In this document: positions 1-64,000 of the stretch, piece by piece
Position numbering within the stretch: position 1 is the stretch's first letter
Layout: every line of letters starts with the position of its first letter
Assembly (NCBI GenBank): GCA_043228905.1
Contig: JBHGNT010000014.1
Location: forward strand, 13,578,001-13,642,000
Source of the DNA: Azolla caroliniana
Lineage: Eukaryota; Plantae; Polypodiophyta
Length of the DNA: 64,000 nucleotides
Direction: 5' to 3'
Position numbers and translations under genes: made by a program
Notes under the pieces: model-generated
Told to the model about the DNA's origin: nothing
What the model saw: only the letters and a program-made list of their open reading frames with translations
Databases searched by the model: none

Positions 1-868
1 TAGAATGAAGGAAACTAATAAGGAGATTGAACAATTTTCATGTCAAGACTATTTCTGTGGTTTCCATAGAGTGCAAGTAATGTGGAATAAACATGGCCAA
101 TTGGAGCACACATATTTAGAAGATCAAAAAATCCATTAAACATCCTAAGCACAATGAAAGAAGTTAATGTGAAATTCAAACAAATTTCATGTCAAAGTTG
201 CATTACCCTTTGGCTTCCATATTATGACGAAATGTGCCAATGAAGAAGCATAAAAGTGACGTTGGTTAACCTAAAATTATCAAGGATATTCCTTTGAGTT
301 TGAAGCTAAGTTCAAAGGAGGGGAAAGCATATTAGAATTTTCAATGAGAAATTGGAAGTTGGAGCATACTTTGATACTGATTGTGTGTTTTGATTATCTA
401 ACACAGCCATTTTTGTGGTGTGTCTGGAACTTTTTCTTTTGTATGGGTAAATGCTGTTCTTTTAGTATTCTGTTTCTTTCATTACATTGTGCATTCAAAA
501 CAAAAAGCTCAAAAAACTGTTGTTTTTTGTTTTTCATGCAAACCAACAGTGTCTTGGGATCTTCTAAAACTCATATGACCAATGATTTTATCCATATTGT
601 CTTTTCTACCACACAAAACAGAATAAATTGTATAATTTATATTTAAAATTTCGAACGTGCAAAGTTAGAAAAACAAGTTTTACCCATAAGTTCAAATTCC
701 TGTATTTGAAATTTGTTTACTTAATGGAAAATGTAGCAAATTTGAAAGTTTTGCTTCGAAATAACTTTGTTCACCAAGTGTACAGATAACTTTTTTTTCT
801 TTACAAACGCAAATCAGCCTTTTTCTGAACTCTTGTGAATCGGAGTCTCTTATGTTACTCATTGGTAG

Positions 869-2174
869 GTACCAGATACCTTTCCTTTGCTAGCTGCAGC
901 GGATAAGACATTGCTAGCTCAAAAACGAGGCAGTTTAGTCACCCGAACTCTTCCTTCTGAATTTATTTACAACTATTCTGGTTCAAAGCATGTTAGTGGC
1001 CTTATATTTAGATTTTATAAACTCAGCAATTTCATTTGGTACAATATTCCAGTGTTAATGAGCTGCTTTACTTTCATTTTATTGACACCAGATCACAGAA
1101 TCACTACGAAGATGTGGTATCACAGAAAGCTCAAACTATATTTTGGTTGCCCGATTTAATGCAACACCTGAAGAGGTATTTCTTGAAAGGTGGTCATTTT
1201 TGTCATGTGTTGATATTTCACATTACTTCCTGTCCTTGGTAATACATATTGTCTTTGATCTTTCTGTGAATATATTGCAGTGTTATATTATACTTTTGAT
1301 TCGTGAGCTATAAAGAGTCTTATTGAATGTACTCCTAAGGCTATATGGTATGTAATGAGGTTTAGAAACATAATATTCATAACATAATATCCATGGTACA
1401 TGATGAGAAATTGAGAGATCCTTACTACCATGGGGACTTCGAACAAAATTCTGGAAACAACATTACCTTGGCGTTTTAAAATTAAATTTTTTTTTCTCTC
1501 TCAATGCCACCAAATACTGCTTTTCAAGTACAATTGCCCTATCTATATGGGTTCAAAGGTTTGTAAAATAAATGAAAAGCAATTCAACTGCCTTAGTTCT
1601 GCTCTTTCTCAAAGGTTATGTCTAAGAAATGTTCTTCTCTAACTTTGACTTCCAAGATGTTTCCATTTCATTTTTCTTATGGAAATATCCAAAAAGTGCA
1701 CAAGCTTTGAGTTATCATTCATTACATCAACTATATGAAAAACCATCCTCTTGCATAAAAGTCTACATTTCTCTCATGGAAATGATTTTAAATGACGATT
1801 GATTGAAGTGTGTCATTTCTTCCATAAATATATGTATACTCTACTCTACTTAGGTTGACATGGCAAGAAAACTAGTACATGGTAATGAAATTGATTTGAA
1901 AGAGTTGGAGTCAAGAGCAGACAAGTCCTTGATACAGAAGGTATGATTAATTTTATTTCTATTCTAGGGTTGGATTCCATTTTTCTTTTTCATGTAAAAT
2001 GGTTTGTCATACACGGGTCACCTCATGTTAGAATAAGAAATAAGGAGGCAAACACTTCTTTTTTCTGATTGGCTAAATTTGTTGCAGCATTACAAGATAT
2101 CCTCTTTGGAACTAGAGATCTCTAGTTTAGCTGATGCTATAACATGTCGAATCGCAGCTCGGGATGCATTATGA
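869..2174 (+). CDS. CGI121: EKC/KEOPS complex subunit CGI121/TPRKB, 3' part only (exons 869-991, 1092-1175, 1854-1940, 2088-2174; 5' exons lie upstream and were not identified)
   Basis: Four GT-AG bounded phase-0 exons join to VPDTFPLLAAADKTLLAQKRGSLVTRTLPSEFIYNYSGSKH|ITESLRRCGITESSNYILVARFNATPEE|VDMARKLVHGNEIDLKELESRADKSLIQK|HYKISSLELEISSLADAITCRIAARDAL*, matching the plant CGI121 C-terminal half as I recall it. Confidence 0.92.
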
Positions 2175-3751
2175 TACCTTGGGGAGTTGAAAAATATATT
2201 TCATAACCTACTGATTTGCGAGGATATAGTTTCTTGTATCATCCAATGCTAGGATATGTAGATTAATGCATGGTTCAACTGGTTTGGATATGAGTTTATG
2301 TAGCCTTTAAAGCTACAACTGGCTTGGTTATGTGCTCATCTAGATGTTCATGCAATTTTTAGTTACTCTTTTTTGGTTCAGAAAACACATGACTATTTCA
2401 AGGAAAATTTCTTTCTTAACCAGGATGATCCAGTGGAAGGTTAAAATTCTTTCTAAGAGATAACTATCTAATTTGTTGCCAATCCAATGTGCGTTTAGAT
2501 CTGGGGATCATGTTGCCACGTTAACCTAGCTTGAGTGTTGTAATTTGCAGTAGATAAAATGTGGTAGTTAGTGTACTAAGGTGCTTCATTGTTTGAATGT
2601 GCCTCTATACAAAAACCTGGTTTTCATTTTTCATGCATCTATTTTTAGAGTAGTGTTTGTTGGAATCAATACCAAATCATCGTAGTGATCTTTAGTTTGT
2701 TTATTGAACAAATTATATAATCCAAAGAAAAGCTTGCCCGACTTGCCTGGATTTTGACTTGTCGGCTTTGCACTTCCAAGGTAACTATATATAATGCTAT
2801 GCTAGCTGATTGATTGCATTCTAGTATATCTGTCACTGAACTGCTTATTTTTAATAATGGGGTTGTGGGAGCCATGAATTACATGAATTAGTCCAAAAAA
2901 CTTGAAATTGACATGGGATATGGTAGGGTTGTACCACCCTCTCTTTGTTTTTATAAAATTATGTGCACACATGGTAGCCTGAAATTACATGTATCTTTTC
3001 CATGTTTGTGCTCTTTGAAATGTGTCATTTTTGGAATCCATATAATCTTTAATAGCCACAACATTGAATCCTCCTGATTATACCGCATTGCCATGGTATT
3101 GGTATGTGAGAAAAGCAAATAAAGTGAACATCTGAAATAATTTGCATAAATAGTTAAGTTTGATGTCTATAGATATGTTAATGAAATTATTGTTTCTTGC
3201 ATTGAAGAGAATGTGTATGTGAATGACATGGAACTCTCGTGGCCAACCACAAGGCACACCATTCGTTCAACATGTTAATGCAACACAATTGTTTTGAAGT
3301 GGTGATTGCTCTATAAGATGATGAAACAAAGAGAACCCGTTGGTTGCAATATTGTCATTAATGCTCATCTATATCATGAGTGTACAAACTTTACAAGTAG
3401 TGGTATGGAAAAGGTGCTCTTCATAAAAATGAAACCGTTAGTTGGAAATATTTCACAAGGTGATGAAAGTATGACAAAAACATGCAAAAACTTCCTATTA
3501 TATATATGGCAGTTCTCAAAATTTACTCTTAGTTTGGGTCACGGGTGGGAAATGAAGCTTAGCTTGACCAAGTAGATCAAATTATGTTTAAAAACATTGC
3601 TTACAATTGCCAAGCTCCTTTGCCAATTAGTCACAAGGAAAAAACTTTGTCGGATATTGTTTTCAAATGCTTCATTCTTTTTTTCCCAATTGCATTTCTT
3701 GATAGTGCTTACAAGTACCATTTTCCATGAAATCTCTATGAATATTCAAAA

Positions 3752-3756
<5 letters not shown>

Positions 3757-3800
<44 letters not shown>
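3757..3800. repeat. (CT)n microsatellite
   Basis: Perfect CT run seen directly. Similar runs at 41830-41862 and 48479-48520, (TA)n at 4813-4841, (AG)n at 63721-63746. Confidence 0.95.
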
Positions 3801-3806
<6 letters not shown>

Positions 3807-4660
3807 GAGGGTGGTGATTATTAAGGATGGACACATCCTTCAGGCAATGTCCATCTATATGATTCTCGTAAGCGTGTTTCTCTCTTAATGATATATTAGC
3901 ATCCATGAGGGACCATCATCCCCCCTCTTCCAAGTAGATGGGAGCCATTTCTAAACAAATGAAAGAAAATGTTAAAAGCTCAAATGAAAAACGAAGCTTC
4001 ACTCCAAATATCGATGGATGGATGTTACATGAGCGTCTTCATGGTGGAGTAAGTCTAGTGGTCACCTGGCACACAATAGTTCCATCCTTGTTAGTTCTTG
4101 AAAAGGTTTAGGTCGGCCGTCATAAGAACTCTTCAGAGTTCATGGAAGATGTCCTTGGGGCGCATTCATGCCGACTTGCCATAATATTGAGAAGGTTGAT
4201 GCAACCGAGGCTACACAATTCCCGCACATCTATCTTTCTTCCTTTTTCCTACCGGTTTCATGTTGGCATGTGCCCGGCCGTTGTTTTAAGATCTTAGGGT
4301 GCACGGGAGCCGACATGCGTGTGATGGTCGGGACTCAAGGCATTGGTCAGGTCTTCTTCTCTTTTGAGGGGTAATTCGAGGAAATACTGAAAAGTTAGAC
4401 CAAAAAAGATGTGTATATATAAATGAGTAGAAGCTTCTGGAAAATGCCGGCAAAAAAATGAAGCAAGGAAAATCGAATAATAATAATAATATTATCATTA
4501 TTATTATTGTACACGTGGCAATATGCTATTGGATGTGTAGGCGCAGTAGTAAAATTGGAAGAGAGATGATGCGTCTGCTGCTTCTGCTGCTGATGAAGAA
4601 GAGTCAGGGATTTCTGTTTGTCTGTCGATTTTCTCTTCTTGGAGCTTCTCGGAACGAACG

Positions 4661-4809
4661 ATGTTGTTGATGCAGGCGAAGATGAGGAAGGATCGATTCT
4701 CTATATCTCTGCTTAGTGTCGCGTTTCTTCTCCTTTTCCTCATACATTTCGCAGAAGCCAAAGATCTGTACAAGGTATGTCTTTGCAGCATCTACAGTTC
4801 TCTCGTATA

Positions 4810-4848
<39 letters not shown>

Positions 4849-7800
4849 TTTGCATTCGTGCGCCTATGTATGCTCATAATGCGTATATAATTTTCTATGA
4901 AATCAGAATTTTGTGTCGTTTTCTCTACAAAGATCTCTGCATTGTATTGGTTTAATAGCGTCTATATAATTATTTCTTTTTGTTTTCTTTCTTTCTTCTT
5001 TACACTAGAATTTGTTTTACGTTTTTCCCCAAAGTATCTCAACGAAGTATGTTTTTGAAGCTTCTACGATTAGAAAAAAAATCTTTTTTATTTCATGTTT
5101 CTTCAGCACAACGATAACATATTTTTATTGTTGAATTGTTTAGATTGTTTGTATTATTCTGTTTTGAAAGTATTTCATTTGCTTCTCGGTGAAATATTCT
5201 AGAAGTTGTGCTCTTGTTATCTCTTGCAAGGGAGCACCTGGTGATACGAGAGCATCAAACATGATGCGTTGATCTAGCACCTAATCAGCCATTAGGTCAA
5301 GTTTCAAGACTAAAACTTACCGCAACTTATTATATTCCTCGGGTGTTCTCGTAATAAATGTGTGCTCAACGTAGTTTTACAGCATATTCTTAATAATGGG
5401 TAGATAGCATATCTATAGACTTCTCCCTACCATGGTTCATTGAAATACATATTTTGTGCCTTGTACTTTCAAACAGAGCAGGACAAATAGGGCTATATCT
5501 CATGTTCTGGAAACTTAAATACTAGCATGAAATGGAATAAATAGAAGATATTTCTTGCTCCATTAATTGCTAGTTGAATGTTGTGGAAAGTTGACTAGTT
5601 AGTTAGCCCAATAATTCTATGCTTTTAGGGTGCTTAGGAATCATAGTAGGCTAAAGAATCTTTGCAAAATTCTATCCTTTTTATAACTTCATACACTGAA
5701 AATACATCTTTGATGTCACCAGTAATGTTATTGTACAATGAGAAAACCAGGGATGAAATTTTGCTATCTCGTTTTTATCCTCAAAACTTTTTGAAAAATT
5801 GTCTGCAGTTGAGAAGAAATATAGAAGATTACGAATTTTATTCACCAGAAGTAATAAAATGTTACAAATAGTTGAAAATTTGCCAATGTTTCTACAATTT
5901 TAGGATTTCTAACTGATAGATTTTGCCCAATCATTTATACTTAATGCTTGTTTGGGGCTCCTTGTTCTCTACTGTTGGAATACTCAATTTTATAAGAAGA
6001 ATTTATGGACATATTGTTAATTTATATAGTTCAAAACGACTTGAGATCAAATTTTGGTAGCATCAAAGTTACTAACTCAAAATGTGAGCCTTTCGTTTCA
6101 TTTGGAAGTTTGAAGCTTACCATTGCTTATAATTCAGATTTTAGGTGTGGAGAAAAATGCGAGCCATCGAGATATTCAGAAGGCCTTCCACAAGTGAGTT
6201 TCTGTAACATTTATTTTACTGTAGAAAATTTTCAAGAATTCCGTTGTTGGCCATTGCGTAGCACCACTTGAATACAAGCAAGTCCATGGAGTAGTTCTTA
6301 GACTAAATTTTTTATGATGCGATTAATTAAAATATGTATTTTTGGGGCATGTAAATAATAAATGTTACGTTGAGACTGTTTTTCTATCATGGACAGGTTG
6401 TCTCTGAAATATCATCCTGATAAGAACCCTTCAAAGAATGCTGAAGGAAAATTTGCTGAAATAAATAATGGTAAGCTAACTTTTACTTTGCTATAATCTC
6501 TTCTGTATCTCTAAGGCAAAGATCTAATCCTTGGATCTCAAAAAATGAATGTTGATATAGTGTGTGATGTGGACTATATTAAACGATAAGAGTAGCCAAT
6601 CATGTCTTGTTTTTAATGTATCTCTAAATAGTGAAAATCCTTTGAGTTGTTGTAAAATCTAAGCTGTATTGTTAGGTTTTATGCAATGTACTTCTCATGC
6701 AAAAGATTGTTGAGCACTGTTGTCAATGCAGGAAATGATTCCACAAATGTGGATGCAACAAAGTTTTCTATCAAATGAACAATTCAATACGTTAAAAGTT
6801 AGGATCAGGTGTGCATGGTATGTTCTCTAGAAGTTTTAGCAAATGAAGCGATGTTGTGGAAATAGCCTGATTGTAATAATATTGAATGAACGTGAGACAA
6901 ACTCCCGTCTGGTTGGAATCTAGAGGCTTCACTCTTTTCAGTTTTCGTATTCTTTTTGTGACACATGTTCAATCTTAAAAGTCTTCAATATTGATGCTAT
7001 TCTCATCATAGATGCTATATTAGCTTATCTTTCTTACTATCAGTCACATGGAAAGTGAGTCTTATCTGACTTAACTGAAAAACCTATATATTCATGCATA
7101 CATTCATATACATATTATATAGATATACATACATATATATGAAAAGATGAGAGGGAGATTCATGACATGCCGTATTTATATTTTCTTCAGCTTATGAGGT
7201 ATTGTCAGATGATGAAAAACGCAAAAACTATGATCTTTTTGGAGATGAACAAGGTCGCCCAAGGGGTTCGGATGCTTCTGATGCTCATAATGGTGGCTAC
7301 AATGACTATGATAAAAAAGGAAAACATGGTGGTTCCCAAGGATGGAGCCAAGGTGGTTCACATGGTTGGAGGCAAGGTGATTCGCATGGATGGAGCCATT
7401 TCAGTTATTCGTCAAATGATGATGATGGATACAGGTTTGAACAGAGTCAGCATGGATTTGGAGGTGGGGATGGCTCTTATGATGAAGGGGATCGTTTCAG
7501 TTTCCCATTTGGAAGTAACTTCGAAGGACAGAAAAGGTCGTCTTTTAGCTTTGGTGGAAGTGAAAGCCCCTTTGAGAATCTTTTCAACAGCTTTTTCGGT
7601 ACAGCACAAGGTGGGAAATCTGAACAGCAGCGATTTACAAGCTATACCACTGGCAAGACTAGGAAAAAAGAAAAAACTGGTTATCGAGAAGGACATGAAT
7701 CTACCACTGGCAAGACTGGGAAAAAAGAAAAAACTGGTTATCGAGAAGGACATGAATCTAGCGACTTAAGCGAGCAGCTTAATCCAAAATCCTTTGCAAA

Positions 7801-10298
7801 TAGAGTTTTAGGCCAGTTATACACTTGGGCGATTTTATTTACTCCCCATGTCTCATGGGAACTCAGGGAAAGGCTAGAGCTTTTGGAAGCAATTTCAGAA
7901 AGTCTTCGTGGGAGTATAAAGGTTTGGTTCTCACTACTTTAGGTGATAGCTTCCTTCTCTTGAGTTTTGTTTAGATGCTATCTCATATTTTGTCAGTGTA
8001 TTCTGTGAACCATGTACTTCTGCCTCACAAACATGAGTAATTTTTCGTTAATCATATGCATCATGGACTTTGTCACTTGATCTGACATGCTATTTCATAG
8101 GCTGCCAGTGCATTCTGTGACCCATGTATGTCTGTCTCACTAACATGATATGTGTTTCCTTAATCACATGCATCACATCATGGAGCATTCCGGAGGTTTG
8201 CTGATTTGCCTTATAGCAGCTATGCAGTATGTAGTTTGAACTGTGTTTTGCTGGATCATTCAAGAATCCATAAGATTGATGCGAATGCTTTTGAAACCGT
8301 GGAGCCAGACATCTATTTTGTGTTCATGTAACGTGGGTTATGTAGAAGCATTGCAGCTCAATTCTACATGTCTCATATTAGGTGATAATAATGAGCCAGA
8401 AATAAGCAATCCTTTGCATACAATAGTTTGAAAACTGTGAATATGGTTAAATCTCCATTAGATCTCATGCAAACCACCTCATCTGTCTCCTCATAAATAG
8501 TACTTCAAGGACCTTTTCCATTTTATCTTTACAGTATTAAACCCTACATTTCTCAAATTTATTCTTGGTCATCAGGCATAACTGGCTGTCAACTCCTTAC
8601 CTTTCCTCAGAGAGAGAGAGAGAAGTGAGAGGGAAAAAGAGATATTATTATGTCTTCAAAGGTCAAGTATGACCAATGAGACCAAAAATATAACAGTTTC
8701 TCATAATAATTGTGAAATTGAGTAGCAACTCTTGATGTGAGACTGTCTGAGGGAGAGGAAGATTTGATTTGCAGGTTGGATATATCAACTGTGAGAAGTA
8801 CCATGAGTTTTGTAAAGAGTATAAAATGTGGCCACTGAAGACATCAAAGTTGCTTGTTTTCTCTTTGAGGAGGAATGGAAAGCTGGGTGCATTAGACTAT
8901 ACTGGGAAGTGGTCAGAGAAGGATGTAAAGAGTTATTGTGTAGAAGCATTGCCAAATTTTTCCATGCACATGGAAAGCATAGAATCATTGAATGCTGAAA
9001 TTGAGGATGTGGAAAGTAGTTCTGCCGTGCTTCTCACCCAGAAAAAAGCAGCATCAGCAATGTGGCGTGCCCTAAGTGGATTATTTCATGAACGCATTCA
9101 TTTCTTTGATTTACAGGTTTTTATACACTGGCATTTTTTAACTCCTAATGTTCCCTGGTGTTAAATTTTCTTGAACCATAAAAAGGACAATAGCAAAAGA
9201 GAAATAGGAAACAGGATAGGGAAACAAGAAATTATTTGCAAAGTGCAGTATGGTGTATTTCCTCTTAGGGATGGCTTAACATTTGAAAGAGAAATATTAG
9301 ACTAGAAGAACATTTTGAAAACATGATCAATGGATTAAAATAAGAGCATGAAATATTTTCACCTAACTAGGAGCTAAATTATCCTACCTTTTAAATATTT
9401 TAAACAAGAATTTCAGGACCAATAGATTGTCTCCAGCCCTTTAGAGATTTCTATTGTAAAGAGAGTTGAGGGCTGCCAAGAAAGGAGAAGCAAAAATGCT
9501 ATGAAACTGGAAAAGTAAAAAGATTTACTGAATAATTTGATGAAGAATATATTCTTGCAGATCAAGGATTATGATACAATAGCTAAGATGTTCAGGGTGG
9601 ACAGTTTTCCAGCTATAATAGGTGTCTACCAAAACGGGGAAAGCAAAGTTCTTGCGGATGGCATCATGCTAGATCAAACTAATCCTTCAGTTGATGATCT
9701 GAAAACAGTGCTGGAGGAATTTGAGAAGAAGAGCAAAGCCGCAGGAACCAAGAAAGCCAAAACAAAGGAATCAATTGATGTAACTCATTTGACGAAAAAG
9801 AACATGAGGACAATATGCGGTGAAGAAACACCTTTGTGCGTGATAGGAGCCTATAAATCCTCTAAAGGGATGGAAAAAGTGAAACAGATTCTGGAAGAGG
9901 TTAGTTACTCAAGTGTTTTATTTGTGTTGCCCTTGTTATGTGATTTTATTTGGCATTTTGTATGCCTATGGATGTGTATCAAGGAGAGATTCTTTTCGGT
10001 GGATATACAGATATCTCATAAAACCTTGATTAGGAGAGGACAGAATTCAGGTGCATCGAAAAACCCCATCTCCTTCTGTATTGTTGACGGAACAAGGCAA
10101 TCAACATTTCTCAATTCATTTCATCCTTCCCTCTCGAAGAAAAATGGTGTCATATTGGTAGCGTACAAGCCGAAAAAAGGAACGTTTATCTCTTATGATG
10201 GAGTACTAACCCTTGAGAATGTGGAAAACTTTGTGGTTGAGGTTCTTAATGGCGACCTTCATTTTAACAAAGTTTCACGTGATCCAGTGTTGGTTTGA
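4661..10298 (+). CDS. ER-luminal DnaJ protein with thioredoxin-like folds, ERdj3A/TMS1-like (exons 4661[or 4682]-4774, 6138-6193, 6397-6470, 7191-7921, 8775-9116, 9561-9899, 10011-10298)
   Basis: Signal peptide (FSISLLSVAFLLLFLIHFAEA), J-domain KDLYK|ILGVEKNASHRDIQKAFHK|LSLKYHPDKN...FAEINNAYEVLSDDEKRKNYDLFGDE with HPD motif, G/F-rich linker, then VGYINCE, SAMWRALSGLF, FRVDSFPAI, ICGEETPLCVIG, LVAYKPKKG. Splice phases are consistent. Confidence 0.9.
7646..7760 (+). repeat. 57-bp in-frame tandem duplication inside the DnaJ exon (TTGKT[R/G]KKEKTGYREGHES x2)
   Basis: Two near-identical 57-bp units starting at 7646 and 7703. Confidence 0.95.
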
Positions 10299-12820
10299 TG
10301 ATTATGTTTCTGATCCTTACAAAAGTATTTCAAGCTAAAAATCAATCCATACTGTCTTTTTTACAGCCAGTTGTTTTTTGCATTAGTGCAACCCCAAATT
10401 TCAATGCACTACGATATACCCAATTCATGCCTGTACTCCCCTTCGAGGGACAGTTTTGGGTTCAAAGAGTAATTACAGGGAAGAGGAGATATAACCCTCA
10501 GTTGTATATCTGTAGGACTATGTATATATGATTCTGGTCGATTGTACAATCCAAACATCGTTTTTTAAACTTCGAGCATGGCAATACAAGTGTGTTAACT
10601 AAAGTTATATTTGCAGCATAACTAATCATTTTCTCTTTTTGTGAAGCAATGCAATATGATTTTTGCTCAAATCTGAGTTTCGAACATAAGAGCACCCCAA
10701 AAATGTTAAGTAGGAATATAATATTGTATTTATCAGAATGCATAGGAGGCAAGACATTTGGAAGCACTTCAATTCATATTTCATTATTAATGATTCGTGG
10801 TCATCCATTGGGAGAGCAGTGATTCCCTTGGTTCATGTTATTTTATTAGAATCCAGGAAGTCATATTTAAGCTAGAATTTTGTTTGATGGACTATCATTT
10901 CAGCATTAAATGATCTTCAGTTGGTCATGATTGGAGATCTAGCTGATGCAATAATAAAGCCTCATCTATATTATAGGTTTTGCTGTGAGGAATATAAGTT
11001 TTTCATGAAGCCTTATTTTGTTGTAGTAATTTGTAGCATTTAAGCTAAAGTAATTATTTGAATCAGAAATTATAGATATTTTATTTGTTATCTTGCTTTA
11101 TGTGTGGTAGTAACAATATGGTAAAATACATAGAGCCTTATTTAGATATATTGGTATCATCACTTACAGCCCTCATAAAGATATTCACTCAACAAGAGTA
11201 TTAAATAACATAATAGATTGATGTGGTCGTGTCTAACAAACCTCAGTCTAGATACATTGGTATCACTTAAAACCTCCATTAAGATGTTCACTCAACAAGA
11301 GTATTACATGGCGAAGATTATGAAGTTGGAATTTGTCTCAAGAAAGCATCACCACACATGAGCATCATTCTTAAGTAAGTCACTCATACCAATTGAGTGA
11401 AAGGGATATATCACAAGGGAATGGAACCACTTTGATCCCAATTCAATGAAAATATTTGCCTAAGACTTTACAACTTGTACAAATGAATTTCTCCCCACAC
11501 TGAGCAAATGATAAATCATGTTTCCCCTATTGATTCATGAAGATAGACATACAATGTCAATCCATCAAATGCTCGAAACTGTCTTGTTTGTTTAAGCAAA
11601 TGCTATCTTTATACATTTTCCTAGATGCAACAACAAATGACCAATCACTCATAATCTTAACTTCATGTCAAATTGAAGAGAAAATCCTACGTGGTTTTAG
11701 AGTGTCACATGTATCCATTTCTTCACAAGAATAATCACTTCTTCACACAATTTGGGCTTGGTTCTTGTGGCTATACACCAATCATTCTTTTCCATTACGA
11801 ATATTACACAAGAGATTTTCATGCATGAGGCAAACAAAATGGTTTCATATTTGATCCTACGAATGTTTTAGTAACCTCGTGGAGTATTTAATGTGATTCA
11901 CGTAAATGAGGTTTTTGTCTTTCTCTTTTCTTGCATGGATCTTCTCTTAGCTTACACACATAAACAAACATAACATAGGAGTGACAAGAGGACTACTTTG
12001 CCATATTGCCATCCAATCTATAGCCATCCCTATATACAAAGATGTACCCAACTTAGGCTACCTATGGATAACGATTATTGAATGTAGTCATCTTGTTAAT
12101 TGCCCTAATTTACTTGACTATATATGTTCATTTTCACTAATATGTTCTCATTGGATGTTATATAGTTGGGCAACAAACACCTCATAAATATAGATAGTAC
12201 CAAACATCAAGTCAAAAGGACATGTAGAGAAGGCCCCCATGTGCTCTTATGTGTATTCATGCTTCCTTGCATTGGGGTGTTTTAACTTGCGGTGAGTGCA
12301 TGCCCCCCGTAGTTTGACCTTAGTTCTAGGGCAGGGGCAGGGGACAGGGCTGGAGGATTTCATCGATGGTCGTCGTCATCGGATCACACAATCTCCTGCA
12401 CACGTAGTGTAAACCCTCGTCTTTTGCAATACCAAGGTCGAGGGCAGGGGTAGTGTAGGCAGGCAAAGGCCGGGGCCAATAATGCGAGGCAAAAGGGGAA
12501 ACTTGGTGAGCAAGGTGCTCGACGAAAAGGAAGGAAGGAAGGAAGGAAGGAGCCTACAAGACACACACATGTACACACACACATAGAGACAGAGAGAAGA
12601 AGAGACAAACACACAACCTGAAGAAATCCATTGTTATTCATAATTCTTATAACTTCATTATGTATTATTGCAGCAGAGAGATCTCTTCTTCTTCTTCTTC
12701 TTTCTTCTTCTAGAAAAAGCATAAGACTATTTGTTATCAGATTAGAGCTTCTTTTGTCCTCCTTCCCCTGTTTCTTTCTCTTCAAAACAAAAAACTACAG
12801 AGGCGGCCCATCCACCTATC

Positions 12821-17536
<4,716 letters not shown>

Positions 17537-18627
17537 AACATGTGGCCAAAATCGGAAAGAATTCCCATGTATACCTTTCTCTCTCACCTTTGTACAGTGC
17601 TCATTTAAACCATGCCATCAACTGCTGGTGAATGATCTCCTTTGTTGCAAGGATCAATCGTCAATTTATTTTTGTTTCTGTTGTTCTTGTTTGGGTCAGA
17701 AGCTTTCTATAAATGTACCCTTAGAATGAAAAAGGTTTTTCACTTGGGTGTATTAGTGGCCCCCCACCACATACACACACACAGATGTTTTGATGCATCT
17801 GTTCATACATAAGAATGCAGCTGTTTTTTCTGGACTCTGTTTTAGGTTCTCATTGATTATGAGATCTGAACTGTAAACCACCCCCCAAAACAGGGGATAA
17901 CAAAAGATGTATATGTTTTGAAATGTTCCAGGTGCAAAACATCAAATAAGGTGGTATGTATACAGTTTTCTCTATATTATGTATATATTTTGTATTTAAC
18001 TATACATATATTGAATGAATTATTTCCTCTATTGAGAGCTTTGAACACAATTCAGTTGAATTTTTGTGCTCTCATTAAATTGGTGAAAACTCTTTGCACG
18101 TTTTTTTCTTCTCAATGGTGGTTGAGAATGAACAATAAATTATTAAGATTTCTTTATGTTCTGATTTTGGCATAGAGTACTTGTGTAAGGTCAATGTTGA
18201 TCGTTATGAAACATATTTATCCGATAGTCATGAAGATTTCCATCCAAATTGGAAGAAAGAGATCCTTGCTGCTCTACTTTTCACTAATCTTCTTCTTGTT
18301 GCTATTGGTTTATTTGCTCAGCGATGATTCCAGAAATTGGGAGGGATTGACAAACTGAGAACAAAAGACATTATGATGTGAGAATTTAATAATTATGAAA
18401 AATGAATCATGAGATTCAAATGATTGATTAAGTTGAACTTGCAAAATTTGAAAAATGGGAATGCTTGACCTTTTCATATGTTCTATTTGATTGATCTTAA
18501 ATTGCTTTAGTTTGCTAAGTCTATCAAGACATGTACAGTTGCAATGCAACACAACACAACACAACACAACACATGCCCTACAAACTTCAATATAGCTTCA
18601 TGATTGAAAACCATCCATGGATCATAT

Positions 18628-18846
18628 ACTATTATCTCCATATGGCCTTTTGCATTTTGTCCCCCCTCTCATTGCTCGAGAACCCATTTGAAACATTCTT
18701 TTGAAACCTACCAAATGCTTGATTCGAAATCTTAACACTATTATCTCTATATGGCCTTTTGTATTTTGTCCCCCCCTCTTAATGCTTGAGAACCCATTTG
18801 AAACATTCTTTCGAAACCTGCCAAATGCTTGACTTGAAATCTTAAC
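18628..18846. repeat. ~109-bp two-copy tandem duplication
   Basis: actattatct(c/t)...gagaacccatttgaaacattc...aaatcttaac repeated at 18628 and 18737. Confidence 0.9.
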
Positions 18847-19169
18847 GAATGTTTTGTTGTCGTAGTGAGCATTTTAATTAACGTTAAACAAATAAAAAGG
18901 AGAAAATAAGGAACAAAGGGTGTTAGACCACTTGATCACCCCCTAACAAAGATATAGATCCAGTCCCCCGTCGATACCATATGATCGAGTTCAGGCTTAT
19001 TGTACCTTGGGTTTGAAGGAGGAACACATAGATGTAACTAGAGCTTTGCGACACTATTAGAGTCTCTATATAATCAACTCTCCCTTCATGAGGGTACATT
19101 AGGCTCAAACCTTTGGTCCTTAGTTGTTTCACACTTAGAATACTTTGTGGAGGTGGACAAGTCATGAAA

Positions 19170-19790
19170 CACTCAAAAAGTTATCTCCCACCAGTAGGAT
19201 TGAGAATAACTCATAAGGACTATGTCTCGTTGATATATGCTTGGAGCTATCATGAGGAAACTCCAAAATAGGAAGATACTATTCCCATTCTTTAGGTTTA
19301 TTGGTGACACACACTTCAAGCATATCCGTAATGATTTGATCAACACATTCTATTTGTCCATTAGATCGAGGATGGTTTTTGGAACTCGTGCTCAAAGTAG
19401 TTTCTAGTTTTTTAAAGCCTTGCATGTAGAAATCACTAGTAAACATAGGATCTCTATCACCCACTATATTTATTGGTAACTTATAAAATTGGAATAACTC
19501 ATCAACAAATTTGTAAGAAAGTCTTGAGTTGTCACTGTAGTTTCCATTGCAATGAATCTAGCAAATTTTGTTAATCTATCAATAACCACACAAATGGCAT
19601 CATGACCTTTCTAAGTATGTGGGAAACTAACAAGGAAATCCATCGATATACTTTCGCATTTGTTATTAAGAATATCCAAAGAATGTAAAATACCTACAAC
19701 CTTAAGTTGTTGAGTCTTGTTTACTAGAGGTGTCGTGTCATTAACATAATATTCTACGTCAAGATGCACTTTAGGCTAAAACCCTTATTT
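19170..19790 (-). pseudogene. Decayed Ty3/gypsy integrase remnant
   Basis: Minus-strand translation ESISMDFLVSFP..GHDAICVVIDRLTKFARFI followed by IVGDRDPMFTSDF..LSTSSKNHPRSNGQIECVDQIITDML, a degenerate rve core with stops/frameshifts. Boundaries are approximate. Confidence 0.8.
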
Positions 19791-21422
19791 CTGAAATATC
19801 CACATGTAGCTATTTTTGGTGTGTTATGTTTACCAACAAATTGTGACAGATTAGGCATAGAAGCCAAGGATTTAATTATGGTTCTTCTTTGATGTATGAC
19901 CATGACAAAATAAAATTTCTAATATTGCTTTCTCAAGATTGGTAGGATCCTTATCATGGACTGACTTGTGATAATCAGAGTTAGGAGTAAAAGACATAAT
20001 CATTGAGGGAAGAAAATTTCCAGTTGGAAAGATTAAGTAGGTGTTGTGCTACTTTAGTCTTATAAGGAGGAAGTTGGAAAAACTATTTCTTAGATACATC
20101 AACAAGTCCTCCCATGCATTGAGCAATTTTTGTCCATTGTGAATCCCATGCCACATAACCGATAGCTTTATTATGTCATAGCTTACGGTTGACATAGGAA
20201 ATCTTGGTATGATCGGGCTTGAAGTAGAGCTCAAAATGAGACTCCCAACGACCACGCCATCTGTGAATAGTTTCTTTGGTTCTTTCCTTCTTATAACCCA
20301 TGTAAGATTTCATGAAAAAGGACGATTCACCTATGGTTTTCTTTCATGAAAGAACTCACGTACATATCAGGCACATGAGGCTCAAGAGCTACGTGAGATT
20401 TTCGAAGCTAAAAAAGCTCAATCAAGGTGGAATTGAGGATATATTGTATTTGTTGCACCATTGGTAGTAGTTGGTGTGTTGGTTTGCACCATTGGTGGAA
20501 TGGCATATGACTTATCTATATCATTGTTTTGCGCTATTGAGATGTCTTAACAAACAATTGGTAACATCTAGAGAACCATGCTTATAAAAAATAATATTTT
20601 TGGATAAACCTTGACAAGTATTTGATGAAGATTGATAGAGAAAAAAAACGAGTACAGAAGAAGGGAGAAGAGAACTTCAATTTTACTAATACAATGAGAA
20701 TACAAACTTTTTACATCATAAATACAACCACAAACTAAATAAGTAATATCACCCTATTCCATAATGTTCACTGTTTCTTCTCATCCTTCCAACTAAGACT
20801 CTTCTAGTCTAACTTCTTCGAAATCCAATCTTCTTCTTCCTCTTCTTCTTCTAAGTATCCTTGAGGTTATGTAAGGCGCTCAAGAGTTTCATGAATATAT
20901 CCTAAACACAAACATCGTTATCCTTTTTTGACACAGACTTACTATGGTTTATCACGATTTCTTCTATGTAGCTCCAATTTCCACATGCAAGATATTGTTG
21001 GAAATCTTGTGTCAGTAGCTTTTAAGTAATTTTTTCTTTCTCAACTTGGATGTTGGATATTGGATGAAGAAGTTTATGAGCTTTTTTTTCTAATTGAATC
21101 TTCTTATCCATGACATTTTTTTTTTTCTTTTTTACTTTTTTGAAAAATGCATTTATCTTTATCCATTTGAGTTTCTTCGTTCTTCGATTGTTATGATGCT
21201 TGATTCCTCAATATTAACCTTTATTCTTGATTGCCCGAATTTCCAACGTATTTGCAACAATCTTTCCTTTAGAACAAAAACTGACTTCACAGTATCATTC
21301 AATGAAAAAATCTCATGTTTGTACCCCTAATGGGCGTGTGAAGAAATGTTTCAAGAATAAGGACATTATGGTAAACATTAAGGTTTTTGTTTTCTAGAAA
21401 AATACGACTTCGCTAACATTAA

Positions 21423-22182
21423 GGTAATTTAAGTTTTTTTTTTTTTCAAAAAAAATAATCCTTCCATTAGTTATAAAATTTTGCATATGAGATTAATATA
21501 TACAAATCCCTGTAGGGACGCGATAGGTCCATCTTATGTGGATGCCCACCGACTCAATAAAGGGGGAGGTCAACCATTGCTAGATGAAGGCTAGTCGTCG
21601 TCTTTCAACTCCATTGGAGTCGCCCTTGAGGCCATCATATTGGCTTTTTAGAGTGGCTACAACTTCACTCCATATCTCTTGCATTAACACTATTGGTTGC
21701 GCGGTTTGGTTGGAGAAGACCCGTCTACACCGTTGTTTCCATAGAGTCCAAACATAAAGTTCTTTTGGTCTGGAAAATTGCAGTTCAGTATTACATTGGG
21801 CTGGCCAATTCCAACACAACTTGAGATTTGGCATTGATAGGAGTTAAGTGGACATTGTCGATGGTGGAGTAAAAAACCTCTTGTGCTTTTATCACCACAA
21901 CCATCCGCTCCTGATGCTCGTATTGTCAATTGGGGCATGCCACGATAGCCAACATATATTTCCCCACTTAATTAAGCCTTGCACTTGGCATAATTGCAAT
22001 AAGCGGCCAACCCCCTACCATATTCGATGGGACTCTGGGCAGTCCCACAAAGCGTGTCAGATTGATTCTATTGCATTTGGGCACGCTACATAATCAAGAG
22101 AACTAAGGTTCCCACGCTGCCATGCACCAACCGGTAGTGACCTATGTATTAATAGCCATTGGAAGGTGGTATTTTAAGTTTT
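21423..22182 (-). mobile_element. 5'-truncated L1-type LINE copy with poly(A) tail and probable TSD
   Basis: Minus-strand zf-RVT/C-terminal remnants (HALWDCPE; YVWTLWKQRCRRVF...QEIWSEVVATLKSQYDGLKGDS). Poly-T on + at ~21434-21446. Flanked by ggtaatttaagtttt (21423) and ggtattttaagtttt (22168). Confidence 0.8.
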
Positions 22183-24175
22183 AACAACCATGGGAGAGAC
22201 ATAAAAAAATGTTAGTTCCTTATCTCTATATTGAATGACGATGGAGGCTTCCAAAGGCTCAACCATAGTTGTCTACCATAAGGCATTATCTAGGCAACTA
22301 GACTATAACAATAAAATGTAAGCAATATGCCTAGTTTGGTGGTTTGTCTCTTTAAGTTCAACTCGAGGACCCCCAATTGCACATTTTTAAAAAATGCAAG
22401 AGAATGCCGATGTATAGAAAAGACATCTCAATGTTTAGTATTTCTCTCATCCTCAGTGGGTTGATCGCGTGTGGGACTCATGTAATTAGCGACCAAAGTC
22501 TTAGATAAGTTGGGGTGTTTATTTATGTCATCCTAGTGCAACTTGTTGTCCTTTAAATTTTATTTTTGGGTCTTGAACATATATGTAGATATAGATATCT
22601 ATATCCGACCCAATCCAATGGTGTTGTGTGAATAGGTGAGCCTACATGTATATACACGTAAGTTTTCTATGTTTAGAATTATATGCATATTTATATATAG
22701 AGATATATGGATATTTCATATCCTACGTAAAAAAAACACACTTGATATATTCGATTGTGAAAAAGAAAAGCACACCTAATATCCAAGCTGGAAAAAAAAT
22801 CGTAATCGATATCCAAACAAGGAAAACAAAAAGCATACCCAATATCCTCATCAAGAAAAAAGTATACCCATTTTCAACGAGGAAAGGAAGTCCCCATAAA
22901 TCTATATATAGTGATAAATTTAAAAATAAAATAAACGACATCTTATGGCAACAGTAACATATTCCACAAGTATCATTGAGGGTTTAAGGTTTAGCATTTG
23001 TTTTAACTATATTTCCAATGGCATATTGTCATCCTTGACAATTTCTCTTTACCTTGTCAAGAATGTGTTGTATCATGTATGTACACCATTTCTATCGATG
23101 ACATGAATTGATTGAATGTAGATGTCTCTAGACATGAATTGAAGGCCATTCCAACAATCCATATAGAATCAATATAACTAGTTAAAAAGGAGAAATAAGC
23201 TACTTTGGTCAAGGAAATGTTGGCATACTAATCGTTTGTAGAGTTAGAGAACTACACGTAAGTTGTTAAGCATACACATGGGGGAAGTTAAATTCAAATG
23301 AATGCTATTGTGAAGCTATATCCAATGAGGAGTCAAGGACAAAAGAACAAATGCATAATGTGCCTTAGTTTAGATATGTCATGGATAATACTTACTAGTT
23401 TTGACTTAAAAGAGGAGTCTGCCTAGACTTTGATCGGAAAGGTAATAGTTGTTGGTAATTCTTCAACATTTCCATTGCTTATCATAATTACATATGATGA
23501 AGAGATTGCATCAAAGTTATCACCAAACTCGGTGAACAATCCTTACTATATTGGTCATACACACCACATGTTATTTACAAGGATAAGTTATTGCACATTT
23601 TCTAGAAAATATTTGCAATTGAACCTTATTCAAATCATAGGATGGCTATCTTCTTTAAGTCCCTTGGTAAATATGATTAATAAGAATGGTGATTTTAGCG
23701 AGTTATATTTATAAAGATTTTCACAATTTAATACCATACCACTCCCAAAACAGCATAAACTATCTTTAGATATTTACTTTCAATCATGCTTGTTGATTGA
23801 GATCCATGCTTAAATAAATATCCTAAGCATCACAGATTTTGCTTGCATAACCTAGTAGAGTTGTCTAATATGAATGGAGATGCTTTTCGGGCATTGTATT
23901 TTTTGCTATATTAATCAGCACTTTTACATTGACCTCTCTTGATTCATCAACTTTGCTCCTGAATATTATTCAATATGTTCCCAAAAAAATGTTAAAAATA
24001 TTCCATGTCCATGAACTAATGACCACACATTATGGGCACAACACACTATGATGTAGTCAGACCTATTGACAAAATGTGTACCTACCACTGTGAAAGATTT
24101 ATACAAAATCCTTTACTTGTGATATCTTCTTTGATGATTCTTGCCTTTAATGTTGGATGCTTGAACTTTCCAAAT

Positions 24176-26010
24176 TTACCTTTTCTTTCTAGAATTCGTT
24201 GATGTTTTCCTACTTGATTGATTCCTGGTCGATTCTTTGCTACTTGATTCCTTTGTGGTCAATTCTTCGCTAGTCAATTCTGTGTTAGTTGATTCTTTGG
24301 TTGCCTCGCCTTTCTTCAAGAAGCCGTCCAAATTTATGCACCCACCCACAGCACAAAGCATGGCTAAGGTGAACATGGGTAAAGCAAAGACATCACTGTC
24401 CTTTCCACCCAGAGTATAGATGTACCAGAGCACTATCACCATTCCACATGCACTAACCAACATCATGCCAAGGATAGCGAAAAATGTCCCGATAATGCAT
24501 AAGTAGCAACCGATTTCAAGACCAAATTCAGACATAGACTTTTGTAGATGACCTTTGTTAGCCATGTTTGCATCCTTCAAGACATTGCTCCAATTAGGGA
24601 ATGCAAAAGGTTCATTGTCTGCAACAATAGCTTCGATCTTCGAAAATGCTAATCCTGGATAAAGGAGGGTCTTGACAATGGCTTCCGGAGCTCCATTAGC
24701 GAGAAGACTAGCGGCGACAACCTCTACCGGACTTGAGCACATCCCTTTATGGCAAGGAACACTGCAAGAGGAAGGGAATTGTAAAGAAAAAAAAAAGCGT
24801 TAGTTAAATCGTCAACCGATTACATTTCAACTAGAATATTCAACCGCCAACCACTAAAGAAAGAATAACGATACAAACAAGTGACCAAAAAACATATTAT
24901 ATAGACTCTAAATGAGAATCAATGCTTTCGAGCATTGCCTCCGAGAAAAACAATACCAACCCTTTTAATTAAGTGACACTCTCAGCCAATTCAGATCATT
25001 ATTCAAGCTGGGGAATGAACATGCAACCATCAATGTGATGCATGTACCTCACCACATTGTCGCATTCTGCAATAATTCATAGTGACAAGCTCTCTTTGAG
25101 AAAATTCAGTCTAATATCTTTGAAGAAGCTATTTGCATAGTTTTAAATGAAATATCATAGCCATTGGCACTCTCATCATTCTGCAATATTCATACTGACA
25201 AGCTCTCTTTGCGAAAATTCATTCTAATATCTTTGAAGAAGCTATTGCATAGTTTTAAACCAAATATCATAGCCATCGGCACACTCATAATTTGGGAATT
25301 ATAGTTGACCGAACATTTTCCCCATATATGATTTCACCCTGATTACATCTTAAATAGAAAGTTTTCGCTTGTAGGAACGGCATAATACAACATATATAAG
25401 GTTCATTCCATGTGCATTTTCCAAATAGATTTGACTCATCACATGCATTAAGATTTTCTTGCATCATTTCAACATGATAGATAGCATCCAAAAGAGAAGT
25501 TTTGATGTGTATGAAGGGATGATACAACCTATGAGTCATTCCATCTGCACTTATCAATAAATCGTCGATCCAACACACAAGAAAACCACAAAATCATGAA
25601 TTCAGAATCATTTTTCGACCTCGATTTTATTGTGATTGTGTCTAAGAAAGAGGATTTAGACTGCACAATGGAAATAATATAGCATATACATCTCTACCAG
25701 ACATAGGAAACTGGAAATTCAGAAAAACAAATTCCAACATAGTTCTCCCCCCCCCCCTCAGATCGCACCAAAAAATAGAATGTGTTATCTTTTCAAAAAT
25801 GATCAAAAGCTGATGAGGATTTCCGAGCCAGAAGACCTGCAAAAAGAAGAGGAAGAAGAAGAAGAAGAGGAAGAAGAAGAAGAAGAGGAAGAGGATGAAT
25901 GCTGTTACTGACCTGAAGATAGGGAAAGAGAAGAAGATGACGAGGACGTAGAATTGAGAAGCCCGTTGGCTCCATCCTCCGAAGGTCTGATTTGATCTCA
26001 CCCCGGCCAT
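24176..26010 (-). CDS. Conserved uncharacterised plant multi-pass membrane protein (AT1G80200-like as recalled); exons 26010-25913 and 24761-24176
   Basis: MAGVRSNQTFGGWSQRASQFYVLVIFFSFPIFS|VPCHKGMCSSPVEVVAASLL...VKTLLYPG...FPNWSNVL...LEIGCYLCIIG. The PCxxGxCxSP / KxLLYPG / PxWxNVL pattern is that of a known plant family of unknown function. Phase-2 GT-AG intron. Confidence 0.75.
25063..25288. repeat. ~114-bp two-copy tandem duplication in an intron
   Basis: cattctgcaat...gacaagctctctttg...gaagaagctatt...ggcac repeated at 25063 and 25177. Confidence 0.9.
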
Positions 26011-26871
26011 AGACACTGTTCTGCCCTACTCTGTTCTGTTCTGTTCTGCTCTGCTCTGCTCTGTTCTGCCCTACTCTGTTCTGAAGTCAACAAAAATAAG
26101 TTATAAGTTATAACATACATACATATTAGTGATATTACACACAAATATACATACATATGTACATACTGATTAGTGGTGGCCATATGTTTTAAATTTTAAT
26201 GAACAAATATGTAAGAGTGAAGTCAATTGTGGTGTATGGGTAGGGATGGGCACCCACATGAGAGATTGGGGCTCTTCACACGCACGATCTTGCGCACATC
26301 CACTACTACATCTACAACGTCCAAGGAATCGAAAATCAATGCTTTACGGGACCCACCCATCATAAGTCAAAAAGAGCCCCCTCCCCCTTTGTCCCGATGA
26401 GATCTAACCAAGTCTTCGGAAAACGTCATTGACACATGACACTAGATTTATACATTCATTGAACATTGATCGCCTAACGTGTGAGAAAGTAAAGCTTAGA
26501 ACACTAGATCGACATTCGGATGACATGCCCGCCTAATCGAATGAAGCATATGCAATGATTGGAAAACCCGATCCCTAAGCATGATTTGCAAGTGTATAGC
26601 CATGGTGCCATGCCGATCCATCATTGGCCAGGCACTATATGTATGTATGTGTTATCAGTCATTTTCTAACATTAGCTTGAGTTCCACGATCAGAATTTAA
26701 AATCCCCTTAAGCTTGACGCTTGATCCAGAAGAAGAAGAAGAAGAAGAAGCAATTGAAAGCAATTGTGAAGGGAGGGGCAAGCGGAGGAAAAGAGCATTC
26801 CATCGACATGATTGCCCAGAGAAGCAAACTGATGGAAAAAAGGAAACGTTTTATATAACATATATGGATCC

Positions 26872-27022
26872 ATGGATTGAAGAGGCGCATTTCAAGCAAG
26901 CTAAGGAAATTCCCATCTGATCTTATGGATTGAAGCGGCGCATTTCAAGGAAGCTAAGCAAATTTCCCATCTGATCTATGAATTTAAGAGCAACATTTCA
27001 AGCAAGCTAAGCAAAACCCATC
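26872..27022 (+). repeat. ~53-bp tandem repeat (about 2.8 copies) upstream of the ENGase start
   Basis: atggattgaag(a/c)ggcgcatttcaag(c/g)aagctaag...cccatctgatct repeated. Confidence 0.85.
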
Positions 27023-27061
27023 TCGCAGAACAATTCAGCAGATACTTCCAGATCGAACCAT

Positions 27062-30000
27062 ATGTCTCTACCCATCTCCTACCCTCTGAAAACGCTAGAT
27101 GACCTAGAGAATCGTTCATACTTCGATGCTTTCCATTTCCCATACAATAAGAGCAGTGTGCCTCTTTCTAGTTATGCTGTGGGGAATCGACCAAGATTGC
27201 TTGTGTGCCATGACATGAAAGATGGGTACCTAGAGGATAAATGGATTCAGGGGAGCAACAAAGACGACATCTATGCTATTTGGCATTGGCATCTTATTGA
27301 TATATTTGTATACTTCTCGCACTCACTCGTCACTCTGCCCCCTCCTTGTTGGACCAATGCAGCCCACAAACACGGTGTTCAGGTGATCTCATTGTCTCTC
27401 ACTCTTTGGTTTTGTATGTATTTGAGGATTTACATGCCACCTATGCAAGTGTCCATCTTTCTATTCTGTGAGAGACAGTGAACTAATGCACAAAGACGGT
27501 GTACACGGACAAGTTCGTAGTCCCTTCCTCTTTGTTCTGTGTTGAGAATTGATTGATCGCATGCCACCTGTGCATGTTACATCGTGTGTTCCATTCATCA
27601 AACTCCTCTCTAAATATGGTTTGTGCAGTGTGTTACTGGACCACTGCCAGCACTCGGTTTTGGTAATGTCTCAAGATGTAACCCTACATAGAACAATGCT
27701 ATTGAAATATTGTGAATTGTTCCAACACGTGAATGCCTTGAGCTGTAGGCTTACTTAACACTACATTAGTTTCTGTGTACCAAAGACGTTATGAATCTCT
27801 GCTCTAATGGGGTTTAGGTTTCTTGTTCCAATATGTTTCCTGATGGGTTGTTTAATCTCTCATCATGGAGACCTACCTAAAAAGGTGAAAGTTGGGTCAA
27901 ATTGCTGGAACAAGGGAACCCATCTCCCTGGTAAGAACAGTGTGAATAAAGATGATACACTAAGGTCCTTATGATAGCATCAAATGAATACCCATAGATC
28001 CGTAAGTATATGTTAGGAGCATGTACATGACTATGCATCTAATATTCCAATAAAGTAAAACATTATAGGTATTGTAGCCATGCTTTTTATTTGCTACTGG
28101 GAGTCAAATCAACAGAAGAAATAGTGAAATCAGCAATTAGGAGGTGCATACAGCTGATCTGCAATTTAGATAGCTAAGATCTGGATATGGGTCACATTGT
28201 CCATACAAAAGTTGCCTGAAATGCATACAAGCTTTCTAATGGGTTCAATTGTTTGGCTCGGGTCCATCGTTGTTGAGCAGACTTTCTACTCTGGGTTATA
28301 TGAACCTACTTCATTTCTTTTTAATAGCATAGTAGAGCTTAAATAGTATACATAGTTTGTTCTCTCCCATTTCTCCTAAACCTTTCCAGCTATCGACATG
28401 TTTCGTGAATGATGTTGCCCAGCATAAGTATCACATGTGTTCTTTGCATTATTCTTTTCATCTGCTTGTCCAGACCAAATTTACAAAATGGACTCATGGT
28501 TAAATTGGTTGGTTTAGGATTTGGTTTGCTTAGCCTTCAAGTTGTGTCCACAGGTATTAGGTACTTTCATTACTGAATGGGATGAAGGATATACTGTGTG
28601 TAAAAGGTTGTTAGAATCGAATGATTCTATCAAAATGTATGCGTCACGGTTATCTGAACTTGCTTCGGTTTTGGGCTTTGATGGATGGCTGGTGAGAGTT
28701 TCAACGTAATATAGTTCAATTTAGCTCTATATTTTTATGGGATAATCTCTAATTTCATAAATAATTTAAGTTTGATATTTATATAGATTTGACTTTTAAT
28801 TTACCTGAATTTTGACTTTGATCTGTGAAATAGATTAACATTGAAAACAAGGTGGATAAGGATGATGTGAATAAGCTCTTGGATTTTGTAAATCTGCTTA
28901 CTTCATACATGCATGAAAGAGTACCTGGTTCAACTGTTATCTGGTATTTCCTATATTGTCCCAACAAATTGTTATCCAATTTTTCATGTTATTGGTGTGC
29001 TCATAAAACAGTTTCTTAGGATTTGGATTTGCCACATAATTGTAACAGGTATGATAGTGTTACCAAGGATGGAGAACTGAAATGGCAGGATTGCTTGAAT
29101 GACCTCAATCATTGTTTCTTTGATCTTTGTGATGGCATATTCACAAACTATACCTGGACGGTTAGATAGTGAACATATGCTTCATATCTCCATACCCTCA
29201 TGTTTTAGGTCCATGTAATAATTATTATTGTTTTAACTTCAACAGAAGAATGATCCTATTGAATCCGCAATAAAAGCTGGTAGCAGGAAGTATGATGTTT
29301 ACATGGGTGTTGATGTTTTTGGAAGAAATACATTTGGAGGTGGTGGTTATCAGGTGTTTGTAATTATACTAGTTTTCTGCTTCTGATACAGTGACAACAG
29401 TTTTCACTGTATAGTTTAAACTTTTTTCGAGAGAGTAACATTAAAAATTTATTGTTATAAAATTTGAATATATACATATTCTTACTCTTTATATTTTAGA
29501 GTAATGTGGCGTTAAAAGCTGCAAGAGATGCTGATGTTTCGGCAGCAATATTTGCTCCTGGTTGGGTTTATGAAACCGATCAAGGGCCTACATTCTCAGC
29601 TGCCCAAAATCGGTAAGTATGTGAGAGCTATAAAAATAAATAAATATAACTGCCTTGTTAAGAAGACATACAACGGAAATGTAACGTAATGATGGGAACC
29701 AACAGAAAAATAACAAAGGAATATTGTGCTAGAAATGTACTCTTGTTGTCAATAATCCCTCGCATTATAGTTGCGCCAGTTATTCCTAGCTTTTTGCATT
29801 GTATTTATTTTTTCTCTGGTAACACATAAATATGTATGTGGTTTTGTCTAATAACCCTTTTTGGTCTCTGTGAACTCTCAGAAGAAAACTTTCTTTCTTT
29901 ATTTCTTTTTGTATTGTATCTTTGGTTATGTTCGACAACACATACAGATACACGTGCACAGGTTTTGTTTTTGACAAATGTGTGTTTGGTAAAAATGAGA

Positions 30001-33000
30001 TTATGAATTTATATCTGCATTCCCATTTTCATGCTCTTTGATTTCCAAATTTGATATAATTTTCATGTTTATGGCTATTGACTGGCAGTTGGTGGGGTCT
30101 TGTGGCAGATTGCTGGCCTTTGGCTCGATGCTATCCAACTCAGATCCCTTTCTTCTCAAACTTTGATCAGGTAAAAATACAGCTCATGTGCTAAATGGGT
30201 CCTGTTAAATAAATCTCTTCATATTACTAGACTTAAAATCATGATTGTGTTTGCTTTTTATTAGGGTTTTGGTAAAGAGATATATCTATCTGGAAGTAAA
30301 ATATCAGGAAAACCATGGAGTAACATATCGTGCCAGAATTTACAGGTTACTTATCAATGTACCATTTACTATTTTATGTACAACTAGTTTTTTACTATAT
30401 AAATTGCATGGCCATGGTTCACTGAATTAATTTGAGGGCATATCCATATGTCTACATTCATGTGCTGAGTTTGTTGCAGGTTTATGTATTGTCTCTGGAT
30501 TTATCTTATCTTTTCTTTTCTCATAATGGAAAACGAGTCATAAATTGCTCATTCGTTTAGGAACCTATCCTTAGTTGAAGCATGTAATACCATTGCAGTT
30601 TTGACTGACAGAGACACATTTATACGTACATATGTGGTAACATGGATACACTGATAGACAATCAACTGGGAGGGATGTTTCATAAACTGTGTTCACAGGT
30701 TTATTTGATATCTGATTGTTCATCATATGTGAAACATTAATTTGGCCATCCGGAACTTGATGACGGGAATTCTTTATCTTCATTTCAGTGTGTATTTGAT
30801 GAATGGAATCCATCCAATTTTATGTTTAAATTCTAGGTTTTGGGGGATTATTACATAGTGGATGTTTGTTTTTAATGCTCAAGATGGTATGGTGTTTCTT
30901 ATTCTTTCTTTCCAGTCTTATGGACGATTTTCTTCAAAAGAAGTGTCTGGTTTCTCATCTTTCCATTCTTTCCAAGAGGCGGATAGAGAGAGAGTTTAGG
31001 GTTTAGGGTTTGCGGAATTGGGGATTGCGTCAGAATTGGGATATGCGCAATGCTTTTGTATTCGATGGTAGGCATGGAGTCAAAGCATATTTACGGAAGT
31101 TGAAGAGAGTACTAATGTGACATTTTTCTTTATTGAGCAAGTAGAAATTCTTTTCTCTGTGGAGTGTTCATCTTGCCTATAGGCAATTCAACATGTTCCA
31201 CTACCTATGTAGTTAGTGGGCGACCATACTTCATTGTGACACCCATTGTAAGTCGTGTTTTTCACACTTTTATTAATATAATTGTGTGTTTTCACCATAG
31301 TGAGATTTTAACTTCGGGGTGCTTGGGATAGTAGAATCTTGGTTTACTCTTAAGGCATAACCCTGATAGGGAAGAAAAGTGACATACTAATAACATCCAT
31401 ATCATGCTTGCACCCTTTTTATGGCACTAAGAGCATGAAAATTGAATTTACAGGGGAAGGGACCAAATATTTCTCTCTTTCTCTCTCCCCATCACATTTT
31501 CTGTTGTTCATCTTATTGGTTTCTCTTCTATTTTTAGCTCCTTTTTTATAGAATAATGTTTATTCTCTCTTTATTCTCAGTAAGATATGCAGTTTTGATC
31601 ATCATATGAAGATGATATTTATGAAAATGAGTCTCTGGTCTTTCTTTGAAGGCTGTAGTTGTGTGTGCAGCCTTTGCTTAACATTGGATTACAGCCCAAG
31701 GATGGATCTTTTGAAAGCATCGTCAGGTAGATACAAAAGATGACCATTTTTTCTTAACCATGATCTTTGTTTAAGATCAGATTTATTTATTTTCTTTTGC
31801 AATTTCTGTGTCATTTAACAAATATGTTCAAGTTTGAACGCAAACTTCTGACATAGTAATATGAGGAGTTTTGGCAGTGAAGACTACCCTGTATATAGTG
31901 GAGGATCGTGTGTTCATTTTATGGGCAGCATGAGGAGGCAAATTTGCTGCATGACACTTCTATACAAAGCTGATGCAGCTGTTAACACACCTCTTACGGT
32001 ATCGTACACGGTAAAAGCCATATCTATTTGTATTTCAATTAATTGAGTATGGTATCATACTTCCGGCAGAAATCACTTCCATAATAAAACCTGCCATGAT
32101 ATTTAGATGAAGATGGTATTTCCCATTTTCTTGAAAGACAAATATTGCTTTTAGAGCATTTTAGTAACGTTGTGTGTTTATATGTTGGGTGCACATCATA
32201 CAAATTTGATGTACTGTAATGGGTTACTGGTTATTCGGATTCCTTTTCACATTGTACAGTAAGAAGTAGTATCCTCACAACTGGAAAGTCAATAGAGTTT
32301 CATCACTGATGCTTTGTTCTATTAATGGAATTGACATCTTATGTTTGATTTTTTAATGTTTCCAGGCAAGGTGCCAAAGAGATTCAAGACTGTCACTCCT
32401 TTTGAAGATTAATGATGAAAAAGATGTTGTGTATGTGTTATTGGTGGGACCTAATGAAGAAGTGAACCATTGTGAACTCTCAAATATAAATATTTTATGC
32501 CCTAATAATAATAATGCAGACAATGAAGTCCTAAGCTGGAGGCTTAGAGAATACAAATTGGAATTAAATGGCAGACTGACTGGCATTTCAAGCATAAGTT
32601 ACTTTGGAAAGTTAAATGCCAAGAGAATGTTTGATGGTATTGAATATGGAGATTCTCCAGAAATATGCACCTATGATGCGTGCCTTGGGCATATAGCCAT
32701 CTCTAATGATGCAAATAATGACTTTAATATATTGACTTTCAAATGTAGTGGGGTATCTTGGGGAGAGGTTATTGGGAAGAGGGTGGTCAGCTTGAAGCTC
32801 AATTGGACAGTGGAAAGCTTGAATGAGGCCGAAATCGTAAATTACCGCATTTATGTGGCCACAGATGCCGCCAATGATGGTGAGTTTGAGCACTTGGGGG
32901 TTGCAATGGTTAAATCTTTCTATATATCCGAGCTTCCGGTGCTGGAGGGTACCCGGACACTGACCTTCTACTTACAAGTGTCTTGCATGCGTGGTGTCTC

Positions 33001-33046
33001 AACTAAGCTTGCCCAGGCTCCTTGTGTAACCATTCAAATTCCTTAG
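27062..33046 (+). CDS. Cytosolic endo-beta-N-acetylglucosaminidase (GH85 ENGase); exons 27062-27382, 28554-28691, 28834-28943, 29049-29160, 29246-29353, 29500-29612, 30089-30170, 30265-30345, 31671-31726, 31878-32010, 32366-33046
   Basis: PISYPLKTL, LLVCHDMKDGY, IDIFVYFSH, WTNAAHKHGVQ|VLGTFITEW, catalytic GFDGWL|INIEN (N-x-E), IWYDSVT, DGIFTNYTW, YMGVDVFGR, SAAIFAPGWVYE. All introns are GT-AG and in phase. Confidence 0.93.
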
Positions 33047-33502
33047 ATTGATGCATAACCATACCGTATCCACCCCAGTTATAATCATTTTCTAAGATGT
33101 TTCATTACATAACCATTAAATGTAACTAAACTGCACTTGGATAACAGGCTGGATAATACAATCCAATTTAATAAAAACCTAGTCGATCATAAATTTTCCA
33201 TTCCTGCAATAGTAGTCCAAATTGAATGTATAGTATTGATGGTGACTATGCTTTTTAAACCCAATGTCTACTAAAGGTGGTTCATGTTTATTATATTATC
33301 ACTGTAGATTATCGATATGAGGTAACCCATGGATAGTGTAAAAATATGGTACCATGGCATAAAGGATACTTCTAATTTAGTGCTCTTATACCCATGAATT
33401 ATGGAGCTTTGATAAATAAAGATACTTGGATTCATAAATTCAAACATTTTTAAAATCAAGTAAATGATGTGATTCAAATGCGCACATGGAACGGTATAAC
33501 CA

Positions 33503-33610
33503 CCTTGATATATCTAATATCTACATATAGTTAACATATATAGTGTTTGCATTGTATTCCTTGATATATCTAATATCTACATATAGTTAACATATATAGT
33601 GTTTGCATTG
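33503..33610. repeat. 56-bp two-copy tandem duplication
   Basis: ccttgatatatctaatatctacatatagttaacatatatagtgtttgcattg at 33503 and 33559. Confidence 0.92.
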
Positions 33611-33860
33611 AATACGGCTTGTAAATCATTTATTATTAAATACAAACTCATGGAAGCAAAAAGTTGAACAATTTTTGAAAAAATTGAACCTATTATGAAG
33701 AATGTAAAGACTTGTATTTTAACTCGACGGATTTAACTATTGCTAAAGAAGATGATGAATTTGGGGTTAACAATGTAGTGTAGAGTGTTGACATTTGCCA
33801 TGAAATGAAAACTATCAAAAAAATTCTTTTGTTTTGGATGTTTCGATGTAGGTTTTAGGG

Positions 33861-36148
33861 TTAGGGGGTAGAGTTAAGGTAACTATCATTTAGTGGGAAA
33901 GAGAGTCTCTTTCTAGCAGAAGAGGTCATAGTTATTTGATCATATTGAGACGTACCATTGGGCCTTTGCTTGGGATTGCTAAGCGACCTTGTTTTGGCCC
34001 TTGCAGAGTGAGTAGCACACATATAGCGAGGGAGCGATGGTGAATTCGTTAGCATGAAGCTCTCTACATCATCATCATCATCATCATTTCTAATAGAAGT
34101 AGACCCTCCAATGCTACTCCTACTAACTTGGGTTGACCTAGGCTCATAATACATATTGGTTTGATTCGTACTCCATGTAGAAGACATTCCGCTACCACTT
34201 ATCTCGTCCTCCTCCTTTATTTTATCACAACTAGGGCTCATCCATGTTCTTCTTCTCATTTGAGTATATTCATTACATTTTTGTGATGTGGGTGATTTTC
34301 GTAAAGATTGAAAACTTTCATTCCACATTTGTGACCCATGAGCTCCATCAAGCTGCAAAAGAACCATTAGAAAATAGAAATAGTTATTTTCAATGGACAA
34401 TGGTAGTATTCTATAGAGAAAAGAGGTTATTTTATGCTAGTATGCTATCAGAAAAAGGACTTGTTTTAAGGGTAGTATTCAATGGATAGTAATCTTTTAT
34501 CTTTAGAATTAGAAAGAGTTAATTCAATGGACATAATGTTGATTGATAAAGGTATGAATCTATGGAAAACAAATGCTTTGTTCAATGCTAGTATTCATTC
34601 GAGCCAAGACAAGAGCATTATAATGTCTTTCAAATTTTCGCATTAAGGACTTCACATTGCAAGATTCGTATTCAACATCAACATGACGGGCTTCTTCAAG
34701 GGACAAAACCACAAGAAAATTGGTTTGTGTTGTTTTTTCATGCATGCATGAAAAGGAAACCAGCCCAATTTACACATAACATCTACCTAGTAAAATCTTG
34801 AAGATTGTAAGGAAACATGTGATGGGGACTTGGGGTGAAGTCTTAGTTATTATGTCTTCTTTACAGGAGTATTGTATTATACATGATTTTTTGGATTCAC
34901 CTATCACTTACTTGATGAACACTTTGTTTGTGTGCAAGCATCATTCTCTCATTCCTTTGCAAAGAGGCAACATCTTCAACTTCATCCGACCTTATTAGTG
35001 CGTGCCTTCGTCTCTCTTGAATGTGGCCTTGAACTTTTAGCAGCATCCTCATGCATCGGAACGTGGTGTCGGCTTGTTTCCGTGCCGCCGGGCTTGTGGC
35101 CAGACTTTGGACCCTTGCGATACGGCCTCGAAGAATTCGAAAAGCTCGTCGAGCCTAGTCACAAACAAAATCATTCGCAACGAAGTTCCAAAAACAACAA
35201 AAAAAACAAAAAAACATTGTAAGATACAACAAACTAGCGAGAGAATTATTGCTTACAATGTATCCTCTAAAAGCTTTTTGGATCTTGGTGGCAGCCACAT
35301 GTTGTTGTTGTTGTGTGTGGGTGGTGTGGGATCCCGGATTCGAACTTGTGATGCATCGATACGAAGAAGAAGAAGGCCGAGAAGACGAGGAAGAAGGCGA
35401 AGATGAAGGCGGTGTCATCTCGATACCGGTTTTCGGTATGCCCCCCGAGCTCCGAGCCAATTCCGCGGCCGCATGTGCAACCACCCCAGCAGCTTCTGCC
35501 ATTATGGCAAGTAGTGCTTGTGTCTGCTTGGTCTCCACCTCATCACCCATGCCTATCACCTCACTCTCTTCATCCACCTTTGGCAATATCTTCAGTGGAG
35601 ATTTGCTGGCAAAGCTCCATCTACTTCTACCTCCACCTCCACTATGTTGAAGATTATACTATATGTTTACAAACCAAATAATAAGTGTTTAATGGCCTTA
35701 CCCTTGATTCATGCATGCATGCATGCATCTATCTATGTAATAATGTATGTATGACCTTCCAAGTTTTACTCAAGCAATATACTCATACAAAATATATGCA
35801 TGCATAAATGTATATATGTATGTATGTATGTATGTTGCATGAATGTATGTATTGTATGTATGTATGTATGTATGAGCAACATTGAAGCTATGAAAAGGTT
35901 GACATCTTTCCAACATTTGACACCCACATGATGATGATGATGATGATGATGATGAGCAAGTAGATCAATTTCTTGATCATTCATGCCAATTTGTTTGTAG
36001 AGATTTCTGGGCCAGAACTTTGTACCTCATCTTCGGTTGGAGCTTTTGTTTGGGATGATGCCGAGTTCCGGTGGTGGTCGGCCGACTTCTTCGATCGCGG
36101 CCTAAACACATCGATAACCGCTGAGAACCAACCCCCTTTTCTACCCAT
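33861..36148 (-). CDS. IQ67-domain (IQD) calmodulin-binding protein; exons 36148-36026, 35658-35257, 35154-34912, 34352-33861
   Basis: MGRKGGWFSAV start, RWSF, VAHAAAE, AATKIQKAFRGYI|ARRAFRILRG with the phase-0 intron typical of the IQ67 domain, C-terminal PRYMCATHSARAKTRSLSNPKQRP and ARKRLSFP (DUF4005-like). Confidence 0.9.
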
Positions 36149-39100
36149 GGAATATAACTAGTTGGAAGTAATCAGAATTGCACTAGCAACTATGCAAGGT
36201 CATTGAAATTTAGTTAAAAAATTAGTGAGCCAAAAATGGAGTTGAAAGGAGAGAAGTTAAGATTATACTATGTTTATATATGTTATCTAACACTAGTTTT
36301 GACCTCAATTAACAAAAATGGGTCTTAGTAGTAGTAGTAGTACACCATGTGTGTGTCCTTATCTTACTTGACCTTAGGGACATATACATGTCCTGAAGTG
36401 AAGAAGAAAAAAAAGCTACACATATCTATAACACGATTAGAGTTTGAATCATCGACCGACGACACACTGGATTTAAGAGAGAATATAAATGGTGGGTTTT
36501 GATGTGATCGTGGGAGAGATGATGATCGGGTAAAGAAATATATTATTGAAAGATGGATAAAAGAAGGGGGGGAGGGGGGGGTGTTATGGAACAAAACATG
36601 ATGCGATCGAAGTAACTCGACTTGACCACATAATTTATGGACTTTCATATTGGCTATCCCCAAAACCAAAATAATGAACTCGAAGTGTTGCGCTACAATG
36701 TGTGTGTGTTCTTCTTCTTTGGAACGCTCCACAATGCGTGCCCACCTCTCCCAAGGGTAACATTATTAAGATTGAGGTGACTTATTATAGTTACCCCTCT
36801 TTCCGCTTGGGTGCATGTGTCCCATGCTTGTCCTCTTCCTAGGACACATAACCCTTTGCACAAAATGGCCAAACTTGTAATGTCCAACCCGTGTAACTTG
36901 ATTCCTTGCTCGAAATCACATTTCCTTTCACAACCACTACTCTCACATATGCCCATGCATATATAGGCAACCGTGCATGTGCACACTCACACAAACAAAC
37001 TAGTACATGGTTGAGTTATTAATCTTCCATGTACACATATCCACCATTTTTTGATGTACTTGAGTATGACATCACAATTTCTACAATGTCCATGTTGTAG
37101 AGATGAGTTCGTCGGTGAACGAGTTAAATCCTCATGTGCAAACTCTTATAGCACGTTGGACTCGGGATCGTAGAATTCATTTATGATATATTATTTATCG
37201 GAGTCTTCAAGACTAATGGGAAAGGAATTTTACCTTGAGTTCTTCTGTAAACAATTTAAAAACTTCTACAATTCTTGGCCTTGTCATAGTAATGGATTCT
37301 TGATATTGATGCATGAAAAAGATTTGGAAATTATTTGCCGACAAAGTCGAAGTAACTCATCGGTTATATGCAATTGATAGTACATTGTAGAAATTAAGAT
37401 GATCATTTCTTTTCTTAATTGGTTCAACCGCTAAAAAGTAACCACCCACACCTAAATTTAACATTTTTTTTTTCCAAAAAAAAATTTAACATTTTAAATG
37501 CGCATGGAAATGTATTATGTTAATATTTATATGTGTATCTCAATTAAGATGCTTTACACCCATTTAATAGATTATGGTCGCTAATTAAGATTTTAAATGA
37601 TTGTGTACCATTTAATAGATCACGGAGTCTTCCAAGAAACTTCAAGTCTAAGAAAAAATGTTAAGCCTTAACATATTGGAGCATTATTACATGCATAGAG
37701 AGCTCTTACACAAAAACAAAGTGCTACCAATTCTCACAAGATCTTTGAATTAATGGATACTCAATTAAAGAAGTTTGTCTCATTTATAACTTTTCTGCCA
37801 CTTTCACATTTGACATTATAGAGAAGTGTCAAGTCTACTGTGCTTACACATACATGGGCAATGCTCTTCATTCAAAGGATGATTTATGCATATGGCTATT
37901 TGCAATTGTTTAGACAAACATTTGGTTGAAAGCATTTGCAAATGACCTTGCTTTTCTAATTGAAAGTGCATAATCTTTGGGATTGTAAAGCATGGTCTTT
38001 TTTTTGAACGTGTACAACATCAAACATTTCGAAACGATGAGATGGAGAAGGTTAAAAGGTGAGAATGCTATCAAGATGGTGCATTTGTGTCTTATGTAAA
38101 TGTGATGTATTATATATGCTTAAACATGGTCCTTTATCCCGATCTCATTCTTTCAAAGGAGGGTTTCTTGTTCATTGCAATTTTAATTATGAGGATGAAG
38201 ATTATGAAAATTTAATGATTTGTTTCAATATACTACGTGTTGGGAACCTATTGTAGAACCCCTAACAAATAGCTAGTCACCATTAGATACAAGAAAAATA
38301 TGTGTTGTCATTTGCATTGTACATTTGATGCGAATATTTACATTAAGGGTTTAATTTAGAGTCAAAATACACGATTGTTAAGAGTCATGAACTTTTCGAT
38401 CATGCACACCCTAGAATATATGAAAATTATGCAATGGAGTCATAAGTTGTGCACTCTTGAACAAAGAATGAATACTAACCACCTTGTCGTAGGATCAAGT
38501 AAACAAAATTGGTTGTGAATATCCATTTGTGTACACTATCTATGGCTGTCATAAAATATAAATGGACATTAGTCCAGACTCTAGACATATGCCACGCATC
38601 CAAGACCTCTTAATGTCTTTTGAGGGTTCCAATGGCTTTGAGACAAATAATGTGCATGGATTCACACATGAGCTCACCTTGAGCATCAACCATGAAAAGG
38701 AAATATCATACCATTTGCATTTGATTGAATATCAAGTGTGGAATAAAAAACTTTCCATGGATTAGGATTACCTTGAATTTCTACAACCTGCACCTATATC
38801 AACTTCACTTCTCACCTATGGAATATGTACCTATGGTTTCAAAAATATGCCATCATGTTCTTGTATTTGAAAGTAAACATTTAATAAGGTAAAAAAGTCA
38901 TGAATTTGAAACACTAGTTTGTAAAATAGAATTGGTAGTGTCATTTAAAGTTGATAATATGATATATAAAAAACAATGCTTTTAGACTGCTTTTAAATCA
39001 AATGTTTTTGTCCTACTTTAAGACTTTTGTAAGGGGTTGAAACGTTGGCCAAAACTTATCTAATACATAAATAAATTCATCTTTTAATATTTATCAAGTA

Positions 39101-39794
39101 TCCACACAAAGTGCTTCCACTTTTGATTGGCATACATATTGTGTAAGTTTCCTTGGTACAACATAGATTGTCGTGACTCAAGTAAAGATATAAAGGAGTT
39201 ATATGTCTACAATCTTCACATGCCAATTAACCCAACATTGCTAGTGTAGCTGCGTATGACAAATAACTTCTCTTTCTTGGATAATCCTCAAAATGTATCC
39301 CTACAATCAAGATAACTAAGTGAATATTGATTGGAAATGTAAAAACGTAGCCCCATATGCATTAATAATGAAGAGATGTACAATGAAAGCTCTAGAAAAC
39401 AAAATAAGTCCTAAAACGGAAAGCAACATCAATGTGGGACTTGAACATGGATTTGACATTTACATGAACCACAAGCATATCTAAAAAGTTTTACATGAAT
39501 TTTTATTCGTAATTGATTTATAATCATATAGATAATCAATATCTTCTTACTTTTTATGTGATAGAGGATAATGCACATGTTTTGCAGCCTTCTCAAGATA
39601 GAAAAGGGAATTCAACATATTGAGTTATGATATGGATGATCATATATACATATATATTACCAAAAAATGGATATTATTAGCCGTGCATCACCCCACACTC
39701 TCTTCATTTATGACGTGTTACTATTAGTTGAGATGATATAAAAATGATGGTGTAGTGTCAAAACTTGTCTTTTTTAGCATAAAAGTTGTCAATT

Positions 39795-40130
39795 TGAGAA
39801 TTGTTTAAGGAGATTTGGCTTATGGTGGCGTGTTTATCGGTCTGGAACATTTGGACCAGGCGTTGTAAATTTGTTTTTCAGCAACAAAAGCTCTCATACG
39901 GGGAGGTGATGTTAAATATCTGGTTTGAACTTCTGGCTTGGTTGCATAGACGGTATGACTTGATTAAAGGGGAATCAGATGAAGCAAAAAGGGTAAGGTC
40001 AAAGTTCTTACTGAAATGGGGTGGTTCTCCCATGATGGTCAAATCTTCAACGAAGCCTAAGTGGAATTACCAGGCGCCTAGGTGGATGTTTCTATCGATG
40101 GCTCCCAATATTGTACATGGGATGTAATTA
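39795..40130 (+). pseudogene. LINE ORF2 C-terminal fragment (L1-type)
   Basis: VWNIWTRRCKFVFQQ...NIWFELLAWL..YDLIKGESD...FLLKW...WNYQAPRW parallels the LINE C-terminus at 21580-21760 (WTLWKQRCRRVF...EIWSEVVATL..YDGLKGDS). Confidence 0.75.
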
Positions 40131-40929
40131 TGTATGTATAGCTAAAGCACAAGTGGGTTAGCATAGTCGTGTTAACTAGATAACTAAGTTATAAAAGACT
40201 TCGTTGGGAGAAGTAGAGTCGGGGTAAAATGGGGTTTATTTATTTTTGTTGGAGTTAAGGGTCGTGTGAGTTTTTGTTTTATTTTATTATAGTTTTGGAG
40301 TTGTTCCTCCGAGTTGTACATGTTGATCCCATTGTGGATTCGAGTAAACCATGTTGCTGTATTCTATTTGCTAACTAATGCGAAGTAGTGTTTTTTTGGA
40401 AAAAAGAAGTTGTCAACTTGAGTCTTCATTAATGCCCTCAATATTGTGTTAAAGTTATTATAACGTTCTTCATGATTTAAGTTTTTGGGTTCATTCATAA
40501 TTAGCCCGTTGTTTTCTCCTAAAAGGTTAGTGTGATATACAAAACATGTATACAAGTTCAATGTTTAAGATCTAATTTTAAATGCCTTATTCCTAAATTT
40601 TCTATAAATTAAACAAATGTATAACATACTCCTATGGTAATCTTTTATTTGTCAAAAATGGATAAAAGGAATTTAGAAAAAACCTCTCAATAAAATGTAG
40701 TGATAGAGATACGTATCAAAACTAAGACGTGATCCTATTTTTTTTTATATCTACCCAAATTCTCTAAGTAATTCATAAAGGGCATTGTACATCGTGTTTA
40801 GTTAAATTAGTGTGTGAATAGGCGTATTCATGTGCTTGTAATAATGATTGAGTCTACATGAAAATGTAAATATGTATTGTCATAGTTCCCTTGATTTACT
40901 TTTGTTGGTATATTGAGCTCTAAAGAGCG

Positions 40930-41475
40930 CATTTATGTGAGTGAATTTTGAGCGTGAATATGCATTTACACATGCATGTGAGTTTTTTATGTGTTTGCGT
41001 GTGTTTACTTATACTTATGTGTGGGTTATGTGTTTATGTTATACAACTATGTGATGAGGCGACCATCTTACATGATTTGGACAACACTAGATTATGCCAC
41101 TTGGATGAACGTGTTGTGCATTACAATAGAATAGGCCGTATTGATGTGTGAATTGTGAGCGTGAATATGCATTTATATGTGTTTACACATGCATGTGAGT
41201 ATTTTATGTGCAATATGTTTTTGCCTGTGTTCTTATATTTATGTGTGTGTTATGTGTTTGTGTTATAGGATTATCTTATGGGTGACCATTTTACATGATC
41301 TAGAGAACACTCGCTTATGCCACTTGGATGAATGTGTTGTGCTTATACTTATGTGTGTGTTATGTGTTTGTGTTATAGGACTATCTGATGGGCGACCAAC
41401 TTACATGATCTAGAGAACACTAGATTATGCCACTTGGATGAATGCGTTGTGCACTACAACAGAATAGGCTATTAG
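40930..41475. repeat. Compound degenerate tandem repeat (GT-rich tracts plus ttacatgat..acacta..ttatgccacttggatgaa x3)
   Basis: Core ttatgccacttggatgaa occurs at ~41092, ~41315 and ~41425 with shared flanks. Confidence 0.85.
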
Positions 41476-41589
41476 TGATGCCAAAATGTGTATTTTAGTC
41501 ATGCTGCAAAGTTACAAAAAGTAACACTATGAAACTACTATTTTTTGGCATTTTTTGGCTTATAAATACTAATCTCCCTCCCATGCTCT

Positions 41590-41771
41590 TTTTTTATCGT
41601 AATAACCTTACCCTATTGGTAACTCAATTTTCTTACGTCCTTATATATCTCTAAACTTACTAGATGCCACTCTGGAATGTTTTTTTATCGTAATAACCTT
41701 ACCCTCTTGGTAACTCAATTTTCTTACCTCCTTATATATCTCTAAACTTACTAGATGCCACTATGGAATGT
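41590..41771. repeat. 91-bp two-copy tandem duplication
   Basis: ttttatcgtaataaccttaccct...ctaaacttactagatgccact repeated. Confidence 0.92.
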
Positions 41772-41827
41772 AAGGGTGGAACCCATAACCCCTGGGTCTC
41801 CAATGCGCAACCTTACCTACTAAGACA

Positions 41828-41862
<35 letters not shown>

Positions 41863-41866
<4 letters not shown>

Positions 41867-42567
41867 GACTTCCTAGAATTGCATGGAAAGCAAGCAAAAA
41901 GATCCAAAAGATGCATAAAAGCAAAAATTTGTGTTCCGGTTGGATGCAAGATTTAGAAAAATGGTTTGGTAGATGGGATGCAAGACACTTGCTTCATGAT
42001 GCGTCACTAGATTCCTCTGTAAATGAGACCTTTTTGCAATGCCAATGTATCATGACATGGGACAAATGTGGTGGATCACGCTTCACACATTATACTACAA
42101 ATGTTGCACCTAACTACAAAACCATATTCTTCGCGGAACGGGGAAGCCGTACACATCGATACATGTTAGAGACCATCCCAATATCTGCCATTCGAACCAT
42201 TGCTTCCATGCGACTTAGCTCGCACACATTGAGATGTGAGACGGGGCGTTGGGGCACAAGTGATGAGAGTGGCCGACTATGCACACTTTGCCCTAAACAA
42301 GTTCGAGAGTCTGAGTATCACACTTTGATACAATGCTCTGCCTTTGATCATATTCGACCATGCTTTCCACATCTCTTCGATCGAGCCTAGAATTTCTCTC
42401 ACAACCACGATGTGCACTCTCAATTGCAACATTCATTGGTAAAGTTCTTGAATATCGAGAGTTGCTACTCACCTTTACACGTATCACATGAAATGTAATA
42501 TTTTTGGTCTCATAGGTCATATTTGACCTATGAAGACGATAATATAATCTATCTATCTATCTCTCTC
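41863..42567 (+). mobile_element. 5'-truncated non-L1 LINE (RTEX/L2-like C-terminus) with (ATCT)n tail
   Basis: IASMRLSSHTLRCETGRW...RLCTLC...ESEYHTLIQC..FDHIR is the post-RT CCHC region of RTEX/L2-group LINEs. Ends in aatataatctatctatctatctctctc. Confidence 0.75.
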
Positions 42568-43052
42568 CTTACAAGTGAGCTCTTCTAATGGATAATGCCA
42601 ACTACTCATAATTGGATCATGACTATCATAGACCAAACTATTAAACAAGGTTTGTGAAATAATTATGATGGCCACCACGTCATGACTAGGCTCAAACTTG
42701 TGACCTATGTATACATATACCAAGGATTTAACCATTAAACCAACTAACATTAATAGCTTTTATATCATAAAGGGTTGAACTGTAGAACATTCTAGAACTT
42801 TTCTGAACATCCTAGAATGAAACCCCCTCACTCTTCTCAAACCATTCCGATTCAACGCTAGTCTCGAGTCCTCTAAGGAAGCCCTCTCTTGTATCTCTTT
42901 AACTTAATACATATTTCCTTATCTTTTTTTTTTTTTTTTTCCCCGTAAATAATGGCTTTCATTACGAAAGAAAAAACACCACCATGACTAACTTACAACA
43001 AACTATAGAACCCTTTCTATCTAGGGATCTAAAGAAAACTACGACACCAAAC

Positions 43053-46000
43053 TCAATGCCACCCTACACACCAATTCAAATGGCGAATATGATGATATGT
43101 GACCTTGCAGAGTTCTCTCTCTTCTTGGTTGAGATTTTGTGACTTCTCTAGCACTGTCAATTGCCACAAAAGAAGTCCTTTTAACTTAAGAACATATTTT
43201 CTCACCCCAACTTGTGAATAAAAAATGAAGGCATTCCGCATATTCCAATTGAACCATACCTCAAGAACTCAAAAATAATTTGAAAATGAGGCATCGGTTC
43301 ATTGTTCTCCATATGTGCAAAAACCCAACTGAAGGAAGATAGACTTACTCCTGTTAGAGACATCCACACTAAACTGATACACCCCCAAACCATCCTTGCC
43401 ATCGGGCATGAAATAAATCGATGCCTACTATGTTCCAATTCCAACGAACAAAAGAAACACAATCCTTTAGTAATGTTTCTTCTTTTTAATGCATCCCCTA
43501 ATGGTAAAGCTCCAACCATAACTCTCCAAATAAATATCTTGGCTTGTAGCATCAATCGAGAACACCAACCTGCCTTGATCACATGAAACCACCAAGTAAT
43601 GGGCTTATGAAAACCCCATATCTTTATAACCCTTTCTTCCAACCACTTATGTTTGTCAATCAACTTGTGATAAGCAACATTCGTTGAGATCATAGTCAAT
43701 CTCTTATTTCCAACAAACCTCCAATCAAGCTCTTGAGATCGCCCATCTAAATCAGGAATTGGCTCATGCAAAGATAGTATTTGTTGCAACTTATCCCAAA
43801 TAAAGTTATAACCTTTTGGAATACGAAATGTTGATCTTATTGTTCGAAAAGCCATTAATCTTCTTTGTGAAACCAACATAGCATCCTTAACTCTTACCAA
43901 ACCCAATCTAGCCATCCGATTAAATTGAAGGTTAAGAATTTGTTTACCTTCCCACCTCAACAACCTTGATGTTGCCAAAACCTCCATTTGTAATGAATTG
44001 GCACATCCCCTATCTTGTGGGGGATGCCATTCCACAAAATCCAACATACTTTGCCAAGCTGTCAACAAATGATTAACTATCATAGACCTTGTACATTTGA
44101 CATCCCTGTCAGAATTAATTACATTCCACCAATTCGCTTCAACCTTCATGTTTCCAAGCTTTATTCCGTTCTTCTCTATAAAGTATGCCACCATTTCTGT
44201 CCAAGGTTGTACACCTTCAAACATGAATCGAATGAAAGTAAATCGACGAGCCACCATATGCTCATATAGATTCAATATTGATGCCCCACCAAGACGCTTC
44301 GGAGTACAAACATGATCCCATGCCAACCATGACAAGGAACTTTTCCCTTTTCTTTTCCATAACAACATTCGCATCGAGCGTGACAACATTTCAAGAGCTT
44401 TCTTTGACCATGGGAGCAAAGGAAGATAATAAGATACCATAGAGACCATAATCGATTGGACCACCTTAAGTCGTACATGAAAAGGCCAAAATTGAGACCT
44501 CCAATACATAAACTTATCCTCCAACCTTTTGGATACCCACTCAATAAGTTTCACATGAGAAACTTCCACCCCAATTGGATATCCAAGATGACGACAAATC
44601 ATACCACGATGTACTATCCTTCCTGACCACCCCAACCCTAACACATCTTGTTCTGTACATGAAATGAGGACAAATTTATGTATATTAATTCTCAACCCTG
44701 AAGCATTTGAAAACAATTCCCACACATCTCTTGTCTTACTAATATTTTCCCGATTAGGTGCCAAAAACATAATATGGTCATCTGCGAGAGCTTGAACAAT
44801 ACATGGGTTCCCTGATGGCAACCTTAGTCCAAGCAATTCTTCCCCCATAGCCATATTGTGTAACTTAACAAGAATAGGATGTGTCACAATAGTGAATAGT
44901 AAAGGACTTACCGAGCATCCTTGTCTAACTGACCTCCGAATAGAAATCGGTTGGGTTACTCCTCCATTAAACATCACATGTGAAACCGAACCCTCCCCTA
45001 ATGTGTATATCAACTTAGACATACGATCACCAAAACCCATATGAGACATCAATTGATTTATAAATGACCAATCCACATTATCATAGGCTTTCTCGATATC
45101 CAATTGTAGCAACACTAATTCTTGTTTAGACTCCTTTGCATAGTCAATTGCCATTTGAACATTTAAAATATTATGTAAAATGTCTCTTTTTGCTAAAAAC
45201 CTATATTGAGCATTATGAATAATAGAAGGTAAAACCTTATGCAACCTATTGGCCATCACTTTTGCAAAAATCTTGTACATTCCCCCCATCAATGAAATAG
45301 GCCTCCATTGAGCAAAGGAAGATGGAGAAGGCACCTTCGGCAAAAGCTTGATCAAACCAATCTTCCAAGAATGAGGCATTTCCCCTGATGTCCACACCTT
45401 CTGAAATAAAATCGTAAAAGGCCCCTTTAACTTAATCACATATTTCTTAAAGAGTTCATGTGTTAATCCATCCCACCCAGGACTCTTATCATTAGCACGA
45501 TGTGACATGACATGTTCCGCCACATCATGCGATACATGATTTTTCACTCCATTAAAAAATACATCTCTATCCTTTTTAACATTATCATCGATACACACTT
45601 GTACATCCAACAATTGTGTATAATATTCTATGCATTTCTTCACAATTTCTTGAGGATCGGAACACATGATACCATTTTCCTCTAACCTTACCACATTATG
45701 TCGTGCATGTGATTCATGAAGGTCATGGAAAAACTTATGTGATTGACAATTAGCATCATCCACTTCTTGTCTTAGACGATGTAGTCTAGCATGTTGATAA
45801 TTTTTTGCCGTTAGGTCATGCATCGCAGAAATTAATACCTCTTGATATCCCATCAACTCTACATCCGTTGGCCAATAAGTTAACAATGAGTTGCATTTAT
45901 CAAGCAAATTAACTAGGAGACTTAATTTCTTTCTCCTTTTAAAAGCATGGTGAATTCCATAATATCTAGTTAACCTCTGAACATTTGCAACAAATACTTC

Positions 46001-46858
46001 CCACGCTTCATACCCATCAAATTGAACGTGATAGGCAAATGCATCAATCAATTGACACATATAGGCATGGAAGACCTCATGATCCAAAAATGATGAATTA
46101 AAAATCAACGGTGGTTTTCCTAAAAACTCATGAAAACCTCTAATTGAGTGGTGATTGAACTCAAAAATTAATGGGAAATGATCTGATATAATTGACCCAT
46201 AAGACACTGAAATATCCAAAATCTCTGGTAAAAAACCTTCGGTATGCATTACATACATTCGATCCAACCTACTCCAAGTATCCTTATATTGGGCTGATTG
46301 AAAGGTATAACCAGGTTCATCTCCCTTGATCCATTTCCATACATCCCTTAACATGACTTCAATCTCAAAATCTCCCCATTCTTGAGCCTCTGGTCCATCC
46401 ATAATAGAGTGGATAGATGTTGATTGATCTGTCTCACAACAAACATTAAAATCTCCCATCAATAAACCCGGTCTACCATTATGAAGCACGGAGTTTAGAG
46501 ATCTCCATAACAACTTTCGTTCTTGTGAAACATTTGATGCATACACACCAACTAACCAAATAGCTTGCCCTTCATAACATATCTCTACCACAATAAATCT
46601 TCCAAATTCATCTGAAACAATTACTTTTGGGTGAAATTTATCTCTTATAAACATGACAATCCCAGAATAATCCCCATGAACCTTGCCAGCATAACATAAT
46701 GTATAACCCTTAGAATAACTAATTAAACCAGCATTCCGATGATCTTTATGCTCTACTGCACATAAAACATCCCATTGCTCACTTAACACAATCCTCCAAA
46801 CCTCATGCATTCTAAATCTAGAACACAATCCCCTCACATTCCATGTGGTGATCTTCAT
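43053..46858 (-). CDS. LINE ORF2 (endonuclease-reverse transcriptase); 1218-aa open frame to 43202, true C-terminus probably reached through a frameshift near 43245
   Basis: MKITTWNVRGL, MGDFN, SRLDRMY, SDHFP (APE); KSPGWDG, WRPISLM, LDIEKAYDNVDW, SVRQGC, ALADD, HLGYPIG (RT); KRLGG; CFFC..E..RHRFISC (zf-RVT). Confidence 0.92.
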
Positions 46859-48192
46859 ACTTTATTTTTTCCTTTTATTCGAGAAATCTCCTTCTCCTTC
46901 ACTGCTAATGTTTCTGCCATATCCTGAAATAAACCCCCTAAGATTGCATATGAATTACTATGGGAATGCAAAACTCCAGACCCCGATGGTTCCTCATGTG
47001 AACGAGGCACCGATTTCCGTTTATTCCAAGGAACATACAAATTACCTTTATTATCAAAAGATAATTTCTTTGGATAGTCCTCTTGACGAACCCATGGTTT
47101 ATTCCGCATGGGATGTGTCGGTGTGACCTTCTCCATAGATACATTATGCCCAACTTTTTTATTAGACTTCTTCATCTTTCCAGAAACTATTGACCATTGT
47201 CCTTCATCCTCTAGAGTCTTTCCATCCTTCTCATTCACAATTTGTGGTTCCTTTGTTTGCTCTGAAATTGTCAAATCTTGAATCTGATCATGAGTTGTAG
47301 GCTCTTCATGTACCACTTCCACTACATTATTTCTTTTTTGAGGACATTCAACCATAAAATGCCCCAACACACCACAATGGAAACAATGTCTTGCAAATGT
47401 ACCCCATTTAAGCCGAAAATACATAGGTGGCATACCAGAACATGCAATCTGTAAACAACGTGGCCTCTTTATAGCAGTATTCCAAAGAATACACATCCGA
47501 TATCGATTTTGAGCATTAGCACTAGGAGGCACCAAGATCTTTCCCAACTTTTCCATCGCTGACCGTAATATTGGCCAAACCACTGAATATGTGCACTCTA
47601 CCTCAACCCATACGGGACACTCTTGCTTTAATATATCTTGATATTCCACTAATGGTCGCCACGGAACAATATGAACCAAACTTTTCTCATAAAAAACTGG
47701 CAATTTATTGAGTCATTTCTCTTTATACTCTTGTGATACCAAAACAACCTCATAAAATCCACGAGGACCAGCATAAACATCCTGAACACAATCAGCTTGT
47801 AAAATCCCACGTAACCATTGTTTGACCCTCCAAAGGAAAGGTATCTTTCCCGTGAAAAACAATATGACCCCTTTATCACAAAAATTAGCAAATGAGCCCA
47901 AAAACTCCTTATTGTCTATTTCTACCTTAGCCACTTCATCGTCAACAAACTCCTCAGCAACTTTCACATTCTCCCTTATACAATCTTCCATTAATATATT
48001 TGCCATGCATCTTAAATGTTCCCAATGACTATCATCTTTCTCAATATCATCTTGTCGCATTGCATCAGCATAAGACATGTCATTACTATTATCTCCAATA
48101 CATCATTTTCTTTTACCATCCCCTCTTGGGCTTGATACTAACTCCACCATGCACGCATCCTTTGAAGAATTTGGAGACTCATCCATATTCAT
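46855..48192 (-). pseudogene. LINE ORF1 (gag-like, CCHC zinc knuckle), disrupted by an in-frame TGA near 48105 and a frameshift near 47710
   Basis: ORF pieces 48078-47713 and 47703-46855. GPRGFYEV, CPVWVE, CFHCGVLGHFMVECP. An in-frame upstream ATG at 48192 is separated from the 48078 ATG by one stop. Confidence 0.8.
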
Positions 48193-48474
48193 GAAAACAC
48201 TACCATCCATATGACAAGAAATAGGAGAGAGTTCACTTACAAGTAATTGTGTTGGAGAAGGAATCAAAGCAAGCGATCATGAGATGCATGCAGTCGAATG
48301 GAATTTTTACTCGTAACGTTCTACCAAGACCTCCAAACGATACGTGCAGATACTCTTTAGAAAGCTCTATGTGCAGGCTTCGAAACGAGCTAAAGAACAA
48401 AGCAAACGGACACCGTAGCAAGAAGATACATCAAAATTAGTGTTTGCCCTTCTCCAATATCTCCGAACTTTGCG

Positions 48475-48522
<48 letters not shown>

Positions 48523-48699
48523 TACTACTACTACTACTATCTCGCCTAATTCATTCCATAGTCACTCTCTCTTGCTCACTCTATCCACTACTATCTCGTT
48601 TCTTCCCTCATCACTATTTCTCTTCCTCTTCCTACTGCTATCTTGCCCTAGCTTTGACATAATACCTCTTTCCCTACTCACTTCCTTAGCCCTATATAG

Positions 48700-51218
48700 C
48701 TATGGACGTTGTTATTCAACAAAATTTGATGTCTATTGTCTCTGAATTGGAGAGCCTTAAAACCAAGTTTCTAGCGCTTGAGATAGAGAATCAATCATTA
48801 CTTGAGGATCTCCAAAAGGTGACGACAGAAAAACAACATGATTAGTTCACACAACAAGTACTACATATAGAGTTGGCATTGGTAGCTTTGCAACAACATA
48901 CAACAAGAGATAAAGGGGTTATTAAAGTACCCAAGCTTAGCCTACTTGCAAAATTTGATGGTACAAGGTCTCAATTTAAGGGATTTTTAAATTAGGTACG
49001 ACTCGTCATTCAAATGCATGTTGTATGATATCCAACAAATGCAACTCGAGTAAGTTTAGTTGGCACCCTATTTATGGGCACAACATTATCTTGGTTTGCT
49101 CTACTAATTGAAAAGAAATCCCCATTGTTAAATAATTTCGAATAATTTATTAAAGCCTCCTTTATAGAAACAAATAGTGTTAGGATTGACCTCAATTTAA
49201 TTTGGTCATTATAGCAAGGGGATCACCCAACCTCAACATATGCAATTGATTTTTGTCTTTTGGTGTTTGATATTCCAGAAGATGATTAAGTGTTAATGGA
49301 ACAATTCCATTTCGGCCTCCACAATGATGTCAAGGATTAACTTCTTACATTTTCGAAAGATCCCAAATCACTTATTGAAGCCATTCGTATAACTATACGA
49401 TGTGATAATCAACTCTTCAATCGTTGATTGGAGTGACACCAACAAATCACAAGACAAAGGATACACCTACCTATGCATGTGTGACGACACAACCACCCCT
49501 AGGCAAACATATAATCTAGTTCCAATGGATTCTTTGACACCTATGGAGATAGATGTGACACATTGATGAGGACCCTTATGAGACTATGGAAAATGACAAC
49601 ATCGAGCAAATCATCTTTTCTTATATTTTGGTGGTCTAGGATGTATAGCAATGAATTGTTCTCATAGGCCGAGACATCATGTAAATCAAATCGTTACCGT
49701 TAATAAACCTGAGTTTAGTTTAATTGAGCAATCTGGTAATAAATTAGATAGCTTGGCATTAGTAAATAGATTAGAGGTATTGAATCAACTAGATGAAAAG
49801 TTTAGCCCAAATTGGAGTCATTTGGTTGGACAATTAGAGATCGTTTTAGCCAAATCCTAGTAATGGTTCCATTTTGTCCAAGCATGTTAGTGTTTTCTCA
49901 GCCCTAGTCCAAGTAACCAAGTTATATCAAATGGGAACATCATACATGTTCATGCTCTCTTAGATACTGGTGCCAACTCTTGCTTCCTGGATTGTGATTT
50001 TCAGTTGAGACACACTTTAGAAAAGCTTTCGTGTCTAGCTTTAGTGCTAGTCATTGATGGTTGACCAATTGCTTTTAACGATATAGTGGAAGAGTCTGAA
50101 CTAGTTCAACTGGTCTTAGAATAATTGGCATCTGTGATATCCTTCAATATAATTAATAGTCCTAAACATCCGATTGTCCTTGTCTACCTTGGTTTGAGCT
50201 GGCAAACTAAGAAATTTCTGGTAGAAAACAAGTTAATGTATAGGTTCAACCCATAGATACCATGTCTCAACCCCACAAGATTTCAACTATTTCAGTACAA
50301 GAGCTACGAGAGAAGGGTGACAAGAAGAAATGGTCTTATTTGCAATAACAATCAACCTTTATGATATCGCTAACAATATTTCTAAAAAGAAACTTCCGAG
50401 GAAGTATAAAGAATTTGTGGATGTTTTTGATAAGGTCAAAGCTAGTAGACTCCCGAAACATCGACCTTGTGATTGCCCCATTGATCTACAACCATAAACA
50501 ATTCCACCATCGAGACCGATTTGCAATTAGAGCTTGATGTTCTTCGATCATATAGTGAGGAGAATTTGGTTAATGACTTTATTCGACATTCAAGATCACA
50601 AGTTGGTGCATCGATTTTCTTTGTGGAGAAAAAGGATGGTTCACAACACCTAGTCGTGGATTATCGAGCTCTTAATAAGGTCACGATCTGTAATAGGTAT
50701 GCACTACCTTTGATTCCAAATCTCCTATAACACTAATGGTGCCAAAGTTTTTACAAAGATTGATTTGTGTGGTGCATATAATCTTATTCACATTCAAATA
50801 GGAGATGAGTGGAAGACCACTTTTCGCATGCAATATGGTCATTTTGAGTATAAAATCATGCCTTTTGGTCTTACGAATGCGCTAACAGTTTTTGAACATA
50901 TGATACAACCATTTTAAGAGATTTTTTGGATGTCTTTTTAATTATTTATCTTGATGATATTCTAATCTACACTAAGACTAAAGAGAAGCATGATATTCAT
51001 GTCTCCCAAGTATTGCGGTGATTGGAAAAGTGCACTTTTGATTGCAAGCATGTGGAGTTTTTGGGCTATATCATTTCAACTAATGGAGTCCCTATGGATC
51101 TGAAAAAAAAAGTTAAACTGTGTTAGATTGCAGGTTCTATAAGTGATGTACAATGTTTCTTGGGGTTTGCAAATTTTTACCAAAAGTTTATCAATATTTA
51201 TTGAAAGATAGTCCTACC
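48700..51218 (+). pseudogene. Decayed Ty3/gypsy (chromovirus, Tcn1-like) gag-PR-RT, interrupted at 51218 by the hAT element
   Basis: gag KFDGTRSQFKGFLN*VRLVIQ..YPTNATRVSLVGTL..LSWFALLIEKKSPLLNNF; protease HALLDTGANSCFLD; [72 protein letters not shown]. Many stops and frameshifts. Confidence 0.9.
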
Positions 51219-51579
51219 CAGTGTTGGGCAAAGTCTCTAGGCCCTACCGGAAATTTTCCTGCTTCTTATGAACCTAACCGGAATGTTAAAATCTCAGCCG
51301 GCCACGTTCCTATTAGCGACAATGTCAACCGGAAATGTTGAAATTTTTTTTAACGCATACCAAATAAATAAATAAAATTCTAGTGCAATACCACATCAAA
51401 TCAATCACAAAAAATTGGAGCCCAAAAACTAAATATATATATTTATCAAAAAATGTACTAACTTTGTAAACAAAATTCACTTTTCGAAACTTTGTAAACT
51501 AGCATTAACAACATATTAGATCAAATTAGAGCTAATATATATAAAGTTCCAAAACAAAATAGATCACATTCACAAAATT

Positions 51580-52592
51580 TCAATCTATATCTTCTATGAA
51601 GTCCTCGATGTCATCATCATGCTCATGAGAAGTACCTGTAAAAATATGACGATATGCCTTGCTTTCTCGCCACAACAAAATGCTGGCATTGAAGTCATGT
51701 TCTTCTAATTCAGGTCCTTCAATAGATATTCGTATCAATGCATCAACCGCATTGGTTTTTAGCCTATTTCTAAACTTATTTTTTATTAGATTTAGGCGAC
51801 TAAAGCCTCTCTCACATGCTGCCGTAGAAGAACACTGAATTAACCCTATCAATGAAAGCTTTAGAAGCTCGGGTAGCTTTTCTTTCCACACATCATTACA
51901 ATTTATCATACCCCAAACATCTAAGAAATCTCTTCCAAGCCATTCCGTGGTAGCTTGCCTTTTAAAAATTGCATATTCATCATACAATTTATCATTATCA
52001 ATTATGGGAGAAAACACTTTCCCATCTATCATTTTTTGAATGCCATAAAAATTTCCAAGTGTTTTCAACTCATTAAGACCCATAGTTTTTCGTGCTAAAA
52101 TGCTTGTAGATCCGGTAGACATGTTCATTGGTGATAACATTTTCAATGCGGAAAGAGTCACCGGATCTTGAAGCCTCTTTTTTATTGTCTCTATCAATGC
52201 CTTAGAAAACAAAGTTTGGAATTGTATGGCTTCAATTAAGTCCTCACCATCAACACTTCTATCGATGAGGATGCTTTTATACATATTACCTTTTGTGGCA
52301 TCTCGTAAAACTGAAAGCATTCCTTTTTCTCTACCATATTCTAGAATAATTGGATAATTATCGTTATCCTTCTCAAAACCATTCAGATCCATCATAACAT
52401 GATGTAAAAATTGTTCTTCTATCTCCCCAATGGCTATCATAGCCAAACCTCCAATGCATGTCACATCCACATATTCCTTTTGGAATTCCATACTTAATGT
52501 AGACATGATCTTAAGTACATCTGCAAGGAAGTGAAGCATATACACTACTTTAAAGTTTCTTAAACTCAAGAATACATTGTATGCATCACTTT
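51580..52592 (-). CDS. hAT transposase, C-terminal part (dimerisation domain, catalytic E)
   Basis: LHFLADVL..LS..FQ; SSTAACERGFSRLNLIKNKFRNRL. In frame with the N-terminal part once the LTR element and one GCGA copy are removed. Confidence 0.92.
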
Positions 52593-52596
52593 GCGA

Positions 52597-53447
52597 TGTC
52601 GTAGTGTAGGTTGCACACTATGTGGAAATTATATTTTTGTCCCTCCGGATAGAGAATGGAGTGCTCGGTGAGAACCGGAAGAAAACGGCATACCGGCAAG
52701 GAGGAAAACGGCATACCGGCAAGGAGGAAAAACGGCATACCGGCAAGGAGGAAAACGGCATACCGGCAAGGAAGAAAACTGCATACCGGCAAGGAAGAGC
52801 CGGATAAAGAGACATAAATGTAAAAAAAAGAAATACTCACTACTGCGCAGGGCGTGATTCGAACTCTGCACCTCCACGTTGACAAACCCCAACCTTACCA
52901 TTACATTAAATTATCTTAAGTGTTTTAAATATAGATTTAATATGTATAAGACCTTTATTTATGCATACCTTTATTAAAAGGTAAATCGTGTATTTCTTTA
53001 ATATATGAAAAAGAAAAAACACGAGACACTAAAAATAACTCATGCACATCTAGCGTGCAAGAGCCCTATACTTAGGAAATAAAAAAAAAGCATCACATGC
53101 ACATTTAGTGTGCATGAACATATGAGAAAAAGCATGTAGCTATGCTTAGTCTCTCCCATCACTATATAAGGATGGGGAGCACATTGTAGTTGTTGTTGAT
53201 TATTTGGATTAAGTATTAATCAATACAAAAATTATTCGTGGGATTCACGATTTATACATCTACTTCTCTCTTAACACCCTAAGTACCAATTAATATAGTA
53301 TACTCGTGTGATTCATGAGTTTCTTATCTTTCTCTTTGCTATTTACTCATAATTAATCTCTATCTCACGAACTTCTTTCTCCTAGTCCAAGACCTCTGTG
53401 GTTCCCACCCGACTCACGCAAACGATCCGGAGCCGAAAGGCACGACA
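52597..53447 (+). repeat. 5' LTR (851 bp)
   Basis: TG...CA with 6-bp terminal inverted repeat TGTCGT/ACGACA. Five 23-24-bp repeats. TATA-like ctatataagg at ~53162. Confidence 0.97.
52822..52916 (-). ncRNA. Putative tRNA-like Pol III cassette, antisense within the 5' LTR (second copy 59317-59411)
   Basis: Minus strand TAATGTAATGGTAAG (A-box-like), GTTCGAATC (B box) at tRNA spacing, then TTTTTTTT. No clean cloverleaf. Confidence 0.5.
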
Positions 53448-53451
53448 CAGT

Positions 53452-53469
53452 TGGTGAACCCGACGTGAA
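53452..53469 (+). other. Primer-binding site complementary to tRNA-Trp(CCA)
   Basis: TGGTGAACCCGACGTGAA is the reverse complement of the plant cytosolic tRNA-Trp 3' end (..TTCACGTCGGGTTCACCA, from memory). Lies 4 nt after the LTR. Confidence 0.85.
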
Positions 53470-53485
53470 GACGGGTGGCAAGGAG

Positions 53486-55525
53486 ATGGAGGCTCAACAA
53501 GCTAACAATATGATGGCGATGTTCGAACGGATGCTTCAAGAACAACGCACGATGTCGGAGATTTCGGCATCAGTAGAGCGGCTCGTGCAACGCAACGGGC
53601 AATTTAATGGTAAGGATGTGTCGCGATATTTGCAGGACTACAAGGCGGAGATGCTCCGGTGCCGGGCTTCGGAAGGACTGCAAGTGACATCCTTTAACCG
53701 GGTGGCGACCGACGGGCTTCAAGGGAGTATCCACGGGTTGCAACAACAAAATCCGACGTGGGAAGCATTCGAAGAGGCGTTAAAGACCACGTTTGCCATC
53801 GAGGACTCCTCCAAGGCAACGCGGAGGGGATTCGAGGATTGGGTGGAAACGTCAGGTAAGGGGCTGAAGGTCCTCGAAGTGTTTTCGACATTCGAAAGTC
53901 GGTTCGGGAGGTTGTCCGCGAGAGATCAAACTATTCTTGCACCGGACAAAGTCATCATGTTTTTGCGAGCTGTGGACGTCCGGGACCGGAAAGATCTCGG
54001 AGTGCTTCTTGAGGACACGACCACCGAAAGCGGCCTCACCGAAACATGGGAAAGCGTGCGGGATATCGTCGCGCGGTACACGAAGAGGGGGCAATGGCTT
54101 GCCAACGAAGAAAAGAGGGTTTCGGAACCGATTCCGAAACCGAGAACGGGACTGGAAGACCATCAACCGAGGGCTCGGGAGATTACGGCCGAGAAGGGAG
54201 TCGACGCGTCTACGGTGGAGCAGCTGCTGAAGGAGATGGAGAATCTAAAGATCGCGATGGTGAAGAAGTCGGATGACCGCCCCACAAGCTCCAAATATAC
54301 GGATCGACGGTGCATATGGTGCGATAGCGCCGAACACGATCGGAGGGATTGCGACGACCATAAGGAGGCGCTACGACGGGATCTCATCTACTACGAGGGA
54401 AACCGGATTCATTCGATGGACTCTCGGAAGCCACTCCGACCGAACTTCCGGAAAGGCGGCATGAAGAAGGTGCTCGAGGAGGAGTTAGCGACAAGAAGCA
54501 ACTATGCGACAACCGCGGGAATATGTGTCGGGGAGTCAACGGGAGCGAAGGCGTCTTTCTGGCCGGAGGTGCTAGGAAACACCGAGAAAACCGACTCCAA
54601 CGATATCCGAAACACCGCGGAAGGCGTCCGGGAAGCTACGGGATGGGAGTGCCCTGTCGACAAGAATAGCATATACGCCCTGTGTCAATTACATGAGGTG
54701 TATGTGGACGAGAAACGACGGCGCACGGAGGATGCGGCCGGACCATCGAAGATACCGGAAAGCTGGAACTCCGGAGGTAAGGGAAAAGAAAAGGCGACTC
54801 CGGCATTCAAGCTCGCCTCGGACATAGAACAACAAACCGACTTGAAAAGAGTGTTCGAGGAAAGAATCTTGGATAGCCGGGTAGATTTTTCGTTGCGGGA
54901 ACTACTCGGAATAGCGAAGAAGGAGTTTCACGATCTTCTCGTGGATCTCGTGAAAAGGAAGAGACAAAGTACGGAGGAAAATGCTCCAAGGGTGAATGCA
55001 AATACCGTTTCAATGAACGACACCGAAGTGGAAGGAGAAATTCCGAACTCCCACTATACAAGGCCACACTGGGCACGTGCGACTACGGAGACTCCGGTCC
55101 GAATCGGCAACATCAAAGAACCCGTGCTAGCATTGATTGATCACGGATCGGAGATCAACTTGATGTCCAAGGAGTTCTACCGAAAGGGGAAGTGGCCTAT
55201 AAACACCAACCATGGATGGAAGATTCGGGCAGCCACGAAAACGACAGAAGACCTATTTGCGGCTTGTCCGGATGTGACGGTAAAGATCGGGGATGTCGAA
55301 ATTGACCAAAATTTCTTTGTGCAGGATGAGGTTTCACATTCTGTCATCCTCGGCCAACCCTTTATCACGGCTTCACGGATGGAGACGAAGGTGCTCGATA
55401 GTGGTGCGGCTTTTGCGCGAATTCGGAGCCAAAACGGAGGGAAATCCGTCCAATTCCTAACGGTGCCGGCAAATCACGGAAGGAACAAGAGGGAACTCTT
55501 GTCCCAAGTGAGAATGGATTTTTAA
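53486..55525 (+). CDS. Gag (CCHC knuckle, DUF4100-like region) fused to aspartic protease
   Basis: GQFNGKDVSRYL, CIWCDSAEHDRRDC, PAFKLASDIE...SLRELLGIAKKEFHD, protease ALIDHGSEINLM...VILGQPF. Confidence 0.9.
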   Translation: MEAQQANNMMAMFERMLQEQRTMSEISASVERLVQRNGQFNGKDVSRYLQDYKAEMLRCRASEGLQVTSFNRVATDGLQGSIHGLQQQNPTWEAFEEALKTTFAIEDSSKATRRGFEDWVETSGKGLKVLEVFSTFESRFGRLSARDQTILAPDKVIMFLRAVDVRDRKDLGVLLEDTTTESGLTETWESVRDIVARYTKRGQWLANEEKRVSEPIPKPRTGLEDHQPRAREITAEKGVDASTVEQLLKEMENLKIAMVKKSDDRPTSSKYTDRRCIWCDSAEHDRRDCDDHKEALRRDLIYYEGNRIHSMDSRKPLRPNFRKGGMKKVLEEELATRSNYATTAGICVGESTGAKASFWPEVLGNTEKTDSNDIRNTAEGVREATGWECPVDKNSIYALCQLHEVYVDEKRRRTEDAAGPSKIPESWNSGGKGKEKATPAFKLASDIEQQTDLKRVFEERILDSRVDFSLRELLGIAKKEFHDLLVDLVKRKRQSTEENAPRVNANTVSMNDTEVEGEIPNSHYTRPHWARATTETPVRIGNIKEPVLALIDHGSEINLMSKEFYRKGKWPINTNHGWKIRAATKTTEDLFAACPDVTVKIGDVEIDQNFFVQDEVSHSVILGQPFITASRMETKVLDSGAAFARIRSQNGGKSVQFLTVPANHGRNKRELLSQVRMDF

Positions 55526-58500
55526 AGCGGACTGTTGCGGAGTGGGGAAGTGATAGTCCGAGAAGCCCTGATACCCCACACAGGAAGAAAACTCTCGGAG
55601 CAAAACAAGTACGAATCGGCCCGGATGGGGCATCTACGTACACGGCCGTAACCGGAGGAATGAAGAAACAATACCGACAAGTGGAGGATAAGTTACGGTC
55701 GGCATCAATAATAAAAGAAGATGAAGAAATCGTGGGAGTGATCGAGGAAGTGTTCTATGGGAATACACTACAACGGCTTGAAGAGCTTGCGGAAGATAAA
55801 AGCCAAGGGAACCGGGTAGTCCCGGTGGAATCGGTCGAGATGTACGAGATCGTTGCGAAAATGGGGCCGGATGCGCTCCGCAAAGAAGAAGCAATGGTAA
55901 GTACGAAATACAAGACCGTGGAGAAGAAGGTGAAACCGGCCGCGGGACCACTACCCGCCGATAGTGAACAAAAGAAGAAAGAAGTCTCGGGAGATCCGAC
56001 ACTTCGGAAGTCCGTGGATATCGGACATGCCTTCACAGATGAGACCCGGAAGAAACTTCGGATCGGTGGAGGTGGGTTCCTCTTACAAGAAGAAGAAAAA
56101 CGGTTTCGAGAGATGTTGGAGCAACATGGCAAAGCATTCGCGTTCACATCGAGGGAGATCGGATGCATTGATCCAAAGATAGTGGAGCCGATGGTGATTT
56201 TCACGATTGATCATGTACCGTGGAACCTGAAGCCGATTCCGGTGCCACGGGCGCATATTCCGAAAGTCATCGACTTGCTCAAGGAGAAGGTGGCGATGGG
56301 GATTCTGGAGCCATCAAGTGCTCCGTACTCAAATCGATGGTTTACGGTTCCGAAGAAGAATGGGTCACTCCAATTCATCCAAGACTTGCAACCGGTGAAC
56401 AAGGTGACGATCCGGAACTCGGGAGTCGGTCCGATAGTGGACGAATTCGCGGAAGCTTTTGCCGGACGTGCGATATACTCCATCGGGGACCTATACTCGG
56501 GGTATGACCAATTCCAACTAGCCGTGGAGAGCCGAGACATCACTACCATGCGGACACCAATAGGACTAGTTCGAATGTGCACACTACCACAAGGAGCGAC
56601 AAACTCGGTTGCACATATGATGAACGCGATGAACAAGGTGCTTCGAGATTGCATTCCGGAGATAACGATGCCGTTTCTAGATGACATTCCGATGAAAGGA
56701 TGCGCGGTGGAAGAAAAAGATGAGACTATGGATGATCGGGGATGCCGAAAGTTCGTGGTCGACCATATTCATGATTGCGAGAAAGTGTTGCGAAAGCTAG
56801 AAGATGTGCACCTAACACTTTCCGGGGAGAAATCGGCATTCGGGCAAGAAGAAATATTGGTGGTCGGACATCTATGTGGACCCTACGGCCGAAGACCGTC
56901 ACCAACAAAGATCGATGCGATTCAAGCTATGAAGGAAGTATGTGAGTCAACATCGGAAGTCCGAAGGTTTCTGGGTGCGTGTGCATTCTATCACATATGG
57001 ATTCCGCACTATGCACATATAGCGGACCCGCTCTATCACTTGTTGCGGAAAGGTAAGAAATTCGAGTGGAAACCGGAACACACTAAAGCCATGAGGAAGC
57101 TCAAGAAGACACTATGGAGGGCGGAATCACTTAAGAAGCCAAGCTACGAGCGGCCAATCATAGTAACGGTTGATACAAGTCCAACCGGTATCGGGTGGGT
57201 CATCAATCAAGCCGACTCGGATGGTTCGCGGTATCCGATCCGATTTGGAGCAAAGGTCCTCAACGAAAGGCAACGCGGATATGCACAAGTCAAAAGAGAA
57301 TTGTGGGGAGTCGTGTCGGCGATAAAATCGGATCGGGATTATTTGATCGGAGCTGAAGTGGTGATCGAGACGGATTGTCTTCCGATACTCGGGATGATGC
57401 GGTGTTGTACGATACCGGATGTGGCTATGCTAAGGTGGATTGCATATGTCAAGTCACTTAATCCGGAGGTTCGACACATCTCGGGGAAGGACAACGCGGT
57501 AGCGGACATGTTATCGAGGGCGCGGTTTGAAGACGACATAACCGAATCAGATAATGAAGAAGTTTCCGAAGACTACTTCACGTCAGAACACATATGCCGA
57601 GTGAACGTGATCCGAGAATTCCGGGAAGAAGAATACGAGGGGGAAACCTTGATGATCGGGAAGATGCTACAAGAGGTCGAGGATTCAACCAATGATAAAG
57701 AAAGGAGAGCCGAGATCCGAAGGAAGAAGAGGCAAGTCCAAAAGTTCTTCTTGGAAAACGGTTTAATATGGAGGACGCCGAAAAGACCGGATGGGATACC
57801 ACTTCGAGTAGTCGGGAAGAAAGAGCAACGAAACCGGATAATGTCCGAGTTCCACGAATCCGATTGGGCTGGACATCGAGGAACATGGGCAACTTTTGTG
57901 AAAATCAAGCAAAGATATTGGTGGAAGAACATGTATAAAGATGTCGCGGAGTTCACAGAAAGCTGCGAGAAATGTCAAGTCTACTCCGGGGTCCGACACC
58001 GAGATGAGCTGCATCCGACATTCTCACCGACAATCAACTTCAAGTGGATGGTCGACATTGTAGCTATGCCGACCGGGATTGGACAAAAGAAATACTTGGT
58101 GTTAGCTCGAGAAGATCTCACAAACCAAGTTGAAGGTCGAGCGCTTCGGAGGAAAACGTGTGCCGCGGTGTGCCAATTTCTTTTGGAAGAAGTGTTTTGT
58201 AGGTACGGCTGCGTAGGACAAGTGATTGCGGACCGGGGAGAACTCGACTCGGACAAAGCTAGGGGATTCTTCGCCAAACATGGAGTTCGGTTAACGTTGA
58301 CAACGGCCTACAATCCGGAGGCCAACGGGAAGATCGAACGAGGACATAGTCCGATCGTGAAAGCACTTGCGAAGGCATGCGACGGAAGGGTGAAGGATTG
58401 GCCACAAATGCTTCCGTATGCACTATGGGCGGATCGGACGACGCATAGCTCCGTGACCGGTTACATGCCGGCAGAACTCATGACCGGACAAGCACCGGTA

Positions 58501-59127
58501 ATGCCAACGGAAACCGCAATCGCGACATGGACAATACTACCGTGGAAGGAAGAGATGAGTCGGGAAGAACTACTAGCGGTCCGGATACGACAACTGGAGG
58601 GAAGACCGAAAGATGTAGCGGAAGCGTCACGCCGACAACAAGAAGCACGGTTCCGGAACAAAAGTCGGTTCGACACAAAGCACCGACTACGACCGAGGAG
58701 GATTGAAGAAGGAGATTGGGTGATCGTCTATGATAGTAGCTTGGACCATCAACATACAACGATGCGGAAATTCGCGAAAAGGTGGTTCGGGCCGTACGAG
58801 GTTCGGAAGGTCTTCGACAACGGGACGTACCGACTGTCCGAGTTGGATGGAACAATACTACGAGTGCCTATAGCCGGGAAGCGGGTGAAGATTTTCAAGA
58901 AGCGGACCGACGACAAACCTTATGTGATCCAAGTCGAGGCCGACAACGAGGAGCAATCGGACGAAGACCACAATGATGCGGGAAGCGAAGAAAGTGGATT
59001 ACAACTCATAGTCGACATAAGGGGAGAATCGGAGGAAGCTTCGGATGAAGACGGATACGAAGAATCAAGAACTTCGGCACATACCGGAGGATGTGCGGGT
59101 TTGGAGGGGGCGAGTGTCGTAGTGTAG
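55516..59127 (+). CDS. Pol (RT-RNase H-integrase) in the -1 frame relative to gag; first in-frame ATG after the gag stop at 55660
   Basis: YSNRWFTVPKKNG, DLYSGYDQ, LPQGATNS, FLDD (RT); VDTSPTGIG, ETDCLP, NAVADMLSR (RH); HHCC, MVDIV, IADRGE, NPEANGKIER, WFGPY (INT). No chromodomain, acidic tail, stop inside the 3' LTR. Confidence 0.95.
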   Translation, partial: GFLKRTVAEWGSDSPRSPDTPHRKKTLGAKQVRIGPDGASTYTAVTGGMKKQYRQVEDKLRSASIIKEDEEIVGVIEEVFYGNTLQRLEELAEDKSQGNRVVPVESVEMYEIVAKMGPDALRKEEAMVSTKYKTVEKKVKPAAGPLPADSEQKKKEVSGDPTLRKSVDIGHAFTDETRKKLRIGGGGFLLQEEEKRFREMLEQHGKAFAFTSREIGCIDPKIVEPMVIFTIDHVPWNLKPIPVPRAHIPKVIDLLKEKVAMGILEPSSAPYSNRWFTVPKKNGSLQFIQDLQPVNKVTIRNSGVGPIVDEFAEAFAGRAIYSIGDLYSGYDQFQLAVESRDITTMRTPIGLVRMCTLPQGATNSVAHMMNAMNKVLRDCIPEITMPFLDDIPMKGCAVEEKDETMDDRGCRKFVVDHIHDCEKVLRKLEDVHLTLSGEKSAFGQEEILVVGHLCGPYGRRPSPTKIDAIQAMKEVCESTSEVRRFLGACAFYHIWIPHYAHIADPLYHLLRKGKKFEWKPEHTKAMRKLKKTLWRAESLKKPSYERPIIVTVDTSPTGIGWVINQADSDGSRYPIRFGAKVLNERQRGYAQVKRELWGVVSAIKSDRDYLIGAEVVIETDCLPILGMMRCCTIPDVAMLRWIAYVKSLNPEVRHISGKDNAVADMLSRARFEDDITESDNEEVSEDYFTSEHICRVNVIREFREEEYEGETLMIGKMLQEVEDSTNDKERRAEIRRKKRQVQKFFLENGLIWRTPKRPDGIPLRVVGKKEQRNRIMSEFHESDWAGHRGTWATFVKIKQRYWWKNMYKDVAEFTESCEKCQVYSGVRHRDELHPTFSPTINFKWMVDIVAMPTGIGQKKYLVLAREDLTNQVEGRALRRKTCAAVCQFLLEEVFCRYGCVGQVIADRGELDSDKARGFFAKHGVRLTLTTAYNPEANGKIERGHSPIVKALAKACDGRVKDWPQMLPYALWADRTTHSSVTGYMPAELMTGQAPVMPTETAIATWTILPWKEEMSREELLAVRIRQLEGRPKDVAEASRRQQEARFRNKSRFDTKHRLRPRRIEEGDWVIVYDSSLDHQHTTMRKFAKRWFGPYEVRKVFDNGTYRLSELDGTILRVPIAGKRVKIFKKRTDDKPYVIQVEADNEEQSDEDHNDAGSEESGLQLIVDIRGESEEASDEDGYEESRTSAHTGGCAGLEGASVVV
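59103..59114 (+). other. Polypurine tract
   Basis: GGAGGGGGCGAG immediately before the 3' LTR. Confidence 0.85.
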
Positions 59128-59942
59128 GTTGCACACTATGTGGAAATTATATTTTTGTCCCTCCGGATAGAGAATGGAGTGCTCGGTGAGAACCGGAAGA
59201 AAACGGCATACCGGCAAGGAGGAAAAACGGCATACCGGCAAGGAGGAAAACGGCATACCGGCAAGGAAGAAAACTGCATACCGGCAAGGAAGAGCCGGAT
59301 AAAGAGACATAAATGTAAAAAAAAGAAATACTCACTACTGCGCAGGGCGTGATTCGAACTCTGCACCTCCACGTTGACAAACCCCAACCTTACCATTACA
59401 TTAAATTATCTTAAGTGTTTTAAATATAGATTTAATATGTATAAGACCTTTATTTATGCATACCTTTATTAAAAGGTAAATCGTGTATTTCTTTAATATA
59501 TGAAAAAGAAAAAACACGAGACACTAAAAATAACTCATGCACATCTAGCGTGCAAGAGCCCTATACTTAGGAAATAAAAAAAAAGCATCACATGCACATT
59601 TAGTGTGCATGAACATATGAGAAAAAGCATGTAGCTATGCTTAGTCTCTCCCATCACTATATAAGGATGGGGAGCACATTGTAGTTGTTGTTGATTATTT
59701 GGATTAAGTATTAATCAATACAAAAATTATTCGTGGGATTCACGATTTATACATCTACTTCTCTCTTAACACCCTAAGTACCAATTAATATAGTATACTC
59801 GTGTGATTCACGAGTTTCTTATCTTTCTCTTTGCTATTTACTCATAATTAATCTCTATCTCACGAACTTCTTTCTCCTAGTCCAAGACCTCTGTGGTTCC
59901 CACCCGACTCACGCAAACGATCCGGAGCCGAAAGGCACGACA
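59115..59942 (+). repeat. 3' LTR (828 bp)
   Basis: Matches the 5' LTR except for one fewer 23-bp unit and one C/T difference that I could find by eye (53316 T vs 59811 C). Confidence 0.97.
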
Positions 59943-61164
59943 GCGATTGCAAAGTCTTCATCAAGGGTTCATACACATCACATACCCTCATGATAGCACC
60001 ATGCCGACTAAGCCATCGTGTCTTCACAATCCCAAGAATATGCAAATGTGTGTATTCTAATGCATCTTGCATCTTACTTAATTCACCTTGGCGCATTGAG
60101 CTCCTCGAGAAATGTGCAGCCACCCGATTCACAAGGGCATCTAACTGCTTGCATGTTTCTTTGACTTCGACGTTCTTTGAAGCCTCTTGCACACACAAGT
60201 TTGTTCGATGTGCACAACAATGTAATGAAGTCATAAATGGATTATATGACTTCAATCTTGTAGCAACACCTGTAGACATACCTACCATAACAGATGCTCC
60301 ATCACTTCCAAATCCCATCATTTTTCTAACATCTAAGTTCCACTTTTTTAACAACGCTAAAATGTTTTCTGTTATTGTTTTTGTTGTACCATCCTCTACT
60401 TCAAGTACCCCTAAATAAGAGGTTCGTACTTGCCTTCCTTCCACAAATGTAGCGTAAAGGATCAAGTTCTTGGTCACACTTACATCGGTAGCTTCATCTA
60501 CCATAAGCCCAAACCAAGGACTTGTCCTCAACCTTTCATATATCTCGGCTTCAAGAGCCTTGCTAATGTGCAAGATAAAGCTTGCACAAGCCTTATTATC
60601 ATTGTACATTCGTGGAAGGCCTTCCACACCACACTCTCTTAATAAACGTAAGAGGTTTTCCAATTTTCTAAATGCCAAATCCTCTTTAGCTATAAAATAT
60701 GCACATTTAAACAATTTTTCAACTGCTAAATCCACACTAGCTTTTTTCTTTGATGCACATTTTTCAAGACCATTCTTGTCTCGTTCTTGTAACAAAATGG
60801 CATCTCGATGGGCCACACTTCTTGCATGTTCTTCTAATATAGAAGTCTTAAAATTTTTTGCACCTGTTTTTCCAAATAAGGACTTACAATGTGGGTCATT
60901 CCTACAATAACTACACCATAGAAGCCCAGTTTCTAAATCCTCTTGAAGCCACTTAAATTTAGTAGGCCAATCTTCTTGAAATCTTAGTTTCGCCTTACTA
61001 ACTCTATTTATCTCATTAATTGACTCTTGAGAGTATTGTTGGTCTTTTATAGGTTCTTCTAGAGACACATCTTCATTAGAAGATGACATGTTCTTCCTAA
61101 AACAAGGCATTGTATGAAGGCTCATTTGTTTTCCCTTGCCTTTGCTATTTTTGTTGTGCGACAT
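59943..61164 (-). CDS. hAT transposase, N-terminal part (TTF-type zinc finger, DUF4371, catalytic D/D)
   Basis: WPTKFKWL..LWCSYCR..LEEHARSVAH; GLMVDEATDVS; GFGSDGASVM; HCCAHRTNL; KTRWLSR. Confidence 0.92.
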
Positions 61165-62879
61165 ACTGTAACAATAAGGTAGAGTATATTGAACAATCAT
61201 AATCTATCATTTTCATTTACAAGAAAGGGAAACATACATACACAATCCATGTTTTCCAAAGAGAATAAGAAAATTAAAATACTTGGAATATATGGAAGAT
61301 TGCGAGGCTATAAAAGATTGAGTTTCCACTATGGATCTTCCAATCTATAAAAAAATAAAGAAGAAAGAGGAAGCCTCACATTAGCTTACACGCACATGCA
61401 AATGATAAATAATACATATCTTCACTATTTACTAGTTCATCTCTTTCTTAGCATGTTCGATGCAAAACGCAATTGAAACTCTTAAATTGAATGTCAAAAC
61501 CTCAAAATAATTTCACTATCAATGAGACATACATGCATTGTCTTCGTCTCATGCATGCATTGTCTTCGTCTCATGTTTGGGTCATAAAGTCAAAAGTTTG
61601 AGCAATACATTGTACACATCATACATGTGTATCCAAATATGCACAAAGTGGCCTCGTGGTGTTTACACTAATTATGCTACTCTATCTTGACTTGTCCTAA
61701 ACTTGTATGCTACTCTTGGATCTTCATACAAATCTATTTACATAGAGACAATATGAAATACATGAGCATATGTAACAATTCTTGCTACATCTATATTGAA
61801 AGCACCACTTCATCTTAAGGTTTATGGTAAGTTTGTTTAAAGTAATTGAAATTACCATGCAATGTATTGATTATGAACCGTCACTACAACATTGGTTAGG
61901 GACTCATTGGTTTAAAGCTTAGCAAATCAAGCGATATAAAACCGAGAGAACATGGGTTAGGAATCAGGATGACATGTTATCAAATCACTTGCTCCAACTC
62001 GTTCCTAATGACATCAACATACTCTCTTAGATACGTAGTTCCACATCTTACATGAAAAAAATGAGCAAGACCATTGACAAGTACACAATTGTTCGCATTC
62101 GGCTCAAACTAGGAGACAAATAGACGGGAGAAAACGACAACTAATAGCAAGTTATGAAATCTATGTGGGAGGGGAATACAAACAAATGAGCATTTCATTG
62201 ACATATGCTATGCATGCTATATTGGAGGCAATTACCATTATATATTTCGGGACAAATTCGGACCATTGTACCAAATCACGGAGTGCGAAGGCCCAAAAAG
62301 TTTATGATATTCTTTCTCATGGTTAAACACACTTGCCACGAATCATGGGCCCATGCACTTCTCTCCTCTTCTTTGCCTTTTTTTGAAAACAAAAAAACAG
62401 AGGAAAGCAGAGCCTTTGTTTCCCTCTCTCTTCTTGTTGACTCTGATTGTTTTCTGTGTATCCAACAGCAGCAAGCAAGCCATCTTAAAACTTTATAAGG
62501 TTTCACCATTAAATTAGGGTCTCAATCCCAATACAGGCCTAATTCTGAGAGAGTCTCAGTGTCCTTTTGAAAGGCTCAAACTTTCATACCCTGATTGACA
62601 GAAGAGGCACTCTGATGCTCTCAAAACATACAACAATCTCTTTTGATGCCCCTAAAAAATGATTTAGATATATCTCCAGCTTCTAGCTTCCATCATCGTT
62701 CTGAAATCCTAACAGCCATATCCATTGGAGCAGCTAGCTGCAAAGATGTATGAGGTAAAGCACTTATAGATCCAGCTATGGAGATGAGTTAATCACTTGA
62801 AACTTTCTTTCAAGGTCTTTCTTGTTCCTTTGCAAGAATTGTTAGCGAGAAAGAATTATGAGGTTTCAAAGAGAATGTG

Positions 62880-63140
62880 GTCATGTGGATGATGGCAATA
62901 CCATGATGGTTCATGAAAATGATAATGATGGATGTACCATGGTTCAGGATGATGATGATGTGCATATCATATCTCATGATGGTGGTGATGATGATGATGA
63001 TGGCAATGGGCACACCATCATTCATGATAGGCATGCCACTTCTCAACAGACCATGTTTCATCATGAGTATGTGCATACCATGATTCATGATGATGATGGG
63101 CATGCCATGTTTCATGATGAAGAAGAAGAAGAAGAAGAAA
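62880..63140. repeat. Degenerate ~30-bp GAT/CAT-rich minisatellite inside the hAT element
   Basis: Units such as catgatgatgatgggcatgccatgttt / catgagtatgtgcataccatgatt, followed by (GAA)n. Confidence 0.75.
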
Positions 63141-63720
63141 ATTCTAGTACTCTAATTTCTCTCGCCCATGTTCTGAAATAATTACCGTAGTTTACGGACA
63201 TCCACTGTACTTGCCTCTAGTACAAAAAACACTATTTCTCCAGCGGGAAAATGAACGTTGGAAGCAAAGGCAACAATAATTCAGGATTGCAATCATCAGG
63301 CATTTGAGCAAATATTCATGGATGTCATTAATTATTGTGATAAAGAAACAAAACCTTCACAAACATAGCTATTAAAAATGTGCATTTTATGTATAAAATG
63401 CATTTTAGAATACTTGAACTATTTAACATACATTCTGCATTTTACAACTGCCATTTCAAACTGGTCTTGTTCTTATGAACCTAATTGGAAATTTTTAGAA
63501 ACTATAGTTGTGCACTCACCTTGCAATAGAGAGCGACGAGCGGCGATTGAGCGAGCGGCGATCAACGAGGAAGGAGGAACGAGTAATGATGAAGTCCGAA
63601 GGATGGAGTTGTGAGAAAAAACAGAAATCGACAGAGTGAAATGGAAATTGACAGAGAGGGAGACAGAAATCGTCGTCAGAGAGGGAGAAAGAAATCGTCG
63701 ACAGAGAGGGAGACAGAAAT

Positions 63721-63751
<31 letters not shown>

Positions 63752-64000
63752 GAGGGGGGGAAAAAACACGCAAAGGGGGAAAAAGGGGGAAAAGGGGGGA
63801 AAGGCTCAAGAGTAAATGAATATGTTTTTTTTTAACCTTTTTATTTTTACAAACTATATAAATAGCCGGTTCAAAAAATATGAACCGGCTAGATTCCGGT
63901 TGGTAGGAAAACCTAGCCGGAATCAATTCCGGCTGCCCCCCACCTTGGCCGGCAAAAGTCCCAACCCAACCGGAACGCTGACACTGTTCCTGGGACTTTG

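Follow-up and report, generated by a model that had tools for sequence, protein, structure and literature searches.

RNA polymerase III (Pol III) promoters in plant LTRs have so far been described, in the portions of the literature available to us, only in miniature non-autonomous elements, whose own RNA they drive. According to a 2025 review, plant LTR elements are transcribed by Pol II, with Cassandra as the exception (PMC12786077). Kojima reports that 'not a few' Repbase LTRs have tRNA-like parts and proposes SINE insertion as their origin; the available sections of that paper name Selaginella as the only plant source of Helenus, expect Pol II transcription in autonomous partners, and give other tRNA-like LTRs a single sentence (PMC10886601). 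Beyond this earlier glimpse (one sentence in the available text of PMC10886601), we found no paper among open-access titles and abstract openings on terminated A/B-box units in autonomous plant gypsy LTRs. Here, Pol III-type boxes sit in full-length coding elements, are misoriented for making the elements' own RNA, and outlast the DNA that surrounds them.

The window (the whole 64,000-nucleotide stretch analysed) contains a protein-coding, gypsy-type LTR retrotransposon of 7346 bp (52597-59942; Table 1). Each of its LTRs carries, in antisense, an A box, an AGGT word, a B box and a T8 run at tRNA spacing, and the two copies are identical. Since the LTRs differ by only one substitution and one 23-nt repeat unit, the insertion is very recent, and the Pol III-type units of the 5' and 3' LTR represent a single event. 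Pfam matches in frame 2 were limited to RT, RNase H and integrase, and no chromodomain was found in the element. We call the element Phygy-like on the basis of its target duplication, presumed type of primer-binding site (PBS) and domain content; its closest named protein relatives are from Riccia (48-68%), which, with the Phygy traits, suggests a non-seed plant as host. The PBS is presumably that of tRNA-Trp. This label agrees with the Phygy row of PMC6317226.

Several other features of the element and its surroundings were recorded. Of 57 sequences with both frames (the window and fetched loci), 55 have frame 2 in the -1 phase relative to frame 1, and a GGATTTT word stands directly before the frame-1 stop (55516-55525) in the window and in many relatives; a -1 programmed frameshift is likely, sited after the protease-like region and not before it. 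The U3 holds tandem purine-rich repeats of 22-23 nt at 52670-52800, past the unit's T-run in the minus-strand sense, and their copy number is unequal between the two LTRs. In many of these LTRs, CATGCA/TGCATG palindromes, which we take to be RY-like, are conserved or form arrays on the upstream side of the TATA-like box. The retrotransposon splits an otherwise open hAT-like transposase frame (59860-61203 and 51580-52617, minus strand) with zf-C17orf113, DUF4371 and hAT dimerisation domains. A LINE-like element, identified by eye, occupies 43202-47712 on the minus strand, with two long frames (1219 and 285 aa) and poly(A) near 42940.

Table 1. Features of the retrotransposon and of its Pol III-type units, in window coordinates
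Feature	Position	Strand	Remarks
Target-site duplication GCGA (NCGN type)	left 52593..52596, right 59943-59946	+	NCGN is the Phygy preference in the available part of PMC6317226
5' LTR	52597..53447	+	851 nt, TGTCG...CGACA
T8 run, predicted Pol III terminator	52822..52829	-	begins 27 nt after position 61
B box GTTCGAATC, positions 53-61	52856..52864	-	5' LTR
Conserved AGGT, tRNA variable-loop positions 44-47	52870..52873	-	5' LTR
A-box region, tRNA positions 8-21	52896..52908	-	5' LTR
AT-rich stretch upstream of A box	52909..52940	-	predicted start region and putative TFIIIB side
CATGCA palindrome block, kept in sister LTRs	53039..53068	+	between Pol III-type unit and TATA-like box
TATA-like box, predicted Pol II core promoter	53162..53170	+	second copy at 59657; pattern-based call
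Primer-binding site, 18 nt, TGGTGAACCCGACGTGAA	53452..53469	+	common to most relatives
Open frame 1: gag with DUF4100	53357..55525	+	protease-like stretch judged by eye
Open frame 2: RT, RNase H, integrase	55402..59127	+	frame -1 to frame 1
Polypurine tract	59097..59114	+	
3' LTR	59115..59942	+	828 nt
Second unit, 3' LTR	59317..59403	-	T-run 59317-59324, B box 59351-59359, AGGT 59365-59368, A-box region 59391-59403

An earlier note on this DNA had pointed out the minus-strand sequence, which it quoted correctly for both LTRs, and had counted 32 nt from AATGGT to GTTCGA, a spacing that we confirmed. Positions 8-21, 44-47 and 53-61 of a tRNA align on the window unit ungapped, and its A box is atypical at position 10. 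The unit faces away from the TATA-like box, about 250 bp upstream of it. By a second-order Markov model of the window, chance would produce a relaxed A+B+T pattern, fitted to the window copy, 0.19 times in 64 kb and 0.003 times in an 850-nt LTR. Using a two-box weight matrix trained without the element's own RT family or LTR group, the unit scores 32.4 bits, and shuffled LTRs all stayed below 16 bits. The features of a type-2 Pol III unit are thus present in the sequence, with A and B boxes at workable spacing, AT-rich DNA upstream and poly(T) downstream; published descriptions of plant tRNA-type units list the same parts, including the upstream AT-rich region and the downstream poly(T) (PMC13578239, as far as available).

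To see how widely the unit occurs, we used relatives collected by RT peptides, not by LTR sequence, from metagenome contigs (the best 80 of 256 confirmed loci); they come mostly from one assembly series and so do not form a broad plant sample. LTR sequence was obtained from 53 sequences (52 loci and the window), with 27 of the 80 loci having none. RT families were defined by 90% single linkage, and both these families and the LTR-similarity groups were counted if they had a full LTR or 500 nt from the LTR start. An A+B pattern set before any relative was examined found 23 pairs in 40,621 LTR bases, with some elements contributing both of their LTRs and close sisters counted separately; over 200 dinucleotide shuffles the mean was 0.50 and the highest count 3. 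Outside the LTRs, the same pattern gave 6 pairs in 300,539 bases of gag/pol and 0 in the remaining 56,711 bases of the window. When the RT family and LTR group being scored were withheld from the training of the weight matrices (the candidate seed L035, with a spacing of 40, was omitted from training), there were 38 LTR hits of at least 16 bits versus 0 in six shuffles. For further analysis, filtering at 80% identity took 31 units to 26, and dropping a partial duplicate that overlapped another unit in L041 left 25.

Presence in sister elements, which the earlier note had named as a check on its claim, was borne out: where enough LTR sequence was available, 10 of 15 RT families and 8 of 16 LTR-similarity groups have the unit, and 9 of the 15 RT families have it in minus-strand form. 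The earlier note had missed that the unit runs through the lineage, uses both strands and is lacking in some families. There are one to three units per LTR on either strand, 18 of 25 being antisense and seven sense. The elements bearing them have 63-96% pol identity to the window element and are scattered on a quick RT tree, mixed among families without the unit; the tree is taken to show scatter only, with no order of gains and losses claimed. We found no unit in the full LTRs of L008, L009, L013, L026, L027, L029 and L030, nor in L045, L051, L076 and L077, the most distant relatives with usable LTR sequence. Thus, with 5 of 15 RT families and 8 of 16 LTR groups lacking it, the unit is dispensable. 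Scans of IMG/VR returned no relatives.

Within the window, two further A box-AGGT-B box units lie on the minus strand at about 42690-42750 (26.6 bits) and 41775-41830 (19.6 bits), outside any recognised LTR and with no blastn similarity to the fetched loci. The motif is therefore not exclusive to these LTRs, though enriched in them, at a density of 37 units in 40 kb of LTR (a redundant count) versus 2 in 57 kb of other window DNA. At L036:1077 (minus strand), a strong B box with an A-box-like word about 10 nt closer than usual has the look of a deleted or decayed unit.

The placement of units within the LTRs follows a few layouts, with the TATA-like boxes of the relatives called by pattern only. 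Where the LTR start is known, the B box of minus-strand units mostly lies 65-332 nt in (one at 402), and most of these units are upstream of the TATA-like box and face away from it. An additional plus-strand unit downstream of the TATA-like box makes an outward-facing pair in L017, L038, L070 and, weakly, L007. L028 has a convergent pair, and L011, L018 and L020 have a single plus-strand unit upstream.

Conservation is concentrated in the boxes. Among 26 non-redundant units, information reaches 1.0 bits per column at positions 8-21, 1.3 at 43-48 and 1.4 at 53-62, versus 0.1-0.4 elsewhere, and identity between RT families (271 pairs) is 0.65 at 8-21, 0.82 at 43-47 and 0.81 at 53-61, with the rest at 0.29-0.34. 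This contrast is partly ascertainment, because the units were found through their boxes; AGGT was absent from the first search pattern. With 33-41 permitted, 33 of 34 hits have an A-B spacing of 36 or 37. As TFIIIC is described, in the source portions available, as accepting 32-93 bp, its binding alone does not account for the fixed spacing or for AGGT.

Downstream, 16 of 25 units have a run of at least four Ts within 60 nt (nine have none), at 12 of 18 on the minus strand (6.5 expected, P 0.005) and four of seven on the plus strand (1.8 expected), versus four of 25 on the opposite strand. It begins 20-35 nt past position 61 in 12 of 25 units (2.7 expected, for a range picked post hoc), or in 6 of 14 versus 1.5 expected when one unit is taken per family and strand. 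The 20 nt before position 1 have an AT content of 0.78-0.82 over the 25 units, with an LTR mean of 0.60.

A comparison of five LTRs (the window, L058, L002, L050 and L028), chosen for units resembling that of the window, gave invariant columns at 8/10 in the B box, 5/5 in the AGGT region and 6/13 in the A box, with 8/14 in the 3' arm and 5/21 in the spacer. Flanking stretches had 4/215, 5/31, 8/100, 7/90 and 8/220 (0.02-0.16), and the only comparable islands were the CATGCA block (16/30) and the TATA-like block (9/20). When the LTRs of L002 and L050 are compared by blastn, the strongest match is the unit itself (45 nt, 84%). Within families, in four DNA runs and for a core set of our own choosing, one of 19 core positions varied at 3% or more versus 11 of 35 other unit positions (P 0.026) and 28 of the 192 other positions overall (P 0.23), so that we grade within-family constraint as weak; the lone varying core position is C56 of the B box, which lies in a CpG. 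The test set by the earlier note, whether the boxes are more conserved than neighbouring U3, is passed in comparisons across families and weakly within them.

The unit is real, lineage-wide and likely selected. That it is a Pol III-type unit of some kind, held by selection, we regard as probable. Our main reading goes further: judging from the sequence, we put at roughly one in two the chance that the LTR unit is a working Pol III promoter which selection maintains as a DNA module and which would help to hold the neighbouring Pol II promoter open and shielded from silencing. The earlier note's proposal of a Pol III/TFIIIC unit, which might act as a barrier or through an RNA, passed the note's own sequence tests.

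Selection would not be needed if the units were passenger relics, the heads of tRNA-derived SINEs or Helenus-like TRIMs captured into U3 repeatedly and spread by swapping with no benefit. The apparent conservation of the boxes would then reflect donor SINE families that are alike in the boxes and unlike elsewhere. We consider this unlikely; in its favour are the patchy presence, the use of both strands, the uneven copy number, the two units outside the element in the window and the U3 blocks common to different RT families. Kojima's proposal of SINE insertion for tRNA-like LTR parts also favours it, as does the LTR of a plant Helenus with the same AGGT and a 36-nt spacing (PMC10886601 in its available parts; counted by eye in the supplement). 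However, the T-run comes about 25 nt past the B box, where a SINE body would be expected, and downstream of the units we found no shared sequence that might be a SINE body or tail (identity of 0.29 at positions 62-73). Flanking direct repeats average 6.8 nt versus 6.1 nt in shuffled sequence, and the units show none of the SINE hallmarks of body, tail and target-site duplication. Furthermore, the LTRs far exceed other window DNA in unit density, and the unit outlives its own flanks in diverged LTRs.

The presence/absence case of L043 and L046 also speaks against discrete insertion. L043 has the unit in its 5' LTR, while its 3' LTR and L046 lack it, and the difference is a replacement of the entire U3 middle by another block. 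The unit-bearing block of L043 resembles the LTR of L039 (251 nt, 79%), where it is duplicated, although the RTs of the two are distant. Because U3 blocks are common to distant RT families, the units are not independent, and the counts given above are less so than they look. Block replacement, near-shuffled flanking repeats and the absence of a shared tail thus indicate that the unit spreads within swappable U3 modules. The earlier note had also named a recent SINE insertion absent from sister elements as an outcome that would count against its claim; there are no such marks and the sisters have the unit. For the window copy itself, such an insertion is ruled out by four DNA runs (three studies, three organism codes) that cover all 27 bins, the unit throughout, with no joint skipping it. 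An old, eroded SINE origin of the units is possible.

Two side observations concern LTR history. In LTR variants without the unit (L043:9131-9773 and L046:6861-7579), the U3 instead contains arrayed AT-rich repeats of 9 nt, among which TATA-like words occur. L002 (597-1077) has 96% pol identity to the window element, yet its LTR layout is nearer to those of L028 and L050, which have 66-68% pol identity, and this conflict implies that LTR and coding region differ in history.

A second alternative, which we judge quite unlikely, is that the Pol III RNA of about 90 nt itself matters, as an antisense or decoy transcript tuning element expression, packaging or silencing. The terminator-like T-run at its recurring distance on the correct strand (in the post hoc range given above) and the preponderance of antisense units are in its favour, as is the mean fold z of -0.79 over the 25 units, and Pol III units in foamy-virus LTRs are known, with mutational proof, to yield miRNAs (PMC3993851, as far as available). 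Against it, the transcribed part outside the boxes is at background identity, z falls below -2 in only 2 of 25 units, and the window copy is positive, at +1.39 in one fold analysis and +1.6 in another; the seven sense units are a further difficulty. The acceptor, D, anticodon and T stems pair no better than with partners permuted among the 26 units, and no consensus fold was found among the 25. A conserved RNA fold is therefore ruled out by the lack of both stem covariation and a common fold, and the constraint rests on DNA words.

That the segment is not a functional tRNA, as the earlier note had held, is upheld by the positive fold z of the window unit and by annotation searches. ARAGORN found no tRNA genes in the window or in the 60 loci scanned of the 80, and there was no Rfam tRNA match in the window (E<=10) or in nine loci (E<=5). 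With stem pairing at permutation level as well, a functional tRNA is excluded.

Very unlikely, in our estimation, is a role in integration or recombination, with the units as TFIIIB-marked landing pads or replication-pause sites that drive nesting and U3 exchange. The swapping and duplication of U3 blocks around units, and the tandem units of L038, L039, L041 and L070, would suit such a role, but no nested insertion lies beside either unit in the window, and the element's own target was an NCGN site inside the hAT-like frame. The remaining proposal of the earlier note, that the segment is a second docking site on the genomic RNA for the T- and D-loops of the tRNA-Trp primer, is hardly credible: the 11/12 match to the tRNA-Trp T-arm on which it drew does fit the primer end implied by the PBS (positions 53-64, one mismatch), and the antisense orientation would permit pairing, but the match is not conserved, extending through 62-64 in only one of 25 units (that of the window), identity to the primer averages 0.27 over 62-73 and is near 0.2 over 49-52 on the 5' side of the T-stem, the PBS takes primer positions 59-76 and so leaves only six loop bases free, the seven sense units are unable to pair with the primer, the match-breaking variant 52855 T>G dominates one run (3120/3502 depth in X17), and Kojima, in the available sections, found no primer role for the tRNA-like parts of Helenus (PMC10886601). 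On the single full match, the low identity, the PBS overlap and the sense units, we reject primer docking.

If the unit is a Pol III promoter kept as a DNA module, its boxes would be bound by TFIIIC, which would set TFIIIB on the side of the Pol II promoter. Pol III would then yield an unstructured RNA of about 90 nt ending at the T-run, as a by-product, and the bound machinery would serve as a barrier or a nucleosome-free anchor beside the Pol II promoter, much as has been demonstrated for yeast tRNA genes and ETC sites. Families would gain, duplicate and lose the unit through exchange of U3 blocks. The occurrence of units on either strand and in one to three copies is compatible with such a DNA-level role, and TFIIIC sites can act as chromatin barriers (PMC12409998, available parts). 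Counting against the barrier reading, methylation can silence Arabidopsis tRNA genes that lie in repeats (PMC7544208, available parts). The module reading also has to accommodate dispensability, CpG decay in the B box of some copies and the lack of a CpG excess: the observed/expected CpG ratio is 0.77 in LTRs with the unit versus 0.92 in those without, so the bearing LTRs are not CpG-richer and give no hint of protection from methylation. Unstranded contigs on the LTR came from two of four runs guessed to be RNA, and none from the other two, an outcome with no bearing on transcription either way.

A bolder version, which we offer tentatively as possible but somewhat doubtful, is that an autonomous plant retrotransposon lineage has domesticated stripped-down tRNA genes as portable, outward-facing insulators against silencing, traded between families as U3 modules and seeding the host with TFIIIC sites at every insertion. 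In this version the units stand upstream of the Pol II promoter or, in some families (L017, L038, L070 and, weakly, L007), on both sides of it. If the units are bound by TFIIIC, they would constitute a cis-acting anti-silencing device that requires no element-encoded protein, and would offer a natural system for asking if tRNA-type barriers operate in plants, with sister LTRs that have or lack the unit (L043 5' versus 3', L042 versus L046) as direct test material. The units may also suggest how autonomous LTRs could give rise to Helenus-like TRIMs with no new SINE insertion.

Among known systems, the Helenus TRIMs ('TRIMp3', Kojima 2024) come closest in the logic of their sequence, in that they too have tRNA-derived A and B boxes within LTRs (PMC10886601, as are the Helenus details that follow, from its available parts). 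Helenus elements are non-autonomous and 311-1263 bp long, whereas the window element has 7.3 kb, two long frames and a retained TATA-like promoter. The Helenus promoter is proposed to transcribe the element; the units described here are mostly antisense and closed by a T-run (T8 in the window, 27 nt past the B box), and so cannot make genomic RNA. Cassandra TRIMs likewise have an internal Pol III promoter within plant LTRs, but it is of the 5S type (type 1), lies in a non-autonomous element and drives that element's own RNA (PMC10886601 and PMC12786077, available parts). The available account of simian foamy virus LTRs describes self-contained units, each with an A box, a B box and a terminator, that are distinct from the Pol II transcript, as here; their hairpins have been shown experimentally to give miRNAs, in contrast to our units, which are known from sequence and have no conserved fold (PMC3993851). 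The element itself shares with Phygy (Neumann et al. 2019, PMC6317226, available parts) the 4-bp NCGN duplication, the presumed tRNA-Trp PBS, the lack of a chromodomain, and an internal part filled by the coding region with no extra ORF, and at 7346 bp is slightly shorter than the 7656-9968 bp listed; the available parts of that paper do not mention Pol III boxes in LTRs. As for function, the closest likeness in the available literature is to the tRNA-gene and ETC barriers of yeast and mammals, DNA elements that depend on the B box and may act without the RNA (PMC12409998). Those barriers are host loci, not LTR-borne, and ETC sites are without TFIIIB and Pol III, whereas the LTR units retain an A box, an AT tract and a T-run.
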